In this document: positions 1 through 64,000 of the stretch, piece after piece
Numbering within the stretch: the first letter of the stretch is position 1
How the letters are laid out: each line of letters begins with the position of its first letter
Assembly: GCF_013488205.1 (NCBI RefSeq)
Contig: NZ_CP040908.1
Location: 905,876 to 969,875 of the forward strand
Length of the DNA: 64,000 nucleotides
Origin: Empedobacter falsenii
GTDB lineage: Bacteria; Bacteroidota; Bacteroidia; Flavobacteriales; Weeksellaceae
Direction: 5' to 3'
Notes under the pieces: generated by a model
The model's input: only the letters and a program-made list of their open reading frames with translations
What the model was told of the DNA's origin: nothing
The model's database searches: none
Translations under genes and position numbers: made by a program

Positions 1-1249
1 ATTAGATGTTTATGAACCAGGATATGAGTGGTTAAATCACTCGATGTATGCAGGAAAAATCAAACATGCTGATGATCCACGTGTAAAAGTTGGTGGAAGC
101 GAATGTAAACAACCTTATTTAGCAAGTTTATTAAACATTTCTGCAATGTCTTTCGGTTCGTTAAGTGAAAATGCTGTATTAGCAATGAACAAAGGAGCCA
201 AATTAGGAAACTTTGCGCACAATACAGGTGAAGGGGGAATTTCTCCATATCACTTACAGCCAGGTGGAGATTTGATTTGGCAAATTGGTACAGGATATTT
301 TGGATGTCGTGCAGCTGATGGTGGTTTCGATCCAGATAAGTATGTAGAGCGTGCTACTTTACCAAATGTAAAAATGATTGAGTTGAAAATTTCTCAAGGT
401 GCAAAACCAGGTCACGGAGGAATTTTACCAGCAAATAAAAATACTCCAGAAATCGCTAAGATTCGTGCTGTAGAACCATATACAACTGTTGATTCTCCTC
501 CATCTCACTCAGCTTTCTCTGATGCAGAAGGAATGTTACATTTCATCAAACAATTAAGAGAATTATCAGGTGGAAAACCAGTTGGTTTCAAATTGTGTAT
601 TGGGATTAAACGCGAGTTTATTGAGATTTGTGAAGCAATGATCAAAACTGGTATAAAACCAGATTATATCGCAATTGACGGTGGTGAAGGTGGAACTGGA
701 GCTGCTCCTGTAGAGTTCTCTAACTCTCTAGGTATGCCTTTGTTAGATGGTTTAGCTTTCGCTGTTGATACTTTACGTGGTTATGGTCTTAAAAAAGATA
801 TTCGTGTTGTAGCTTCTGGAAAAATTATTTCTTCTTTCCACATTGCTCGTGCAATGGCTATTGGTGCGGATTTAGTTTATTCGGCTCGTGCTATGATGAT
901 GGCTGTAGGATGTATCCAAGCTTTACAATGTAATACAAATACATGTCCAGTTGGTGTTGCGACCCAAGATCGTGAATTGATGAAAGGATTAGATGTAGAA
1001 GATAAAGCAACTCGTATGTATAATTTCCACAAGAAAACAATGCATATTTTATCTGAATTAATTTCTGCAACAGGTGTTAAATCTCATAGAGATTTCAATC
1101 GTTCTCACGTAAATTTACGTATCGACAATACGCGTATTATGTCTTATGATCAATTGTACCCAATTGTAGAAGAAGGTGCATATGTAGGAATGTCTGTAGA
1201 AGATGTTTTACAAGAAATTAGAGTTCGTACATTAAGTAAAGTGAATTAA
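1..1249 (+). CDS. FMN-binding glutamate synthase family protein (GltB domain-2-like), 5'-truncated by window edge
   Basis: ORF reads open from position 2 with no upstream stop. TIM-barrel FMN/Fe-S glutamate synthase motifs are present (GEGG, KISQGAKPGHGG, DGGEGGTGAAP, C-x-N-x-C cluster). Confidence 0.8.
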   Translation, partial: LDVYEPGYEWLNHSMYAGKIKHADDPRVKVGGSECKQPYLASLLNISAMSFGSLSENAVLAMNKGAKLGNFAHNTGEGGISPYHLQPGGDLIWQIGTGYFGCRAADGGFDPDKYVERATLPNVKMIELKISQGAKPGHGGILPANKNTPEIAKIRAVEPYTTVDSPPSHSAFSDAEGMLHFIKQLRELSGGKPVGFKLCIGIKREFIEICEAMIKTGIKPDYIAIDGGEGGTGAAPVEFSNSLGMPLLDGLAFAVDTLRGYGLKKDIRVVASGKIISSFHIARAMAIGADLVYSARAMMMAVGCIQALQCNTNTCPVGVATQDRELMKGLDVEDKATRMYNFHKKTMHILSELISATGVKSHRDFNRSHVNLRIDNTRIMSYDQLYPIVEEGAYVGMSVEDVLQEIRVRTLSKVN

Positions 1250-1272
1250 TCAATTTGATATAATAATAAAAA

Positions 1273-1299
1273 AAGCAATCCAATTGGATTGCTTTTTTT
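1273..1299. terminator. bidirectional intrinsic terminator hairpin between convergent genes
   Basis: AAGCAATCC-AATT-GGATTGCTT palindrome, flanked by an A-run on one side and a T-run on the other. Confidence 0.7.
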
Positions 1300-2881
1300 A
1301 TTTAATAATATTCCGTAAATATTGAGACGGTCGAAAACCTGTATGTTCCAAGAATGCATCCGAAAAAGTCTTTCTCGAATTAAAACCTGTTTCTTCTGCT
1401 AAAGCATCAATTGTATATTTTTTGAGATTTGGTTCATCTGCAAATCGTTTCAAAAGATGATTAATTCTTAATTCGTTGATATATTGGTTAAAATTTTTCG
1501 ATCTCGAACGATTAATATAATTTGACACAATTGTTCGATTGGCGTTCAATTCTAGAACCAAGTCATTCAACGAAAATTTTGGATTTAGAAACAACTTTTG
1601 TTCTTCAAACAATTGCAAACTTTGCTCGAAATCTTCATCAATTTCAACTTCAAATTTTGTTTTTTCTACTTGATTTTCTTCCATAATATCTGCTTCAATT
1701 ATTGAAATTTCATCAAGACATTTTTGTAAATAATTCTTCTTTTTTTGATGTTTTTGATTCATTTTATAAAAAACAATTCCACCAAAAATTAGAATTGCAA
1801 CCAAACCAAAAAAAGAAGCTCTTTTGAAGTTTTGATTCTTTTCTTTCAATAAATTTCGTTCTGTTTTCAAGAATGTATTTTCGTATTTCTCAAGATTTGG
1901 TTTCAAAATAGTATGATCAGCCACATAAAATAAACTGTCAAAAGACAATAAATTATTTACAGATAATAATTTATCTCGATTATTTCCATACTTCTCATTA
2001 TATTCAACCACTCGTTCATAGGAAAGTCGCAGTTCTTCATCAAGAATTTTATATTGTTTTGAGAATTCTACAACATTTTCAAAATATTGGATTGCTTCTT
2101 TATTTCGCTTTTGTTGATATAAAATTTCACCTAAAAATTGCTCTGAAATCACATACCATTTAATATCATTTTGCTTCCAGAAAGCTTGTTGTGCTTTTTT
2201 CAATGTATTAAATGCCGAATTATAATCTTTTTTGTAAAAATCAATAATTCCTTTATTCTTCAAAGCATATTGATAATTTGATGTATCAACCGTTTCAGAC
2301 AACTCAATTTTGTTGTAATAATCGCTTTTGTTCAGATGATTTGTTTTACTATACAAATAAGACAATTTCCCAAGAATAGAAAGGTAAATACTAAACGATT
2401 TTGACTGATGTTTATATTTCTCGAAATATGGTAAAGAAGCTTCATACAATTCTATAGATTCCTTTATTTCATACAGATTTTCCTTTGTTTTTGCTATTCC
2501 AACAAGAGAAGAATAAAATGTATAATCATCTTTTATTTCTGTTGAAAGTTGTTTCGAAATCGTGAAATTTTTCAATGCATTATTGTAATTACGTTGCTCC
2601 AAAAAATAATTTCCTTTTTCGATATAAGCTTCACTCAAAACAACTTTATCATTCAATCGATAAGCTGTTGAAATCGTAGAATCAATAATTCGAAGATTTT
2701 CTTCAACCAAATCATTATTTTTTTTTCGTAAAAATTCAGCTTTATCATTTTGTGTTTTTCCAAACATATTTATTGAACTGAATATGAATAAAATAATTAA
2801 GATAAATTTAAGAAATCTATTTCCTGAAATTATAAAACGTAACATACTGTATTTGTTTAATTTGAATAACATTGTAAACAA
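1298..2881 (-). CDS. AraC-family transcriptional regulator with N-terminal signal/TM region and TPR-like repeats
   Basis: C-terminal AraC HTH signature (TIDALAEETGFNSRKTFSDAFLEHTGFRPSQY). There is an internal TM segment and a long helical repeat region. Confidence 0.75.
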   Translation of the reverse strand: MFTMLFKLNKYSMLRFIISGNRFLKFILIILFIFSSINMFGKTQNDKAEFLRKKNNDLVEENLRIIDSTISTAYRLNDKVVLSEAYIEKGNYFLEQRNYNNALKNFTISKQLSTEIKDDYTFYSSLVGIAKTKENLYEIKESIELYEASLPYFEKYKHQSKSFSIYLSILGKLSYLYSKTNHLNKSDYYNKIELSETVDTSNYQYALKNKGIIDFYKKDYNSAFNTLKKAQQAFWKQNDIKWYVISEQFLGEILYQQKRNKEAIQYFENVVEFSKQYKILDEELRLSYERVVEYNEKYGNNRDKLLSVNNLLSFDSLFYVADHTILKPNLEKYENTFLKTERNLLKEKNQNFKRASFFGLVAILIFGGIVFYKMNQKHQKKKNYLQKCLDEISIIEADIMEENQVEKTKFEVEIDEDFEQSLQLFEEQKLFLNPKFSLNDLVLELNANRTIVSNYINRSRSKNFNQYINELRINHLLKRFADEPNLKKYTIDALAEETGFNSRKTFSDAFLEHTGFRPSQYLRNIIK

Positions 2882-2996
2882 TTATCATTTGACACCAAGT
2901 TCATGAAAAACATTTAAAAATATAAATTAAAATTGTTCAAACAAAAATTTTACTTCCTCTAAATGTAAGTAAAACAATAATCAACACAATTTTATT

Positions 2997-5309
2997 ATGA
3001 AATTTTTACAATTAATTCTCATTTTGATTAGTTCTTTTGCTTTTGCACAAGAAAAATATTCGATTACAGGAAATATTTCATCAAAAAATGAGTCAAAAAC
3101 AATTCAAGCAAAAGTTATTTTACACGATGAATTTCAAAATGTTATTCAAACAATTGAAACTGAAAACTCTAAATTTAACTTTGAAAATTTAGAACAAAAA
3201 ATATATTCAATTTCAGTTATTTATGATAATAAAATTCAAGATGAAGAACCTTTTTATTTGAACGAAAATAAAACATTTCACTTAAATATTGATGAAACTG
3301 TACAAATTAATGAAGTTGTAATCAATGGAAAAAAGGAAACTTTCAAAATAGAAAATGGCAATTATAATATTGATGTAGCTAATTCAAATTTTAATAAACT
3401 TGCTACAACCAAAGAATTATTTTCAAAATTACCAAGCGTCATGTTGGGAGCAGATCAAGAAACATTGACAATTATTGGAAAAGGAAATCCTTTGTTGTAT
3501 TTGGACGATCAACAAGTTGATTTTTCTACCATTTCGAGTTTAGCAATTGAGGACATAAAATCGATTGAAATTATTAAAAATCCATCTGCAAAATATGAAG
3601 CAAATGGAAGATCTGTCGTAAAAATTAACCTTAAAAAAAGTAAAAAAGAAGGTTTAAAATTCTCTTTACAGGAAACATTATCGTTCAAAAGAAAGTTCAA
3701 TAATTATTTCAATTCGACTTTTCAAATTCGTAAAAACAAAAGTGAATTTAAATTGAATGCATCTTATAATCAACTAAATCCTTGGGAAGGAAATGGATTC
3801 GATTATCGAGTAAAAGATAAAAATATTCAGTCCAATTATTTCATAAAATCGCAAACAAAGCGTCCGCATTTTATTGTAAATACAAGCTTTTTTCAAGAAT
3901 TAAATGAATCTGGAGATTATCTTTCATTTGCTATTAATTCGAATTTCAGAAAAGATAAAGGTTTGATTGATACCAAAACAGAATATTCAGAAAACAATGA
4001 AAATCAATCTATTTTAACCTTAAATGATAATGAAAATCATCGAAATTTTGTGAATACCTTGATGAATTACAATAAAAATATTCAATCAATTGACGTAAGT
4101 ATTTTAACAGGTTTGCAATACACGATTTATAATACAGGAACGACATACGATTTTTACAATAAGATAAATGAAAATGATATCGAATACAATCAATCGCGCT
4201 ATCAAAAATATCGTCTTAAGGTTTTTGCAGGGAAATTTGATGTAGAGAAAAAGTTTGAATCTGATCAAAAAATTGAATTTGGAGGACGTTTTACACATGC
4301 AAAATCAGAAACAACTAATCAAACGTTTTTTTCTCAAAAATCATCAGAAGAATTTCTTTATAATTTCAAAGAGCTGAATCTTTCCGCTTATTTGCAATAC
4401 ACAAAAAATTATGAAAAATGGAATTATAAAGCCGGATTAAGAACAGAAGCAACTAATTCTAAAGGTTTTGATGAAATAAAACAACTTTCGGATATTGATA
4501 AAAAATACATTGATTGGTTTCCGAATGCAGAAATTAATTACACTTTTGAGAATAAAGATGCGTTGACAATTTATTACAAACGTACAATTGATAGACCGAA
4601 TTACAGCACCCTTTCTTCTGGGAATTTGTACGGAAGTCCTTATATCGAATACAGCGGAAATTTTAATATTTTACCTACTTACACCGATACGTTTTCTGCG
4701 AATTATTCATTGAAAAAATGGAACATGAATGTGACGTATTATCAAAGTAAAAATCCGATGAATTATACGTTGATTTATGATGATGTGAGAAATATTTCAA
4801 CATTTACAACGGTTAATTTTGAAAAAGAAAAAAATATTTCTGTTGGTTTAGATGTTCCGTTCGAATATAAATTTTGGTCAACACAAATTAGTTTATCTAT
4901 GATTTATAGTAAAATAATTGATAAAAAAGCTGTGCTTAAAAAATCTGTTCCGTATATCTATTTATACTCTAATCATAATTTCAAATTGGGAAAAGATTTT
5001 AATTTTATGCTTGATGGATATTGGCTAAGAAAACGAACAGAAGGAATTTATGATCGAAATTCTCAAGTTATCGTTAACCTTGGATTGACCAAATCATACA
5101 AAAACCTTGATTTTTCTATTCGTTTCAATGATTTATTTAAACAAATGAAATTTAGCGAAACATTGAATTATGATAAAATAAGTTCTAAAAACCTATTTTT
5201 AGTCGATTATCAAGAACTATCTGTTGGTGTTAAATATAATTTTGGCCGATTAAATAAAACCATCTCGAAAGAGAATAAAGTAAATGAAGAGGAAGGGAGA
5301 ATTAGGTAA
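2997..5309 (+). CDS. TonB-dependent receptor-like outer-membrane beta-barrel protein
   Basis: Signal peptide, then a carboxypeptidase-regulatory-like N-domain, a plug-like region and a long beta-barrel with a C-terminal aromatic residue. Confidence 0.7.
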   Translation: MKFLQLILILISSFAFAQEKYSITGNISSKNESKTIQAKVILHDEFQNVIQTIETENSKFNFENLEQKIYSISVIYDNKIQDEEPFYLNENKTFHLNIDETVQINEVVINGKKETFKIENGNYNIDVANSNFNKLATTKELFSKLPSVMLGADQETLTIIGKGNPLLYLDDQQVDFSTISSLAIEDIKSIEIIKNPSAKYEANGRSVVKINLKKSKKEGLKFSLQETLSFKRKFNNYFNSTFQIRKNKSEFKLNASYNQLNPWEGNGFDYRVKDKNIQSNYFIKSQTKRPHFIVNTSFFQELNESGDYLSFAINSNFRKDKGLIDTKTEYSENNENQSILTLNDNENHRNFVNTLMNYNKNIQSIDVSILTGLQYTIYNTGTTYDFYNKINENDIEYNQSRYQKYRLKVFAGKFDVEKKFESDQKIEFGGRFTHAKSETTNQTFFSQKSSEEFLYNFKELNLSAYLQYTKNYEKWNYKAGLRTEATNSKGFDEIKQLSDIDKKYIDWFPNAEINYTFENKDALTIYYKRTIDRPNYSTLSSGNLYGSPYIEYSGNFNILPTYTDTFSANYSLKKWNMNVTYYQSKNPMNYTLIYDDVRNISTFTTVNFEKEKNISVGLDVPFEYKFWSTQISLSMIYSKIIDKKAVLKKSVPYIYLYSNHNFKLGKDFNFMLDGYWLRKRTEGIYDRNSQVIVNLGLTKSYKNLDFSIRFNDLFKQMKFSETLNYDKISSKNLFLVDYQELSVGVKYNFGRLNKTISKENKVNEEEGRIR

Positions 5310-5370
5310 TACTTTTATTTCCAAAATTCAATAAATCGTATAACTTTGCTTTCAAATTTAAAGAAATAAA

Positions 5371-6042
5371 ATGTTTAAATTTATTCGTAAGGTTATACTT
5401 TATCTTTTTGTAGCTCATCTTGTATACATTGTTGTGTTAAAGTGGATTAATCCGCCGTTCACGATTACGCAAGTTCAGCAAGGTTTTGAACAAGGAAAAT
5501 TTAAGCGCGATTATATTTCCTATGACGAAATGGGACGAAATATAAAATTGGCTGTAATTGGTTCTGAAGATCAAAAATTTCCTGTGCACAATGGATTTGA
5601 TATGGATGGAATACAGGAAGCGATTGAAAAGAATAAAGAAGGTAAAAAACTTCGTGGAGGTTCTACGATTTCTCAACAAGTCGCGAAAAATGTGTTTTTG
5701 TGGCAAGGTCGTTCTTGGTTGAGAAAAGGATTAGAAGTTTATTTTACGTTTATGATCGAAAAAATTTGGGGCAAACAACGTATTTTAGAAATGTATCTGA
5801 ATACTTCTGAAATGGGAATTGGTGTTTTTGGTGTTGAAGCTGCTTCTGAATATTATTTCAATAAACCAGCTAAAGATTTAACCAAAAATGAAGCGGCTCG
5901 TATTGCAGCAGCTTTGCCATTGCCACGAAAATATAATGTGAATCCGCCTTCGTCTTTTATCAGTAGACGCGCCAGTCATATCGAGCGACAAATGCGAAAT
6001 ATACAAGGAAGCGCTGATTTGGAAAAGGTTTTAGGAGAATAA
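5371..6042 (+). CDS. mtgA: monofunctional biosynthetic peptidoglycan transglycosylase
   Basis: GT51 motifs: EDQKF, GGSTISQQVAKN, RKxxE, and an N-terminal TM anchor. Confidence 0.85.
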   Translation: MFKFIRKVILYLFVAHLVYIVVLKWINPPFTITQVQQGFEQGKFKRDYISYDEMGRNIKLAVIGSEDQKFPVHNGFDMDGIQEAIEKNKEGKKLRGGSTISQQVAKNVFLWQGRSWLRKGLEVYFTFMIEKIWGKQRILEMYLNTSEMGIGVFGVEAASEYYFNKPAKDLTKNEAARIAAALPLPRKYNVNPPSSFISRRASHIERQMRNIQGSADLEKVLGE

Positions 6043-6085
6043 AATAGAAAAGAGAAGTTAATAAGCTTCTCTTTTTTTATTTTTA

Positions 6086-6568
6086 TTACTCTCTCCAATT
6101 AATTTTAACTGCAGAAATTTTCTCTAATTCCAAACGAGTTTCAGGAAGTAAATTGAAGTCATTTTTCATATAAAAAGCTAACGGAGAACGATAAGGCTCT
6201 CCATTCGCTTTTGTATCTTTTTCATGATCGATTACCCAACCATTTAGTTCTGTCGAAAATGTTTTTAATCGATTAAGAATTTTACGTCCCAAACCAATTT
6301 GATGCAATTCGCTATCTACAATTAATGCAAACCATTTCTCATAATCTCTTTCGAAAATCACCGCCCAAGCTCGCATTTGATTGTTTTCATCTACAGCAAA
6401 AAAATGTTTAGCTTCAATCAAACTATTCAAATAATTTTCGGTATCTTGTAAACTTTCAAAAGCTAGATTAATAGGATATTCATTGTTCCAAATTTTAAAA
6501 ATATAGTCTTTATGAATTTGGTTTAACGTTGTAAATGAATAGATTTCTAATGAGTTAAGTTGAGGCAT
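6086..6568 (-). CDS. GNAT family N-acetyltransferase
   Basis: 160 aa. Acetyl-CoA binding motif Q-x-x-G-x-G (HQIGLGRKILNRL). Confidence 0.7.
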   Translation of the reverse strand: MPQLNSLEIYSFTTLNQIHKDYIFKIWNNEYPINLAFESLQDTENYLNSLIEAKHFFAVDENNQMRAWAVIFERDYEKWFALIVDSELHQIGLGRKILNRLKTFSTELNGWVIDHEKDTKANGEPYRSPLAFYMKNDFNLLPETRLELEKISAVKINWRE

Positions 6569-6601
6569 AAAATGATTTCTTATTTTGCTAAATATACTAA
6601 A

Positions 6602-7357
6602 TTATTTAGTCAAAATTTCTTTTAAAATCAAAGGTTTGTCGGTTGTAATGTAATCCACTTTTAGATCAATCATTTCTTGCATCACTTTTGGGTCGTTAAC
6701 CGTCCAAACATTCACCAATAAACCCAAATCTTTCGCTTCTTTTACCCAAGTCGGATTTTTCTGAAATACTTTATAATTATAGTCAATTCCGTTCCAATTT
6801 CTCGCTTTTACATCTTTTGGAGACAAATCGCCATTCAAATAAGAAACGTGAAATTTAGGTGCTAATTTCTTGAATTCATCACAAATATTTTGACTAAATG
6901 AAATGATTTCAACTTGTTTTTCTACTTTATGTTTTTTGATGATTTCAATTGCTTTTTTTACTGCACGATTTTCGTTTTCTTTTGATGAATGAGGTTTTAA
7001 TTCGAAAATTAATTTAACTTTCTTATTCTTTTTTCCTTGTTCAAAATATTCTTCTAAAGTTGGCATGTTTTCGTTGTTAGCCAATTTCAACGTTTTTAAA
7101 AGAGAAGAATTAGTCATTTCGATTGCATGACCTTGAAAATTATCATCATGATTTACCATCAAAACATCATCAGCGCTAATTAATACGTCAAATTCAGAAC
7201 CATAAGCACCAATTTCTTGTGCAGATTTTAAAGATTTGATCGAATTTTTTGCATTATTCTCGGTGTCCCAATAACCGCGATGAGCAATAATTTTTTGAGC
7301 ATTTGCCATATTCGTAAGCATAAAAGTTGTTAAGGCAGTAAATATAAATTTTTTCAT
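6602..7357 (-). CDS. glycerophosphodiester phosphodiesterase
   Basis: Signal peptide. GDPD motifs IIAHRGY and E-x-D. 251 aa. Confidence 0.8.
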   Translation of the reverse strand: MKKFIFTALTTFMLTNMANAQKIIAHRGYWDTENNAKNSIKSLKSAQEIGAYGSEFDVLISADDVLMVNHDDNFQGHAIEMTNSSLLKTLKLANNENMPTLEEYFEQGKKNKKVKLIFELKPHSSKENENRAVKKAIEIIKKHKVEKQVEIISFSQNICDEFKKLAPKFHVSYLNGDLSPKDVKARNWNGIDYNYKVFQKNPTWVKEAKDLGLLVNVWTVNDPKVMQEMIDLKVDYITTDKPLILKEILTK

Positions 7358-7526
7358 GATGAATTGTTTTTTCGAAGTAAAATTATTTTGTTTAAAGGAT
7401 TTTGACGTTACCTAAAGATTAAGAAGTTGAATTTATAAAAGAATCTGTCGAAAAGCAGTAAATTTTGACTGGAATAAAATTGCGATTGCGCCGAATTTCA
7501 CTTAATTTTGCACAAAGACAAACACA

Positions 7527-9059
7527 ATGACGCAAGGAATTATTATTTTAGATTTTGGCTCGCAATACAATCAATTAATCGCGCGCCGAATTCGAGAATT
7601 TGGAGTTTACACAGAAATTATTCCCTACAACACTTCGATCGAAGAAATCAAAAAACACAATCCAAAAGGAATTATTTTATCAGGAGGACCTTCTTCAGTT
7701 TTTGGAGATGAAGCCGCTTTGGTAGATAAAGAATTATTCGAAATGGGCGTTCCTGTTTTAGGAATTTGCTACGGAATGCAATTGATTTCGCACTTATTAG
7801 GCGGAGAAGTTAAGAAAGGTGAAAAAGGTGAATATGGAAAATCTGAATTAACAGTTTTAGCTCAAAACAGTTTATTTGCAGGTGTTCCAGAACAATCTAC
7901 AGTTTGGATGAGCCATTTCGACGAAGTAATGACAGCGCCAACTGGATTTACAATTTCAGGAAAATCAAACATAGATATTGCGGCAATCGCAAATGAAGAT
8001 AAAAAGATTTTTGCAGTACAATTTCACCCAGAAGTAACGCATTCAGAATATGGTTCAACAATGTTAGAAAACTTTGTTTTCAATATTTGTCAGGCTGAAA
8101 AGAATTGGGTTTTAAAAGATTTTATCGAAACAGAAATTGCTCGTATAAAAGAAGTAGTTGGTGATAAAAAAGTAATTTTAGGACTTTCTGGAGGTGTTGA
8201 TTCTTCTGTTGCTGCGGTTTTGATTCATCGTGCAATTGGCGATCAATTAACATGTATTTTTGTTGATACTGGTTTATTGAGAAAAGATGAAGGAAAAAAA
8301 GTAATGGAAAATTACGGAAAACACTTCAACATGAACATTAAAATGGTAGATGCTTCAGAACGTTTCTTAACAAACTTGAAAGGTATTGACGAACCAGAAG
8401 CAAAACGTAAATCAATTGGTAAAGATTTCGTGGCTGTTTTTGATGAAGAATCAAATAAATTTGAAGATGCAGCATTCTTAGCGCAAGGAACTATTTATCC
8501 TGATGTAATCGAATCGCAATCTGTAAAAGGACCTTCTGCAACTATCAAATCTCACCACAATGTTGGTGGATTACCAGAAGATATGAAACTTCAATTATTA
8601 GAACCATTACGCGAATTATTCAAAGATGAAGTACGTAAAGTTGGAGTAGAATTAGGAATTCCTCGTGAATTAGTTTACCGTCATCCTTTCCCAGGACCAG
8701 GTTTAGGAATTCGTGTTTTAGGAGAAGTTGACGAAGAAAAAGTACGTATTTTACAAGAAGCAGATCAAATTTTTATCGACGAGCTTTATGCACATAATTT
8801 ATACGACGAAGTTTCTCAAGCTTTCGTGGTGTTATTACCTGTAAAATCTGTTGGAGTAATGGGAGACGAGCGTACATACGAATATACGGCGGTTGTTCGT
8901 TCAGCAAATACGATCGATTTTATGACAGCAACTTGGTCTAAATTACCTTACGAATTCTTAGAATTAGTTTCGAACAGAATTATCAATGAGGTAAAAGGAA
9001 TTAACCGTGTAGCCTACGATATCAGCTCAAAACCACCAGCAACAATCGAGTGGGAATAA
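7527..9059 (+). CDS. guaA: GMP synthase (glutamine-hydrolysing)
   Basis: N-terminal GATase (ILDFGSQY, GICYGMQL catalytic Cys) followed by the ATP-PPase motif SGGVDSSV. 510 aa. Confidence 0.95.
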   Translation: MTQGIIILDFGSQYNQLIARRIREFGVYTEIIPYNTSIEEIKKHNPKGIILSGGPSSVFGDEAALVDKELFEMGVPVLGICYGMQLISHLLGGEVKKGEKGEYGKSELTVLAQNSLFAGVPEQSTVWMSHFDEVMTAPTGFTISGKSNIDIAAIANEDKKIFAVQFHPEVTHSEYGSTMLENFVFNICQAEKNWVLKDFIETEIARIKEVVGDKKVILGLSGGVDSSVAAVLIHRAIGDQLTCIFVDTGLLRKDEGKKVMENYGKHFNMNIKMVDASERFLTNLKGIDEPEAKRKSIGKDFVAVFDEESNKFEDAAFLAQGTIYPDVIESQSVKGPSATIKSHHNVGGLPEDMKLQLLEPLRELFKDEVRKVGVELGIPRELVYRHPFPGPGLGIRVLGEVDEEKVRILQEADQIFIDELYAHNLYDEVSQAFVVLLPVKSVGVMGDERTYEYTAVVRSANTIDFMTATWSKLPYEFLELVSNRIINEVKGINRVAYDISSKPPATIEWE

Positions 9060-9075
9060 GCTAAAAAATATATCA

Positions 9076-9102
9076 AAGCCAGCCAATGTGCTGGCTTTTT
9101 TT
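9076..9102 (+). terminator. intrinsic terminator after guaA
   Basis: AAAGCCAGCC-AATGT-GCTGGCTTT followed by a T7 run. Confidence 0.75.
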
Positions 9103-9132
9103 CTATGTAAACTTTAAAAAACTAAATATTAA

Positions 9133-9702
9133 ATGGAACTTTTAAAAGAAAGAATTCTGAAGGATGGAAAAAGTTTCGATGGTGGCATTCTAAAAGTTGA
9201 TAGTTTTATCAACCACCAAATGGACCCTGTTCTGATGAAAGCAATAGCGTCGGAATTTGTCCAGCGATTTTCGGATTTAAACATTAATAAAATCATTACA
9301 ATCGAAGCGAGCGGAATTGCACCAGCGATTATGGTTGGATTAGAATTGAATTTGCCTGTTGTTTTTGTGAAAAAAGCTAAACCTAAAACAATGGCAGATT
9401 TTTATGCGTCGCAAGTATATTCATTCACGAAAGACCGAACGTACGATGTTTGCGTAAGTAGCCAATTTCTGAATGAAAATGATAATGTTATTTTTATTGA
9501 TGATTTTTTAGCGAACGGAAATGCAGCGTTGGGTGTTGAAGATTTGATAAAACAATCTGGCGCAAACCTTTTGGGAATGGGCTTTATAATTGAGAAATCA
9601 TTTCAAGAAGGTCGTGATCGTTTACTGAATGAAAACATCAGAGTTGAATCATTAGTAAGATTAAAATCTTTAGGAGACAACTCGATTATTTTTGAAGAAT
9701 AA
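9133..9702 (+). CDS. xpt: xanthine phosphoribosyltransferase
   Basis: 189 aa. PRTase fold with the PRPP-binding motif [10 protein letters not shown]; the N-terminus matches XPRT. Confidence 0.8.
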
Positions 9703-9715
9703 AAAATATCAACCA

Positions 9716-9743
9716 AAAGCCAATTTATATTGGCTTTCTTTTT
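9716..9743 (+). terminator. intrinsic terminator after xpt
   Basis: AAAGCCAAT-TTATA-TTGGCTTT followed by a T-rich run. Confidence 0.7.
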
Positions 9744-9776
9744 ACTTTTAAAAAACAAAAAACTTACCTTGATAAT

Positions 9777-10949
9777 ATGAAAATAAAATTACTTGCTTTA
9801 ACGCTCTCTTTACTATTCTTTACAAATTGTAATTCGTACAAATCGGCGAATTCTGCATTGGTTTCTGGTAATTTTCAGCAAGCTTTTGAGCAATCTACAC
9901 AAGCCTATTTCAAAAACCCATCGGAGAAAAATGGAATCAAATATGTCCCATTAATTTTTGAAGCGTATAACAAAGGACAGCAAGAAGATGAAAATAGATT
10001 AAAACAAATTGAAACGTTGACTAATCCTTCTAAATATCAGGAAGCGTATCAAATTATTAATCGTTTGCAAGAAAGACAAAAAACGATTGCAGGAATTGAT
10101 GGAAGATCGATTAGTGGGAAAACGTATAATTTCAAAACCAAAGATTATTCAGCAGCTTATAAAACGATTCAAGAAAAATATGCGCAATTTTTATATGATG
10201 AAGGAAAATCTTTTTTAAATCAAGGAGGAAAATTGAATGCGCAAACGGCCTATCAAAAGTTTCAAGTTTTAGAAAGTGTTTATTCTAATTATAAAGATAC
10301 TCGTAGTTTGATGAATACCGCTCGTACAAACGGAATGTATAAAGTTTTGGTGCAATTGGTGAACAACACAGAAGTTGTTATTCCTAAACTACTAGAGAAA
10401 GATTTGTTAGATTTTAACTCATATGGATTGGATTCTAATTGGACTGAATTTTACACAGGAAAACTAAATAGCTCGTATGATTATGTGATTCAATTAAGTT
10501 TTGAGACAATAAATGTTTCGCCTGAAAGAGAAAAAATTGAGGTACATAATTTTGAGAAAAAAATTGTGGATGGTAAAGAAGAATTGGTGCAAAATGGAGT
10601 AGTGGTAAAGGATAAAGACGGAAAACCAGTGATGGTAGATCGTTATATTACGGTAAAAAGTAGATTCGAAGAAGTACAACGCATCAAAGAAGCTGCAATT
10701 ACAGCGAGATATTATTTGATCGATAATCAAAAAGAGCAAGCCATTGATTCTAAAAACTTAGCAAGTCAGTTTATTTTTAGAGATTCTTACGGAACTTACA
10801 AAGGAGATCGACGTTCTTTGGATCGAGATTACATAAATATGATTGGTAGAAGACCAGCTCCATTTCCATCAAATGAACAAATGATTTTTGATTGTGGACA
10901 AGATTTGAAACGTAAATTCAAGAACGAAATCATCCGTATGAAGCTTTGA
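9777..10949 (+). CDS. hypothetical lipoprotein
   Basis: Lipobox signal peptide (LLFFTNC). No recognisable catalytic motifs. Confidence 0.5.
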   Translation: MKIKLLALTLSLLFFTNCNSYKSANSALVSGNFQQAFEQSTQAYFKNPSEKNGIKYVPLIFEAYNKGQQEDENRLKQIETLTNPSKYQEAYQIINRLQERQKTIAGIDGRSISGKTYNFKTKDYSAAYKTIQEKYAQFLYDEGKSFLNQGGKLNAQTAYQKFQVLESVYSNYKDTRSLMNTARTNGMYKVLVQLVNNTEVVIPKLLEKDLLDFNSYGLDSNWTEFYTGKLNSSYDYVIQLSFETINVSPEREKIEVHNFEKKIVDGKEELVQNGVVVKDKDGKPVMVDRYITVKSRFEEVQRIKEAAITARYYLIDNQKEQAIDSKNLASQFIFRDSYGTYKGDRRSLDRDYINMIGRRPAPFPSNEQMIFDCGQDLKRKFKNEIIRMKL

Positions 10950-11045
10950 TAAAAAAAATGTAAAAAATTTAATCATTTTTTAAAATTCATTTTCAATAGC
11001 TTATCACATAAAACGTCTGTTTTAGCTAAAAACTTGTAAAATTAG

Positions 11046-11078
11046 TTTTGGTGAATTAAAAAACCTTTCTATATTTGC
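11046..11078 (+). promoter_or_regulatory. candidate Bacteroidota sigma-A promoter for the tRNA-Gln array (-33 TTTG / -7 TATATTTG)
   Basis: TATATTTG matches TAnnTTTG exactly and ends 17 nt before the first tRNA. A TTTG motif lies about 21 nt upstream. Confidence 0.45.
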
Positions 11079-11094
11079 ACAGCAATTAAGACAT

Positions 11095-11165
11095 AGACCC
11101 ATGGTGTAACGGTAGCACATCGGTTTTTGGTGCCGCTAGTTGGGGTTCGAATCCCTGTGGGTCTA
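11095..11165 (+). tRNA. tRNA-Gln (anticodon UUG), copy 1
   Basis: Hand-folded cloverleaf. 7-bp acceptor stem AGACCCA/TGGGTCT, U8, D-loop AACGGTA with A14 and G18G19, anticodon loop UUUUGGU (U33, UUG, G37), T-loop TTCGAAT. CCA is not encoded. Confidence 0.85.
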
Positions 11166-11175
11166 CAAAAGTCTT

Positions 11176-11207
11176 ATGCCTCGATAAGCAATTGTTGAGG
11201 CATTTTT
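11176..11207 (+). terminator. hairpin plus T-run after tRNA-Gln copy 1
   Basis: ATGCCTC-14 nt loop-GAGGCAT followed by TTTT. Confidence 0.5.
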
Positions 11208-11257
11208 ATCTAACTTAGTTAAGAGAAAAGTTGCAAAAATTGAAATAAAATTTAGTC

Positions 11258-11328
11258 AGACCCATGGTGTAACGGTAGCACATCGGTTTTTGGTGCCGCT
11301 AGTTGGGGTTCGAATCCCTGTGGGTCTA
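11258..11328 (+). tRNA. tRNA-Gln (UUG), copy 2, identical to copy 1
   Basis: Exact 71-nt repeat of copy 1. Confidence 0.85.
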
Positions 11329-11368
11329 CAATTTTTTCTTTTCAATTTTTAACATAATAATCATGGAC

Positions 11369-11439
11369 AGACCCATGGTGTAACGGTAGCACATCGGTTT
11401 TTGGTGCCGCTAGTTGGGGTTCGAATCCCTGTGGGTCTA
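11369..11439 (+). tRNA. tRNA-Gln (UUG), copy 3, identical to copy 1
   Basis: Exact 71-nt repeat of copy 1. Confidence 0.85.
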
Positions 11440-11447
11440 CAGATTTT

Positions 11448-11478
11448 AAGCTTCAATAATTTTATTGAAGCTTTTTTT
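11448..11478 (+). terminator. intrinsic terminator after the tRNA array
   Basis: AAGCTTCAATAA-TT-TTATTGAAGCTT followed by a T6 run. Confidence 0.7.
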
Positions 11479-11520
11479 ATACTATAAATTTTGTTATATT
11501 TATCATAATTGATTTAGTAA

Positions 11521-12063
11521 ATGACATTAGAAAACATAATTTTAGAAGCTAAAAAAGGGAAACGAAATGCTCAGAACGCAGTGATAGAGGTTTTGTGGAA
11601 CAAAGTTTATCATTATGTTTTTTCTAAAATCAGAAACGAAGAAGAAGCCGAAGACATCGCTATCGAAACGTTTACAAAGGTTTTTACAAAATTAAAATTA
11701 TATAACGAAGATTTTGACTTTACAACTTGGGTGATTTCTATCGCACATAATACGATGATTGATCATATCAGAAAATCTCCAAAACTGAATATTTCTCTTG
11801 ATGATGAAACAAAATTTTTAGAAATTTTAGAAGATCATCCCTCACCAGAAGAGCATTTGATTTTAAAACAAGATAATGACACGCTAATAAAGGCTATTGC
11901 AAAATTGAGAGAACCTTATCAAAAAATTATCGAACTGCGTTATATCGAAGATAAAACATATAAAGAGATTGCTGAAGAACTCAATTTAACCTTGCCAAAT
12001 GTTAAAGTTCGACTTTTAAGAGCCAAACAATTGTTAACAGAGGTGATGCAAGATAATATTTAG
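11521..12063 (+). CDS. RNA polymerase ECF-type sigma-70 factor
   Basis: 180 aa. Region 2 (FTTWVISIAHNTMIDHIRK) and region 4 HTH (KTYKEIAEELNLTLPNVKVRL). Confidence 0.85.
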   Translation: MTLENIILEAKKGKRNAQNAVIEVLWNKVYHYVFSKIRNEEEAEDIAIETFTKVFTKLKLYNEDFDFTTWVISIAHNTMIDHIRKSPKLNISLDDETKFLEILEDHPSPEEHLILKQDNDTLIKAIAKLREPYQKIIELRYIEDKTYKEIAEELNLTLPNVKVRLLRAKQLLTEVMQDNI

Positions 12064-12083
12064 TAAATTTATTCGTTGAAAAT

Positions 12084-12665
12084 TTGTTGAAGAAAACCGA
12101 ACCGAAAATGAAGAAGCACATATACCTTACAACAATTATTATCGCAAGTTTATTTTTGACGTCTTGTGGAAGTAGCAAAGTAACTTCGTATAAAAAAACT
12201 GGTTCTAAAAAAGTGTATACTTCGACCAAAAAAACAGAATCTACAGAGGTTTTTCGTTCTAAAAATGCTGATGATAGTGCGCCTCGTGATGTAAATAGAA
12301 TTCTAAAAACGGCAAAATCTTACTTAGGAACACCTTATAAATATGGCGGAATTACGAAAACAGGCTTCGATTGTTCGGGATTGGTATATATAAGTTTCAA
12401 GGAAATGAATTTAGAATTGCCTCGTCGTTCGAGTGATCAGGCAGAATATGGAAAAGAAATTACGATTGAAAATGTAAAGATTGGAGATTTGATATTTTTT
12501 AATACTTCGGGGAATTCAATTTCTCATGTAGGTATTGTAGAAAGTATTAATCATGATGGTTCAATCAGTTTTGTGCATTCATCTACTTCAAAAGGTGTTA
12601 TCATTTCTTCCCTTGACGAAAATTATTGGAAAACTAGATTTGTAAAAGCGGTTAGACTTTTATAA
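12084..12665 (+). CDS. C40 (NlpC/P60) family peptidase lipoprotein
   Basis: Lipobox LTSC. Catalytic Cys in GFDCSGLV and a downstream His (SHVGIV). Confidence 0.8.
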   Translation: MLKKTEPKMKKHIYLTTIIIASLFLTSCGSSKVTSYKKTGSKKVYTSTKKTESTEVFRSKNADDSAPRDVNRILKTAKSYLGTPYKYGGITKTGFDCSGLVYISFKEMNLELPRRSSDQAEYGKEITIENVKIGDLIFFNTSGNSISHVGIVESINHDGSISFVHSSTSKGVIISSLDENYWKTRFVKAVRLL

Positions 12666-12673
12666 CTTGACGT

Positions 12674-14500
12674 GTGCTTAAAAAAAGAACTATATTATTA
12701 ACTTTTCTAGGATTACTATTTTTTAGTTTATCCATAGTTGTTAATGCTCAAGAAGATAGTGTAAAAATTGATACTGTTAGAATTGAGAATAAAAATCATT
12801 CTAAGTTTAGAAAATTTTATCAAAAATTATTATTTAAGAAAAAACCAACGAGTTTTCCTATTCAGCCCAATAATGATGTGGATGATGGAAAATATCAAGG
12901 TAAAATCATTCGAAATATTTACTACAAAACACAAGATCCGTTTGGATATTCTTTGCAGGATACGACAAAAAAACCGACAAGATGGATTGAAAGAGCTGGA
13001 AATACATTGCATGGAAAATCCAAAAAATTTGTGTTGCGCCAAAATATGTTGTTAAAGCCTGGAGATAGATATGATTCTGTTAAGGCAGCGGAATCCGAGC
13101 GTTTGATTCGTACCAATCGTTCTATTCGTCGAGTAGAGATTAAGGAAGAAGCTGTGGGAAATGATTCGGTTGATTTGTATGTTAATTCAATTGATTCTTG
13201 GAGTATGTTTATTACAGGTTCGGTTTCGAGTTCGAAAGCTGGGATTCGCGTTAGAGAGCGAAATTTTTTAGGTTTAGGACATGTGTTTGATAATCGTTAT
13301 CGTCACAATTACAAAACAGGAAATTCGTTATATCAATTTAATTATACGGTTCCAAATATTGCTCAAACTCGAATTATTGGGAATGTACGTTATTTCAAAA
13401 ATGAAGACAATCATTATACAAAATCAATCAGTTTTGTACGACCTTTTTATTCGCCATTAGCGCATTATGCGGGTGGAGTTTCAGTTGGACAAGTGTATTT
13501 TAAAGATTCATTAGACTTCGAAAAACCTATTTTGGTTGATAATCATTTCAAATATAATTACCAAGATTATTGGTTGGCAAGAGCGTTTAGAATTGATGAT
13601 GGTCATTCAGAAAATATTACCAATTTTATTGTCTCAGGGAGATTTTATGATCGATCTTATACCGAAACACCAACTCCGGAAAACGATCCTGTGAACTTTT
13701 TTTCTGACCAAACGAATTATTTAGTAGGGATAGGAATTTCTTCGAAACGATATATCAAAACAAAATATATTTTCAATTATGATATTGAAGAAGATATTGC
13801 GATAGGAAAATCATTGGGAATTATAGGAGGTATTCAAAATATTCGCCAAACTGATCGTTATTATCTTGGCGGAAAAGCTTCTGCTGGAGGTTTCTTAAAT
13901 ACTGGTTTTTGGGGATTTGGAGTAGAGTTTGGAGGATTTTTTAATAAAGGAAAATTTGAACAAAAAACGCTATCAGTAGAATTACAATATATGGCAAAAT
14001 TGATAAGTTGGGGAAAATGGAAGTTCAGAAACTTCATGAAAACTAATTATCTTTTGGGACATGATCGTTTAGATTCTCCTGCAGATCAACTTTCGCTTCA
14101 TGAACATGATTATTTGGGAATGGCAGGTTTCAAATCGGATAGAGGATTAACAGGTCAACAGAAATTAATGTTCGAGTATCAATTGCAATCCTATACACCT
14201 TACGAGTTTTTAGGATTTCGTATTTCGCCATTTTTCAATGCGATGGTTGCGGCAATTGGAGATAACAAAAAATTTATACTGAATAATAACCCAATTTATT
14301 CGCGTTTTAGTTTGGGGGTGATGTTGACAAATGATTATTTTGTGTTTAATAATATCAGGTTTTCATTGTCGTATTATCCTTCAATTCCTGGACAAGGTGA
14401 TAATCTAATCAAGACAAATTTGATTGATAATAGAGATTATCAAATGATGGATTTCGACTTCTCAAAACCAAATTATATTCGTTGGAATAGGTGGGATTAA
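12674..14500 (+). CDS. Omp85/BamA-TamA-like outer-membrane protein (POTRA plus surface-antigen barrel)
   Basis: Signal peptide, a POTRA-like segment, and an RERNFLGLGH-type barrel motif. 608 aa. Confidence 0.5.
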   Translation: MLKKRTILLTFLGLLFFSLSIVVNAQEDSVKIDTVRIENKNHSKFRKFYQKLLFKKKPTSFPIQPNNDVDDGKYQGKIIRNIYYKTQDPFGYSLQDTTKKPTRWIERAGNTLHGKSKKFVLRQNMLLKPGDRYDSVKAAESERLIRTNRSIRRVEIKEEAVGNDSVDLYVNSIDSWSMFITGSVSSSKAGIRVRERNFLGLGHVFDNRYRHNYKTGNSLYQFNYTVPNIAQTRIIGNVRYFKNEDNHYTKSISFVRPFYSPLAHYAGGVSVGQVYFKDSLDFEKPILVDNHFKYNYQDYWLARAFRIDDGHSENITNFIVSGRFYDRSYTETPTPENDPVNFFSDQTNYLVGIGISSKRYIKTKYIFNYDIEEDIAIGKSLGIIGGIQNIRQTDRYYLGGKASAGGFLNTGFWGFGVEFGGFFNKGKFEQKTLSVELQYMAKLISWGKWKFRNFMKTNYLLGHDRLDSPADQLSLHEHDYLGMAGFKSDRGLTGQQKLMFEYQLQSYTPYEFLGFRISPFFNAMVAAIGDNKKFILNNNPIYSRFSLGVMLTNDYFVFNNIRFSLSYYPSIPGQGDNLIKTNLIDNRDYQMMDFDFSKPNYIRWNRWD

Positions 14501-14544
14501 GACATAAAAAAAGCTTGAAGATTTCTTCAAGCTTTTTTTATGTC
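14501..14544. terminator. perfect 44-nt palindrome, bidirectional terminator between convergent genes
   Basis: GACATAAAAAAAGCTTGAAGA-TTTC-TTCAAGCTTTTTTTATGTC. Confidence 0.8.
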
Positions 14545-14552
14545 TTATATTT

Positions 14553-15737
14553 TTATTTCACTTGTCTGGAAACGATCCAAGAAACCAAGCTTCCCAGACC
14601 TAAAACAGTCACTATAACTGCAACAAAGTTTTCGACAGAAAAGATAAATGGAAACGGAACAGTTGGCGAAGCCATAACCAAACCAAAATCTATTTGTAAT
14701 AATCCAATAACAGAGGCGATTAATAAACCTGTTGTCATCGCAATAAAGGTGATAATAAAACCAGTTTGGAAGAAAATATTACGAATGTTTTTTCGTGATA
14801 ATCCAAAACTATACATCGTCTGAATTTCTTTCTTTTTATCCAAAATCAAGATAATAATTGTTCCTGCCAAATTGAAACATGCAATAATAATGACTAACGT
14901 GAAAATCAAATAACTGATTAAATTTTCCATATTCATTACTTTCAAGAAAGCTGAATCTAAATCTTGTCTGGTTTCGATTTTATAATGAGAACCCAATGCT
15001 TTTTGAAGTTGAATTTTCACTTCGTTAAACGATTTTTTTCCAGTCGTTTTTACTTCAATCGAATAACACTGATTTTCGTTTAACAACAATAATTCTTGCG
15101 CCAAACCTAAAGTTGTAAAGACGTGTTTGTCGTATTGTTCGTTCAAAATAAACACGCCAACGCTATATGCATCTTTGCGAGTAAAAGCATCGCTTTCTTG
15201 TTTTATTAAACCTGTTCCAGCTTTTGGCATCATCAAATCTGCTGGCGTTATCGGATCGATATAAAGTTGTAAACGCTCTGCAATTCCATTCGAAACAATA
15301 AAATTATCATCGCGATTAAAATCTAAATATTGTCCACCATAAATCACCGTATCTAAACGCGTAACTTTGGTAAAGTTTTCGTCAACACCTTTCAAATAGG
15401 CAATATCTTGCTTTCCTTTGTAATCGATGTAGACTTTTTCTTCGATGATTTTAGAAAAAGCTTTGACGTCTTTTTGTTGCTTTAATTGATCCACAACAAA
15501 AGTTAAACTATCTAATACTTTTCCTTTCGAAGGAGAAATTTTAATTTCAGGATTTACATTGCTATAATACTTTAAATTCATTTTTTCTAATCCCGAAAAA
15601 ACGGATAAAATAATAAACAAAGCCGCTGTAGCTACCAAAATAGCACCAACAGCAATCGATGTAATAATGTTTACAGCGTTTGTATTCGTTTTCGAAAAAA
15701 TGTAGCGTTTCGCAATGTAAAGTGAAATGTTTCTCAT
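14553..15737 (-). CDS. FtsX-like ABC transporter permease (LolE-type)
   Basis: 394 aa. N-terminal TM helix, a large periplasmic loop and three C-terminal TM helices, the typical FtsX/LolCE layout. Confidence 0.75.
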   Translation of the reverse strand: MRNISLYIAKRYIFSKTNTNAVNIITSIAVGAILVATAALFIILSVFSGLEKMNLKYYSNVNPEIKISPSKGKVLDSLTFVVDQLKQQKDVKAFSKIIEEKVYIDYKGKQDIAYLKGVDENFTKVTRLDTVIYGGQYLDFNRDDNFIVSNGIAERLQLYIDPITPADLMMPKAGTGLIKQESDAFTRKDAYSVGVFILNEQYDKHVFTTLGLAQELLLLNENQCYSIEVKTTGKKSFNEVKIQLQKALGSHYKIETRQDLDSAFLKVMNMENLISYLIFTLVIIIACFNLAGTIIILILDKKKEIQTMYSFGLSRKNIRNIFFQTGFIITFIAMTTGLLIASVIGLLQIDFGLVMASPTVPFPFIFSVENFVAVIVTVLGLGSLVSWIVSRQVK

Positions 15738-16096
15738 TATAAGATTGGATTATTTCCTTCTCCTCTTAGCGCTTTGTCGATTTTATCCATTTCGTCTAAC
15801 GAATTATCTAAAATGAAAATTAATTCTGGTGTAATACGCATTTGTTTAGAAGCACTTTTTGATAAAATTCCTCTAAATAATGGTGTATTAACTCTAATTT
15901 CTTTAAAAATTTCGTCTTTTTGAGTACTTGGAAAAATACTTACATAGATTTTAGAAACGCTCAAATCTGGTGTTACTTTTACTTCTGTAACACTAATCAA
16001 ATTTCCAGGGAATTCCTTTACAGCCCATTTTCTAAAAGCTTCTGCTAATTCTTCTTGAAATAATTTACTTACTTTTTGTTGTCTATTGCTATCCAA
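15737..16096 (-). CDS. rbfA: ribosome-binding factor A
   Basis: 119 aa KH-like fold with RbfA N-terminal signature (RQQKVSKLFQEELAE). Confidence 0.85.
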   Translation of the reverse strand: MDSNRQQKVSKLFQEELAEAFRKWAVKEFPGNLISVTEVKVTPDLSVSKIYVSIFPSTQKDEIFKEIRVNTPLFRGILSKSASKQMRITPELIFILDNSLDEMDKIDKALRGEGNNPIL

Positions 16097-16190
16097 TTCT
16101 ATTCATTTTTATGAGACCGTAAAATTACTGCATTTTTTCGTGATTAAAAACATTGATGAATTGAATTAAGTTCTTTGTAAATTTGTTTTA

Positions 16191-16589
16191 ATGAAAAAAG
16201 ATATCGAAACTTCAGAAGATGTTGCTTTATTGGTAAATACGTTTTATGATAAAGTGCAAAAAGATGACGTAATTGGTTACTTTTTTTCGGAAGTTGCAAA
16301 GGTAAATTGGGACGAACATTTGCCACATATGATTCAGTTTTGGGAAACTGTTTTGTTAGGAAAAGCAACTTTTGAAGGCTGGCCAATGCGAACACATTTG
16401 GTTTTGAGTCAAAAGGAGAAATTAAAACCACACCATTTCGAGCGTTGGATTGAATTATGGTACGGAATAATTGACGAAAATTTTGAAGGAGAAATAGCAA
16501 ATGAAGCAAAAAATCGAGCAAAAATTATGCGTGATTTAATTCTTTTCAAAATTGACCAAATGGAACAAAAACAAGGATTTATTCAATAA
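16191..16589 (+). CDS. group III truncated haemoglobin (Ctb-like globin)
   Basis: 132 aa. Its pattern (FYDKVQKD...W..H...FW...LLG...G.P...H) closely parallels Campylobacter Ctb. Confidence 0.65.
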   Translation: MKKDIETSEDVALLVNTFYDKVQKDDVIGYFFSEVAKVNWDEHLPHMIQFWETVLLGKATFEGWPMRTHLVLSQKEKLKPHHFERWIELWYGIIDENFEGEIANEAKNRAKIMRDLILFKIDQMEQKQGFIQ

Positions 16590-16622
16590 AAAAATGCAAC
16601 TTCATAAAAGTTGCATTTTTTT
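16589..16622. terminator. bidirectional intrinsic terminator
   Basis: AATGCAACTT-CATAA-AAGTTGCATT, with an A-run upstream and a T-run downstream. Confidence 0.75.
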
Positions 16623-16645
16623 ATTATTAAGATATGATTGAAAAA

Positions 16646-18019
16646 TTATTTCGCAATCATGATTAATTTTTTATTGATAAATTCCATAATTCCAGCTTTA
16701 GAAAGCTCTCGTCCGTAACCTGAATGTTTAACACCTCCGAAAGGTAAATCTGGGCTTGATGAAACTTGTTTGTTTACGTAAACCATTCCCGAATCTATTC
16801 TACGAGCGATTTTCTCCGCATTCGGAACATCTTCTGTGTAAATAGAAGCACCTAATCCATAAGGCGTGTCATTCGCAATTTTGATTGCTTCTTCTACATC
16901 TTTCACTTTCCAAATACAAACCACAGGTCCAAAAACTTCTTCGTCATAAGCCTTCATTCCAGGTTTTAAATCTGTCAAAATTGTTGGTTGTAAAAAGAAA
17001 CCATCACGATTAATACGTTTTCCTCCTGAAACAATTGTTGCTCCTTTATTAGCTGAATCATTAATTTGATCCAATAATTTTTCTAATGCACTTTCCGAAC
17101 TTACAGGTCCCATGTTGGTATCTGTCTGTGTAGGATCACCAACTTTCATTCCGTTTACATAATCCGTAATTTTTTTCAAATATTCGTCGTAAATACCTTC
17201 TTGTACAATAATACGTTTCGAAGAAGTACACGCTTGTCCAGCATTACGTAAACGACCATTAATTGTTCCGTTCATCACTTTTTCGATATCCGCATCATTC
17301 AAAACAATCATTGGATCAGAACCACCAAGTTCTAAAACCGAAGGTTTTACATTTTTACCAGCGATACTTGCAACCTCTGCACCAGCGGCTTCGGAACCAG
17401 TTAAAGAAACACCAACAATTTTTGGATTATTGATAATTGTATCTGTGTCTTTTCCTGACATCAACAAGTTTTTATACAAACCTTTTGGAGCGCCAGCAGC
17501 TGTAAACATTTCTTCGAAAGCGATTCCACATTGCGGAATATTAGAAGCCGTTTTCAAAACAACTGTGTTACCAGCCATAATGTGAGGTCCAGCAAAACGC
17601 GCAATTTGAGAAAAAGGAAAATTCCAAGGCATAACACCTAACAACACACCAATTGGTTCTGAAACCACATAAGCGTCACCTTTTTCTGTTTGTAAAGGAA
17701 CATTTGCTAAGAATTCTTCTGCATTATCAGCGTAATATTCGATAATATTTGCACTGTAATCAATCTCGATTTCGCTCTCATACAATGGTTTTCCCATTTC
17801 TGTTGTAATCAAAGCAGCTAATCGAGTTTTTTGCTTGCGCATTTCGTTTGCGACACGTTTCATTACAGCTTTTCTTTCTTCGAAAGATTCGAATCGCCAT
17901 GTTTGATATAATTCGTTTGCGTCGTCTATATATTGATTGATTTCTTCGCTTGTGTAGGCTTGAAATTCTTTTTCTATTTTACCTGTAGCAGGATTTAATG
18001 TTCTGATTGAACTTGCCAT
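16646..18019 (-). CDS. gabD: NAD(P)-dependent succinate-semialdehyde / aldehyde dehydrogenase
   Basis: ALDH family. Catalytic Cys in QACTSSKR, the Glu motif LELGG, and a GxxxxG NAD-binding motif. 457 aa. Confidence 0.8.
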   Translation of the reverse strand: MASSIRTLNPATGKIEKEFQAYTSEEINQYIDDANELYQTWRFESFEERKAVMKRVANEMRKQKTRLAALITTEMGKPLYESEIEIDYSANIIEYYADNAEEFLANVPLQTEKGDAYVVSEPIGVLLGVMPWNFPFSQIARFAGPHIMAGNTVVLKTASNIPQCGIAFEEMFTAAGAPKGLYKNLLMSGKDTDTIINNPKIVGVSLTGSEAAGAEVASIAGKNVKPSVLELGGSDPMIVLNDADIEKVMNGTINGRLRNAGQACTSSKRIIVQEGIYDEYLKKITDYVNGMKVGDPTQTDTNMGPVSSESALEKLLDQINDSANKGATIVSGGKRINRDGFFLQPTILTDLKPGMKAYDEEVFGPVVCIWKVKDVEEAIKIANDTPYGLGASIYTEDVPNAEKIARRIDSGMVYVNKQVSSSPDLPFGGVKHSGYGRELSKAGIMEFINKKLIMIAK

Positions 18020-18253
18020 TTCACTCTTTATTTAATGTATACAAAGTTGTAGCAATTCTCGTTCCTAACAAAACTTTTAGGATAAATAAAACTGATAGTT
18101 TGTTGAATAAAACTAAATGTAGTTGATTGTTTAGTTTTTATATTAATTTGAGCTAGATGATTGTTTGCTGAATTAAGAAATTTCTATTTTCGAAATGCTT
18201 AAGGTTTTAGATTCCTTGACAAATTTGATAAAACAATTAATTGTAGCAGAAAC

Positions 18254-18280
18254 CATTCTGAACTCGTTTCAGAATCACAT
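18254..18280. repeat. small palindromic element, copy A (CATTCTGAAC-TCG-TTTCAGAATCACAT)
   Basis: Near-identical to the sequence at 47271-47297 (25 of 27 nt). Confidence 0.5.
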
Positions 18281-18427
18281 ATATAATTAATAAAATAAAT
18301 TTAAAAAATAACGATTTCTACATCTAGTTTGTTGATTATCGTTAAATTATCTATTATAAAAAAATATAATGATCTCAAGCTGAAATAAATTCAGCTTGAG
18401 ATAATATTTATTAATGAAAATTATTTT

Positions 18428-19987
18428 CTAAAACGGTAAATTATCGTCGTCGTTGTTCATTGAACTTGTGAATTCTCCGCCAAAATCTCCAAAAGCATCA
18501 GAAGGATCAATAGCAGATAAATTCATTGCACTTCCCATTTCTTGAGAACCATCATTCATCGAACTTTGAATTTCGAAATCTCCACCAAATGAAGTTTCTA
18601 AATCGGTAAATTTAGCTTGTTCATTAATGAATCGTAAACGTACATTTTCTAACGCACCATTACGGTGTTTTGCAATGATAAACTCAGCTTGCCCAGCACA
18701 AGGTTCACTTTCATCATCCCAATATTCCAATTTATAATATTCGGGACGATAAATAAAAGAAACGATATCGGCATCTTGCTCAATCGCTCCAGATTCACGT
18801 AAATCCGAAAGTAAAGGGCGTTTACTCCCTCCACGAGTTTCTACCGAACGAGACAACTGCGAAAGTGCAATAACAGGAATACTTAATTCTTTCGCAATCG
18901 CTTTTAAGGAACGCGAAATCATCGAAATCTCTTGCTCACGGTTTCCATTTGCTTTTCCACCAGCAGTCATCAACTGCAAGTAGTCAATCAAAATCATTTT
19001 TACACCATGTTGAGAAACCAAACGACGTGCTTTTGCTCTTAAATCGAAAATCGAAAGGGCAGGGGTGTCGTCAATATATAAAGGAGCATTTTCAAGACCT
19101 TTTACTTTTGTATATAATTGTTTCCATTCGTGATCGGCTAATTTTGCTTTACGCAATTTTTCACCCGAAATTCCAGTTTCACCTGAAATCATACGTGTAA
19201 TCAACTGAACAGAAGACATCTCTAATGAAAAAACAGCAACTGGAATATTTTTGTCCACCGTCATATTTTTCGCCATCGAAAGGATAAAAGCGGTTTTCCC
19301 CATACCAGGACGAGCGGCTAAGATAATCAAATCCGATTCTTGCCAACCCGAAGTAATTTTATCAATTTCTGTAAATCCAGAAGATAAACCAGACATTCCT
19401 TCTTTGGTAGATTGGGCTTTAATTTTGTCAATCGCTTCTGTAACTAAATCTCTTGCTTCCGAATAACTACGCTTGATTCCACCTTCTGTAATTTCGAATA
19501 ATTTCGATTCAGAATAATCCAGTAAATCAAATACATCGGCAGTATCATCGTATGATTTTTCAATGACTTGATTCGAAATTTCAATTAAACGACGAAGAAT
19601 ATATTTTTCTTGAATGACACGAGCATAATACTCCACGTGTGCAGAAGAAGAAACTTTTTGCGTTAATTGAATCAAATAATAATCACCTCCAACACGATCT
19701 AATTTGCCTTCACTTTTCAACTCATTCGAAACCGTTAATAAATCAATAGGTTCTGAATCGTTAAATAATTTTTGAATGACAGCATAAATCGCTTGATGCT
19801 CTGGACGATAAAAAACTTGCGGTGTAAGAATGTCAATGACTTCATCCAACCCTTTTTTATCAATCATCATCGCACCAAGTACAGCTTGCTCTAAATCAAC
19901 AGCTTGTGGAGGAAGTTTACCTTTCTCTAAACCAATGACATTGTGCTTGTTAGCTGGTATTTCGGGATTATAATTTGCTTGTTCCAT
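18428..19987 (-). CDS. dnaB: replicative DNA helicase
   Basis: Walker A GMGKTAF, Walker B ILIDYLQLM, and an N-terminal primase-interaction domain. A hairpin terminator at 18373-18401 is followed by a T-run on the minus strand. Confidence 0.95.
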   Translation of the reverse strand: MEQANYNPEIPANKHNVIGLEKGKLPPQAVDLEQAVLGAMMIDKKGLDEVIDILTPQVFYRPEHQAIYAVIQKLFNDSEPIDLLTVSNELKSEGKLDRVGGDYYLIQLTQKVSSSAHVEYYARVIQEKYILRRLIEISNQVIEKSYDDTADVFDLLDYSESKLFEITEGGIKRSYSEARDLVTEAIDKIKAQSTKEGMSGLSSGFTEIDKITSGWQESDLIILAARPGMGKTAFILSMAKNMTVDKNIPVAVFSLEMSSVQLITRMISGETGISGEKLRKAKLADHEWKQLYTKVKGLENAPLYIDDTPALSIFDLRAKARRLVSQHGVKMILIDYLQLMTAGGKANGNREQEISMISRSLKAIAKELSIPVIALSQLSRSVETRGGSKRPLLSDLRESGAIEQDADIVSFIYRPEYYKLEYWDDESEPCAGQAEFIIAKHRNGALENVRLRFINEQAKFTDLETSFGGDFEIQSSMNDGSQEMGSAMNLSAIDPSDAFGDFGGEFTSSMNNDDDNLPF

Positions 19988-20086
19988 AAGAGTTTCAAAA
20001 TTAAATAAAAAAACGAGATATAACTAATTTTATATCTCGTTTTAAAATTGTATATTCTACAATAAGTATTATTGTAAAACAATATT

Positions 20087-21058
20087 TTATCCTGAAAATT
20101 CTCCGAATTTGATGTAACGTTCTTGACGTTGTTGTTGTAATTCTTTTGGAGAAAGTTTTTTCAATTCGTTGTAAGTGTCTAAAACTTTATTTTTCAAGTT
20201 TGTGTACGCAACTTCTGGTTTGTAGTGTGCTCCACCAAGCGGTTCTTGAATGATATCTTCAATTAATCCTAATTCTAACATATCAGGACCAGTTAATTTC
20301 ATTTGCGAAGCAGCTTGCTCTTTGTAATCCCAACTTCTCCATAAAATTGTAGAACAGTTTTCTGGTGAAATTACAGAATACCAAGTGTTTTCTAACATGA
20401 AAACTTTGTTTCCAACTCCAATTCCTAATGCTCCACCTGAAGCTCCTTCACCAATTACAATTGTAATGATAGGAACTGTAAGTTTCAACATTTCGTAGAT
20501 GTTTTTAGCGATAGCTTCACCTTGACCTCTTTCTTCAGCTTCTAAACCAGGATATGCACCAGGAGTGTCAACTAAAGTCAAGACAGGAATATTAAACTTT
20601 TCTGCTAACTTCATCAATCGTAAAGCTTTGCGGTAACCATCTGGATTAGACATTCCGAAACGACGATATTGTCTTTCTTTGGTATTTTTCCCTTTTTGTT
20701 GACCAATAATCATAAAAGTTTGACCATTGATTTTTCCCATACCACCAACCATTGCTTTGTCGTCAGCAAAAGTTCTATCTCCGTGAATCTCGATAAACGT
20801 GTTATCTGTAATCGCGTAAGCGTAGTCTAAAGTATAAGGGCGAGAAGGATGACGAGACAATTGTACACGTTGCCATGGTGTTAAATTCCCATAGATTTCC
20901 TTCTTTTTATTTTCAATTGCAATTTCAATTTCAACGCAAGCCTGTTTGATGTTAACACCGCTTCCTTCGCCGACGATTTGACAGCTTTGTAACTGTTCTT
21001 CTAAATCTTTGATAGGTTGTTCAAATTCTAAATATTCCATACAAAAGTGTTTGTTCAA
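20087..21058 (-). CDS. accA: acetyl-CoA carboxylase carboxyltransferase subunit alpha
   Basis: 323 aa. Crotonase fold with the GGAxxG motif ([12 protein letters not shown]). Confidence 0.9.
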
Positions 21059-21197
21059 TCCAACAAATATAGAAAAGGTTTTTAAGCCAATTATAATAAA
21101 TGTCGAATGTTTTTCAGATTTTTTACAAGTATTTTAATTTCAAAAGATAAAAAAGCGTCTACAGATTAGACGCTTTCATCGTGTATTTGATCTAAAA

Positions 21198-22376
21198 TTA
21201 AATTTTTTCGATAATCATTGCAGAAGCTCCACCGCCGCCATTACAGATAGCTGCACCTCCAATTTTTCCTCCGTTTTGCTCTAAAACGCTTAATAATGTA
21301 ACCAAAATTCTTGATCCGGAATTTCCAAGTGGATGACCGATAGAAACCGCACCACCATTTACATTAACTTTAGAAGCATCAAGATTTAATAATTTAGTAT
21401 TTGCAATTCCAACAACTGAAAAAGCTTCGTTAAATTCCCAGAAATCAACATCAGTAGCTTTCATATTTGCTTTTTTCAATAATTTTTCAACCGCTTTAGC
21501 TGGCGCAGTTGTAAATTTTGAAGGTTCTTGAGAAGCATCAGCATAAGCAATAACTTTTGCAAGAGGTTTTAATCCTAATTCGTTTGCTTTATCCAAAGAC
21601 ATTAATACTAAAGCAGAAGCTCCATCATTGATTGTAGATGCATTTGCAGCAGTTACAGTTCCGTCTTTAGAGAAAACTGCACGTAAACCTGGAACTTTAT
21701 CAAAGTTTACATTTTTATATTCTTCATCTTCTTTAAAAATAACTGGTTCTCCTTTGCGTTGAGGAATTTCTACAGGAACAACTTCGTTGTTAAATTTTCC
21801 AGCAGCCCAAGCTGCAGCAGATTTTTTGTAAGAATTGATTGCAAATTCATCTTGTTCTTCACGAGAAATATTGAACTCAGTTGCACAAGTATCTCCAAAA
21901 AGTCCCATCATTTCTTTGCTGTAGTAATCTTGCAAACCATCGTTCACAATTCCATCTAACAAAACCGTATTTCCGTATTTATTTCCAGTTCTTGCATTTG
22001 GCGAATAAAAAGGAACCATTGACATGTTTTCCATTCCTCCAGCAACTACAACATCTGCATCACCCAAACGAATTGCTTGCGTAGCAAACATCACAGCTTT
22101 CATACCAGAAGCACAAACTTTGTTTACCGTTGTTGCAGGAATCGTATTTGGTAAACCTGCTTTTATCATTGCTTGCTTAGCAGGCGCTTGTCCTTCACCA
22201 GCTTGCAATACATTTCCCATATATACTTCATCAACCAAAGATCCATCTAAGTTGATTTTATCTAAAGCTCCTTTAATAGCTGTTGCGCCTAAATCTGTAG
22301 CTGGAACGTTAGATAAACTTCCCAAAAAAGATCCCATTGCTGTACGAACAGCTGAAACGATTACGACTTCTTTCAT
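21198..22376 (-). CDS. acetyl-CoA C-acetyltransferase (thiolase II)
   Basis: Active-site Cys in VNKVCASGMKA, a C-terminal CNGGGGA motif, and the catalytic His GHPLGNSG. Confidence 0.9.
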   Translation of the reverse strand: MKEVVIVSAVRTAMGSFLGSLSNVPATDLGATAIKGALDKINLDGSLVDEVYMGNVLQAGEGQAPAKQAMIKAGLPNTIPATTVNKVCASGMKAVMFATQAIRLGDADVVVAGGMENMSMVPFYSPNARTGNKYGNTVLLDGIVNDGLQDYYSKEMMGLFGDTCATEFNISREEQDEFAINSYKKSAAAWAAGKFNNEVVPVEIPQRKGEPVIFKEDEEYKNVNFDKVPGLRAVFSKDGTVTAANASTINDGASALVLMSLDKANELGLKPLAKVIAYADASQEPSKFTTAPAKAVEKLLKKANMKATDVDFWEFNEAFSVVGIANTKLLNLDASKVNVNGGAVSIGHPLGNSGSRILVTLLSVLEQNGGKIGGAAICNGGGGASAMIIEKI

Positions 22377-22547
22377 TTAATTGTGATTTGTTGTTTTTAT
22401 TATGATAACTTAATAATGCAAGATATAAAATTTATAGTAGTATTAATTTGATTTACTTTTTAAAGATTTTTTAAATTTGTTGTTGACTTAATACAGATAA
22501 TTGATTTTTTTTGTTAAAATGATAATTATCTTAGAATAGAATATTTT

Positions 22548-23873
22548 TTGGATGATAAAATGATTAAAATGCTGAAGATAAAAATGATATTATTTGGTTT
22601 GATTTCGTGTTTTGCAATTGCAATCGGAAATGCGCAAACCTTTGATCAAAAATATTTTAAAACAATTTTAGATTCACTTACGTCAAATTCGTTTGCTGGT
22701 AGAGGTTATGTAGAAAATGGAATGACAAATGCTGGAATTTATTTACAAAACGAATTTCAAAAAAATGAATTGAAATCTTTTTCTAGTAATTATAATCAAA
22801 TGTTTACTTTTCCGATTAATGTTATTAAAGATGCAAAACTGAAAATTAATGGAAAAGAATTGAAATATGGAATAGATTTTATTGTAAAACCAAGTTCTAA
22901 ATCAATTTCGAAAACGAATTTACCTTTTTATATTTTTGACACAAAAGCCTATATCGAATCTTTTCAATCGAAAGATAAAACGAGAGATTTTATTGTGAAA
23001 GATGATGAATTGCAAAAAGGGAAACATATTATTTTGCCGCCTTTAGTGACTTCTGTGGATTCTATTCAGAAATATTACAAACAATGGGCGAATATTTATG
23101 AGAAAGATGAGAATCAAAATCGGGCGATTTTTAGATTTACTTCAGATAAATTAACATCAAGTCTTAGTCAGCGACAATCTTCGATTTCAGAATTTATTAT
23201 TTCAGATAAATTTTATTCTAAAAATTTAAAAATAAACGATTATTCTATTGATTCAGAATTGAATAATTCATTCGAGGCAAATAATATAATTGGTTATATT
23301 GACGGAAAAAATAATGATAGCTTAATTGTGATTTCGGCTCATTATGATCATTTAGGGAAAGTTGGACAAACTATTTTTCCTGGAGCGAGTGATAATGCGA
23401 GCGGAACAGCGATGATGATGACACTGATGAAGTATTATTCGAAACATCAACCTAATTACAGAACGGTTTTTACGGCTTTTGCTGGTGAAGAAGCGGGAAT
23501 TTTAGGTGCAGATTATTATGTCAATCATCCACTTTTTCCATTAAGTCAAATCAAATTTCTTGTAAACCTAGATATTATGGGAGCTGGAGATCAGGGAATT
23601 CAGGTTGTGAATGGTAAAGTTTTTAAAAATCAATTTGAAAAATTAGTTGAATTAAATCTAACAAATAAATATCTAAAAGAAGTTAAAACTCGAGGAGAAT
23701 CATGTAATTCTGATCATTGCCCGTTTTATCTAAAAGGAGTTCCGTCGTTTTTTATTTACACATTAGGAGGAAAAGGATTTTATCATGATCCCAATGATAC
23801 AGCTGAAAGTTTGGATTTGAGTTACTCCGAAAAAGTATATAATTTGTTGAAAGATTTTATAAATAAGCTATAA
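22548..23873 (+). CDS. M28 family zinc aminopeptidase
   Basis: Signal peptide. Zn-ligand motifs HYDHLG, the DNASG region, and EEAG. Confidence 0.8.
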   Translation: MDDKMIKMLKIKMILFGLISCFAIAIGNAQTFDQKYFKTILDSLTSNSFAGRGYVENGMTNAGIYLQNEFQKNELKSFSSNYNQMFTFPINVIKDAKLKINGKELKYGIDFIVKPSSKSISKTNLPFYIFDTKAYIESFQSKDKTRDFIVKDDELQKGKHIILPPLVTSVDSIQKYYKQWANIYEKDENQNRAIFRFTSDKLTSSLSQRQSSISEFIISDKFYSKNLKINDYSIDSELNNSFEANNIIGYIDGKNNDSLIVISAHYDHLGKVGQTIFPGASDNASGTAMMMTLMKYYSKHQPNYRTVFTAFAGEEAGILGADYYVNHPLFPLSQIKFLVNLDIMGAGDQGIQVVNGKVFKNQFEKLVELNLTNKYLKEVKTRGESCNSDHCPFYLKGVPSFFIYTLGGKGFYHDPNDTAESLDLSYSEKVYNLLKDFINKL

Positions 23874-24336
23874 AAAAATAATCCGTTCAAAGTGAACGGA
23901 TTACTAACCAACCTAAACTACTATAAAAAACTCTAAAAAGTAAAAAGAGTGCGAGTAATTTCAAACTTCATAAATCAATTTCGTTATACTCGTTGCTACT
24001 CTTTGTCTTACTATCTATGAATAAATTATTTGACACTGCAAATGTCTAACTTTTATGTCTTATTTGGAGAAATTGTAAAAGATTTTATTTATAATAGATA
24101 TAGAAAATATTTATATAAATCGTTTGTTGTCGGATATTAAACTTTATATTAACCCATTAAAAATAAACAATAATAGTTAAAGTGTAATTGTATGAAAGCG
24201 TACTTTAACACCTTTTTAACTATTTGTTTACGAAAATATGATGAAATGATAAGATTTGAAATCTTTTCAACTAAATTTGATTTTTGAATCGTAAAGACTT
24301 CATAAATTTAAACAAATTTTAAACCAAAACGCCAAA

Positions 24337-24909
24337 ATGAGACTTTTTTTATTGGTTTTTTCCTTACATATTGTGTTATTTGTTGATGCGCAAAATGTTA
24401 ACCCAAATCAAATTCGAACAAAAATTTACGATACTATTTTACAAGATATCCAAAAACAAAGTTTAGAATTTCCGAACAAAAAAATTGTGGTAGATCCTAC
24501 GATTAATAAGTTTGAAGATTATAAAATGGACGAATTTGGGCTGAAATTAGATTCGGCGAAATATCTACAAGACACTTCAATTTGTTCTAAATTAACAACC
24601 TATAAATGCGTTTCGAAATTTGAGATTGATAATTATTCGATTGCCAATGTTTACAAAGATGAAGAAGATGCGCTATATCCTGACTTTTATGGAATTTATG
24701 CACCAATTGATTCGTGGTACAATTTGATTTATTATGCGGCTGTTAATCATTTTGAGAAGGATAGAGAATTTCAATTTAACGTCTTAATTCCAGTTCGAAA
24801 TGTGCAAATGAAAAATAAAACGATGAAGGAAAAAATGTTCTTTTATAACGTTTTGTTTGATGAGCAATTTAAGATTCTAAAATTTGAAAAATTATTATTA
24901 AAACATTAA
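24337..24909 (+). CDS. hypothetical secreted protein
   Basis: Signal peptide. No recognisable motifs. Confidence 0.4.
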   Translation: MRLFLLVFSLHIVLFVDAQNVNPNQIRTKIYDTILQDIQKQSLEFPNKKIVVDPTINKFEDYKMDEFGLKLDSAKYLQDTSICSKLTTYKCVSKFEIDNYSIANVYKDEEDALYPDFYGIYAPIDSWYNLIYYAAVNHFEKDREFQFNVLIPVRNVQMKNKTMKEKMFFYNVLFDEQFKILKFEKLLLKH

Positions 24910-24954
24910 AATTCAATCAGAAAAGTTGTAAATTAGCAAGACTCAAATTTTTAA

Positions 24955-25473
24955 TTGATGTTAAACGTTAGCGCTTATATAGACGAGCTTTTGCAGTTAT
25001 CAAAAGGCAATTTACGGATTTGCCGTATGAATTGGTGGCTTTTAAAATACGAAGATGAATTTGAGAAAGCAATAGAACAAACGTCTTGTAAAAAGTGGCA
25101 AAGATGGCTTTATAATGGAGAACATCCATATCCATGTGTTTGTCCAAAGCGCGAAAAATTATGCGTTTTTATCGATTTATATCGTGAATTGGATCGTTTG
25201 ACACAAGTGCAACGTTTAGAGAATTTTTTTCACGAATATTTTCAAAAATTTGAGTTGATTAAAGATTCAAAAGAATCTTTAAAAAATTGGATGAATGATA
25301 TTCGTCCAACGATTTCCTCTATTTATTTATTATTGGATAAGAATGATAATCTAAAAATTAGATTTTATAATTCGGATCCAGTTTTGGAAGTGAATATCAA
25401 TAAAAATGATTATAAATACACTTTGTTGTGTTTGGATATTTTTAACTACAACATGTATGTAAGAGGCATGTAA
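24955..25473 (+). CDS. hypothetical protein (Cys-rich N-terminal half)
   Basis: 172-aa ORF with no homology I can place. Confidence 0.35.
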   Translation: MMLNVSAYIDELLQLSKGNLRICRMNWWLLKYEDEFEKAIEQTSCKKWQRWLYNGEHPYPCVCPKREKLCVFIDLYRELDRLTQVQRLENFFHEYFQKFELIKDSKESLKNWMNDIRPTISSIYLLLDKNDNLKIRFYNSDPVLEVNINKNDYKYTLLCLDIFNYNMYVRGM

Positions 25474-25476
25474 ATG

Positions 25477-25509
25477 AAAAGAGAGTTGACAAAATCAACT
25501 CTCTTTTTT
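25477..25509. terminator. bidirectional intrinsic terminator
   Basis: AAAAGAGAGTTGA-CAAAA-TCAACTCTCTTTTTT. Confidence 0.75.
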
Positions 25510-25533
25510 ATGAAATAATAGATTAAATATGGC

Positions 25534-26487
25534 TTATTTAATTAAACCAATTTCTCTTAAACGCTGAGTCAAGAAATCTCCAGCTGTAATATCTTCAAAT
25601 TGTTTTGGATTTTCTTCTGTTACACAATCTTCTAAAACAGATAAATCCATTTCAGAAACTGGATGCATAAAGAATGGAATAGAAAAACGAGATGTTCCCC
25701 ATAATTCTTTCTCTGGATTAACCACTTGGTGAATTGTTGATTTTAATCTGTTGTTTGTGTGACGAGATAACATATCACCAACATTAATCACCAATTCGTC
25801 GTCAGCAGCAATAGCATCAACCCAAGTTCCATCGTGACGTTGCACTTGTAATCCACGACCTTGCGCTCCCATTAACAATGTAATCAGGTTAATATCACCG
25901 TGGGCACCAGCACGAACTGCATCTTTAGGCTCTTCTGTGATAGGAGGATAGTGAATTGCTCTCAAAATAGAGTTTCCGTTTTTTACTTTATCATCAAAGT
26001 AAAACTCGTCTAAACCTAAGAATAAAGCCAAAGCACGTAAAACGTAAACTCCTGTTTTTTCTAATTGTTTGTATGTTTCTTCACCATAAGTGTTAAAACC
26101 TGGAACTTCATTTACATCAACATTTTCTGGATAGTTGTATTTCGCTTTATCTTCTTCAGATAAATACTGTCCAAAATGCCAAAATTCTTTCAAGTCACCA
26201 ACAGTTCTACCTTTTGCATGTTCGTTACCGAAAGCTGTATAACCGCGTTGACCACCAATTCCTTCAACTACATAACTTTGTTTTGTTTCTGTAGGTAAAG
26301 CGTAAAATTCGCGAACGCTTTTATATAAATTTTCAACTAATTCGTCAGATAAAAAATGTCCTTTCAAAGCAACGAATCCTATTTCTTCGTATGCTTTACC
26401 AATTTCGTTGACAAATTTTTGTTTTCTTGCAGGATCATCAGATAAAAAGTCTGCTAAATTAACCGATGGAATTCCGTTTTGTGACAT
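25534..26487 (-). CDS. 2OG-Fe(II) oxygenase / isopenicillin-N-synthase family oxidoreductase
   Basis: H-x-D...H facial triad (HGDINLITLL ... HQV) and the C-terminal RFSIPFF motif. Confidence 0.75.
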   Translation of the reverse strand: MSQNGIPSVNLADFLSDDPARKQKFVNEIGKAYEEIGFVALKGHFLSDELVENLYKSVREFYALPTETKQSYVVEGIGGQRGYTAFGNEHAKGRTVGDLKEFWHFGQYLSEEDKAKYNYPENVDVNEVPGFNTYGEETYKQLEKTGVYVLRALALFLGLDEFYFDDKVKNGNSILRAIHYPPITEEPKDAVRAGAHGDINLITLLMGAQGRGLQVQRHDGTWVDAIAADDELVINVGDMLSRHTNNRLKSTIHQVVNPEKELWGTSRFSIPFFMHPVSEMDLSVLEDCVTEENPKQFEDITAGDFLTQRLREIGLIK

Positions 26488-26762
26488 TTATATTTTGTTT
26501 TATAAAATTTCTTCAGCAAAGGTATAGAAAGATTTCTTTTGTGAATAATATTGTTAATAACTTTTTTAATCAACTGTTGGTTTGATGCAAAACTAAGTCG
26601 TTTAAATGGTTCTAATTGTTTAAAATATTAATTATAAGTAAAATATGATTTTAAACATAGGTTTTGATAATTTCTATCTTGATAAATATAATTTATTAAA
26701 ATTACATTATAAATAGTTATTAATAATAGTTGTTTTAAATAATATGAATTAATTTTAAGAAT

Positions 26763-27203
26763 ATGAAGAAATATTTATTTGTATTTTTTGTTTGTATTAG
26801 CATAATGTTGTTTTCACAAGAGTCTATAAAAACTCCTTTGATATATCTAAGTTGTAAAAAAGTTGAACAGAAGGGAAATGAGGAGTTGAATAAATGTTTT
26901 AAACAAAATTTTAGAAAAGATTTTTATAAAATGGTAAGCATGGAATTAAGGTCGAGAAACTTAATTACGAATTACCTTCTTAAAGCTAAATTCAATTTTA
27001 TTTTTGATGAAAATGGTATAATTTCTATTTCTGATTTTGAAGGAAGTGAGGACACGAAAGATATTGTAGAAAAGTCTTTATTTAGGTTAAATGAGAGAAT
27101 TAAAGGAGGTAAATATAAAATTATTCCAGCAAAGAATAATGAAGGAGAATATATAGAAACCACTATAAAAATTCCATTTCAATATGCATTTGTGAGAAGT
27201 TAA
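26763..27203 (+). CDS. hypothetical secreted protein
   Basis: Signal peptide. 146 aa. Confidence 0.4.
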   Translation: MKKYLFVFFVCISIMLFSQESIKTPLIYLSCKKVEQKGNEELNKCFKQNFRKDFYKMVSMELRSRNLITNYLLKAKFNFIFDENGIISISDFEGSEDTKDIVEKSLFRLNERIKGGKYKIIPAKNNEGEYIETTIKIPFQYAFVRS

Positions 27204-27257
27204 TTATTAATCTTCTTTCGAATCGTTATCAATCATTCTATATTTGCAAAAATATTT

Positions 27258-28163
27258 ATGATGAAAGATCAATTTTTTCAATATATACAAGACTTACAAA
27301 ATAAAATTATTGCCAAACTTGAAGAAGTTGATGGTAAAGCCAAATTTCTACGAGATAATTGGGAACGCGAAGAAGGCGGCGGAGGTCTTTCTTGTGTTTT
27401 AACAGACGGAGCTGTTTTTGAGAAAGCTGGCGTTAATATCTCGAAAGTTTATGGAGAATTACCAGAAACAATGCAAAAAGCGTTGAATGTTTCATCGGGT
27501 AAATTTTTTGCTTGCGGATTGAGTTTGGTTATTCATCCAACAAGTCCACATATTCCGACGACTCATGCGAATTGGAGGTATTTCGAAATGTATGACAAAG
27601 AAGGAAATATTGTCGATCAATGGTTTGGAGGAGGTCAAGATTTGACGCCATATTATTTGGATGAAAAAGATGTGATGCATTGGCATACGATCTGTAAAAA
27701 AAGTTGTGATGCGCATGATGCGGCTTTTTATTTGAAGTATAAAGAAGAATGTGATAAATATTTTTGGAATACGCATCGAGAAGAAGCGCGTGGAATAGGA
27801 GGTTTGTTCTTTGATTACTTGAAACCAACTTCAGAAAAAACAGTTGAACAATGGTATGATTTCGTAACAGAAGTAGGAAACTCATTTTTGGAGGCGTATA
27901 TTCCGATTGTTGAAAAACATAAAAATGATGAATTTTCTGCTGAACAAAAGGAATGGCAAGAAATTAGACGAGGTCGTTATGTGGAATTTAATTTAATTCA
28001 TGATAGAGGAACTTTGTTTGGTTTGAAAACTAATGGTCGAATTGAATCTATTTTGATGAGTTTGCCAAAACATGTGCAATGGCATTATAATCATCAGCCA
28101 GAAGAAGGTTCGGAAGAATATAAATTAGTCGATGTTTTGAAACATCCAAAAGATTGGATTTAA
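27258..28163 (+). CDS. hemF: oxygen-dependent coproporphyrinogen III oxidase
   Basis: 301 aa. HemF signatures (WEREEGGGG, HPTSPHIPTTHANWRYFE, RRGRYVEFNL). Confidence 0.9.
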   Translation: MMKDQFFQYIQDLQNKIIAKLEEVDGKAKFLRDNWEREEGGGGLSCVLTDGAVFEKAGVNISKVYGELPETMQKALNVSSGKFFACGLSLVIHPTSPHIPTTHANWRYFEMYDKEGNIVDQWFGGGQDLTPYYLDEKDVMHWHTICKKSCDAHDAAFYLKYKEECDKYFWNTHREEARGIGGLFFDYLKPTSEKTVEQWYDFVTEVGNSFLEAYIPIVEKHKNDEFSAEQKEWQEIRRGRYVEFNLIHDRGTLFGLKTNGRIESILMSLPKHVQWHYNHQPEEGSEEYKLVDVLKHPKDWI

Positions 28164-28176
28164 TCTATAATATATA

Positions 28177-28208
28177 AAATGCCTGAACAATTGTTCAGGC
28201 ATTTTTTT
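28177..28208. terminator. bidirectional terminator shared by hemF and rtcB
   Basis: AAATGCCTGAACAA-TTGTTCAGGCATTT followed by a T-run. Confidence 0.75.
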
Positions 28209-29652
28209 AATCTTCTCTCGATCCGTCATCGGCCATTCTGACCATTTTAGGTGTAAAAGTAGCCACAACATCTACTAAATCTTGTTGCGCAGCCATTACT
28301 TCGTGAATATCTTTATATGCCATTGGCGCTTCATCCTTTCCACCACCAATTAATGTAATTCCAAAATAATTCAAATAATCGTTTATCTTATTTTGAGATA
28401 ATGATTTAATCGCTTGTGTTCGGCTCATTTGTCGACCAGCTCCATGCGAAGCAGAATGAATCGAATTTTCTTCACCTTTTCCTCGAACCAAAAATCCTGG
28501 CGCAGTCATAGAACCTGGAATAATTCCCATTATATCTTTAGAAGCTGGCGTTGCACCTTTTCGATGAACAATGACTTCTTCGCCATTGTAAATTTCTTTC
28601 CAAGCAAAATTATGATGATTTTCTACTTTCGCTAAAACTTCAGCACCAATTGATTTTGCAATTTTTTGATGAATAATTTCGTGACAAGCTGAAGCATATT
28701 CACCCGCCAAATTCATCGCAATCCAATATTCTTGACCTTCGGCTGAATCTAAATCTAAATAAGCCAAATTCTGTGCTTTGTACGGAAGTTTACAAATTTC
28801 TTTTGCAATTTTTGTATAATGTCCAGCGATTGTAGCGCCAAAACCTCTCGATCCAGAGTGCGTTAGCAAAGCCAAATATGAACCTTTTTTGATGTTCAGT
28901 TTTTCATCATCTTCCTTGAAATCAATCAAACCAAATTCTACAAAATGATTTCCTCCACCAGAAGAACCCAATTGCGACCACGCTTTATCTTTTAAATTTT
29001 GAATAAATGAATTCGTCTCGAATTTTGCATCATCTAAAATCTGATGTTCAGCTTTGTATTGACCATGAAAACCATGTCCTGCACCAAATTTTGTATTTTT
29101 GATCAAAGTTTCTTTTAATGAATCGTGATGTTCAAAATAATGAGAAGCAGGTAAATCATAAATCGATAAAGCCATTCTACATCCAATATCAACGCCGACA
29201 CCATAAGGAATAATCGCATTTTTGGTTGCTAAAACTCCGCCAATTGGTAATCCATAACCTTGATGCGCATCAGGCATAATTGCGCCAGCAACGGTAACAG
29301 GAAGTTTCATGGCGACTTTCATTTGTTCTAAAGCGCCGTCCTCAATTTTTTCCGCACCATAAATTTTGAAATCGGTTGGATTTTCATTCAATTCAATCAA
29401 GTTTTCATCTTGATTTGGTAAATGAATTCCATCGATAAAGCCTTTTGCAAGCGTTTTGAAAATTTTATCTTCTAAAAAATCTTGTGGCGAAGAAAAAACT
29501 TGCGCATATTTATCAAGCATTTCGGCTTTTGTGTAACCATTTCTTTTTTTGTTGATTTTTAAGGCAATTCCTAAAATTTCGTTTTCAGGATAACCCAAGG
29601 CAATCAAATCGTTTCCATTGATCGGTTTATTTTGTTGTTCAGTTGTTTTCAT
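28207..29652 (-). CDS. rtcB: RtcB family RNA 3'-phosphate/2',3'-cyclic-phosphate--5'-OH ligase (481-aa archaeal/eukaryal-length form)
   Basis: Motifs MPDAHQGYG, GSSGGGNHF, NHHNF and SASHGAGR (metal, GTP and His-GMP sites). Its start overlaps the upstream gene by 14 nt. Confidence 0.95.
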   Translation of the reverse strand: MKTTEQQNKPINGNDLIALGYPENEILGIALKINKKRNGYTKAEMLDKYAQVFSSPQDFLEDKIFKTLAKGFIDGIHLPNQDENLIELNENPTDFKIYGAEKIEDGALEQMKVAMKLPVTVAGAIMPDAHQGYGLPIGGVLATKNAIIPYGVGVDIGCRMALSIYDLPASHYFEHHDSLKETLIKNTKFGAGHGFHGQYKAEHQILDDAKFETNSFIQNLKDKAWSQLGSSGGGNHFVEFGLIDFKEDDEKLNIKKGSYLALLTHSGSRGFGATIAGHYTKIAKEICKLPYKAQNLAYLDLDSAEGQEYWIAMNLAGEYASACHEIIHQKIAKSIGAEVLAKVENHHNFAWKEIYNGEEVIVHRKGATPASKDIMGIIPGSMTAPGFLVRGKGEENSIHSASHGAGRQMSRTQAIKSLSQNKINDYLNYFGITLIGGGKDEAPMAYKDIHEVMAAQQDLVDVVATFTPKMVRMADDGSRED

Positions 29653-30706
29653 ATAATTTGGTTCTAAGGTTGATTAAAAATTCTTCCATTTTCGAAGAGT
29701 TTATTTCGGTTGGAAGAAAATTTAGTTTAGATTTTTCTTCAATTTCTCGTTGTAAATTTTCAGCTTTTTCGATTACTTCTTCATAAGAAAAATCTCCGTT
29801 TTTTATCGCTAATAATTCGTCACGATCTTCTGTTCGTTTTACATTTAGGTTTCCTGTTTCCACTAATTCTTTCGCAACTTTTAACAAACGAATCGTGTGC
29901 ATCATATTTTTACTATCGTAATTTTTTTCATGCGCAATGTTTGTTGTGTAACGATCTTCATTTCGCAATTTCATCCAATCCCAATATTCTTTGTATTGCT
30001 TGCAATAAGTGGAATATTCATCTTTTTGGAAAATGAAATAGGCAATTGGTTTTTCATTTTTAGGAATTTCACTCAAACGAATATCATCATTATTTTTATC
30101 TTTTACGATTCCTTTATAATTCGATTTTTCGTTGTAATAAAGCGCAAATAAATCTTTCGAATGATTGATTTTACTTAGTCCGCAAAACGCTTGTTTGTAA
30201 GAATTTGAATTCATCCAATCAACAAAAGAAATGGTTTTGTTATCATCAATAATATAACAAAAATCAAGAACGGTTTTTCTGATTTCATCTATTGGATTTA
30301 GAAATTTCTTGTTCAATCCTTTTGCTTTTTTGATTTGACTCAAGGCGTATCCAACAAATGTTTTCTCAACTTCTGATGTGATAAACTCTTTATAATTTAA
30401 TTCATCTAACAAAGGCGATTTATACAGAACAAATTCTTCTGGAGTTGCTAGGATTTCTAAACAACTCGGATTATTTTTCAATAATAATTCAATGAATCGA
30501 CCAATTTCATAATATACAATATCATTGGTTTCGTTGCTCACTTGCGTTTGATATTCGAAACCATAAAATTCATTTTTAGGTAAATAAAAAATGCCACGAA
30601 TATCAGTGTCTGAATTTTTAGTTGCCAAATTATAGGCTTTGCTTCCGCTTATACATTCAAATAGAATTAAATTTTGACTTTTTAGATCTTCTATTGTTAG
30701 TTTCAT
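29639..30706 (-). CDS. Pol-beta superfamily nucleotidyltransferase (long paralog, 355 aa)
   Basis: N-terminal GS-x(9)-DxD motif (ISGSKAYNLATKNSDTDIRG). ATGA overlap with the upstream gene. Confidence 0.7.
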   Translation of the reverse strand: MKLTIEDLKSQNLILFECISGSKAYNLATKNSDTDIRGIFYLPKNEFYGFEYQTQVSNETNDIVYYEIGRFIELLLKNNPSCLEILATPEEFVLYKSPLLDELNYKEFITSEVEKTFVGYALSQIKKAKGLNKKFLNPIDEIRKTVLDFCYIIDDNKTISFVDWMNSNSYKQAFCGLSKINHSKDLFALYYNEKSNYKGIVKDKNNDDIRLSEIPKNEKPIAYFIFQKDEYSTYCKQYKEYWDWMKLRNEDRYTTNIAHEKNYDSKNMMHTIRLLKVAKELVETGNLNVKRTEDRDELLAIKNGDFSYEEVIEKAENLQREIEEKSKLNFLPTEINSSKMEEFLINLRTKLYENN

Positions 30707-31458
30707 TTTGTTACGGTTTTAATGAAAAATACATTGATTTTGTTTTTATCAAATTCAATTTTTGGTAATTTTTCGGTTTCGATTTTTAATTCATTTTTCA
30801 AATTAATTAACCAATCGAAAAGTTCATCATTTTTCGAAATTCTAAAACTTTCATCAACATTTGCTTTGATTTCAAGATATTTATCCACTCGGTTTTCGAT
30901 TGTTTTATCTCCGATTAAATGTTTTAATTTTTCAAATTCCATCGGAGGAATTGTTTTATTTTCTACAATCCATTTCGCTGAAAGAACCGAACGTAAAGTA
31001 TAAAACAAACTTTTGAGTTTAATTTCGTTTTGATGTTCCATTTCAATCAATCGCTTTGTTGTAATTCCCAAATAATGCATGGTAACTTTTTGAGAATTGA
31101 ATTGTGAAGCAGCTAAATTGAACAATTCTTTTTCGAAAATTTCATCAGAAATATAATGAATCGGAGATTGTAAATATTCGTTAATACTCGAATTTGATTT
31201 CAACATTAAGCGCAAAACTTTTTGAATATCCCAACCTTTAAAATCCAGTTCATCTATAATTTCTAAATCAATAAAATCATCAATTGGGTCAATTTTTAGA
31301 TAATCTTCAATTTTTCGTTTGTAAATAAATCGAACATCGTAATCGCTGTCAGTAGAAGGGAAGCCCCAAGCGCGGCTCCCAGATTCTATAGCAAAAAGAA
31401 TTTTGACGTTATATTTATCTTCTATTTCTTTTAATTTATTTATAATGATTGGTTTCAT
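30703..31458 (-). CDS. Pol-beta superfamily nucleotidyltransferase (short paralog, 251 aa; Nuc-transf-like)
   Basis: GS-x(9)-DxD motif (ESGSRAWGFPSTDSDYDVRF). ATGA overlaps at both ends. Confidence 0.7.
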   Translation of the reverse strand: MKPIIINKLKEIEDKYNVKILFAIESGSRAWGFPSTDSDYDVRFIYKRKIEDYLKIDPIDDFIDLEIIDELDFKGWDIQKVLRLMLKSNSSINEYLQSPIHYISDEIFEKELFNLAASQFNSQKVTMHYLGITTKRLIEMEHQNEIKLKSLFYTLRSVLSAKWIVENKTIPPMEFEKLKHLIGDKTIENRVDKYLEIKANVDESFRISKNDELFDWLINLKNELKIETEKLPKIEFDKNKINVFFIKTVTK

Positions 31459-32546
31459 TTCGTAAACATTGTTTTTAGTTCATTTAACACATTCGATCCG
31501 CCAGAAATTGAGATTTCTCCCACTTTATCAGCAATTTTTTCGATGTATTCCATTTCTTTCAATTTCCATAACGTTTCGTTTTCTTCCATCAATTTCGCAG
31601 TGTTCAACAAGCTTCTTGTCGAAGCAGTTTCCTCACGACGCGTAATCGAATTGGCTTGAGCCGTTTTTTCGGCAATCAAAACGCGGTTCATAATTTCTCT
31701 TATTTCTCCTGGAAGAATAATGTCTTTCATACCTGCGTCAATCAATTTTAGACCAATTTCTTGGAATTGAGCTTGATATTTTTGAATGATATAATTCGTT
31801 ACCGAATTTTTATCCGACATCAAATCATCAAAATTCATGTTTCCAATAAATTCTCTCAAACCTAATTGAATCGCTTGATAAATCATTTTTTCGAAATCTT
31901 TGTTCGATTGATAAGCGTTTAACAAATCAGTAATTTGATAATTTACCATAAAATTGATTCGCAATTGCGCTTTATCTTTTGTCAAAATTTCTTGTCCCGA
32001 AATTTCAATTGTTTGCGGACGCATATCAAAAGAAACCATCGAAATTTTTGTTTCGTTGTTGTAAAATTGGTATTCACCAGCTTTTAAAACCGAATCAAAT
32101 TCATTGTCTTTGAATAAAATTCCTTCGAAATATGGCGCAACAGAAATGATACGAATAGCTCCAGCTTTTCTCAAAATATCAATTTCTCTTTTTGTTAAAT
32201 TTTTAATTTCTTCAGTAGAATTCAACTCAAATTTTACAGCTTTTAATTGAGTTGAATTTTTCCAAATCATCACGTTTTTATTGTAAAATGAATTATAGAT
32301 TTGATTGTTTTTACATATAATTAACACTTCATTGTGTAATACTTCGATAAAATCTACCATCGATTTCAAAGTTTCATTTTCTAAAAACATTGTGTGGTAT
32401 TTTTCATCAATTATTTCGTTGATGTTTAATTTTTCGATGTTTTTATTGAATAAAATCCAATAGTTTCCTTTTGTGTAAACTTTTTCGATTTCGTTGTTTT
32501 TGATATAGATTCCAATTTCTTGGTTGTTAATTGCTAATTTTTTCAT
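31455..32546 (-). CDS. SPFH/band-7 (stomatin-like) domain protein, first gene of the rtcB operon
   Basis: SPFH-like core (QLRINFMVNYQITD ... AEKTAQANSITRREETAS) and a C-terminal coiled region. No TM helix is evident. Confidence 0.55.
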   Translation of the reverse strand: MKKLAINNQEIGIYIKNNEIEKVYTKGNYWILFNKNIEKLNINEIIDEKYHTMFLENETLKSMVDFIEVLHNEVLIICKNNQIYNSFYNKNVMIWKNSTQLKAVKFELNSTEEIKNLTKREIDILRKAGAIRIISVAPYFEGILFKDNEFDSVLKAGEYQFYNNETKISMVSFDMRPQTIEISGQEILTKDKAQLRINFMVNYQITDLLNAYQSNKDFEKMIYQAIQLGLREFIGNMNFDDLMSDKNSVTNYIIQKYQAQFQEIGLKLIDAGMKDIILPGEIREIMNRVLIAEKTAQANSITRREETASTRSLLNTAKLMEENETLWKLKEMEYIEKIADKVGEISISGGSNVLNELKTMFTK

Positions 32547-32867
32547 TTTATTATTTTTTTATAGGTTTTTACTATTTTATATTTCTCCTTTGTCGAAGAA
32601 TCTTTTTCTTAAAATTTTAATTAAAAAAGCTAAATCATTTTCCTTTTTCAAAACGGAATTTGAAGTTTGAGCAGCTTATTTTGATTTCTTGTTTTAATCA
32701 TTTCTTTCAAATCATTTTGACTTGATATTTTAGTTTAAACTTTAAATCAATCATCAACTAAAGTTTCAAATTCAGGTTTTAAACAAGTTTTTGATCTTAT
32801 TTCCAATTCATTTCTATGAAATAAACTCTCTATTCGAAAAGAAAACTTTTTAGCTTTTTTGTTTCCA

Positions 32868-33090
32868 ATGGTACCCTTTCGGGCGATAAAAACAGATTAA
32901 AAGTCTGATTTTAATGATTACTCTACCAACTGAGTTATTTCAGTTTCCTGAAAGTAGGAATCGAACCTACGACCCATCATTAATGATTGCTATACCGCTC
33001 AGCTATTTCAACCTCAGTTGAAAATGGGATTCGAACCCATGTGCATCATTGGGATTTTAATTATTCAGAATAGAAGTGATGAAACATTTT
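32868..33090 (-). ncRNA. candidate Y-RNA-like (YrlA-type) ncRNA carrying two tandem circularly permuted tRNA-like modules, upstream of the rtcB operon
   Basis: Minus-strand order in each module is T-arm, acceptor 3' strand, tetraloop, acceptor 5' strand, TA, D-arm, all closed by an AATGAT/ATCATT stem. T-loops are TTCGAAT and TTCGATT; D-loops contain GG. The 3' flank has a GCCC-GAAA-GGGT hairpin and ends in ACCA. Confidence 0.6.
32913..33050 (-). repeat. two tandem 69-nt units (32913-32981 and 32982-33050) forming the tRNA-like modules
   Basis: The units align end to end and show compensatory stem changes: TTTCAG/CTGAAA versus TTTCAAC/GTTGAAA, GTAGG/CCTAC versus ATGGG/CCCAT, ACTC/GAGT versus GCT/AGC. 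Confidence 0.7.
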
Positions 33091-33346
33091 CTACTACAAT
33101 GCTATACTGAAACATTTGTCAAGGAACAATTAAAATCGTTTGGTTGTTAAACCTTTGACAAAGTTGGAGTAGAAGTGTGCGAATGAATTGCGCAATAAAA
33201 TATTTTTTCAAAATAATTTATAAACTATTATGAATAGAGGGTTTTGTATTGAAAATATTTTGAATAAAAGTTGAAATAAAAATTTCTACGCAAATAGATT
33301 GCGTACTTTGATTTGAAATTTGTAGTATTGAACAAAGAAATCAACC

Positions 33347-34366
33347 ATGGCAACCAATAAAATTGCATTAATACGTTATCAAACGATCGATAAATGTCTT
33401 CAAAATCATTTTAGAAAATGGACATTAGAAGATTTGATAGAAAAAGTTTCGGAAGCATTGTATGAATATGAAGGAATAACTTCTGGTGTTTCGAAACGTA
33501 CAATTCAGGGCGATATACAAGTGATGCGCAGTGATAAATTGGGTTATAATGCGCCAATTGTTGTTCGAGAAAAAAAGTTTTATGAATACGAAGATCGTGA
33601 TTATTCGATTCATAATTCGCCTGTTTCGTCTGCTGATTTAGACAAAATGAAAGAAGTGATTTCGGTGATGAAACAATTGAATGGTTTTAATTATTTTGAT
33701 GATATGAACGAGATTATTACGCGTCTCGAAAATAATTTATCCAAACAAACTCATCAACAACCAAATTATATTCAGTTTGAGGAAAATCCTTTATTAAAAG
33801 GTTTGGAGCATTTGAATCGGTTGTATCAAGCAATTGTGAAGAAGCAACCTTTGTTGATTTCGTATCAATCATTCAAGGCAAAAAATCAAGAGCCAAAACA
33901 ACAAGTTTATTATCCGTATTTGTTGAAAGAATATCGTAATCGTTGGTTTTTATTGGCAAAATCGAGAAAAGATAAAAATTTGTATACGTTGGCTTTGGAC
34001 AGAATAGTTGAATTTTATGAGTTGGCAAATGAACCTTTTGTGGATGAGCAAGAGATTAATTTTGATACGTATTACAACAATGCGATTGGTGTAACGAAAA
34101 GTGTGAAAGAAAGAGAGCAACGTGTTGTTTTTCGTGTGAATAAAAAATTGGCGCCTTATGTGGTGACAAAACCAATTCATGCGACGCAAAAAGTATTGGA
34201 AGTGACGGATGAAGGAACTTTATTTTCGATAGAAGTTGTACATAATTTTGAGTTGGAACGAGAGCTTTTAGGATTTGGAGAAGAAATAGAAGTTCTTGCG
34301 CCGAGATTAGTGAAAAAAAGAATTAAAACACGATTAGAAAAAGCATTAGAAAAATATAAAAAATAG
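33347..34366 (+). CDS. HTH plus WYL-domain transcriptional regulator, divergent from the rtcB operon
   Basis: N-terminal wHTH followed by a WYL motif region (YYPYLLKEYRNRWFLLAKSR ... YTLALDRIV) and a C-terminal WCX-like extension. 339 aa. Confidence 0.8.
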   Translation: MATNKIALIRYQTIDKCLQNHFRKWTLEDLIEKVSEALYEYEGITSGVSKRTIQGDIQVMRSDKLGYNAPIVVREKKFYEYEDRDYSIHNSPVSSADLDKMKEVISVMKQLNGFNYFDDMNEIITRLENNLSKQTHQQPNYIQFEENPLLKGLEHLNRLYQAIVKKQPLLISYQSFKAKNQEPKQQVYYPYLLKEYRNRWFLLAKSRKDKNLYTLALDRIVEFYELANEPFVDEQEINFDTYYNNAIGVTKSVKEREQRVVFRVNKKLAPYVVTKPIHATQKVLEVTDEGTLFSIEVVHNFELERELLGFGEEIEVLAPRLVKKRIKTRLEKALEKYKK

Positions 34367-34406
34367 AATTTCTTTCATACATTTAATTCATTAAAAACTA
34401 CCTTAA

Positions 34407-35156
34407 ATGATATGGAATAAAAAATTGATGACACTTTTGAGTGTTTTTTTATTAAGCTTTTCTACAAGTTTGTTTGCGCAGAAAACGAGTAATTCTGTGA
34501 AGAAATACATCTATTTAACTTTTGATGATGGACCTTTGAATGGAAGTGAAAATATTGATGAGGTTTTCAAAAATGAGAAGTTAAAAGTGACTGTTTTTCT
34601 TGTAGGAGAACATGTGGAGAAAAATAAAACAATGACGGATTATTTTAAATATTACGAAGATAACCCGTATATCGAAGAATGTAATCACAGTTGGACACAT
34701 GCGAATGATCAGTACAAAAAGTTTTATAGTAACGAGCAAACGTCGGTTGCGGATATTTTGAAAAATCAATCGACCTTAAAATTACAAGATAAAATTGTTC
34801 GTTTACCCGGAAGAAACATGTGGAGATTGGATGGGAAATCGAAGAATGATGGAGCTTCAGGAGTGCAAACGGCTGATGGTTTAGCAAAGTTGGGTTATAA
34901 GGTTATTGGCTGGGATTTGGAATGGGCTCATCATGCAAAAGATGGAACGCCGGTGCAATCTGTTCAAGCGATTTATAAACAAATTGTTAATCAATTAGAA
35001 TCGAATAAAACCTTTACAAAGAATAATATAGTTGTGTTGATTCATGATGAAATGTTTCAGAATAAATGGGAAGAGTCCGAATTGAAACAATTGGTTGATC
35101 TTCTTAGAAAACATTATAATTATATTTTTGAGCAAATAAAATTTTATCCTCAATAA
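34407..35156 (+). CDS. polysaccharide deacetylase (NodB-homology) family protein
   Basis: Signal peptide. YLTFDDGP motif and His-rich motifs (HSWTH). Confidence 0.8.
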   Translation: MIWNKKLMTLLSVFLLSFSTSLFAQKTSNSVKKYIYLTFDDGPLNGSENIDEVFKNEKLKVTVFLVGEHVEKNKTMTDYFKYYEDNPYIEECNHSWTHANDQYKKFYSNEQTSVADILKNQSTLKLQDKIVRLPGRNMWRLDGKSKNDGASGVQTADGLAKLGYKVIGWDLEWAHHAKDGTPVQSVQAIYKQIVNQLESNKTFTKNNIVVLIHDEMFQNKWEESELKQLVDLLRKHYNYIFEQIKFYPQ

Positions 35157-35171
35157 ACCTTTATAAAATAC

Positions 35172-35199
35172 AAAAGCTGTCCAAATTGGACAGCTTTTT
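35172..35199. terminator. bidirectional intrinsic terminator
   Basis: AAAAGCTGTCCAA-ATTGGACAGCTTTTT. Confidence 0.75.
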
Positions 35200-35220
35200 A
35201 TATGTAATAATTTGTGTAAA

Positions 35221-35562
35221 TTAGTCTCCCATCATTCCTCCAACTAAAGAATTGACAACCGCTAAAACAATACCAAATAATAATGCGTACCAGAATCCGT
35301 CAACATGGAAACTATCTCCCATAATTGCGCTTGCTAATAAGATAATAATTGCTGTAATCACAAAAGAAAATAATCCTAATGTTAAGATTGTTACAGGTAA
35401 ACTAATAAAGTTTAAAACTGGTTTTACAATAGCGTTTAAAAGTCCAATAACAATTGCAACGATAATTGCAGAACCATACCCTTTTACAGATACTCCAGGT
35501 AAAATGTTAGCAAGTCCGAAAACAACTAATGCTGATACCAGAAGATTAATAATAAAGCCCAT
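35221..35562 (-). CDS. phage-holin-4-like family small membrane protein (four TM helices)
   Basis: 113 aa and strongly hydrophobic. Resembles the chromosomal 'phage holin family' proteins that occur outside prophages. Confidence 0.6.
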   Translation of the reverse strand: MGFIINLLVSALVVFGLANILPGVSVKGYGSAIIVAIVIGLLNAIVKPVLNFISLPVTILTLGLFSFVITAIIILLASAIMGDSFHVDGFWYALLFGIVLAVVNSLVGGMMGD

Positions 35563-35695
35563 AATTTGTATTTTTTAGATTAATATTTCCAATTAAAATC
35601 AAAAGCTTTGCCAAATTGTTAAAAATTTTAATAAAAATAAAAAAAGCTCAGAAATTTCTGAGCTTTGATCTTATTGTATTGAGAAAATATTCTTT

Positions 35696-37231
35696 TTATA
35701 ATTGTTCAAAAAGATATTTCATGTTCACTTCTTTGTCGATAATTTGAGCTAACTCATCAATATTAACACGTTTTTGTTCCATTGTATCACGGTAACGTAA
35801 AGTAACAGAATTGTCGTTTAACGAATCATGGTCAACAGTGATACAGAAAGGAGTTCCAATCGCATCCATACGACGATAGCGTTTCCCGATTGTATCTTTT
35901 TCTTCGTACATTACGTTGTAATCTAAACGTAATTTTTTCAAAATTTCTTTCGCTAATTCAGGTAAACCATCTTTTTTAACTAATGGTAAAACAGCCGCTT
36001 TAATTGGCGCTAATGCAGCTGGTAAAGACAATACTACACGTTCTGATCCATCTTCTAAAACTTCTTCTTTCAATGAATTTGAGAAAACTGCTAAGAACAT
36101 ACGATCCAAACCTACAGAAGTTTCTACCACGTAAGGTGTGTACGATTCGTTTGTTTCGTTATCGAAATATTGAATTTTTTTACCTGAATGTTGTTCGTGA
36201 GCTTTCAAATCGAAATCTGTACGAGAGTGAATTCCTTCTAATTCTTTGAATCCGAATGGGAATTTAAACTCAATATCAGCAGCAGCATTTGCATAGTGCG
36301 CTAACTTTTCGTGGTCGTGGAAACGGTAATTATCATTTCCTAAACCTAATGTTTGGTGCCAACGTAAACGTGTTTCTTTCCATTTTTCGTACCAATCTAA
36401 CTCAGTTCCTGGTTTTACGAAAAATTGCATTTCCATTTGTTCAAACTCACGTTGACGGAAAATAAATTGACGTGCAACAATCTCATTACGGAAAGCTTTA
36501 CCAATCTGAGCAATTCCGAAAGGTAATTTCATACGTCCAGATTTTTGTACGTTCAAGTAATTTAAGAAAATACCTTGAGCCGTTTCTGGGCGCAAATATA
36601 AATCCATTGCCTGATCAGCTGTTGCACCTAATTTTGTTCCGAACATCAAGTTGAATTGACGAACTTCTGTCCAGTTTTTAGAACCAGTTACAGGATCAGC
36701 AATTTCTAATTCTTCAATCAAAGCTTTTACATCATCTAAATCTTCGTTTTCCAAAGATTTTCCCATGCGCGCTAAAATTGTATTGATTTGATTTTGATAT
36801 TCTACAACACGAGGATTTGTCGCAACAAATTGATCTTTATCAAAAGCATCTCCGAAACGTTTTGCAGCTTTTGCAACTTCTTTCTCGATTTTACCTTCAA
36901 TTTTTGCACAATGATCTTCAATTAAAACATCGGCACGGTAACGTTTTTTAGAATCTTTGTTATCAATCAAAGGATCATTAAACGCATCAACATGGCCCGA
37001 AGCTTTCCAAGTAGTAGGGTGCATAAAAATAGCAGAATCAATGCCGACAATGTTTTCGTGCATTTGTACCATTGCTTTCCACCAATATTGTTTGATGTTA
37101 TTTTTTAGCTCAGCTCCGTTTTGACCATAATCGTAAACGGCTGATAATCCATCATAAATCTCACTCGATTGAAAAATGAAACCATATTCTTTCGCATGAG
37201 AAACTACTTTCTTGAAAATATCTTCTGACAT
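35696..37231 (-). CDS. glyQS: glycine--tRNA ligase (dimeric class II type)
   Basis: Class II aaRS motifs (FRNE, GLDR) and a C-terminal anticodon-binding domain. 511 aa. Confidence 0.9.
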   Translation of the reverse strand: MSEDIFKKVVSHAKEYGFIFQSSEIYDGLSAVYDYGQNGAELKNNIKQYWWKAMVQMHENIVGIDSAIFMHPTTWKASGHVDAFNDPLIDNKDSKKRYRADVLIEDHCAKIEGKIEKEVAKAAKRFGDAFDKDQFVATNPRVVEYQNQINTILARMGKSLENEDLDDVKALIEELEIADPVTGSKNWTEVRQFNLMFGTKLGATADQAMDLYLRPETAQGIFLNYLNVQKSGRMKLPFGIAQIGKAFRNEIVARQFIFRQREFEQMEMQFFVKPGTELDWYEKWKETRLRWHQTLGLGNDNYRFHDHEKLAHYANAAADIEFKFPFGFKELEGIHSRTDFDLKAHEQHSGKKIQYFDNETNESYTPYVVETSVGLDRMFLAVFSNSLKEEVLEDGSERVVLSLPAALAPIKAAVLPLVKKDGLPELAKEILKKLRLDYNVMYEEKDTIGKRYRRMDAIGTPFCITVDHDSLNDNSVTLRYRDTMEQKRVNIDELAQIIDKEVNMKYLFEQL

Positions 37232-37369
37232 AATTAATTGTGTGTTCTTATTTAAAGTGCAATTTTAGTGATTTTTGATGACTATTGAGGTATATTTTGA
37301 TAAAATCATAAAGCTTTAATCACTTGATAAAAAAATAAATTCAAATTGTTAGGCTAGTAAGAAAAATAA

Positions 37370-38125
37370 TTATTCAACTAATTTATTAAAATCTTCTTGG
37401 TTTCCATTGAAAACATTCAAATCAACATAAGTATTTATCCCTTTTATGTGCGCTCTATTTGCAAATTGCCAAAAATCCCAATGTCTATTATCCTTAATAG
37501 TTGGTTTTTTATATATATCCCTAAACCATATCATATTTTCCTCAAATTGACCTATTAAATAATCATTATAAAATTCTTCAGTTACATAAAGAATAGGCTT
37601 TTTGTTGTAATGTGAATGAATAATATTTTCAAATATCTTGATTTCAGAAATCAATTCATTTTTCGATTTTACAAGTTTACAATTTCCACCATATTCCAAA
37701 TCAATTACAGGGGGCAAATTATTTTGTTCAATAGGAACTGTTTCTATAAAATTATTAGCCTGCTCTTCACCTGTTTTGCAAAAAGTAAAAAAATGATATG
37801 CGCCAACAAAAAAACGATTTTTTTTAGCGTTTTTCCAATTATAATCGAAACGTTTATCTTTAAAATCTCCTCCTTCTGTAGCTTTTATATATACAAAATG
37901 AATTTTAGTTTTGTCTATTTTTTCCCATTCAATTAAATTTTGATGATTAGAAACATCAATTCCTTGTATAGGATATTTTTTAGATGATGGATAATTAAAT
38001 CTCAAAATTCCTATATAAAATAAAATACCAATTAATAAGATTAATGTAAATGGTAAAAGTTTGATATATTTTTTTCTACTTGAATGCATGCCATTATAAT
38101 AAAATATTTTATCTAAATTAATCAT
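37370..38125 (-). CDS. GH25 family lysozyme/muramidase with N-terminal TM anchor
   Basis: GH25 signature (GIDVSNHQ ... YIKATEG ... D) and an N-terminal TM helix. Confidence 0.75.
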   Translation of the reverse strand: MINLDKIFYYNGMHSSRKKYIKLLPFTLILLIGILFYIGILRFNYPSSKKYPIQGIDVSNHQNLIEWEKIDKTKIHFVYIKATEGGDFKDKRFDYNWKNAKKNRFFVGAYHFFTFCKTGEEQANNFIETVPIEQNNLPPVIDLEYGGNCKLVKSKNELISEIKIFENIIHSHYNKKPILYVTEEFYNDYLIGQFEENMIWFRDIYKKPTIKDNRHWDFWQFANRAHIKGINTYVDLNVFNGNQEDFNKLVE

Positions 38126-38180
38126 TTATATTTCAATCAAAAAAACATACTTTTAAATCATAAAAAAAAATGATAATCTT

Positions 38181-38699
38181 ATGAAAAAGTTTATTCTTCC
38201 TGTTATATTATTAAGTTTTGTTACAAGTTGTAATTCTAATAATTCATCTAGTTCATCAACGGAAAATAAAGTTGAAAATGAAGTGAAAGATTCAGTTAAA
38301 CCATCAGATGTTAATTATAATGTTGCGCTTGATTTTATGAATAATTATGTCGATTATATTATGGATACAATTGGTAAAATAAATCAAGATGAGTATAATA
38401 AACAAAACGAATTATTGACGCAAAGTTTTAAAGATCGATACAAATTTGTGCAAGATTCTGCTTATAAAGTTGAGCCAGAAGTTGGTTTGGATTTTGATCC
38501 GATTGTCGATGGGCAAGATTTTCCGGATAAAGGATTTAAAATAAAATCGATTGATAAGGCAACAGGTTTAGTGACTTTGCAAGGAATAGATTGGCAAGAT
38601 TTTGAAGTCATTTTGAAAGTTGTTAACGAGAATAATAAATCGCTAGTAAATGGTTCTGGGATTATTAATATTCCGACGGACAAACAGGCAAAAAGATAA
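38181..38699 (+). CDS. hypothetical lipoprotein
   Basis: Lipobox VTSC followed by a Ser-rich linker. Confidence 0.45.
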   Translation: MKKFILPVILLSFVTSCNSNNSSSSSTENKVENEVKDSVKPSDVNYNVALDFMNNYVDYIMDTIGKINQDEYNKQNELLTQSFKDRYKFVQDSAYKVEPEVGLDFDPIVDGQDFPDKGFKIKSIDKATGLVTLQGIDWQDFEVILKVVNENNKSLVNGSGIINIPTDKQAKR

Positions 38700-38784
38700 A
38701 GTGATGAAAACTGAAAATTCTATAATAAACTTGGAAAATGATATAAATTTTCAGTTTGTTTTGATTTGAATTTTTTGTTTATTT

Positions 38785-39246
38785 TTGTCCAACATGAAAA
38801 TGCAACATTACATAAAGTATGTTTTGTCGGTGGTTTTGATTTTCTCAAATCTTAACTACGCATTTTCTATGCATTTTTGTCAAGGAGAAATGGAGCAAGT
38901 GAAGTTGAATCATTTGGATAATAATTCGTGCGAAATGGAAGTTTCTACTTCGTGCTGCCCTCCAAAAACAGAAAAAAAACATTGCGAATTACCAGAAAAC
39001 AATAAATCTAAAAAAGACGATTGTTGCAAAGATATTTCATATTCGGATAAGTTTGTGGAAAAGCAAATTGTCAAAATTCAGAAACTTGTTCCAATTAGTT
39101 TTATAGCTTCTGAAATTCTTCAAATTAGAATTCCGATTCAAGATGAAGAGGTAAGTAATCAATCAAATTTTCTTGACTTTTATGTTGCGTCAAATGCGCC
39201 GCCAAATTATATACTCAATTCTCAATTAACATTTTACGAAGGATAA
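38785..39246 (+). CDS. HYC_CC_PP family protein (Cys-rich, putative metal-binding), upstream of a TonB-dependent receptor
   Basis: HFC ... SCCPP ... DCCKD motifs plus a signal peptide. Sits immediately upstream of the receptor gene. Confidence 0.55.
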   Translation: MSNMKMQHYIKYVLSVVLIFSNLNYAFSMHFCQGEMEQVKLNHLDNNSCEMEVSTSCCPPKTEKKHCELPENNKSKKDDCCKDISYSDKFVEKQIVKIQKLVPISFIASEILQIRIPIQDEEVSNQSNFLDFYVASNAPPNYILNSQLTFYEG

Positions 39247-39372
39247 TAACCGTTGTTTTTGATTAAATCAATCAGAAAACAATAAGCTATTATCTAAATA
39301 TTAAAGTATTTGTTAAAAATTTAATCAACAAGTACACAATAATAAATAGGCATTGAGCCTTAAATCGTAAAA

Positions 39373-41622
39373 ATGAAAAAAATATTCACTTCAGTATTTA
39401 TACTAAGTGCTGCGTTATCTTACGCGCAATCTACATTAAAGGGAAAAATTACAGATCAAAATAAACAACCAATCGTTGGAGCAGAAGTGTTTTGGCAATC
39501 GTCAGATATTTCAGTTATTACAGATGAAAAAGGAAATTTTGAGATCGAAAATTATCAACCAACTTCAATTTTAGGTGTTTTTTATGACAATGAGACGACA
39601 ACTTTTAAGGAATTAAAAGACGAATTTCAGAATATCACTATCAATGTAAAAGATCATTTTGGGGATACTTCGTTGAATGAAGTTGTGGTTCGTGATACAA
39701 GTAGTTCGCTTAAAAAATCGAAGTTTGCAACCAATATGACGACAATGACTGGAAAAGAATTGTTGAAAGCAGCATGTTGTAATTTAGCTGAATCTTTCGA
39801 GACAAATCCTTCTATTGATGTCAATTTTTCGGATGCTGTGACAGGAAATAAGCAAATTAAAATGTTAGGTTTAACCTCTCCTTATATTTTGATTGCAGAA
39901 GAAAATATACCAAATGTTCGTGGAGCTTCTCAAGCTTTTGGGCTTAGTTTTACGCCAGGAACTTGGGTAGAAAGTATTCAGGTGACGAAAGGTGCTGGAA
40001 CGGTGATTAATGGTTACGAAAGTATTTCTGGGCAGATTAATACAGAATTAATAAAACCTTCAAATGATATTCCGTTGTTTGTGAATCTTTATGGTTCGAC
40101 AGATTCTCGTTTTGAAGGAAATGTGCATTTGAACAAAAAATTGAATGATAAATGGAGTACTTCTTTGTTTATGCATGGAAATGCACGTGTTTCGAAAAAT
40201 GACATGAACGATGATGGATTTTTAGATAATCCGCTTGGACATCAAGTTAATGTGATGAATCGTTGGCAATATCAAAACTTAGAAAAAGGTTGGGTTGGAT
40301 TTTTATCAGCACGTTATTTGAATGATACAAAACAAGCAGGACAAGTTGATTTTGATAAAGATCGCGATAAATTAACAACAAATTATTGGGGATCAGAAAT
40401 CAATACAAATCGTGTGGATGTTTCGTCAAAAATTGGGTATGTTTTTCCAGAAATGCCTTATCAAAGTATGGGATTACAAACGGCGTTTAGCTATCATAAA
40501 CAAGATTCTTACTTTGGATTGAATCAATATGATATCGAACAACAAAGTTTTTATGCCAATTATATTTTTAGTTCGATTATTAGCAATACAAAAAATAAAT
40601 TCTCTACAGGAGCTAGTTTTACATACGATAAATTCAAGGAATTTGTAGCGCTTCCAACGGATGCGAATTATGATCGAATTGATAATTCTGCAGGAGCATT
40701 TTTCGAATATACGTTTGATAATATGAAGAATTTCAATATGATTGCTGGGCTTCGTGGAGATTATCATAATCGAATGGGCTTTTTCTTGACACCGCGTTTG
40801 CATACGCGTTATATGCCAGTAAAAGGAACAACAATAAAAGCGTCGGTTGGTCGCGGAAAACGAATCAATAATATATTTGCAGAAAATCAGAATTTATTTG
40901 CATCTTCAAGACAATTTAATATTCTGGGCGATGGAAATGGAAAAATATATGGTTTAGATCCAGAAATTGCATGGAATTATGGATTTAGCGTAACACAAGA
41001 ATTTAAATTATTTGGTAAAAATGCAGATGTTACAGCAGATTTTTATCGAACAGATTTTCAAAATCAAATCGTAACTGATATCGATTATTTGGCTCGTCAA
41101 GTAAGATTTTATAATTTAGAAGGAGATTCGTATGCAAATTCGTTCCAATTTGATTTTAATTATAATCCATTCACAAATTTCAAAATTAGAGCATCTTATA
41201 AATATTACGATATCGCAACAGATTATGAAAAAGGAAAATTAGAACGTCCGTTGCAAGCGAAACATCGTTTCTTTACAAATTTAGAATACGAAACACGCGA
41301 AAGAAATGGTAAAAATTGGCGTTTTGATGCAACGTATAATTGGATTGGAAAACAGCGTTTACCAAATACATCAGATAATTTACCAGAAAATCAGTTGAAT
41401 GAATATTCGAATCCATTTGGGACAATTAATTTCCAGATTACACGTGTTTTTTCAAAACGTTTTGAAGTATATATTGGAGGAGAAAATGTAACGAATTATC
41501 AACAACATCGCGTAATTTTAGGAGCAGATAATCCTTTTGGTTCAAATTTCGATAGTTCGATTGTTTATGCGCCAATTTTTGGACAAATGTATTACGCTGG
41601 ATTAAGATTTAGTTTAAAATAA
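39373..41622 (+). CDS. TonB-dependent receptor (CarboxypepD_reg N-domain, plug, barrel)
   Basis: Signal peptide, an N-terminal carboxypeptidase-regulatory-like domain, and a C-terminal barrel ending in an aromatic-rich strand (GLRFSLK). Confidence 0.8.
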   Translation: MKKIFTSVFILSAALSYAQSTLKGKITDQNKQPIVGAEVFWQSSDISVITDEKGNFEIENYQPTSILGVFYDNETTTFKELKDEFQNITINVKDHFGDTSLNEVVVRDTSSSLKKSKFATNMTTMTGKELLKAACCNLAESFETNPSIDVNFSDAVTGNKQIKMLGLTSPYILIAEENIPNVRGASQAFGLSFTPGTWVESIQVTKGAGTVINGYESISGQINTELIKPSNDIPLFVNLYGSTDSRFEGNVHLNKKLNDKWSTSLFMHGNARVSKNDMNDDGFLDNPLGHQVNVMNRWQYQNLEKGWVGFLSARYLNDTKQAGQVDFDKDRDKLTTNYWGSEINTNRVDVSSKIGYVFPEMPYQSMGLQTAFSYHKQDSYFGLNQYDIEQQSFYANYIFSSIISNTKNKFSTGASFTYDKFKEFVALPTDANYDRIDNSAGAFFEYTFDNMKNFNMIAGLRGDYHNRMGFFLTPRLHTRYMPVKGTTIKASVGRGKRINNIFAENQNLFASSRQFNILGDGNGKIYGLDPEIAWNYGFSVTQEFKLFGKNADVTADFYRTDFQNQIVTDIDYLARQVRFYNLEGDSYANSFQFDFNYNPFTNFKIRASYKYYDIATDYEKGKLERPLQAKHRFFTNLEYETRERNGKNWRFDATYNWIGKQRLPNTSDNLPENQLNEYSNPFGTINFQITRVFSKRFEVYIGGENVTNYQQHRVILGADNPFGSNFDSSIVYAPIFGQMYYAGLRFSLK

Positions 41623-41644
41623 AAATCATAAAAAATATAAAATA

Positions 41645-42010
41645 ATGAAAAAATTATTAGCCTTTGCTTTGGTTGCGACTTTAGGAATTAGCGCACAAGC
41701 ACAAAATAAAAATGCAAAACACGATTTACACGTTAAAGGAAATTGTAGGCAATGCAAAGATCGTATAGAAAAAGCAGCTTATGGTGTAAAAGGTGTAAAA
41801 TCTGCTGAATGGGATAGTAATACGCAAAATTTACATATTATATTGAATGAGAAAAAGAGTAAAGTGGATGATGTAGAAAACGCTGTAGTAGCGGTTGGTC
41901 ACGATACTGATAATAAACGTGCAGAAGAAAAAGTGTACGGAAATTTACCTTCTTGTTGTTCATATGATCGTGAAGGTTCAGCTGGGGAAGCTAACACGCA
42001 TAGTCATTAA
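41645..42010 (+). CDS. heavy-metal-associated (HMA) domain periplasmic protein with Cys/His-rich tail
   Basis: HMA-like VKGNCRQCKDRIE motif. C-terminal SCCSYD ... HSH tail. Signal peptide. Confidence 0.6.
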   Translation: MKKLLAFALVATLGISAQAQNKNAKHDLHVKGNCRQCKDRIEKAAYGVKGVKSAEWDSNTQNLHIILNEKKSKVDDVENAVVAVGHDTDNKRAEEKVYGNLPSCCSYDREGSAGEANTHSH

Positions 42011-42025
42011 AAGATTTTAAAATAC

Positions 42026-42058
42026 AAAAAAGGGATTTCAATTAGAAATCCCTTTTTT
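42026..42058 (+). terminator. intrinsic terminator
   Basis: AAAAAGGGATTTC-AATTA-GAAATCCCTTTTTT. Confidence 0.75.
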
Positions 42059-42130
42059 GTTTATAAGATGTTAATAGTTTAAAAATGAAAATTTTATTTT
42101 TAACTTTTAGTTAACATTAACATTCTATCT

Positions 42131-42703
42131 TTGTTGTCTTTCCTTTTTTGGAAAGGAGCAAATAAATTAATTGAAGTGAAAATAGGTCAAATTGTAGAGA
42201 TTCCAAAAAATTCTTCTATTTATAATAAAGAAAAACCATCTTTTCGATCAAAAGAAGAAGAACTTTCGTGGAAGGTAAGCCAAAGAAGTTATTCTTTGTT
42301 TGATGGTTTTATTGTAGGAGAACATACTGGAATAGATAAATTTGAAATAGGACAACGAAAAGGTTTAAATGTTAGCGGAAAAGAATTTCCGGTTTATGTG
42401 ATTGGAATTGATAAACGCGAGAACAGAATTTTTGTAGGACAAGGAAAAAATCATCCAGGTCTTTTTACAGATGTATTCTCTTTTGAAGAACAAAATATAA
42501 GTTGGTTAGAAAAACCATTTTTAATAGATGAGATAGAAGTGAATGTTACTTCTATACATTTGAAAGAAGAAATAAATGCGAGATTTTATCAATTTGGAAA
42601 AATCTATTTTTTGGAGTTTGAAAAACAAATTCCTTTGATAATGAAAAATTACACATTAAGGCTTTCTTATGAAAACAAGGAAGTTATACTATTAAATAAA
42701 TAA
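42131..42703 (+). CDS. hypothetical protein (start uncertain; the listed ORF begins at a TTG)
   Basis: ORF only. The first codon is TTG and lies inside a CTTTCC-TTTTTT-GGAAAG hairpin. Confidence 0.3.
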   Translation: MLSFLFWKGANKLIEVKIGQIVEIPKNSSIYNKEKPSFRSKEEELSWKVSQRSYSLFDGFIVGEHTGIDKFEIGQRKGLNVSGKEFPVYVIGIDKRENRIFVGQGKNHPGLFTDVFSFEEQNISWLEKPFLIDEIEVNVTSIHLKEEINARFYQFGKIYFLEFEKQIPLIMKNYTLRLSYENKEVILLNK

Positions 42704-42714
42704 TTGTTATAAAA

Positions 42715-44499
42715 ATGAAATTGAAATTTACTTTTTTATCATTTGCTTTAGCATTATTCGCACAAGCTCAAAAAGCACCTGCGTATTACTCGAGCATTAA
42801 TTTTAGCAAGACGAAGAATGAGTTGAAAAATGATTTTGCTAAATTAATTACAGATACACATAAACAAAATGTATCTTATTCAGAAGGTTTGAAAAATCTA
42901 TTTCAAACAAGTGATGCCGATCCTCAAAATCCATCTAACTTATTGTTGATTTATGGATCTCAAAGTTCAGGTACACATCAAAGAAGTCGTGCTTTTTCAG
43001 GATCTTGGAATAGAGAGCATGTTTATGCAAAATCTAAAGGAACGCCAAATTTAGGAACTTCTGGACCTGGATCAGACGGACATCATTTACGTCCTGCTGA
43101 TGTTACATTGAATAGTACTCGTGGAAGTTTGCTTTTTGATGATGGAGTAGGAGTAATGGCAATGAAAACGAGCCGTGGTGGTTGGTATCCAGGTGATGAA
43201 TGGAAAGGAGATGTTGCGAGAATTTTAATGTATATGTATGTACGTTATGACAAACGAACTTTACCTCTTAATATTACTTTTGGACCAAGTACGTATTCGT
43301 CAGATTTCCCTGATATTCTTTTGAAGTGGAATGTAGAAGATCCTGTTTCACAATTTGAAATTCAAAGAAATAACGTTGTAGCGAATGTTCAAGGAAATAG
43401 AAATCCGTTTATTGATAATCCATATTTAGCAACTGTTATTTGGGGAGGTCCTAAAGCGCAAAACAATTGGCCAGAATCTTTTGGTGAAGGCGGAGGTTCT
43501 GAAGAGGATACTGAAAAACCTACTGCACCAACAAATTTAGCTTCAACAACGATTACATCTTCAAGTGTGTCGTTAACTTGGACGGCTTCTACAGATAATG
43601 TAGGTGTTAATAGATATGATATTTATGTAGATAACACTTATAATACAACTGTTTATAGTAATAACGGAACAGTTTCTGGATTAAATCCTTCAACAACTTA
43701 TTCTTTTTATGTTGTTGCAAAAGATGCAGCTGGAAATAAATCGGATAATAGTACAGCAATTCAAGTAACAACAAAAGAATCTAATACAGGAGGAGGTTCA
43801 GGAGAAGGAACAAGCTGTGGAACAGAGGATTTTGAAAATATTCCATCTACAGGAAGTACGCCTCCAGCATCATCTTATACAGATAGAACTTGGTCGAATA
43901 GAGGAATTGTGTGGACTGCAACAAATGCAAGAACAGACAAGCAAATTTATATCGATGGAGATAGTAATAAAGCAATTTGTATTAGAAAAGGAAATTTAAA
44001 ATCATCTACAATTTCTGGAGGAATAGGATCTTTATCAGTAAAAACATATCTTCCTTTTGCAGATTCTGATGGATTTTATACATTAAAAATTAATGGAGAA
44101 GTAAAAGGACAAATACCTTATTCTAAAACAGCTAAAACAACAAAAATTGATAATATTAATGTTGAAGGAGATGTTGTAATTGAGTTGATTGATGAAACTT
44201 CAAATAATCGTGTTTCTTTCGATAATTTATCATGGACTTGTTACGAAAAATTAGCAACAGATGAGGTTAAAAAACAAAATAATAAATTAGTTATTTATCC
44301 TAATCCAGTTAAAAATCATGAATTTGTTGTCAATGGAATTGAAAATAAAGAAACAATTCAAATTTTTACTATCAATGGACAATTGGTTCAAACGATTCAA
44401 AATGTAACAAATAATTCTAAAGTTAGATTAAATAAACTACCTAAAGGAGTTTATATCGTTAAAACGAAAAATCAATCTAATAAAATTATTGTTGATTAA
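42715..44499 (+). CDS. secreted endonuclease I family nuclease with FN3 domain and T9SS C-terminal sorting domain
   Basis: Signal peptide. EndA/NucM-like core (RSRAFSGSWNREHVYA, GHHLRPAD), an FN3-like segment, and a C-terminal T9SS CTD (YPNPVKN ... GVYIVK). Confidence 0.75.
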   Translation: MKLKFTFLSFALALFAQAQKAPAYYSSINFSKTKNELKNDFAKLITDTHKQNVSYSEGLKNLFQTSDADPQNPSNLLLIYGSQSSGTHQRSRAFSGSWNREHVYAKSKGTPNLGTSGPGSDGHHLRPADVTLNSTRGSLLFDDGVGVMAMKTSRGGWYPGDEWKGDVARILMYMYVRYDKRTLPLNITFGPSTYSSDFPDILLKWNVEDPVSQFEIQRNNVVANVQGNRNPFIDNPYLATVIWGGPKAQNNWPESFGEGGGSEEDTEKPTAPTNLASTTITSSSVSLTWTASTDNVGVNRYDIYVDNTYNTTVYSNNGTVSGLNPSTTYSFYVVAKDAAGNKSDNSTAIQVTTKESNTGGGSGEGTSCGTEDFENIPSTGSTPPASSYTDRTWSNRGIVWTATNARTDKQIYIDGDSNKAICIRKGNLKSSTISGGIGSLSVKTYLPFADSDGFYTLKINGEVKGQIPYSKTAKTTKIDNINVEGDVVIELIDETSNNRVSFDNLSWTCYEKLATDEVKKQNNKLVIYPNPVKNHEFVVNGIENKETIQIFTINGQLVQTIQNVTNNSKVRLNKLPKGVYIVKTKNQSNKIIVD

Positions 44500-44806
44500 T
44501 AAGTATCAAAATTCTAGTCTTGAAAAATAGACATATATTTGCCATGATTAGAAATATACAAATTAAACAGTAGTAGCTAACAAGTTGCTACTGTTTTTTA
44601 GGTTTAATAATTGCCATCAGATTATTACGATAACATTTGTTGAGAAAGATTAATTATAAAAGCGATTAAAAAAGCTAAATCAACTCATTAATAATTAGAG
44701 TAAACACTCAGTAACGGACATTTATATATTGAACTGAATTAATAAATAGTTAATTTTTTAAATAAAAGATAATTGTAGAGGAAAAATACAATTGAAATAT
44801 TAACCA

Positions 44807-45199
44807 CTAATTATATATCACTAACCAATCTATACTATCTAATTGCTCTTCCGTGAATTTTAACATTTTAATATTATCAATTTGTTTTTTCATTATAGAA
44901 TCTGTATTGTTCCAAAATTCTTCTCTTTTATTACAGGGAAGAAAATAAATATACAGAATTCCATTATATTTTTCATTATTAATTTTACTTCGGATAGAAG
45001 TCTTAACAATAGGAGATTTTATTTGTTCTGTAGCTAGTTTATCACTAGCTGGACCTAAATAATACATACTATCTTTTATATTAAAGATTACAGTCTCATA
45101 ACATAAAGAAGAACTCGAATTGTTAAGAATCTTTAACTCATCATTTTTATAATGACATGAAGTTAAAACGATTATTGATAAATAAATTATTTTTTTCAT
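44807..45199 (-). CDS. hypothetical lipoprotein
   Basis: Lipobox LTSC. 130 aa. Confidence 0.4.
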   Translation of the reverse strand: MKKIIYLSIIVLTSCHYKNDELKILNNSSSSLCYETVIFNIKDSMYYLGPASDKLATEQIKSPIVKTSIRSKINNEKYNGILYIYFLPCNKREEFWNNTDSIMKKQIDNIKMLKFTEEQLDSIDWLVIYN

Positions 45200-45373
45200 A
45201 TAAGTATATGTTTGTCATATTCGATGGTGTTTAATTCTACAATCAAAGATATCATATTTTTCAATTAAGTTGATACTATGCTTCGGCCAGTATAAAATCG
45301 GATTAGCTTATACAAATCATAATAAAAAATCCATCTCATTTGAGATGGATTTTTTTTGATATATATTTTTCAA

Positions 45374-46498
45374 TTACTGAAACATATCTTTTACACGTTC
45401 AAAGAATGATTTTTCATTTTTCGAAGGTTCTGGTGAGAAATGATCATCGTCTCTCATTTTTTCAAAATACGCTTCTTGGTCTTTCGATAAATGAGTTGGT
45501 GTCCAAATGTTAACATGCACAAATAAATCACCTTTTCCGTAACCATTCAAATCTGGTAAACCTTGGCCTTTTAAACGTAATACTTTTCCTGATTGAGTTC
45601 CTTTGTCAACTTTAATTTTTACTTTTCCATTAACAGTCGGAATTTCTTTTGAAGCACCTAAAACAGCATCCGGAATAGAAACATACAAATCAAAATGTAA
45701 GTTGTTTCCATCACGTTTTAATGTGTCGTGTTCTTCTTCTTCAATCAAAACAAGTAAATCACCAGGAATACCATCAAAAGGCGCATCGTTACCTTTTCCG
45801 CGAACTTGCAATTGAATTCCTTCTCTTGCTCCAGCTGGAATTTTAAGGTCGATTGTTTCCTCAACTTTGATTAATCCTTGATTATTTGCTCCTGAAGGAA
45901 TTTTATCTGCAACTTTTCCTACTCCTTGACATGTTCCACAAGTTGTAGCCGTTTGCATTTGTCCTAAAAATGTGTTGGTAACACGAACTTGTTGTCCAGA
46001 ACCGCCACAAGATGGACATGTTTTAGATGTAACGCCATCTGCTTGTTTGAAACGTTTAACTTTTACTTTCTTTTCGCAACCGTTCACCATTTCTTCTAAG
46101 TTCAATTTTACGCGAATACGCAAATCAGAACCTTTCATTCGACGTGGACCACGAGATTGACCTCCAAATCCACCACCGAATCCTCCGCCTCCAAAGATAT
46201 CGCCGAAATGAGAGAAAATATCCTCCATATTCATTCCGCCGCCACCGCCGAATCCTCCGCCAGCAGCTCCGCCCATTCCTGCATGTCCGAATTGGTCGTA
46301 ACGTGCACGTTTGTTGTCGTCGCTTAAAACTTCGTAAGCTTCTGCAGCTTCTTTAAATTTATCTTCTGCCTCTTTGTCACCAGGATTTTTGTCAGGGTGA
46401 TATTTGATGGCAAGTTTACGATAAGCTTTCTTGATATGCTCTGATGTTGCAGATTTTTCGACCTGCAATATTTCGTAATAATCTCTTTTTGATGACAT
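45374..46498 (-). CDS. dnaJ: molecular chaperone DnaJ
   Basis: J-domain HPD motif, a G/F-rich region, and four CxxCxGxG zinc-finger repeats. Confidence 0.95.
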
Positions 46499-46512
46499 TT
46501 TCTTAATCTAAA

Positions 46513-47124
46513 TTATAATCCAACAACAACTTTCGCGTAGCGAACTACTACATCATTTAATAAATATCCTGTTTCTACCACGTCTACAATTTTACCTTTC
46601 AAATCCTCTGTTGGAGCAGGAATTTGAGTAATTGCTTCGTGTAAATCTGTGTTGAAATCGTCTCCAGGTTTTACTTCCATTTCTTTCAAACCTTTTGCAC
46701 GTAACGTTTCTACTAATTTATTATTGATCAATTCAACTCCTTGAAGTAAGTTGTCGTCTCCAGATTTTTCAATTTGATTGATTGCGCGTCCAAAATCATC
46801 TAAAACAGGCAATAATGAAGTAATCACCTCTTTGTTTGCTGTCTTGAAAATATCCATGCGTTCGCGCGAAGTACGTTTTTTGAAGTTATCAAACTCTGCA
46901 AATAAACGTAAATATTGGTCTTTTTCTTTTGCTAATTGTTCCTTAACAATTTCTAATTCTGACTTTCCAGCAGTTTCTTCTTGTGGTTGTTCTACAGTGT
47001 TATCACTTTCTTGAACGTTTTCTTGAAGATTCTCGTTCTCTAATTCTTCGTGTATATTTTGGTCAGACATATTCTTATTAGTTTTTTTGTTTCTGATTGA
47101 ATCAAATAGTTTGCCAATGCCCAT
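46513..47124 (-). CDS. grpE: nucleotide exchange factor GrpE
   Basis: 203 aa. Coiled-coil N-terminus with GrpE C-terminal signature. Lies upstream of dnaJ on the same strand. Confidence 0.9.
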   Translation of the reverse strand: MGIGKLFDSIRNKKTNKNMSDQNIHEELENENLQENVQESDNTVEQPQEETAGKSELEIVKEQLAKEKDQYLRLFAEFDNFKKRTSRERMDIFKTANKEVITSLLPVLDDFGRAINQIEKSGDDNLLQGVELINNKLVETLRAKGLKEMEVKPGDDFNTDLHEAITQIPAPTEDLKGKIVDVVETGYLLNDVVVRYAKVVVGL

Positions 47125-47270
47125 TATGTGTCGTTTTGTCAGATTTTAAATAAAAAAGAAGCACTTCTGTCGCGAGAAGTGCTTCGGTAAATGTATAAAG
47201 TTTTTTTGATTTGAGGTTCGATAGATTATATTAATAGTTTAACAACTATCTTTTTTATGTTTCTAAGTGT

Positions 47271-47297
47271 CATTCTGAACTTGTTTCAGAAACACAT
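47271..47297. repeat. small palindromic element, copy B (CATTCTGAAC-TTG-TTTCAGAAACACAT)
   Basis: Near-identical to 18254-18280. Flanked by GTGT, giving a 13-bp imperfect inverted repeat. Confidence 0.5.
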
Positions 47298-47365
47298 CTT
47301 GTTAGCTTTACTGAGGATGCGAAGTTGAAATGAATTCAACTTGACATAGGGTTTTAAAAATTATA

Positions 47366-49804
47366 TTAAAACTTAAAATTAATTTTTCCATTCAAGAAAC
47401 GTCCTGTCAAATAATTTGGCATCGTATAAACTGCACTCGAATTTACATCACGAATCCATGAATTACTGATTTCATTTTTGATATCAAACACATTGAATAC
47501 ATCTACACCAATCGAAATTTCTTTGAAATTACTCCAAAATGTTCCTTTTGATGGTTTCAATTCTTTTTGATTAATCAATTCTTTCACAAAACCAATATCT
47601 ACACGTTTGTAATCTGTCAGCGTTGTTTGATAATTATATGGATCTGCAAATTGTGGTGCTCCGTTTGGTAAACCAGAAGCATAAATTAAATTCACATTCA
47701 CCTTGAAGGAAGGTAAAAACTCCATATAATCTTGGAAAAATGCCGATAATTTGAAACGTGGATCTGTCGGTAATGGAATATTTCCTTTATCATCAATATT
47801 TTGATAAGCACGCGCATATGAAGCCGAGAACCAAGAATCAATACCAGGAACAAACTGCCCAAATAAACGCATGTCAAGTCCATATGCGTAACCTTTCGAG
47901 TTGTTATCTGCTGTATAACGAATTCTCACATTGTCCACATAATACGGATTCAAATCATTTAAGATTTTGTAATAAACCTCAGTTGTTAATTTGAACGGAC
48001 GATCCATCCATTTAAATTCGTAATCGTTTCCAAAAATAAAGTGTATAGATTGTTGCGATTTTACTTTATCATTTAACGAACCATCTAAACGACGAATCTC
48101 GCGATAGAAAGGAGGTTGATAATAAACACCTGTCGAAAAACGGAACAACATATCGCTTTCCCAATCTGGTTTGATCGCGATTTGAGCACGAGGCGAAACG
48201 GTTGTTTCTTCATTAAAATCCCAATAAGCCGCACGTACACCAGCATTGAACATCACTTTCGCATCATTCCACATAAATTTGCTCGTGTATTGCGCATAAC
48301 CAGAAATACGATTAGTTTTTAAATTATTTTTAGAATTCACATAATAACTTAAATTCAGACCATTATTAGGATTTGGATTCACAACATATCCTGTCGAATC
48401 AATCGCTTGCCATTCACCCAATAAATCACGAATATCTTCTTGTTGAAATTTTGCACCCCACTCAATATCATTGTTTCCGTTGATTTTGTATTTTCCTTTG
48501 TGTTGAATTCCGGCAACTAATGCATCAAAATTATTTCGTGCATGATCGATTTGCGAACCAACATCATTCGTAGAAGTTGCAAAGCCTTTTTCGTCTACTT
48601 CGGAAATGAAATAAGAACCTTGAATATCAAAATATTCGCGCTCTTTCGAATGATAAGCAAAAACATCTAACCCTAAATCTACTTTAGAATTTGGTTGATA
48701 CGTAAACGATAAACTTCCTGTTTCTGTCGCAAATTTATCATCTTCTTTTCCGTCATAAAAAACAGTTAGCAACAAGGGAGTATCCATTGTATTGATATAA
48801 GTTTCACGTTTTATAGGGAACATTTCGTAGCGCGAACGCGACATTGTTCCCAAAAATGCAACATTCCATTTATCATTTAATTTATAATTGATATTGGCTT
48901 GCACATCGTAATATTCAGGATTGAAATTGGTATCACCTTTTAAGGTATTTAATACTAAATTTCTGTTTTGATAACGCGCTCCAACAATTGCCGAAAGTTT
49001 TTTGTCTTTAGAACCTCCGCCTAATGTCAAGCTTCCGCCCATTAAACTAGCTTCTAATTGACCTTCAAATTTTGTTGGACGTTTGTAGGTAACATCTAAA
49101 ACAGAAGACATTTTGTCGCCATATTTGGCTTCCCAACCACCAGCAGAAAAGTTGATAAATTGCGTCATCGCAGGATTTACAAAGCCTAAACCTTCTTGTT
49201 CACCAGAACGAATCAATTGAGGTTTGTAAACTTCGATTCCGTTAACGTAAATTAAATTTTCGTCATAATTTCCTCCGCGAACCATGTATTGCGAACTCAA
49301 TTCTGTATTCGAATTTACGAAAGGTAATGTTTTTAATAAATCGGCAACTCCGCCAGTTAAACTTGGTCCTTGTTGCATTTGCGCAGCACTCAAAACGGTA
49401 CTTTGCAAAGGTTTATTTTTATTGGATTGAAAAGAAATTGTTGCTTCACCTAATTCTATCGCATTGGTTTGATCAGGAACTAATTGAACAAAAATTTCTT
49501 TTTTGTTTTTATCTTTTAGCGTAAACGTTTGTGCAAACGAATGATAACCATTATTGTTAAAAGTTACGGTAACGGAAGAATTTGATGGAATATCAATTTT
49601 GAAATTACCATTTTGATCTGTAAAATAAGATTGATCGTTGACAATAATCTCAGCTTCACTAATTGGAATTCTATTTTCGTCGACAACTTTACCATTAATT
49701 TGCGCTGTTTGAGCAAATAAAATTCCACCCAAAAGAGATAAACTTATGGTACTAAGAAATCTTTTTGAATGTTGTAGAGTACGTTGCTGTGTTGTTTTTT
49801 TCAT
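47366..49804 (-). CDS. TonB-dependent receptor
   Basis: Signal peptide, CarboxypepD_reg-like N-domain, plug, and a barrel with terminal aromatic residues. Confidence 0.8.
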   Translation of the reverse strand: MKKTTQQRTLQHSKRFLSTISLSLLGGILFAQTAQINGKVVDENRIPISEAEIIVNDQSYFTDQNGNFKIDIPSNSSVTVTFNNNGYHSFAQTFTLKDKNKKEIFVQLVPDQTNAIELGEATISFQSNKNKPLQSTVLSAAQMQQGPSLTGGVADLLKTLPFVNSNTELSSQYMVRGGNYDENLIYVNGIEVYKPQLIRSGEQEGLGFVNPAMTQFINFSAGGWEAKYGDKMSSVLDVTYKRPTKFEGQLEASLMGGSLTLGGGSKDKKLSAIVGARYQNRNLVLNTLKGDTNFNPEYYDVQANINYKLNDKWNVAFLGTMSRSRYEMFPIKRETYINTMDTPLLLTVFYDGKEDDKFATETGSLSFTYQPNSKVDLGLDVFAYHSKEREYFDIQGSYFISEVDEKGFATSTNDVGSQIDHARNNFDALVAGIQHKGKYKINGNNDIEWGAKFQQEDIRDLLGEWQAIDSTGYVVNPNPNNGLNLSYYVNSKNNLKTNRISGYAQYTSKFMWNDAKVMFNAGVRAAYWDFNEETTVSPRAQIAIKPDWESDMLFRFSTGVYYQPPFYREIRRLDGSLNDKVKSQQSIHFIFGNDYEFKWMDRPFKLTTEVYYKILNDLNPYYVDNVRIRYTADNNSKGYAYGLDMRLFGQFVPGIDSWFSASYARAYQNIDDKGNIPLPTDPRFKLSAFFQDYMEFLPSFKVNVNLIYASGLPNGAPQFADPYNYQTTLTDYKRVDIGFVKELINQKELKPSKGTFWSNFKEISIGVDVFNVFDIKNEISNSWIRDVNSSAVYTMPNYLTGRFLNGKINFKF

Positions 49805-51443
49805 CTTTCACGTTTAATTCTAATTGATGGTCACCAACCGAAATCTGTTCTTTGTTCAAATTAATTGATAATCGTTTAATTTTTTGATCATATTCGGCTA
49901 AAACCCACTTACCATCGATATAAGCTTTATAGTCTTTTATCCCAGATTGTGCATCATCAATTGTAAATTTGATAATAGCATTAGCTTGAGTAAATTGACT
50001 ATCTGATTTGATATTTAACGGAGTAATTGTCGGTTTAGTATTGTCAATTAAAATAGAAAAAACGCCAAAATCTTTTGGATTCGCAACAAGCTTCCCATTT
50101 TTGAGGTCTGTTGTTAAATAATCTTTTTTCCAAGCGCCTCTTTTTTGATATTCTCGCACAATAACAGCTTTGTCCAATTGTGCAGTAGGAATATCAGCAG
50201 TTGGCTCTATCGCTAACGTGTAAGTTTGATGAACTGGCATATAATAATCGCCAACCCAATGTTTACCATTCGAGAATTTATAAGCTAAATCAAAATCTTC
50301 ATAGAAGATATTTTTAGGGAAAAATATTTCGATTCCATCAGATTTGAAATGATTTTCTTTGTTCCACAACATTGGATTTGTTTCAGGAAGTTTCGCAGAA
50401 TCTACAAATGCTTTTCCATTAACAGTAAACGATTGCGAAGATAAATTGCCAGCATAATCAGAAACATCAATTTTTACTTTGTACGATTTTCCGTCTTCAA
50501 GCTCTAAAATTCCATTGTTTTTTAGGTTAGAATACATTCTGACAGGATTTCCATCTTTTACAAAACCTTGATACACCCAACTATTATTTTTCTGAATATC
50601 GGCATAATCGCAAACTGTATTTATAGCTCGCGCTTCATCAAACGAAAAACGATTAGAAGTAAACGTATAAATCGGGTCATCATTTACATAAATATTTATT
50701 TGATGAATACCATTGTTGTTTTCAACTCCATTCAGTTTGTCATATGCTTTTACACCAAAACCTATTGCGCCAGAAGCAGAAATTGTTCCGCCATTTGCTA
50801 CAACAATTCTATTTGTTTTTTGATTCACATCACCATAAATTGGATAAGCGTACAAACCTAAAATAGATGGTTTTCGTGTGTCAGGTAAATCAAAACCAAA
50901 ATAAAAAGGATTAATTGGTTCTTCCGTTTTGGTATCACGAATTTCGAAATGTAAATGTGGACCTCCAGAACCTCCAGAATTCCCTGAAAGCGCAATCAAA
51001 TCACCTATTTTAACAGGAAGTTCGTTTGGTTTTGGATGTAATTCGATCTTAAACGTTTCATTCGCATATTGTTGTTTACGGACATATTCCTGCAATTCTG
51101 GCGTAAATTCTCTCAAATGCGCATAAACAGAAGTATATCCATTTGGATGATCGATATAAAGTGCATTTCCGTAACCAGTTGGCGAAATATTAATACGAGA
51201 TATATAACCATCTCCAACCGCTTTTACTTTCAGACCTTCGCGTTGTTGAGTTTTGATATCAAGCCCAGCGTGGAAATGATTGGCACGTAATTCTCCAAAA
51301 TTTCCAGCCAAATAATTGGTAATTTCTAAAGGATTTTGGAAGATATTTTTTGGATATGTTTCAGATTTTGGTTGTTCAGTTCGTTGTCCAAAAACAACAG
51401 AACTTAGTAATAAGTTTAGTAAAATTGGCTTAATCACTTTCAT
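49752..51443 (-). CDS. M23 family metallopeptidase (LytM-like) with C-terminal beta-rich domains
   Basis: HxxxD (HFHAGLDIK) and HxH (GPHLHFEIR) Zn motifs. Signal peptide. Confidence 0.8.
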   Translation of the reverse strand: MKVIKPILLNLLLSSVVFGQRTEQPKSETYPKNIFQNPLEITNYLAGNFGELRANHFHAGLDIKTQQREGLKVKAVGDGYISRINISPTGYGNALYIDHPNGYTSVYAHLREFTPELQEYVRKQQYANETFKIELHPKPNELPVKIGDLIALSGNSGGSGGPHLHFEIRDTKTEEPINPFYFGFDLPDTRKPSILGLYAYPIYGDVNQKTNRIVVANGGTISASGAIGFGVKAYDKLNGVENNNGIHQINIYVNDDPIYTFTSNRFSFDEARAINTVCDYADIQKNNSWVYQGFVKDGNPVRMYSNLKNNGILELEDGKSYKVKIDVSDYAGNLSSQSFTVNGKAFVDSAKLPETNPMLWNKENHFKSDGIEIFFPKNIFYEDFDLAYKFSNGKHWVGDYYMPVHQTYTLAIEPTADIPTAQLDKAVIVREYQKRGAWKKDYLTTDLKNGKLVANPKDFGVFSILIDNTKPTITPLNIKSDSQFTQANAIIKFTIDDAQSGIKDYKAYIDGKWVLAEYDQKIKRLSINLNKEQISVGDHQLELNVKDEKNNTATYSTTFKKIS

Positions 51444-51680
51444 TTTTTCTTTTCAATAATTAACAAATCAGTTAAAAGTAAACTAATTCTTTTACAAACA
51501 TCTTTAATCTTTTGAATTTCTGAAAATTATTTGAAGATAAATCTTTGTAAAATAAAATTAAATAATTGATTATAAGTATTTTGTATTTGTAAAATAATAA
51601 ACAAGTAAAAGAAAAGGATTTTGGTGAATGATTGAAAAATGATGCAACTAATTTTAAATCAAACATTAAAAAACATCATT

Positions 51681-52505
51681 ATGAGAAAAATTATTTTAGC
51701 ACTTTTTATAGTTGCTTCTATCACAAGTTGTAAACAATACAAGAGTTCGGAAAGTAATGCAGAATTGGCTGCGGATGCGAAAGAAGAAGTTGCAGTTTCT
51801 AATGCCGCAAATCCAGAAGTAGAAGGGAAGACTTTCAAATCGAATGCGTTGATTGAAATGAAAGTAAAAGATGCGATGAAAGATGCGGTTCAAATTGAAG
51901 AAAATGCGATTGCACTGAATGGTTTTGTGTTGAATAGCGAAATGAATAATCAAATTTTAGATTCGGATAAAATTGAATTATCGGAAGAAAGTGTTAAGAA
52001 AATAGATAAAATTCAACGTTCTTATTTGATTGAATTAAAAGTTCCGTCAAATAAATTGCGCGAGCATGTCAAATTTGCAGTAGAGAAAGGAATTATTATC
52101 GATCATATTTTAATTAATAATGAAGAAATGACCTTCGAGAAATATGAGAATGAGTTGAAAAATGAAAACAATAAAGCAGTTAAAATTTCGCAACAAATCG
52201 AAAATAAAGTCAACAAAGCGTTGATAAATGATGCGACTTCTTATGCGACTATTGCGTATCAATTATCAGAAGAACCACGAGTTGTAACGAATATTTTACC
52301 ACAAACCGATCTGAAAGCTTATAGAGAAATCAACTTAGGATATGAGTTAAAACAAAGTTGGAAAGATGGAATGTATTATTTCAAATCAATTTTGATTATT
52401 TTCTGTCAATTTCTGCCAACTATTCTTTCGGTATTGTTTTTGTTTTTTAGTATCAAGTATGTTGTGAAAGTAGTGAAGAATAGAGAAACGAAACAAAAAA
52501 TATAA
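51681..52505 (+). CDS. hypothetical lipoprotein with C-terminal TM helix
   Basis: Probable start at MRKIIL with lipobox ITSC. The listed ORF begins 42 nt earlier. Confidence 0.4.
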   Translation: MRKIILALFIVASITSCKQYKSSESNAELAADAKEEVAVSNAANPEVEGKTFKSNALIEMKVKDAMKDAVQIEENAIALNGFVLNSEMNNQILDSDKIELSEESVKKIDKIQRSYLIELKVPSNKLREHVKFAVEKGIIIDHILINNEEMTFEKYENELKNENNKAVKISQQIENKVNKALINDATSYATIAYQLSEEPRVVTNILPQTDLKAYREINLGYELKQSWKDGMYYFKSILIIFCQFLPTILSVLFLFFSIKYVVKVVKNRETKQKI

Positions 52506-52626
52506 GTAAATCTCTATTTGTCAAATGAATAAGAAAAAACTGATAATATTTAGGTTTTTGTATTGATTAGAAGTAAAAAAATACTATTTTTGCAATAGAA
52601 GCTAGAATAATTGAAATTCTCAGGAG

Positions 52627-52971
52627 ATGGAAAAAATGGTAAAATTTAATGAACTTGAAAACAAAGTTTTAAGTGTTTTAGGCCAACTTGGGAATTATAA
52701 AGATATATTGAAGGGCGCTGAAAACTCGATACAAGAATTGGAAAAATTGCAAAATGAAATCAATTCTCTAAAAGAAGAAAATGCCCGATTGAAAAATAAA
52801 TTGAGAGATTCGCAAGCGAATAACTTAAATTTAAATGAGGAGGTAAAACGATTAAAAGTCGTTAATGCAATGAGCGGAAATCAGGAGTACAAACAAATGA
52901 TGAAGCAAAGAATGAACAAATTAATAAAAGAAGTCGATACGTGCATCGCTCAAATTAAAACTAATAATTAA
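52627..52971 (+). CDS. coiled-coil protein (possible ZapB-like division protein)
   Basis: 114 aa, entirely heptad-like. Immediately upstream of zapA. Confidence 0.4.
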   Translation: MEKMVKFNELENKVLSVLGQLGNYKDILKGAENSIQELEKLQNEINSLKEENARLKNKLRDSQANNLNLNEEVKRLKVVNAMSGNQEYKQMMKQRMNKLIKEVDTCIAQIKTNN

Positions 52972-52979
52972 TAAAAAGA

Positions 52980-53270
52980 ATGTCAACTCAACGAATTGAG
53001 ATAAAAATTGCTTCACGTCATTATCCAATGACGATTAATTCTGACGAGGAAGAAATGTTACTTTCTTGTGCAGAAGAAATAAATGGTATTTTGAAACAAT
53101 TTGAACAAAAGTACGCTGTTTCTGACAAACAAGACGCGCTTGCAATGGTGACAATTCAGTTAGCTTTACGCGAAGCAAAGCTGAAAAAGCAAGTGAAAGA
53201 TAACGAAGAAATGACTACAGAGCGCATTTCGAAGTTATTAGAATTGATTGATCAGTCAATCGCAAAATAA
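52980..53270 (+). CDS. zapA: cell division protein ZapA
   Basis: 96 aa. The N-terminal pattern (IKIASRHYPMT) is typical of ZapA. Confidence 0.65.
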   Translation: MSTQRIEIKIASRHYPMTINSDEEEMLLSCAEEINGILKQFEQKYAVSDKQDALAMVTIQLALREAKLKKQVKDNEEMTTERISKLLELIDQSIAK

Positions 53271-53312
53271 GAGAAGTTCTGACAGTTGTGAAACTGTCCA
53301 CTAAACAATATT

Positions 53313-53492
53313 CCTACATTAGTTCTAGCTATTTTGGTTAACTCAACACTAGTTTTGTTACCGAGTGAACACCGTTCGGAAAGCGGGCCGCAACCTTTTA
53401 GGTTCATTTATTTGACAGCGGATACTTGATTGACGGACTAACTCAAATCCTGTTTACAGGAGTTAACTCAAAACATACTTTACTAATGTAGG
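53313..53492 (+). ncRNA. ssrS: candidate 6S RNA (ssrS)
   Basis: About 180 nt with perfect 11-bp terminal pairing (CCTACATTAGT/ACTAATGTAGG) and a second stem (GTTAACTC/GAGTTAAC). GC-rich internal hairpins sit in an AT-rich genome, and a T7 tract follows. Located right after zapA, as in the E. coli zapA-ssrS arrangement. Confidence 0.55.
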
Positions 53493-53521
53493 TTTTTTTA
53501 TATATAAACATTACATAATCT

Positions 53522-55096
53522 ATGGACCCAATTATGACAATAATTATTGCAATTGTTACATTAATCATAGGTGCAGCGGTGGGATATTTCTTATCAAAAA
53601 AATCAGTTGATAAACAGAATCAAGAACTGATTGACGAAGCAACTCGCAAAGCACAAAATTTGATTAATGATGCTGAGAAAGATGGTGAAGCCATTAAAAA
53701 AGAGAAAATTTTTCAAGCCAAAGAGAAATTTTTAGAATTAAAATCTAAACACGAAGAAGTTGTTAATCAACGTGAAAGAAAAGTAGCTGATGCTGAGCTT
53801 AAAGTAAAAGAACGTGAAGAGAGAATCAAAACGGACTTAGCAGAAATTCAGAAACAAAAAGATCAGATTAAATCTGAGAAAGGAAATATACAAGCACGTA
53901 CAGAAAAGCTTAATATTAAGCAAAAAGAAGTGGATACGATGCACAAAAAACAAGTAGAAATCCTTGAAAAAATTTCGAATTATTCTGCTGATGAAGCACG
54001 TGCCGAACTGATTGAAGTCTTAAAAGACGAAGCAAGAACTAAAGCACAAGCTCATATCCAAGAAATTATGGAAGAGGCTGAATTAGATGCGAAAAGCGAA
54101 GCGCGTAAAATTGTGATTTCTTCTATTCAACGTATTGGTACAGAGCAAGCTATTGAGAATGCGGTTTCTGTATTTAATATTGAGTCTGACGAAATTAAAG
54201 GACGTATCATTGGTCGTGAAGGACGTAACATTCGTGCAATTGAGGCTGCGACTGGAGTTGAGGTGATTGTTGATGATACGCCAGAAGCGATTATCCTTTC
54301 TTGTTTCGACCCTGTTCGTCGTGAAATTGCTCGTTTGTCTTTGCATCGCTTAGTAACGGACGGACGTATTCACCCAGCACGTATTGAGGAAGTTGTTGCG
54401 AAAACAACAAAACAAATCGAGGACGAAATTATCGAAGTTGGTAAGAAAACAATTTTAGATTTAGGAATTCATGGTTTACACAAAGATTTGGTTCGTATCG
54501 TTGGACGAATGAAATATCGTTCTTCTTATGGTCAAAACTTATTGCAACACTCTCGCGAGGTGGCAAACTTAGCAGGAACGTTGGCTGCGGAATTAGGATT
54601 GAATCCTAAGTTAGCGAAACGTGCAGGTTTATTACACGATATTGGTAAAGTTCCGGAGCAAGAATCTGAATTGCCTCACGCAATTTTGGGTATGCAATGG
54701 GCAGAAAAATATGGGGAACATCCAGATGTAATTAACGCGATTGGAGCTCACCACGACGAAATTGAGATGACTTCTTTAATTTCACCACTTGTACAAGTAG
54801 CCGATGCAATTTCTGGTGCTCGTCCAGGTGCTCGTCGTCAAGTTGTGGAATCGTATATGCAACGTTTAAAAGATTTAGAAGCTACGGCTCTTAACTTTGA
54901 TGGTGTAGAAAAAGCATACGCGATTCAAGCTGGTCGTGAGTTGCGTGTGATTGTAGAAAGTGATAAAGTTGATGATACAAAAGCAGCTGAATTATCGTTC
55001 TTAATTTCAGATAAAATTCAAAACGAAATGACTTATCCAGGTCAAGTTCGTGTAACTGTAATTCGTGAAACGCGTGCAGTAAATATTGCAAGATAA
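53522..55096 (+). CDS. rny: ribonuclease Y
   Basis: N-terminal TM helix, a coiled-coil, a KH domain and an HD domain (HD ... GK motif). Confidence 0.9.
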
Positions 55097-55120
55097 AATT
55101 TAGAATTTAATCATATTCTT

Positions 55121-55155
55121 TAGGCAAGTCTACAACAAGGCTTGCCTATTTTTTT
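55121..55155 (+). terminator. intrinsic terminator after rny
   Basis: AGGCAAG-loop-CTTGCCT followed by a T7 run. Confidence 0.7.
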
Positions 55156-55479
55156 GTGTTAAATTATAGAAAATTAATCCAAGTTATAGTTGTTATTTTG
55201 ATAAAAATTATTAAATTATAACGAATAAAAATATGAAAATAATCGATTAATAATCAGGTAATTAACAACTTGTTGATAACCTTTTTAATTTTTAAGATTA
55301 CAAAATTTTTAATTGTAAAATCTTATCTTAATTTTGAAAGAATCGATGAGTAATTGAAACGAAAATGTAACCCTATTGAGGTTCAAATTTCTAAATAAAA
55401 TAAAAGAACCAACTTTAATTTATTTGGAAGAAAAAATCGTTTTTACCAAAGTTTATTAATCTAAAAAGTCCAAAAAACT

Positions 55480-56439
55480 ATGTCTATTTTTGATAAAAGG
55501 GTAAATTATAAACCATTTGAATATCCTGAAATTTTAACCTTTACAGAAGCAATCCAAAAAGCATATTGGGTACATGGAGAAGTAGATTTTACTTCGGATA
55601 TCCAAGATTATCATGCTAATTTAGATGATGCGAAACGCGAAATTCACAAACGTTCTATTTTATCAATTGCGCAAGTTGAGGTAACGGTAAAAGGATTTTG
55701 GGGAGATTTGTATCACTATTTTCCAAAACCAGAATTGAATGGATTAGGTGCTACTTTTGCAGAATGTGAGTTTAGACACAGTGAAGCATATTCGCGTATT
55801 TTGGAGGTAAATGGTTATTTGGATGAGTTTAATGTAGCCTTACAAAATCCAATTTTCAAAAGCTATAATACGTTTGTTGGCGAAATTATGCGCGACGAGA
55901 GCAAATCAATTGTAGAGAAATTATTGTTCTTTGCATTGGTGATCGAAGATAGTTCGTTGTTCTCGAAATTTGCAAATATTTTGGCATTTACACGTTTTGA
56001 CGGTTTAATGAAAAATACAGCAAACATCATTGCTTGGACATCTACAGATGAGCAAATTCACGCAAATGCTGGGATTTATTTGATTAATAAAATTCGTGAA
56101 GAAGGTTTATTACCAGAAGAGTTAGATCAAAACTGGGTAGAAACTGCTGTTCGTGGTTATATCGATCAAGAAGAAATGATGTTGGATTGGATTTTCGAGA
56201 AAGGAGAATTTGGTTATTACTCAAAAGCAGATTTATTAAACTATATGAAATACCGTATTGATGAAGCGATTGCTAAAATTGGATATAAAAAAATATTTCA
56301 TATTTCACAAGAACAATATAAACAGATGGCTTGGTTTGAGGAAGAAGTTTTTGCAAGTAGCTTGGACGATTTCTTCGCAAAAAGACCAGTAGATTATACT
56401 AAACACGACAAAAGTATTTCAGCAGACGATTTATTTTAA
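55480..56439 (+). CDS. nrdB: class I ribonucleotide reductase beta subunit
   Basis: Ferritin-like di-metal site motifs (ECEFRHSEAY; E-x-x-H). 319 aa. No ATP cone. Confidence 0.85.
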   Translation: MSIFDKRVNYKPFEYPEILTFTEAIQKAYWVHGEVDFTSDIQDYHANLDDAKREIHKRSILSIAQVEVTVKGFWGDLYHYFPKPELNGLGATFAECEFRHSEAYSRILEVNGYLDEFNVALQNPIFKSYNTFVGEIMRDESKSIVEKLLFFALVIEDSSLFSKFANILAFTRFDGLMKNTANIIAWTSTDEQIHANAGIYLINKIREEGLLPEELDQNWVETAVRGYIDQEEMMLDWIFEKGEFGYYSKADLLNYMKYRIDEAIAKIGYKKIFHISQEQYKQMAWFEEEVFASSLDDFFAKRPVDYTKHDKSISADDLF

Positions 56440-56518
56440 ACCGCCGAAACTTTTCATCAAAAACACAACTATAAATAAAATTATTTAACAATATCACATC
56501 ATTATAAATTCTAAAGCT

Positions 56519-58219
56519 ATGGAGAATCCAATACCACACGACGACATTCAAAACATATTTTTTGACGGTGAAGCACCAAAATTATGGTGGAAAAACTCTG
56601 AATCTGAACAAATTTTGAATAGAGGTTATTTATTGAAAGGAGAAACAGTTGAAGGAGCTATAGATCGTATTACAGCTGCGGCTGCAAAGCGTTTATACAA
56701 ACCAGAATTGCAAGAATCTTTCAAAGAAATGATAGAAAGAGGTTGGATGAGTTTATCATCTCCAATTTGGGCAAACATGGGAACAGAGCGTGGTTTACCA
56801 ATTTCTTGTTTCAATGTTCATATTCCAGATAGTATCGAGGGAATTACGCATAAATTAGGAGAAGTTATCATGCAAACTAAAATCGGTGGTGGTACTTCTG
56901 GTTATTTTGGTGAATTGCGTGAGCGTGGAGCAGCAATTACAGATAACGGAAAGAGTAGTGGTGCTGTTTCGTTTATGGAATTGTTCAATTCGGCGATGAA
57001 TGTGGTTTCTCAAGGTTCTACACGTCGTGGAGCTTTTGCTGCTTATTTAGATATTGACCATGATGATATCGAAGAATTTTTGAAAATTAAATCGATCGGA
57101 AGTTCAATTCAGAATTTATTTTATGGTGTTTGTGTGCCAGATTATTGGATGCAAGAAATGATTGATGGAGATGCGGATAAACGTCAAATTTGGGCGAAAG
57201 TTTTAGAGTCTCGTCAAGAAAAAGGATTACCATATTTATTCTTTACAGATAATGTAAATAAAAATAAACCACAGGTTTACAAAGATTTAGGAATGTCAAT
57301 TAATGCTTCTAATCTTTGTTCAGAAATTATGTTGCCTTCATCTGCGGACGAATCATTTATTTGTTGTTTATCTTCTATGAATTTAGAATTATACGACGAA
57401 TGGAAAGATACAGAAGCAGTACGTTTAGCAATTTTCTTCTTGGATGCAGTTTTACAAGAATTCATTGAAAAAACAGAAGGAAATCATTATTTAGAGTCTG
57501 CTAATCGTTTTGCAAAACGTCACCGTGCATTAGGTTTAGGTGTATTAGGATGGCACTCTTATTTACAACGCAACATGATTCCTTTCGAAGGAATGGAAGC
57601 GAAATTACGTACAACAGAAATTTTCAAGCATATTCAATCTAAAGCAGATAAAGCTTCGGAAGAATTAGCACGTATTTATGGCGAACCAGAAGTTTTAAAA
57701 GGTTACGGACGTCGTAACACAACAACTTGTGCAATTGCGCCAACTACATCTTCTTCTGCAATTTTAGGACAAACTTCTCCAGGAATTGAGCCGTTTGCTT
57801 CTAATTATTACAAAGCAGGTTTATCGAAAGGTAACTTTATGCGTAAGAATAAATATTTGACTAGATTATTACGTGAAAAAGGAATCGATAACGAGGATAT
57901 TTGGCGCGAAATCATGTTGAATGGAGGATCTGTGCAACATTTAGAGCAATTGACAAAAGAGGAAAAAGATGTATTCAAAACATTCAAAGAAATTTCTCAA
58001 TTAGAAATTGTTCAACAAGCAGCGATTCGTCAAAAATATGTAGATCAATCGCAATCATTAAACTTAAATATTCCACCAGATTTACCTGTGAAGGAAGTTA
58101 ACCGTTTGATGATCGAAGCTTGGCAATTAGGAGTTAAAACATTGTACTATCAACGTTCACAATCAGTTTCTAAGGAATTAGTTGCAAACTTAGTTTCTTG
58201 TTCTTCTTGTGAGGCTTAA
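56519..58219 (+). CDS. nrdA: class I ribonucleotide reductase alpha subunit, short form (566 aa) lacking N-terminal ATP-cone
   Basis: Active-site NLCSEI motif and a C-terminal Cys pair (SCSSCEA). No ATP-cone sequence at the N-terminus. Confidence 0.85.
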   Translation: MENPIPHDDIQNIFFDGEAPKLWWKNSESEQILNRGYLLKGETVEGAIDRITAAAAKRLYKPELQESFKEMIERGWMSLSSPIWANMGTERGLPISCFNVHIPDSIEGITHKLGEVIMQTKIGGGTSGYFGELRERGAAITDNGKSSGAVSFMELFNSAMNVVSQGSTRRGAFAAYLDIDHDDIEEFLKIKSIGSSIQNLFYGVCVPDYWMQEMIDGDADKRQIWAKVLESRQEKGLPYLFFTDNVNKNKPQVYKDLGMSINASNLCSEIMLPSSADESFICCLSSMNLELYDEWKDTEAVRLAIFFLDAVLQEFIEKTEGNHYLESANRFAKRHRALGLGVLGWHSYLQRNMIPFEGMEAKLRTTEIFKHIQSKADKASEELARIYGEPEVLKGYGRRNTTTCAIAPTTSSSAILGQTSPGIEPFASNYYKAGLSKGNFMRKNKYLTRLLREKGIDNEDIWREIMLNGGSVQHLEQLTKEEKDVFKTFKEISQLEIVQQAAIRQKYVDQSQSLNLNIPPDLPVKEVNRLMIEAWQLGVKTLYYQRSQSVSKELVANLVSCSSCEA

Positions 58220-58242
58220 TAGGAAATGATATATGTTATTAC

Positions 58243-58281
58243 AAATCTAAAAATCCGCTCATTGAGCGGATTTTTAGATTT
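58243..58281. terminator. perfect 39-nt palindrome, terminator after nrdA
   Basis: AAATCTAAAAATCCGCTCA-TTGAGCGGATTTTTAGATTT. Confidence 0.75.
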
Positions 58282-58332
58282 TATGAATTTTTAGATTTAA
58301 TTATTATCGAACAAAAATTTACTGATTTAAAG

Positions 58333-59004
58333 TTGTTGAGAAGAACAGCTTTATTAATTAATATTATTGGATGCATTTTAGGTTTGAGTACATTCGTTTC
58401 TCAGCTTTTCAATGAAATTTTAATTTATTTATCTTTTGTTTATCCTATTTTTTGCATCATTTTAGTTAGATATTATCGAGGTTTGATCTCAATCGAGCCT
58501 GAAATTAGACCAAATCTTCCAACAATTTCTATAGGTTTTATGTGCTCTTGTTTTGGGTTAATCATTAGAACCGCTATAGATTTTAATGTTTTAGATTATA
58601 AAAATGTATGGATTCCTTCCATTGTTATCGCGTTATTAATTTTAACAATCTATTATTTAAATCAATTTAAAATATTGATTTGCAACAAGAAAATTTTCGT
58701 TTATAATGTTTTTATCATAATATTAATCGAAGTATTTTCTTTTTATTCTGTCATATTCATTAATTGTAAGTATGATAGATCGGCTCCTCAAATTTATGAA
58801 ACTCAAATTTTGAAAAAAAAAGAATATAGAGTAAAAGGAGGAACAAACTATTATTTAATTATTGAAGATTGGAACAATACATTTATAGAAAAAGAGATTA
58901 AAGTAGATTATAGAAAATATTACTCAAGTTTTGAAGGAGAAAGGCTTAAAGTAGCAGAAAGACGAGGAAGATTTGATATAGCCTGGTCTTATTTTATAGA
59001 GTAA
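58333..59004 (+). CDS. hypothetical integral membrane protein
   Basis: Several hydrophobic helices. No recognisable motifs. Confidence 0.4.
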   Translation: MLRRTALLINIIGCILGLSTFVSQLFNEILIYLSFVYPIFCIILVRYYRGLISIEPEIRPNLPTISIGFMCSCFGLIIRTAIDFNVLDYKNVWIPSIVIALLILTIYYLNQFKILICNKKIFVYNVFIIILIEVFSFYSVIFINCKYDRSAPQIYETQILKKKEYRVKGGTNYYLIIEDWNNTFIEKEIKVDYRKYYSSFEGERLKVAERRGRFDIAWSYFIE

Positions 59005-59038
59005 TTAGTAAGCTATTTTTAATAAAGTTATTGATTCA

Positions 59039-59377
59039 TCAATAAAAATAATACATTTTACTTTTGTTTCGCCATCCAGCTTGGCTTTCATATTTCACAA
59101 AGTATACTTTTACATCTGCTTGACTGGCTAAATCTACAAAATAGATGTTGAATTTTGCTTGACTTTCATATTTTGTGAAAAACAATTTTCCGTTGTTACT
59201 GTCTGCTTTGGAAGAAGAATTTAATTTGAAAACTTTCAAATCTGCTTGTGCTTCTGTCTTTACCACAAATACTTTTACATCAGCCTTACTTTTTAGATTT
59301 ACACTAAAGACGGTTTGTGCATTTGTTTGTGCAGAAAAAAGTAGAAATGTTATTAAAAGACTTAGTGAAATTTTCAT
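59039..59377 (-). CDS. hypothetical secreted protein with internal (S/A)QAD(V/L)KV(F/Y)xVK repeats
   Basis: Signal peptide followed by about four imperfect repeats of a roughly 20-aa unit. Confidence 0.4.
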   Translation of the reverse strand: MKISLSLLITFLLFSAQTNAQTVFSVNLKSKADVKVFVVKTEAQADLKVFKLNSSSKADSNNGKLFFTKYESQAKFNIYFVDLASQADVKVYFVKYESQAGWRNKSKMYYFY

Positions 59378-59489
59378 ATAATTAAGTGTAAATCAAGTTA
59401 ACTAAGATAAACTATTTCAGAACAAAAATTAAAAAGAATTACCATTAAATAGAAAATCGATTACATAAGTTTTCGTTATTTCTTAAAAT

Positions 59490-60152
59490 CTAAAACGGAT
59501 TATTAATCGTCAATCCAATCATCAAATGATCGGTATGCGATGTTTTCTGACTTTGAAGCATATAACCAGCTTCCAAACTAAAAGTTGGCGAAATAACGTA
59601 TCCAAAGCTTAAACCAAGTCGATTTCTATCAAACGTTTTGTCTTTTACAGCTTGTAAAAAAATTTCGTCATACGCTTTCAAATACCAAGTATTTTCGATT
59701 AATTTTGCATTATTTAGCGGAACAGTTGCAGTCAATTGATAACGAAATCTAAATTGTGTATCATTTTCTAAAAAGCGTTCTTCAACACGAAATCGATGCG
59801 CAAAATTAAAACGTTGTAACGCATGTTTTGTATTAAATTGTTGATACAAACGATGTTCGTGACTATGAGCATAATCATCTGTAGCAGTAGGAGTTCTGTT
59901 TTGAATGTAGGCGTAACCAGCTAAAATTGTATTGTTATTTTCGGTTAAATTGTATCCTATTCCTCCTCGAATCAAAAGTTGTTGTAATTGATCTAAATCT
60001 TCGTACGAACGATATTGTATATCCGATTGAAAATTAAAATCTTTATTGATTTTTTGATTGATATTTAAGGTACTCCAAGTCCTAAAATTACTTTCTTGCG
60101 CCTGTACACCGAAGTTGGCTAAAACAATAAAACTGGCTAATATTTTCTTCAT
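59490..60152 (-). CDS. DUF2490-like outer-membrane protein
   Basis: Signal peptide. Beta-rich, with alternating aromatic residues. 220 aa. Confidence 0.45.
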   Translation of the reverse strand: MKKILASFIVLANFGVQAQESNFRTWSTLNINQKINKDFNFQSDIQYRSYEDLDQLQQLLIRGGIGYNLTENNNTILAGYAYIQNRTPTATDDYAHSHEHRLYQQFNTKHALQRFNFAHRFRVEERFLENDTQFRFRYQLTATVPLNNAKLIENTWYLKAYDEIFLQAVKDKTFDRNRLGLSFGYVISPTFSLEAGYMLQSQKTSHTDHLMIGLTINNPF

Positions 60153-60222
60153 TCATTCAATTTTAACGAAAATAAAAAAAGACACGAAAACGATTCGTGT
60201 CTTTTGTCAGTATATTTAAAAT

Positions 60223-61254
60223 TTATTTTGTTGCCTCTTTAACTTTTGGTAAAATATCTTTCCCAAAAATTTCGATAGATTTCATCATATCCAAATGATT
60301 TGGTGCTCCAACATCCATATGAGCAGAAAAGCGAGTTAAACCAAACATTTCTTGATATTTCAAAATACGATCAACCGCTAAAGAAGCGTCTCCAACAATC
60401 AAATGTCCATTCGTAGAACGTCCATAGTCAAACTGTGGTTTTGTATATTTTGGCCAACCTCTACTTGCTCCAATTCTATTCATTTGTGCACCATAAATTG
60501 GAAAATATTCTTCAGCAACTTTTTCGCTATCCTCTCCAAAAAAAGAGTGCATGTGAACGCCAATTTGCATCGTTTTAATATCATGACCATTTTCGATATA
60601 AACTTGTTTATAAATTTCGAACAGATAGTTAAAATCGGCTGGATTGCCTCCAATAATCGCAAAAATAATAGGTAAACCTAATGTTGCAGCACGTACAATT
60701 GATGATTTTGTTCCGCCAACAGCAATCCAAATAGGTAGTTTTTCTTGCACAGGTTTTGGATAAACACTTTGATTAATAATTGGCATTCTAAAATTTCCGC
60801 GCCAATTGATTACTTCGTTATTATTTAAATCTAAAAGTAAACGAAGTTTTTCATCAAAAAGAGCATCGTAATCGTTTAAATCATAACCGAAAAGAGGGAA
60901 AGATTCGATGAATGAACCGCGTCCAGCCATAATTTCAGCACGACCATTCGATAAATTGTCAACACTTGCAAAATCTTGATATAACTTTACAGGATCTGTA
61001 GAACTGATGACAGAAACGGCACTTCCCAACTTAATATTTTTTGTAACTGTAGACAAAGCAGCCAAAATAATTTCTGGAGATGAAACTGCATAATCAGGAC
61101 GATGATGCTCTCCAATTCCAAAGAAATCTAATCCAATTTCGTCCATCAATTTTACTTCTTCTATAATCTCGCTCATACGTTGTTGAGGAGTTTGCGTATA
61201 ACCAGTTTTAGAATCAATATGTAGATCGCCAAACATTCCTATTCCTAATTCCAT
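60223..61254 (-). CDS. LLM-class flavin-dependent (luciferase-like) oxidoreductase
   Basis: TIM-barrel LLM pattern (GIGMFGD ... FGIGEHH). 343 aa. Confidence 0.75.
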   Translation of the reverse strand: MELGIGMFGDLHIDSKTGYTQTPQQRMSEIIEEVKLMDEIGLDFFGIGEHHRPDYAVSSPEIILAALSTVTKNIKLGSAVSVISSTDPVKLYQDFASVDNLSNGRAEIMAGRGSFIESFPLFGYDLNDYDALFDEKLRLLLDLNNNEVINWRGNFRMPIINQSVYPKPVQEKLPIWIAVGGTKSSIVRAATLGLPIIFAIIGGNPADFNYLFEIYKQVYIENGHDIKTMQIGVHMHSFFGEDSEKVAEEYFPIYGAQMNRIGASRGWPKYTKPQFDYGRSTNGHLIVGDASLAVDRILKYQEMFGLTRFSAHMDVGAPNHLDMMKSIEIFGKDILPKVKEATK

Positions 61255-61363
61255 ACTATTTTAGATTTAGTCAAATTTACGTATAGAATTTTAGATTTAA
61301 ATTGATGTAGGATAGTTAATAAAATATCAAATTTGTATATTTAATTAATGTATATATTCTGTT

Positions 61364-62008
61364 ATGGAAGAATTTTTAGCAAAATCGGTTCAAAATGATT
61401 TGATTTTAATTTGTATATCGATTATAATTGGCGTTTTGATCGGTACGGAAAGAGAATATCGCAACAAATCTGCCGGATTAAGAACATTCATTTTAGTTAG
61501 TTTTGGATCTTGTTTGTTTACAATTCTTTCGATCCGAATTGGAGTAGGAAACCCAGATCGATTAGCAGCAAATATTATTACGGGAATTGGATTTTTAGGA
61601 GCCGGAGTAATTTTTAAGGACGATAATAAAGTTGCAGGAATTACGACCGCAACTACTATTTGGGCGACCGCGTCGTTGGGAATGTGTATTGGCGCGGGTT
61701 ATGTCTATTTAGGTTTATTGGGAAGTGTTATCGTTTTGATTATTTTGGTTGGATTAACTTATCTTCAAAATTATATTGATGATTACCATAAAATTAAAAA
61801 TTATACAATTCTCACAAAGTCGAAAGAGGAATATGAATATTGCCAAACATTATTTAAAAAATTTGATTTAAAATTTTCGGTTGCTAAGCAACATGCTACA
61901 GATGGAAATGTTTCTACAACTTGGTTGGTTAGAGGTAAAAGTAAACAACATAAAATGTTGATGAAACAATTATTAGATGATAAAATTATAAAAACCTATC
62001 AATTTTAA
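61364..62008 (+). CDS. mgtC: MgtC/SapB family membrane protein
   Basis: N-terminal MgtC domain (four or five TM helices; GIGFLGAG, TTATTIWATA) and a C-terminal ACT-like domain. Confidence 0.75.
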   Translation: MEEFLAKSVQNDLILICISIIIGVLIGTEREYRNKSAGLRTFILVSFGSCLFTILSIRIGVGNPDRLAANIITGIGFLGAGVIFKDDNKVAGITTATTIWATASLGMCIGAGYVYLGLLGSVIVLIILVGLTYLQNYIDDYHKIKNYTILTKSKEEYEYCQTLFKKFDLKFSVAKQHATDGNVSTTWLVRGKSKQHKMLMKQLLDDKIIKTYQF

Positions 62009-62013
62009 TTAGA

Positions 62014-62394
62014 ATGATAAACCTAACAGATGACAAAAATATTTGGTTAGATGAACCAGAAGACCACGATTTTCCTGCTGCGCAAGATTATTTGGAGTTA
62101 ATTTTTAAGCCTGAAATAGCTGCTTCACTTGCTCAAAAATTATCGGAAGCCGAAACAATCATAAAAAAATCCAAAGATATTTTCAGAGCGAGTAAATTGA
62201 GTTTACTTCCTTTGGAGAATAGGCATGTTCAAGAGAATTTCAAAAAAATAAAAGCAAATAAAAAGCTTTCTCCAATTTTATTGGTGCGATCTGCAAACGA
62301 ATTAATCATTGCAGATGGTTATCATCGCTTGTGTTGTAGTTATTATTTGACGGAAGATTTGGACGTTCCTTGTCGATTGATTTATGTCGAATAA
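62014..62394 (+). CDS. small ParB/Srx-fold-like protein (DGxHR-type motif)
   Basis: PILLVRSANELIIADGYHRLCC resembles the ParB N-terminal / DGQHR motif region. Confidence 0.35.
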   Translation: MINLTDDKNIWLDEPEDHDFPAAQDYLELIFKPEIAASLAQKLSEAETIIKKSKDIFRASKLSLLPLENRHVQENFKKIKANKKLSPILLVRSANELIIADGYHRLCCSYYLTEDLDVPCRLIYVE

Positions 62395-62436
62395 AAAAGT
62401 GAAATCAAACCTTGATTTCACTTTTTTATCTAAATT

Positions 62437-63018
62437 CTATCCGTGTATTGCTTCTTTATTTCCGTAAGATTGAATCAAATTTCCTTCAAAATCCAACCAT
62501 TCTTTCCAACGTTTGTCCACATCAACATCAGTGGAAAGTTTTCGAGCAAAATTTAAGAAAGTTGTGTAGTGATTTGCTTCCGAAACCATCAAATCATAGT
62601 AAAATTTTGCTAATTCTTCGTCATTAATATTTTGAGATAATGTTCTGAAACGTTCACAACTCCTGGCTTCAATCATCGCTGCAAATAACAAACGATCCAC
62701 AAAAGCCATATTACGAGAACCATCTTTTTTACAAAATTTCATCAACTGACCAACGTAATCATCTTTGCGCTCGCGACCTAATTTGTATCCACGACGCTCG
62801 ATAATTTCTACAACCATTTTGAAATGTTGCATTTCTTCGATGGCAATATCTGACATTTCTTGAATAAATTCGTCATGTTCAGAATTATACGCAATCATTG
62901 TAATCGCGTTTGTTGCCGCTTTTTGCTCACACCACGCATGATCTGTTAAAATTTCTTCTAAATTTCTTTCCGCAATATCAGCCCAACGTGGGTCTGTCAA
63001 AAGTTTTAATCCAAGCAT
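62437..63018 (-). CDS. miaE: tRNA-(ms2io6A37)-hydroxylase
   Basis: Ferritin-like di-iron protein. The N-terminus matches MiaE (LTDPRWADIAERNLEEILTDHAWCEQKAA). Confidence 0.8.
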   Translation of the reverse strand: MLGLKLLTDPRWADIAERNLEEILTDHAWCEQKAATNAITMIAYNSEHDEFIQEMSDIAIEEMQHFKMVVEIIERRGYKLGRERKDDYVGQLMKFCKKDGSRNMAFVDRLLFAAMIEARSCERFRTLSQNINDEELAKFYYDLMVSEANHYTTFLNFARKLSTDVDVDKRWKEWLDFEGNLIQSYGNKEAIHG

Positions 63019-63088
63019 TTTTCGAAAAATATTAAGTCCAAATTTACGAAATTATATTGTTTAAAGATTGAATGTGAAAAATCGTCTA

Positions 63089-63532
63089 TTAAATGATTTT
63101 CTTTTCAATCATTTCTAACATCACATCCGATGCATGTTTGAAAGTTGGTGCTTGTTCCGTTAAACTTGCTGCATTTTTTTTGTTCACTTTAAAAATCAAA
63201 TCTTTTTCAGTTGTAAATAATAAAGCGTTTGTAAATGGATTTTTGATGTAAGAACTCAAAATTAAAAAAGTCTGGTCAACACTATGAAATTGCTCAACTT
63301 CTTCAGTTTTATAACGAAAAGTGAAGGCAAAATTGTACTCATTATTTTCTAAAAGATGTAAACGAACAAAAATATTTTTAAGATCAGTATCTCCAATAGT
63401 TTTGGCCATTGTCAATTTTGCAAAAGTTCCTTCTTTGATACTTGATTTTACTTGCTCGAAAAATTCTTCAAAAACAGTTTGATAAGACATTTTATATAAT
63501 TTTAGCTGCAAATTTACATTAAAATAAGCCAA
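63089..63532 (-). CDS. hypothetical protein (probable start at the internal Met, position 63490)
   Basis: ORF only. Confidence 0.35.
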   Translation of the reverse strand: MAYFNVNLQLKLYKMSYQTVFEEFFEQVKSSIKEGTFAKLTMAKTIGDTDLKNIFVRLHLLENNEYNFAFTFRYKTEEVEQFHSVDQTFLILSSYIKNPFTNALLFTTEKDLIFKVNKKNAASLTEQAPTFKHASDVMLEMIEKKII

Positions 63533-63588
63533 TTGGGCGCATAATATTTAATCTTCCGATTAACAAACAGAAAGCGTAATTTTGTGGG

Positions 63589-64000
63589 ATGAAAAAACTT
63601 TTAATCATCGGTCAAGTTTGGCCAGAACCAACTTCTTCTGCGGCAGGAACTCGAATGATTCAGTTAATTGATTGTTTCAAAAAAGCTGAGTTTGAGATAA
63701 CTTTTGCGTGCGCTGCTTCAAAATCTGATTATAGTTTTGATTTGATTTCGAAAGGTGTAAAAGAAGTTGAAATTCAGTTAAATGATGAAAGTTTTGATGA
63801 TTTTGTCAAAGAATTAAATCCCGAAATTGTTCTTTTTGATCGTTTTATGATTGAAGAACAATATGGTTGGCGCGTTTCGAAAGAATGTCCAAATGCGTTG
63901 AAAATTTTGGATACAGAAGATTTACATTTTCTACGAAATGCGCGACAAGAAGCAACCAAAAAAGGAATTGAATTTACAGAAGATATATTGTTTTCAGATT
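63589..64000 (+). CDS. glycosyltransferase-like protein, 3'-truncated by window edge
   Basis: ATG at 63589, open to the window end. N-terminal Rossmann-like GT-B pattern (KKLLIIGQVWPEPTSSAAGTRM). Confidence 0.4.
   Translation, partial: MKKLLIIGQVWPEPTSSAAGTRMIQLIDCFKKAEFEITFACAASKSDYSFDLISKGVKEVEIQLNDESFDDFVKELNPEIVLFDRFMIEEQYGWRVSKECPNALKILDTEDLHFLRNARQEATKKGIEFTEDILFSD

Follow-up and report, generated by a model that had tools for sequence, protein, structure and literature searches.

In Empedobacter falsenii, three adjacent genes encode a small protein of the HYC_CC_PP/DUF8199 family (HYC), a TonB-dependent transporter (TBDR) and a periplasmic protein with an HMA domain. The genes follow one another behind one promoter box and ahead of one strong terminator, and they are predicted to form an operon that is kept together across Flavobacteriia. 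We consider it moderately probable that the envelope function of this trio concerns a soft, thiophilic metal ion, with copper as the most probable ion and zinc as the second choice. The arrangement is far beyond chance. Purifying selection acts on each gene, with dN/dS values of 0.13-0.24 (HYC), 0.04-0.07 (TBDR) and 0.15-0.33 (HMA), and the genes are co-conserved across families. The features of the locus, numbered within the 64-kb stretch of chromosome that was analyzed (the window), are as follows.

38734..38748, + strand: upstream box GAAAATGATATAAAT, a candidate regulator site, conserved in a diverged spacer
38780..38787, + strand: -7 box (TAnnTTTG) of a Bacteroidetes-type promoter, TATTTTTG, separated from the ATG by 6 nt
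38794..39246, + strand: HYC_CC_PP/DUF8199 gene, 150 aa, NF047658 profile, preferred start ATG 38794
39252..39283, + strand: AU-rich hairpin directly past the HYC stop codon, from folding of the spacer
39348..39360, + strand: GC-rich palindrome AGGCATTGAGCCT; the TBDR start lies 13 nt further on
39373..41622, + strand: TBDR gene, 749 aa, CarbopepD_reg_2 and Plug domains (Pfam)
39766..39825, + strand: plug motif KAACCNLAESFETNPSIDVN with the vicinal pair C135-C136, invariant in homologues
41645..42010, + strand: periplasmic HMA protein gene, 121 aa, signal peptide, PF00403
42026..42058, + strand: intrinsic terminator hairpin with A and T runs on its flanks, at the operon end

Operon structure and conservation

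The first-pass annotation had placed HYC, TBDR and HMA genes here in that order, and the three open reading frames were verified on the plus strand. The first had been started at TTG 38785; ATG 38794 is the more likely start because the TTG overlaps the TAnnTTTG box and the orthologues all start with MKMQ. The neighbors of the trio are glyS, dnaJ and grpE, which are housekeeping surroundings and no island.

Conservation was assessed in 80 metagenome loci fetched by TBDR alignment, with counts taken over the assessable ones. HYC lies upstream of the TBDR in 70 of 73 loci, the HMA gene follows it in 72 of 72, and 64 of 65 loci have both partners. The trio occurs in each of the 12 Weeksellaceae loci that offered enough sequence and, among different flanking genes, in Flavobacterium genomes (some loci add an HMA-MauE fusion), and a distant, 38%-identical lineage has the order HYC-HMA-TBDR. 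Co-conservation of the genes is found in Weeksellaceae, Flavobacteriaceae and the 38%-identical lineage despite differing flanks. We take Fjoh_1450, Fjoh_1451 and Fjoh_1452 to be the Flavobacterium johnsoniae orthologues, with the tags assigned by position after Fjoh_1448/1449. In the literature library that was searched, no paper treats the DUF8199 family or the trio, and nothing specific came up on Fjoh_1450-1452 or on flavobacterial HMA proteins together with TonB; for the ZntR data of R. anatipestifer, no link to an orthologue could be made.

A sigma-70 promoter and terminator scan was uninformative in this phylum and missed the terminator; a TAnnTTTG search and folding were used instead. 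The three regulatory gaps of this locus contain no TAnnTTTG box other than the one at 38780. It is invariant in a 15-sequence upstream alignment, and in 66 of 86 HYC genes it ends 2-12 nt (mode 4) ahead of the ATG. Its position 6 nt before the ATG implies a near-leaderless mRNA.

A search for Zur- or CsoR-like operators upstream of the operon had been suggested at first pass; none could be assigned, and a conserved box was found instead. In 10 of 15 Weeksellaceae loci this box, GAAAATGATATAAAT, keeps a constant distance of -59/-60 to the ATG, beyond the -33 region and in a spacer that has otherwise diverged. The 19-mer at this box matches the E. coli Fur consensus at 14 of 19 positions, and it ranks in the top 12 of about 64,000 window 19-mers for that consensus. 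By sequence, the box is closer to a Fur-family box than to the operator of any copper sensor, and the likeness is weak. Faecalibacter lacks it, a single Flavobacterium upstream region that was inspected (L015) does not evidently contain it, and a regulon search with it gave no enrichment elsewhere in the 64-kb window.

Folding of the transcript pointed to further elements. The terminator hairpin has a folding energy of -21 kcal/mol (z = -6.7), a value that none of 200 shuffled sequences reaches. The HYC-TBDR spacer folds at -19.2 kcal/mol (z = -3.2), and its AU-rich hairpin may act in mRNA stability or as a leaky terminator. Relatives have hairpins of differing sequence at the same place after HYC, and RNAalifold on their spacers gave no consensus structure and no shared pairs. 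In the palindrome AGGCATTGAGCCT, the AGGC/GCCT stem arms are kept and the loop is variable among Empedobacter-group loci. An Rfam search of 38000-42300 returned no riboswitch or other RNA element at E<=1.

Cysteine motifs of the three proteins

With a score of 59 bits (cut-off 28, E=6.5e-16), the HYC protein is a clear member of NCBIfam NF047658 (HYC_CC_PP), and its close relatives are annotated with Pfam PF26622/DUF8199. A hydrophobic helix at the N-terminus is followed by H27-F-C29, C54-C55 and C77-C78, and the C-terminal segment carries SNAPP (136-137)...FYEG; all three name-giving motifs (H-[YF]-C, CC and PP) stand at conserved columns. Among 64 diverse family members, C29, C55, C77, C78, P136 and P137 are invariant, and H27 and C54 are conserved in at least 90%; the cysteines of the first gene are therefore conserved among its orthologues. 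The CCPP that the first-pass annotation had listed as a motif is incidental, since the residues after CC vary (CCAE, CCSS, CCTT) and the true invariant PP of the family is P136-P137 within SNAPP. The protein is small and Cys-rich as had been described; for its secretion there is an alternative, as the N-terminal helix could be either a cleaved signal peptide or a membrane anchor. The AlphaFold model (mean pLDDT 63) is confident only in helix 3-19 (block pLDDT about 90), with a hairpin at 23-39 modelled at about 67-70 and a low remainder, and was too weak to warrant a fold search. A profile search of PDB sequences found no relative. A representative library contains 232 family clusters at E<=1e-3, and DUF8199/HYC_CC_PP is so far a family name, for which the sources searched record neither a function nor a partner or structure.

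The second gene, annotated at first pass as a TonB-dependent receptor, keeps that assignment, with Plug and CarbopepD_reg_2 domains and a barrel fold match. The Plug domain scores 33.3 bits against a Pfam cut-off of 23.9. Behind its signal peptide the protein has an N-terminal extension of the SusC type (about residues 20-95), which matches solved SusC extensions, and then a divergent plug and a beta-barrel. The sequence NEVVVRD (residues 102-108), which aligns with the SusC TonB-box region, is a putative TonB box. The barrel is modelled by AlphaFold at a pLDDT of about 80 and is matched by Foldseek with probability 1.0 to PirA, PfeA, BtuB and OprC; its matches, which also include ZnuD, are 10-15% identical. 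More than 8000 database proteins match the TBDR at E<1e-10, and its Flavobacterium orthologues are 66-67% identical. A TBDR-HMA fusion seen at one locus (L018) was rejected as a frameshift near the 3' end.

C135 and C136 are the sole two cysteines among the 749 residues of the TBDR, which also contains 9 histidines. The pair is invariant in 30 aligned homologues and in the 38%-identical relative, and in nearly all of the 30 it provides the only cysteines of the mature protein. The two other outer-membrane barrels in the window contain no cysteine. The plug is modelled poorly (pLDDT 23-56), so that the pair could not be placed in three dimensions, and sequence alignments to solved TBDRs span the N-terminal extension or part of the barrel only. 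C135-C136 may face the outside, the channel or the periplasm, and may be a vicinal disulfide with a purely structural role.

The third gene had been described as encoding a periplasmic HMA protein with a C(x2)C site and a Cys/His tail, and the description is borne out by the PF00403 match (26 bits, barely above the cut-off of 24.8), C34/C37 and C104-C105. The protein has a signal peptide ending in AQAQ, C34-x-x-C37, C104-C105 (LPSCCSYDR) and a tail that contains histidine here and is His-rich in close relatives. Its nearest solved relatives are CopA/CopZ domains that bind Cu(I), with the B. subtilis CopA HMA domains as the best (E=1e-6), and G-N-C34-R-Q-C37 aligns with the GMTCxxC of CopA, which places the CxxC in the canonical metal-binding loop. 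CopZ, MerP and MerTP were weak profile hits. The CxxC and the L(H/P)xCCxY(D/E)R motif are kept in every full-length orthologue, including those in contexts without a TBDR.

Proposed mechanism and comparison with known systems

In the mechanism that we propose, the TBDR would carry the ion over the outer membrane in a TonB-energized fashion, with the invariant plug cysteine pair as a ligand. The MerP/CopZ-like periplasmic HMA protein, with its CxxC and C-terminal CC, would receive the ion by thiol ligand exchange. HYC, which is small and mostly disordered and carries HxC and two CC motifs, would be a third thiol station, held at or freed from the inner membrane through its N-terminal helix. It may serve as a metallochaperone or buffer, CusF-like in role and not in sequence, and would be the constant partner of this HMA subfamily whatever transporter is present. 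We infer metal binding by the trio proteins as such, and likewise which metal is carried, that it is imported, in what order it is handed on, and both the topology and the function of HYC.

Compared to known metal systems, the trio exhibits several similarities and differences. First, OprC is a TBDR that binds ionic copper by a Cys-containing site, and OprC/NosA of Pseudomonas resembles the trio TBDR as a proposed carrier of a bare soft metal with cysteine among its ligands. The OprC barrel matches that of the trio TBDR in fold (Foldseek E about 1e-17, identity 12-14%), but OprC is not known to have a dedicated HMA or DUF8199 partner gene. An OprC-type CxxxM-HxM copper site in the TBDR was rejected, as C135 and C136 are adjacent and the residue at C+4 is Glu or Ala.

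Second, in the mer system Hg(II) passes from the CxxC of an HMA domain to a vicinal cysteine pair (MerP to MerT, and NmerA to the C-terminal CC of MerA). Like the proposed trio pathway, it employs a periplasmic HMA protein with a signal peptide and CxxC, vicinal cysteine pairs on partner proteins and a thiol-to-thiol logic of hand-off. However, the membrane partner is MerT of the inner membrane in mer and a TBDR of the outer membrane in the trio, and mer resides in a resistance transposon whereas the trio is set in conserved housekeeping chromosome. A mer operon was rejected (MerP score 21.5 against a cut-off of 92.55), and no MerT, MerA or MerR was found in the locus or the scanned flanking frames of the partly annotated window, in whose annotated part none of the assigned families is related to mer.

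Third, CusF of CusF/CusCBA is, like HYC, a small envelope protein encoded alongside a metal transporter, and HYC relatives with an RDIP-type C-terminus head RND-OEP-CusB/CzcB operons that recall this system. CusF is unrelated to HYC in sequence and fold and uses Met, His and Trp where HYC uses His and Cys, and CusCBA is an efflux pump whereas the transporter in the window is a TBDR. Fourth, ZnuD and ZnuA of Neisseria likewise pair an ionic-metal TBDR with a periplasmic binding protein, and the His-containing tail of the trio HMA protein is a further likeness to this zinc system. The periplasmic partner is an HMA protein in the trio and the cluster A-I solute-binding protein ZnuA in Neisseria. 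A ZnuD-type reading of the TBDR was rejected, with 12-13% identity, no evident His- or Asp-rich loops and no adjacent ZnuBC. We rate the trio as an uncharacterized variant of the ionic-metal TBDR systems.

To our knowledge, the passage of copper, zinc and similar metal ions over the outer membrane of Bacteroidota is poorly known, and the characterized ionic-metal TBDRs, OprC and ZnuD, are those of Proteobacteria. The TBDR described here is unusually conserved, with about 66% identity between families, and the same two Cys-motif proteins are nearly always alongside. A more far-reaching reading, which we hold tentatively and consider possible at best, is that it represents an unrecognized mechanistic class of TBDR, core to Flavobacteriia, in which a bare soft-metal ion is bound on the plug cysteine pair and relayed to HMA and DUF8199. 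If so, mer-style cysteine-relay chemistry would be re-used in routine nutrient-metal supply, and the DUF8199 proteins would be periplasmic metallochaperones of a new, Cys-based family that serves TBDR, CDF and RND transporters. Should the cysteine-relay model hold, a function would be gained for DUF8199 and a large HMA subfamily, together with a new ligand chemistry in TonB-dependent transport and a handle on the trace-metal supply of abundant soil, aquatic and host-associated Flavobacteriia. The gene cluster is also present in Flavobacterium johnsoniae, a species with good genetics in which the system is directly testable.

Metal context and rival explanations

The first-pass reading of the locus is supported in part, and its link to a metal draws independent support from the genomic contexts of relatives. 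Distant HYC relatives head HYC-HMA-CDF operons and Cus/Czc-like HYC-RND-OEP-CusB/CzcB efflux operons with HMBD and DUF3347, and a further context is HYC-HMA-...-DUF3347. Three TBDR loci that lack HYC lie in copper-type resistance islands with a multicopper oxidase, DUF305, a P1B ATPase, a CusB-like adaptor and DUF3347. These contexts link the family to metals, and because they are contexts of efflux and resistance, homeostasis or detoxification fits them as well as acquisition does.

It is accordingly conceivable, if unlikely, that the trio serves metal homeostasis or detoxification, with HYC and the HMA protein buffering or sensing an excess and the TBDR providing a regulated, resistance-linked flux, comparable to CopC/CopD, which are paradoxical importers inside copper-resistance operons. 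The leading place of HYC members in CDF and RND operons and the islands around the HYC-less TBDRs favor this explanation, as does the Empedobacter locus itself, which has no gene for an inner-membrane importer; no DedA or MauE homologue is present in the 64-kb window either. However, the efflux-linked HYC proteins form a separate branch that ends in PP..RDIPVLxQSFLL and scores weakly for DUF8199, the trio stands beside glyS, dnaJ and grpE outside any island, and we know of TBDRs only as importers.

TBDRs usually carry chelates, and MauE-family membrane proteins are linked to disulfide formation. The cargo might be a thiol-reactive or sulfur ligand such as a metallophore-metal complex, a choice that the first-pass annotation had also offered, or the cysteine motifs might form a thiol-disulfide redox relay. 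The HMA-MauE fusion of some Flavobacterium loci would suit such a relay, and paired cysteines could be redox-active in an oxidizing periplasm. Nevertheless, we judge these options improbable: no metallophore or RiPP biosynthesis gene lies beside the trio in the loci examined, the Rfam search of the region was empty, the CxxC of the HMA protein lies in a canonical metal-binding loop, and the relatives pair with CDF, RND and P1B ATPase pumps, which move bare ions.

HYC could also be a substrate or partner of exosortase F (XrtF) in surface or biofilm biology, with the TBDR and HMA neighborhood as mere synteny. In Flavobacterium, XrtF (TIGR04128) and its associated protein (TIGR04127) are encoded immediately upstream of HYC, the pair adjoins HYC in 27 of 57 assessable metagenome loci, and the HYC C-terminus has a conserved PP-containing motif. 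Mutants in xrtF lose biofilm formation and sand colonization, and the substrates of XrtF are unknown (PMC10936215). Fjoh_1450, Fjoh_1451 and Fjoh_1452 (tags by position) are absent from the supplementary files of that study. XrtF is missing from the 64-kb window and from 14 Weeksellaceae loci, in lineages with no XrtF nearby the partners of HYC are HMA and metal pumps, and the HYC promoter box persists 4 nt before the ATG where the XrtF-associated gene ends about 40 nt upstream. As neither a transmembrane helix nor an Arg/Lys cluster is present in the HYC C-terminus, SNAPPNYILNSQLTFYEG, and hence no tripartite signal, and XrtF is adjacent in 27 of 57 loci only, HYC was rejected as an exosortase substrate, and we assign the wider XrtF explanation a very low probability.

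That the three genes are unrelated neighbors with coincidental cysteine motifs is effectively refuted by the invariant cysteine positions in all three proteins and by the co-occurrence of HYC (70/73) and HMA (72/72) counted from the TBDR side, and the trio survives altered gene order and flanks.

Setting and operon anatomy of the trio

The first-pass annotation had described a putative metal uptake locus at 38785-42010, and the three genes that it named were recovered as ORFs on the + strand with family matches to HYC_CC_PP (HYC), to TonB-dependent transporters (TBDR), and to HMA proteins. The GC content of the trio region is low, at about 30%. Housekeeping genes (glyS, dnaJ/grpE, dnaB, guaA, rny, and nrd) surround the trio; the TBDR of the trio and an Empedobacter falsenii protein share 100% identity, and the flanking genes show 91-100% identity to those of Empedobacter, Algoriella, and Faecalibacter genomes. 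The following elements were found in the trio region.

38780-38787, + strand: Bacteroidetes -7 promoter box TAnnTTTG (TATTTTTG), invariant in 15 aligned upstream regions
Fixed position -59/-60 upstream of the HYC start: conserved box GAAAATGATATAAAT, in 10 of 15 Weeksellaceae loci
39252-39283: AU-rich hairpin directly 3' of the HYC stop codon
13 nt 5' of the TBDR start: small GC palindrome
42026-42058, 3' of the HMA gene: terminator hairpin with A and T runs on both sides (-21 kcal/mol, z = -6.7)

Because the promoter box ends 6 nt before the ATG at 38794, this ATG is the likely start of HYC and the mRNA is predicted to be nearly leaderless; the TTG at 38785, with which the locus had earlier been taken to begin, is disfavored. 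Across all fetched loci, 66 of 86 HYC genes are preceded by a TAnnTTTG box, with a distance of 2-12 nt (mode 4) between its end and the ATG. No such box was found ahead of the TBDR gene or the HMA gene in the window locus, and the trio is bracketed by one predicted promoter and one predicted terminator. A search of the trio region against Rfam matched no element.

The motif GAAAAT(T/G)(C/A)TATAA is directly repeated with a 21-nt period, at 38713 and 38734 (38713-38748 in all), and the box at -59 is its second copy. In the window strain, an inverted repeat, CTGAAAATT...AATTTTCAG, surrounds the two motif copies; this inverted repeat is not conserved in relatives.

Cysteine motifs of the three proteins

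The second ORF encodes a TBDR of 749 aa with CarbopepD_reg_2 and Plug domains, arranged as a SusC-type N-terminal extension, a TonB-box-like NEVVVRD, a divergent plug, and a barrel. Its sole cysteines, C135-C136 in ELLKAACCNLAESFETNPSIDVN, are invariant as a pair across 30 homologues and are also present in a 38%-identical relative. The two other outer-membrane barrels of the window, which served as an internal contrast for this CC-bearing transporter, contain no cysteine.

47366-49804, - strand: another TonB-dependent receptor, 812 aa, which shares this type of N-terminal extension
2997-5309, + strand: OMP_b-brl_3 barrel, 770 aa

At the level of sequence, the conservation of the TBDR is striking, with 66-67% identity to Flavobacterium orthologues and a dN/dS of 0.04-0.07. 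AlphaFold modeled the barrel at a pLDDT of about 80, with matches to PirA, PfeA, BtuB, OprC, and ZnuD at just 10-15% identity; the whole plug was modeled at a pLDDT of 23-56, so that C135-C136 is not placeable in space. TBDR plugs usually carry the motifs 'IRG' and 'LIDG'. At residues 161-180 (39853-39912), the window protein reads QIKMLGL where the former is expected and ILIAEENIP where the latter is expected, and these motifs look degenerate.

The third ORF (121 aa) matches HMA and, weakly, CopZ and MerP. Besides a signal peptide, it carries a canonical C34xxC37 loop, in agreement with the C(x2)C site noticed in the first-pass annotation, and a further conserved motif, L(H/P)xCCxY(D/E)R (C104-C105); in close relatives, the tail is His-rich. 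Among solved structures, the Cu(I)-binding HMA domains of B. subtilis CopA are its best relatives.

The first ORF matches the profile NCBIfam NF047658, 'HYC_CC_PP family protein', with 59 bits (cut-off 28), and its relatives bear Pfam PF26622 (DUF8199). The protein has 150 aa and consists of an N-terminal hydrophobic helix, which may be a cleaved signal peptide or a membrane anchor, followed by H27-F-C29, C54-C55, C77-C78, and, toward the C-terminus, FYVASNAPPNYILNSQLTFYEG. When 1.84 billion representatives were searched with a profile, 232 family clusters were found. Among 64 diverse members (mean identity 31%), C29, C55, C77, C78, P136, and P137 are invariant, and H27, C54, and Y148 are kept in at least 90%; the family is named for the PP at P136-P137, and the 'CCPP' motif singled out earlier is incidental. 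AlphaFold placed helix 3-19 confidently (pLDDT about 90), hairpin 23-39 at about 67-70, and the remainder low (mean 63), and no solved structure is related to HYC by sequence. HYC_CC_PP/DUF8199 is a database name without a described function, and a literature search found no paper on the family or the trio.

Conservation of the trio and a putative metal relay

The order HYC-TBDR-HMA was found in every Weeksellaceae locus that was sufficiently long (12 of 12). In Flavobacterium genomes, the trio recurs with other flanking genes: exosortase F (XrtF) and its associated protein upstream, DedA downstream, and sometimes an HMA-MauE fusion. In a distant, GC-richer lineage, the order is HYC-HMA-TBDR, and the TBDR retains the CC motif. 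In 80 metagenome loci fetched with the TBDR alignment (55-68% identity), which vary in their flanks but are not phylogenetically independent, HYC lies upstream of the TBDR in 70 of 73 assessable loci and HMA downstream in 72 of 72; 64 of 65 loci carry both.

The contexts of relatives tie the HYC and TBDR families, as far as gene neighborhoods indicate, to soft-metal transport. Distant HYC relatives precede HMA and a CDF efflux protein, HMA with DUF3347 and Haem_bd genes, an RND pump, or a complete RND-OEP-CusB/CzcB operon that includes HMBD and DUF3347. The HMA proteins in efflux and other non-TBDR contexts retain both the CxxC and the CC motif, so that HYC and this HMA subfamily look like a constant module beside a variable transporter. 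In the three TBDR loci without HYC, the TBDR adjoins copper-type resistance genes: a CusB-like adaptor with HMBD and DUF3347; DUF3347 and an HMA lipoprotein; and a multicopper oxidase, DUF305, and a P1B ATPase. Copper-type partners are the commonest among the metal contexts of both families.

In the mer relay, the metal is passed from the CxxC of an HMA domain to a vicinal CC. By analogy, a thiophilic ion would be imported by the TBDR through its plug cysteine pair and then taken by the periplasmic HMA protein, with HYC_CC_PP acting as an additional Cys-based chaperone or buffer. We consider such a relay on balance likely; the identity of the metal, the direction of import, and the order of transfer are what we infer. 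As judged from sequence, the trio would work like an ionic-metal TBDR system (OprC, ZnuD) joined with a MerP-type chaperone. However, the CxxxM-HxM site of OprC is missing from the window TBDR, mer genes are missing from the trio locus, and OprC, ZnuD, and MerP have no significant sequence relation to the trio proteins. The trio is not astonishing; it is a widespread and well-defined system, is unusual in the cysteine pair of the plug, and can be addressed in a tractable model organism.

A role in homeostasis or resistance, the main alternative, would agree with the efflux contexts of HYC relatives, the island contexts of TBDR relatives, and a locus that has no inner-membrane importer, and we regard it as unlikely relative to the import relay. 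An HMA-MauE/DoxX-like fusion, in which a cytoplasmic-type HMA domain is joined to a membrane protein, could be the missing inner-membrane component; it occurs in some of the loci fetched for comparison (L016:9870-10583; L042, L051, L067, L079, and L082), where it follows the periplasmic HMA gene or separates HYC from the TBDR. Two other loci join HMA and TBDR: in L099:3761-6226, a cytoplasmic-type HMA domain lies directly 5' of the TBDR signal peptide, in frame and with no intervening stop codon, and in L018:7471-9903, the TBDR runs on into HMA via a frameshift near its 3' end. These joins may be assembly errors or pseudogenes.

XrtF and other neighboring genes

In Flavobacteriaceae, HYC directly follows XrtF (TIGR04128) and the membrane protein associated with it (TIGR04127), as in L015:5984-6956, L016, L018, L105, and 27 of 57 assessable metagenome loci (L025-L104); a small divergent GAF protein lies upstream, ribosomal protein S15 lies beyond, and DedA/VTT usually follows the HMA gene. 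F. johnsoniae xrtF mutants lose biofilm formation (PMC10936215). The immediate adjacency of HYC and XrtF might suggest a functional link; we judge such a link very improbable and treat the adjacency as synteny, as XrtF is absent near the trio in the window and its relatives, HYC retains its own promoter box even beside the XrtF-associated gene, the HYC C-terminus has no exosortase-type signal, and Fjoh_1450, Fjoh_1451, and Fjoh_1452, the presumed locus tags of the trio orthologues as assigned by position after Fjoh_1448/1449, are missing from the supplementary files of PMC10936215.

Three further + strand genes lie close to the trio in the window.

38181-38699, + strand: predicted lipoprotein of 172 aa with a signal ending LSFVTSC, between a lysozyme-like gene and the trio
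42131-42703, + strand: 190-aa ORF matching just the C-terminal part (PRC-barrel domain) of tRNA 2-thiouridine synthase MnmA (48 bits)
42715-44499, + strand: secreted nuclease with Endonuclease I, a fibronectin type III domain, and a type IX secretion C-terminal sorting domain

The lipoprotein ORF has no family match and is present in some relatives only, and it therefore probably lies outside the trio module. The MnmA-like ORF, from which the catalytic N-terminal half is missing, is kept 3' of the trio, at 67-89% identity, in several genomes of Empedobacter and Algoriella; it thus looks like an independent single-domain protein, not like a gene in recent decay. The nuclease gene adjoins it in relatives too.

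What the first reader, a model, noticed from the sequence alone, without database searches (positions are those of the whole stretch)
53313..53499. Probable 6S RNA between zapA and rny
A segment of about 180 nt has perfectly complementary termini (11 bp) and an inner GTTAACTC/GAGTTAAC helix. GC-rich internal hairpins contrast with the AT-rich surroundings, and a T7 tract follows. It sits immediately after zapA, the conserved position of ssrS in many bacteria. The size and the long closing stem with internal bubbles match the 6S architecture.
Basis: partly seen in the sequence, partly recalled or inferred. Interest (0 to 1): 0.5.

Follow-up and report, generated by a model that had tools for sequence, protein, structure and literature searches.

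The report
6S RNA gene between zapA and rny
This 180-nt stretch is the Weeksellaceae (Empedobacter-type) version of the known 6S RNA, which regulates RNA polymerase; it is an ordinary housekeeping RNA gene that the standard Rfam thresholds fail to annotate.

Summary
Window 53313-53492 (+ strand, 180 nt, then T7 at 53493-53499) lies 42 nt after zapA and 22 nt before rny in an Empedobacter-like genome. No Rfam family reaches its gathering score. A sensitive scan matches both Bacteroidota 6S-type families end to end: 6S-Flavo RF01685 at 52.9 bits (cut-off 85) and Bacteroidales-1 RF01693 at 48.6 bits (cut-off 60), both with E about 1e-7. All 80 Flavobacteriales rny loci fetched carry the same RNA at the same place and on the same strand. 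In Flavobacteriaceae it is the curated 6S-Flavo (85-106 bits). A 76-sequence alignment supports a 6S-shaped rod: closing helix, second helix, an 18/15-nt central bubble and an apical stem. 98.6% of cells are paired (29-43% when partners are slid) and 26 of 32 pairs show compensatory changes. 162 G-U against 3 A-C cells fix the + strand. A model built only from Flavobacteriales detects the experimentally validated Bacteroidales 6S full-length. That RNA sits after rplT, not near rny, so the RNA is not merely an rny leader. Verdict: a new member of a known kind, of modest interest. Open points are its promoter or processing, and whether rny is expressed by read-through.

The parts
53313..53492 (+). 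Body of the 6S-type RNA (180 nt), from the first to the last base of the closing helix. True 5' and 3' ends are not mapped.
   Evidence: Model R1 matches 53310-53499 on + at 146.5 bits, against 27.3 bits on -. Rfam sub-threshold matches: RF01685 at 53341-53465 and RF01693 at 53318-53485. Strand: 162 G-U against 3 A-C cells.
53313..53323 (+). Closing helix P1, 5' arm (CCUACAUUAGU); pairs with 53482-53492.
   Evidence: 11 perfect bp. Alignment columns 3-13/221-231: 10 of 11 pairs have compensatory changes and 98.8% of cells are paired.
53482..53492 (+). Closing helix P1, 3' arm (ACUAAUGUAGG).
53324..53336 (+). Internal loop, 5' strand (UCUAGCUAUUUUG). The opposite strand is 53468-53481.
   Evidence: Unpaired in the consensus structure. 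UUCUA is conserved within Weeksellaceae.
53337..53344 (+). Helix P2, 5' arm (GUUAACUC); pairs with 53460-53467 (GAGUUAAC). This helix lies on the 'downstream DNA' side of the bubble.
   Evidence: Columns 30-37/190-197: 98.8% of cells paired, 4 pairs with compensatory changes.
53345..53362 (+). Central bubble, 5' strand (18 nt, AACACUAGUUUUGUUACC). By analogy with other 6S RNAs this is the presumed template region for product RNA (inferred).
   Evidence: Unpaired in the consensus. U-C-A-A-C at 53343-53347 is invariant in all 76 sequences.
53363..53444 (+). Apical domain: helices 3-6 (GAGU 53363-66/ACUC 53441-44; GUU 53374-76/GAC 53432-34; AA 53381-82/UU 53426-27; CCGC 53388-91/GCGG 53418-21). 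It also holds a lineage-specific terminal extension at 53392-53417 containing the AACCU/AGGUU hairpin.
   Evidence: Helices 3-6: 97.9-99.3% of cells paired and 12 of 13 pairs with compensatory changes. The extension corresponds to the 25-nt insertion relative to the RF01685 model.
53445..53459 (+). Central bubble, 3' strand (15 nt, AAAUCCUGUUUACAG). Includes a small CCUG/CAGG hairpin that is not conserved outside close relatives.
   Evidence: Unpaired in the consensus. The A-A at 53446-53447 is invariant. The MFE fold shows the mini-hairpin.
53460..53467 (+). Helix P2, 3' arm (GAGUUAAC). It can alternatively pair with UAACUC 53439-53444 (possible release hairpin, inferred).
   Evidence: for P2. 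For the alternative helix, 79% of cells are paired against 11-57% when slid, but there is no covariation.
53493..53499 (+). T7 run immediately after the closing helix. Together with P1 it looks like an intrinsic terminator (inferred).
   Evidence: A T5-T10 run (one with a leading C) follows the 3' arm in all 76 sequences, the window included, found by the stem scan. The simple terminator scan does not call it because the 'loop' is 158 nt.
53271..53298 (+). Segment upstream of the RNA: a conserved GAGAAGUUCU block (53271-53280) directly after the zapA stop, then the hairpin GACAGUU-GUGA-AACUGUC (53281-53298). Role unknown; it may be a processing signal, a stabiliser or a terminator.
   Evidence: Hairpins of different sequence occupy this position across Weeksellaceae (window z -2.7). 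There is no sigma-A -7 box at a fixed offset.
52980..53270 (+). zapA (96 aa).
   Evidence: Pfam PF05164, E 5.6e-15. Found upstream of the RNA in 77 of 80 loci.
52627..52971 (+). 114-aa coiled-coil protein gene upstream of zapA. It occupies a ZapB-like position but has no curated family.
   Evidence: Only generic coiled-coil matches below cut-off. Conserved upstream of zapA in 74 of 80 loci.
53522..55096 (+). rny (RNase Y, 524 aa); starts 22 nt after the T-run.
   Evidence: TIGR03319, 637 bits. Pfam RNase_Y_N + KH + HD.

Best explanation
The element is the 6S RNA gene (ssrS-type) of an Empedobacter-like Weeksellaceae genome. It is transcribed on the + strand between zapA and rny.

Shown here:
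- It is a conserved structured RNA of about 180 nt.
- It folds into a rod: an 11-bp closing helix, an internal loop, an 8-bp second helix, a large central bubble (18 nt on the 5' side, 15 nt on the 3' side) and an apical stem.
- It is homologous to the 6S-Flavo and Bacteroidales-1 RNAs.

Inferred from what is established for 6S RNAs (E. coli, B. subtilis, and B. thetaiotaomicron for this phylum):
- The bubble flanked by helices mimics an open promoter.
- The RNA occupies the active site of the sigma-A RNA polymerase holoenzyme and sequesters it as cells leave exponential growth.
- On outgrowth the polymerase uses the 5' bubble strand as template for a short product RNA. This unwinds helix P2.
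- The freed GAGUUA strand can then pair with the second UAACUC copy, collapsing the bubble and releasing the polymerase.

Biogenesis (also inferred). No recognisable sigma-A promoter lies in the 42-nt gap after zapA, so the RNA is probably made from a longer zapA-containing or zapA-internal transcript and trimmed, as in E. coli. The closing helix plus U-run probably ends most transcripts, and read-through probably supplies rny.
For: 1. Rfam: full-length + strand matches to RF01685 (52.9 bits, E 1.1e-7, model 1-108) and RF01693 (48.6 bits, E 5.4e-7, model 1-179).
2. Positional orthology: in Salinimicrobium, Tenacibaculum and Flavobacterium the curated 6S-Flavo passes gathering (106, 99 and 85 bits) at the identical position directly upstream of rny. 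The same terminal-helix + T-run architecture is found in 75 of 80 loci by a stem scan. Model R1 recovers the other five, giving 80 of 80.
3. Structure: RNAalifold gives the rod-and-bubble layout. Of 32 pairs, 98.6% of cells are paired against 29-43% when slid, 26 pairs have double-sided changes, and 0 of 500 shuffles reach the observed values.
4. Strand: 162 G-U against 3 A-C cells; R1 scores 146.5 bits on + and 27.3 on -.
5. Homology to a validated 6S: R1 contains no Bacteroidales sequence, yet it matches RF01693 RNAs (134-208 bits to their own family) over model positions 1-170 at 40-65 bits, E down to 2e-11, including the closing helix and U-tail. The B. thetaiotaomicron member was validated with product RNAs (PMC7366714). 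The S. copri member accumulates in stationary phase (10.1101/2024.04.05.588293). F. psychrophilum 6S-Flavo (Rfp82) is expressed and rises into stationary phase (PMC9723704, supplementary files 1 and 9).
6. Not tied to rny: 0 of 80 Bacteroidales-type loci have rny or zapA nearby. In L089 the RNA follows thrS-infC-rpmI-rplT and faces a convergent gene.
7. Single copy in the window, and invariant unpaired bases at the bubble edges.
Against: - It fails the curated gathering score of every Rfam 6S-type family, and the general 6S model RF00013 gives nothing at E<=10.
- There is no expression data for this organism or for any Weeksellaceae; no paper in the library links 6S RNA with these genera.
- No sigma-A promoter consensus is found upstream, so independent transcription is unproven.
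- RNA polymerase binding and product-RNA synthesis are inferred from homologs, not tested.
- The proposed release hairpin shows pairing potential but no covariation.
- 6S-Flavo itself was assigned as a 6S RNA by comparative prediction (PMC2864571). The direct biochemical evidence in this phylum is for the Bacteroidales branch.
Confidence: 0.88

Rival explanations
1. The element is primarily a cis-acting 5' leader or attenuator of rny. The closing helix plus U-run would act as a regulated terminator that sets RNase Y expression, and the RNA would have no trans function.
For: - rny starts 13-30 nt after the T-run in most loci, with no sigma-A -7 box conserved in or after the RNA 3' end.
- RNA-rny adjacency holds in 80 of 80 Flavobacteriales loci.
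- A T-run directly follows the helix in all of them.
Against: - The full-length homolog in Bacteroidales is not next to rny (0 of 80). It sits at the 3' end of the rplT operon facing a convergent gene, so the conserved structure cannot be an rny leader there.
- That homolog is a validated 6S RNA with product RNAs (PMC7366714).
- F. psychrophilum 6S-Flavo is among the four known RNAs whose expression was detected, and it rises in stationary phase (PMC9723704).
- Invariant unpaired bubble nucleotides are not needed for a terminator.
- A secondary role as a leaky terminator in front of rny remains compatible with the 6S reading.
Confidence: 0.06
2. The element is a 3' UTR structure or terminator of the coiled-coil-gene/zapA operon. 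It would be a stable by-product without RNA polymerase-binding activity.
For: - It lies 42 nt after zapA on the same strand with no promoter consensus in between.
- It ends in a helix + U-run.
Against: - A 180-nt element with six covarying helices and invariant loop bases conserved across two orders far exceeds what termination requires.
- The Bacteroidales homolog follows a different operon.
- Being derived from a zapA transcript is how E. coli 6S RNA is made and does not conflict with 6S function.
Confidence: 0.04
3. The element is a chance inverted repeat in AT-rich intergenic DNA with no function.
For: About 6 perfect 11-mer inverted pairs at this spacing are expected by chance in the window, and 3 are seen.
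Against: - The fold has z -3.8.
- It is conserved in 80 of 80 loci with 26 covarying pairs.
- It gives significant matches to two Rfam families.
Confidence: 0.01

Closest known systems
6S-Flavo RNA (Rfam RF01685; Weinberg et al. 2010, PMC2864571)
   Same: - Same genomic slot (zapA - RNA - rny) and same strand.
- Same core sequence blocks: ACUCAAC ... GCnnGCC ... GGAU ... CAAAUC/CUAAAC ... GGAGUU.
- Same apical helices.
- Alignable without breaks with threshold-passing members.
- Full model coverage, positions 1-108.
   Different: - It scores 52.9 bits against the cut-off of 85. All ten Weeksellaceae loci tested in sensitive mode score 42-58 bits, and all seventeen Weeksellaceae loci scanned at gathering lack a hit.
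- It has a 25-nt extension of the apical stem (53392-53417).
- Helix 3 and helix 5 sequences have switched by compensatory change.
- The Rfam model covers only the central 108 nt. It omits the closing helix P1 and treats the P2 strands as unpaired, although both helices covary in Flavobacteriaceae too.
Bacteroidales-1 / Bacteroides 6S RNA (Rfam RF01693; validated in B. thetaiotaomicron, PMC7366714; S. copri preprint 10.1101/2024.04.05.588293)
   Same: - Same length class (~180 nt).
- Same closing helix followed by a U-run, and the same bubble-edge motifs (AACUCA..; CUCAAAUCnUGU; GGAGUU).
- Reciprocal cross-detection: RF01693 matches the window at 48.6 bits, and the Flavobacteriales-only model R1 matches RF01693 RNAs full-length at 40-65 bits.
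   Different: - Below the RF01693 cut-off of 60. The closest is Weeksella L006 at 59.5 bits.
- Different genomic context: after thrS-infC-rpmI-rplT, never near zapA or rny.
- GC 0.47 against 0.39.
E. coli 6S RNA (ssrS; Rfam RF00013)
   Same: - Size (183 nt against 180 nt).
- Rod with closing stem, central bubble and apical stem.
- Gene sits immediately downstream of zapA on the same strand, with a gap of 41 nt against 42 nt.
- Followed closely by a co-oriented protein gene.
   Different: - No detectable sequence or profile similarity (no RF00013 match at E<=10).
- The downstream gene is fau/ygfA rather than rny.
- The E. coli 3' end is made by processing and Rho-dependent termination (cited in PMC7641849), whereas a U-run follows the helix here.

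Membership tests
Rfam RF01685 6S-Flavo | Score at or above the curated gathering threshold (85 bits) | tested here: not met
   52.9 bits, E 1.1e-7; not listed at gathering.
Rfam RF01685 6S-Flavo | Full-length match to the model consensus and its helices | tested here: met
   Model positions 1-108 aligned, all helices formed, one 25-nt insertion in the terminal loop.
Rfam RF01685 6S-Flavo | Orthology with accepted members (same locus, continuous alignment) | tested here: met
   Threshold-passing members L059, L066 and L074 lie at the same position upstream of rny. They align with the window throughout. One model, R1, covers all 80 loci.
Rfam RF01693 Bacteroidales-1 (Bacteroidales 6S) | Score at or above the curated gathering threshold (60 bits) | tested here: not met
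   48.6 bits, E 5.4e-7, model 1-179.
Rfam RF01693 Bacteroidales-1 (Bacteroidales 6S) | Location downstream of rplT (seen in L089; the wider pattern is from my memory of Weinberg 2010 and was not re-read) | tested here: not met
   The window RNA follows zapA. The Bacteroidales locus L089 follows rplT, and 0 of 80 Bacteroidales loci have zapA or rny nearby.
Rfam RF00013 6S/SsrS | Any match to the general 6S covariance model | tested here: not met
   No RF00013 match at E<=10 in 53150-53650.
6S RNA (functional class) | Length of about 150-200 nt | tested here: met
   180 nt between the helix ends; 152-205 nt across 76 sequences (75 loci plus the window). The true ends are unmapped.
6S RNA (functional class) | Extended rod with closing stem, large central bubble and apical stem, supported by covariation | tested here: met
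   six helices, 26 of 32 pairs compensatory, bubble of 18 + 15 nt.
6S RNA (functional class) | Binds the housekeeping sigma-RNA polymerase holoenzyme | not testable with these tools
   Needs a pull-down or gel shift.
6S RNA (functional class) | Serves as template for product RNAs that trigger release | not testable with these tools
   Product RNAs are reported only for the B. thetaiotaomicron homolog (PMC7366714). A possible release hairpin is compatible but not supported by covariation.
6S RNA (functional class) | Abundant discrete transcript that accumulates towards stationary phase | not testable with these tools
   Reported for F. psychrophilum 6S-Flavo (PMC9723704 supplement) and for S. 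copri. No data exist for Weeksellaceae.

The most novel reading that the evidence does not exclude
The coiled-coil gene -> zapA -> 6S RNA order, with the same ~40-nt zapA-6S spacing, is shared between Flavobacteriales and beta/gamma-proteobacteria (where it is ZapB -> ZapA -> SsrS). In Flavobacteriales the 6S closing helix + U-run is the only element separating the RNA from rny. The most novel reading is that this is one functional transcription unit: a cell-division factor, the polymerase-sequestering RNA and the main mRNA-decay endonuclease are co-expressed. The 6S gene would double as a leaky terminator that sets RNase Y levels, and RNase Y might help to mature 6S. The zapA-6S linkage would then be either ancient or convergently selected across phyla.
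Probability: 0.2. Interest if true: 0.55.

Novelty: new member of a known kind. Interest (0 to 1): 0.3.

Why it matters
**Annotation.** In every Weeksellaceae locus tested, the 6S RNA scores 42-58 bits, below the Rfam cut-off of 85. The family includes Empedobacter, Chryseobacterium, Weeksella and Bergeyella, which contain clinical and veterinary pathogens. Pipelines that apply Rfam gathering scores would therefore leave the 6S RNA unannotated there, making this ubiquitous regulator look absent.

**Model repair.** The data here give a full-length model of 170 positions and 32 pairs. It adds the two outer helices missing from RF01685. It also shows that RF01685 and RF01693 are one homologous family and could be merged or placed in a clan.

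**Biology.** The element itself is expected. The invariable 6S-rny adjacency and the zapA-6S order shared with proteobacteria are small but testable leads on how 6S RNA is made and why it sits where it does.

Tried and rejected
- **Whole-window Rfam scan at gathering.** It found only four tRNAs. Taken alone this would have wrongly refuted the finding. The sensitive scan of 501 nt was needed.
- **Strand from folding energy.** Uninformative: z -3.8 on + and -4.5 on -. The strand was settled by G-U/A-C asymmetry and the covariance model.
- **First regex for the core motif.** Too strict; it found 13 of 80 loci. It was replaced by a stem + T-run scan and a covariance model.
- **Sigma-70-type promoter scan and a search for the Bacteroidota TAnnTTTG -7 box upstream of the RNA and upstream of rny.** No conserved promoter at a fixed offset. 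The only near-match is TAGGTTTT at the arm/T-run junction (26 loci), and it has no -33 element at the right spacing in the window or in the one Chryseobacterium locus inspected by eye.
- **Looking up a mapped TSS for F. psychrophilum 6S in the supplements of PMC9723704.** The stored tables are truncated before that coordinate.
- **Wehner et al. 2014 on 6S dissemination (PMC4615782).** Not held in the library.
- **Release-hairpin test.** A first attempt used the wrong register. The corrected test shows pairing potential without covariation, so it is kept only as an inference.
- **Assigning the 114-aa coiled-coil protein to ZapB.** No curated family supports this.
- **The weak BTnc049 match over the upstream hairpin (E 0.9).** Treated as chance.

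Full report
**What is in the sequence.** Window 53313-53492 (+ strand) is bounded by CCTACATTAGT (53313-53323) and its perfect complement ACTAATGTAGG (53482-53492). It contains the inner pair GTTAACTC (53337-53344) / GAGTTAAC (53460-53467) and is followed by T7 (53493-53499). The upstream ORF 52980-53270 is ZapA (Pfam PF05164, E 5.6e-15). The downstream ORF 53522-55096 is RNase Y (RNase_Y_N + KH + HD; TIGR03319, 637 bits). A 114-aa coiled-coil ORF (52627-52971) precedes zapA.

The element is moderately GC-enriched: 0.39 overall and 0.48 in its apical part, against 0.31 for the window. The 11-bp terminal complementarity is not remarkable on its own. Base composition predicts about 6.4 such pairs at 120-220 nt spacing in 64 kb, and 3 occur; the other two are inside long ORFs. 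The whole element does fold better than shuffles (z -3.8, 0 of 200), but so does the opposite strand (z -4.5), so folding alone fixes neither function nor strand.

At Rfam gathering thresholds the 64-kb window yields only four tRNAs. A sensitive scan of 53150-53650 gives two significant full-length matches on the + strand:
- 6S-Flavo RF01685 at 53341-53465: 52.9 bits (cut-off 85), E 1.1e-7, model 1-108, with a 25-nt insertion in the terminal loop.
- Bacteroidales-1 RF01693 at 53318-53485: 48.6 bits (cut-off 60), E 5.4e-7, model 1-179.

The general 6S model RF00013 gives nothing at E<=10.

**Relatives.** I used RNase Y as an anchor chosen independently of the RNA and fetched 80 loci from distinct species. 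The window is Empedobacter-like, with Rny 98% identical to E. brevis and E. stercoris. The set spans Weeksellaceae (L001-L058) and Flavobacteriaceae (L059-L080).
- At gathering, RF01685 is found only in Flavobacteriaceae: Salinimicrobium 106 bits, Tenacibaculum 99, Flavobacterium 85. Each hit lies directly upstream of rny on the same strand. No Weeksellaceae locus passes.
- In sensitive mode, all ten Weeksellaceae loci tested score 42-58 bits for RF01685. Several also score 40-59.5 bits for RF01693.
- A scan for a terminal helix of at least 8 bp followed by a T-run finds the same architecture in 75 of 80 loci: 11-16 bp helix, 152-205 nt element, 13-176 nt before rny.
- A covariance model built from these (R1, 170 positions, 32 pairs) recovers the other five, two of them cut by contig ends, giving 80 of 80.
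- R1 matches the window once: 53310-53499 on +, 146.5 bits, against 27.3 bits on the - strand.
- zapA lies upstream in 77 of 80 loci and the coiled-coil gene in 74 of 80.

**Structure.** The 76-sequence alignment A1 gives an RNAalifold consensus with these parts:
- closing helix P1 (11 pairs);
- an internal loop;
- helix P2 (8 pairs);
- a central bubble, 18 nt on the 5' side (53345-53362) and 15 nt on the 3' side (53445-53459);
- an apical domain of four short helices with a variable tip.

Counting on 71 distinct rows shows 98.6% of cells form standard pairs, against 29-43% when partners are slid by 1-3 columns. 26 of 32 pairs have changes on both sides (5-8 when slid). The covariation score is 0.50, against 0.04-0.08 when slid and 0.22 when shuffled. 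None of 500 shuffles reaches any observed measure.

There are 162 G-U cells and 3 A-C cells, so the RNA is read from the + strand. Unpaired bases at the bubble edges are invariant in all 76 sequences: UCAAC at 53343-53347, AA at 53446-53447 and GA at 53460-53461. That is expected for protein-contacting positions and is not needed for a mere terminator.

**Link to experimentally characterised 6S RNAs.**
- 6S-Flavo was proposed as a 6S RNA by comparative analysis (PMC2864571).
- In F. psychrophilum it is detected as a transcript (Rfp82) that rises from exponential to stationary phase (PMC9723704 and supplements).
- Bacteroidales-1 was identified as the B. thetaiotaomicron 6S RNA, with product RNAs observed (PMC7366714).
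- In S. copri it accumulates in stationary phase on northern blots.

To connect the window to that branch directly, I searched metagenome contigs with a pattern taken from the RF01693 consensus. Five of those loci score 134-208 bits for RF01693. Model R1 contains no Bacteroidales sequence, yet it matches ten of ten such loci over model positions 1-170 at 40-65 bits (E 2.6e-6 to 2e-11), aligning the closing helix and the U-tail as well. The two Rfam families and the window RNA are therefore one homologous family.

**Is it only an rny leader?** Several facts favour some coupling. rny begins 13-30 nt after the T-run in most lineages. No Bacteroidota sigma-A -7 box (TAnnTTTG) is conserved inside the 3' part of the RNA or in the gap; there is only a one-mismatch TAGGTTTT at the arm/T-run junction in 26 loci. 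In the window and in the one Chryseobacterium locus I inspected, no -33 element sits at a suitable distance from it. rny thus probably depends on transcription passing through the RNA gene.

The conserved RNA itself is not tied to rny, however. None of 80 Bacteroidales-type loci carries rny or zapA. In L089 the RNA follows thrS-infC-rpmI-rplT and faces a convergent AMP-binding enzyme gene, so it cannot be a 5' leader there. The best reading is a trans-acting 6S RNA that, in Flavobacteriales, also sits in front of rny. This resembles E. coli ssrS, which sits in front of fau/ygfA and is co-transcribed with it (PMC7641849, citing Chae 2011).

**Mechanism (inferred).**
1. By homology and architecture, the RNA should mimic an open promoter and sequester the sigma-A holoenzyme.
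2. Product-RNA synthesis templated by the 5' bubble strand would proceed into P2 (GGUUAACUC).
3. The released GAGUUA (53460-53465) can then pair with a second UAACUC copy (53439-53444), which in the ground state forms the base of the apical stem.
4. This would collapse the bubble, as described for the E. coli and B. subtilis 6S RNAs (from my own knowledge of that literature, not re-read here).

Across the alignment this alternative helix is 79% paired, against 11-57% when slid, but it shows no compensatory change. It is compatible with the data, not demonstrated.

**Biogenesis (open).** The zapA stop and the RNA 5' end are only about 26-67 nt apart, and no TAnnTTTG box sits at a fixed offset upstream. 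Two other features are conserved there:
- a GTTCT block directly after the zapA stop (window GAGAAGTTCT 53271-53280), also present in Flavobacteriaceae but at variable distance from the RNA;
- in Weeksellaceae only, a hairpin of changing sequence (window 53281-53298). Its z is -1.4 to -4.7 in Weeksellaceae, about 0 in Flavobacteriaceae, and the coding-region control median is -0.05.

Processing from a zapA-containing precursor seems more likely than a dedicated canonical promoter, but nothing here proves it.

**Comparison and novelty.** In E. coli K-12, ssrS starts 41 nt after zapA; here the gap is 42 nt. ZapB -> ZapA -> SsrS is reported as ancestral to beta- and gamma-proteobacteria (PMC7641849) and is seen in Cupriavidus. 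The Flavobacteriales order coiled-coil gene -> zapA -> 6S parallels it. The coiled-coil protein has no curated ZapB assignment, and I could not survey other Bacteroidota orders.

No paper in the searched library connects 6S RNA with any Weeksellaceae genus. The element is therefore a new member of a known kind. It is a correctly guessed 6S RNA that falls below Rfam thresholds because RF01685 is a 108-nt partial model with a high cut-off. Interest is modest. The useful outputs are a full-length structure, the unification of RF01685 and RF01693, and the conserved zapA-6S-rny arrangement.

Noticed in passing
window 53271-53298; L001-L058 at the equivalent position: Between the zapA stop and the RNA 5' end there is a conserved GTTCT block, and in Weeksellaceae only a hairpin whose sequence changes while pairing is kept. 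Examples: window GACAGTT/AACTGTC, L006 TTGCAC/GTGCAA, L048 GGAAAAG/CTTTTCC, L043 GGAGA/TCTCC. No sigma-A promoter consensus is present. It may be a processing signal, an mRNA-end stabiliser or a terminator.
   Followed up: partly
window 52627-53492; E. coli NC_000913 3055612-3056165 (L081): The order coiled-coil gene -> zapA -> 6S RNA mirrors the ZapB -> ZapA -> SsrS array described for beta/gamma-proteobacteria. The zapA-to-6S gap is 42 nt here and 41 nt in E. coli. The 114-aa coiled-coil protein matches no curated family. The linkage is absent in Bacteroidales, where 6S follows rplT.
   Followed up: partly
L014-L061 (Chryseobacterium and relatives), 10-30 nt upstream of the rny start; L062 likewise: The short rny leader carries a conserved ACAATTAAAACTCAATATA block (L062: TAACTCAAC). 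It repeats the AAACUCAA motif of the 6S P2/bubble junction and could pair with GGAGUUU of the RNA in read-through transcripts. The block is absent from the window's own 22-nt gap.
   Followed up: no
Rfam RF01685 versus alignment A1 (all loci): The curated 6S-Flavo model covers only the central 108 nt and marks the P2 strands as unpaired. The outer 11-bp and 8-bp helices covary in Flavobacteriaceae as well. With a cut-off of 85 bits the model missed every Weeksellaceae locus scanned: 17 at gathering, and 42-58 bits in the 10 scored. Flavobacterium L074 passes by only 0.2 bits.
   Followed up: yes
window 11095-11165, 11258-11328, 11369-11439 (+): Three tRNA genes lie within 345 nt. All three have the same 71-nt sequence in the printed alignments and the same score (55.5 bits each).
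   Followed up: no
window 53339-53346, 53439-53446, 53464-53471: The octamer TAACTCAA occurs three times within the 180-nt RNA: the P2 5' arm, the base of the apical stem, and just after the P2 3' arm. The first two can each pair with GAGUUA. The role of the third copy is unexplained.
   Followed up: partly
window 3869-4077 and 31740-31959: Two other perfect 11-mer inverted pairs occur at similar spacing. Both are AT-only and lie inside long ORFs (770 aa on +, 363 aa on -). The second folds somewhat better than shuffles (z -2.4). They are probably chance.
   Followed up: partly
L013 5360-5438 (-); L059 4865-4897 (-): Rfam gathering-level matches to Flavo-1 RNA (52.1 bits) and DUF805b RNA (43.3 bits) lie downstream of rny in two related loci.
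   Followed up: no
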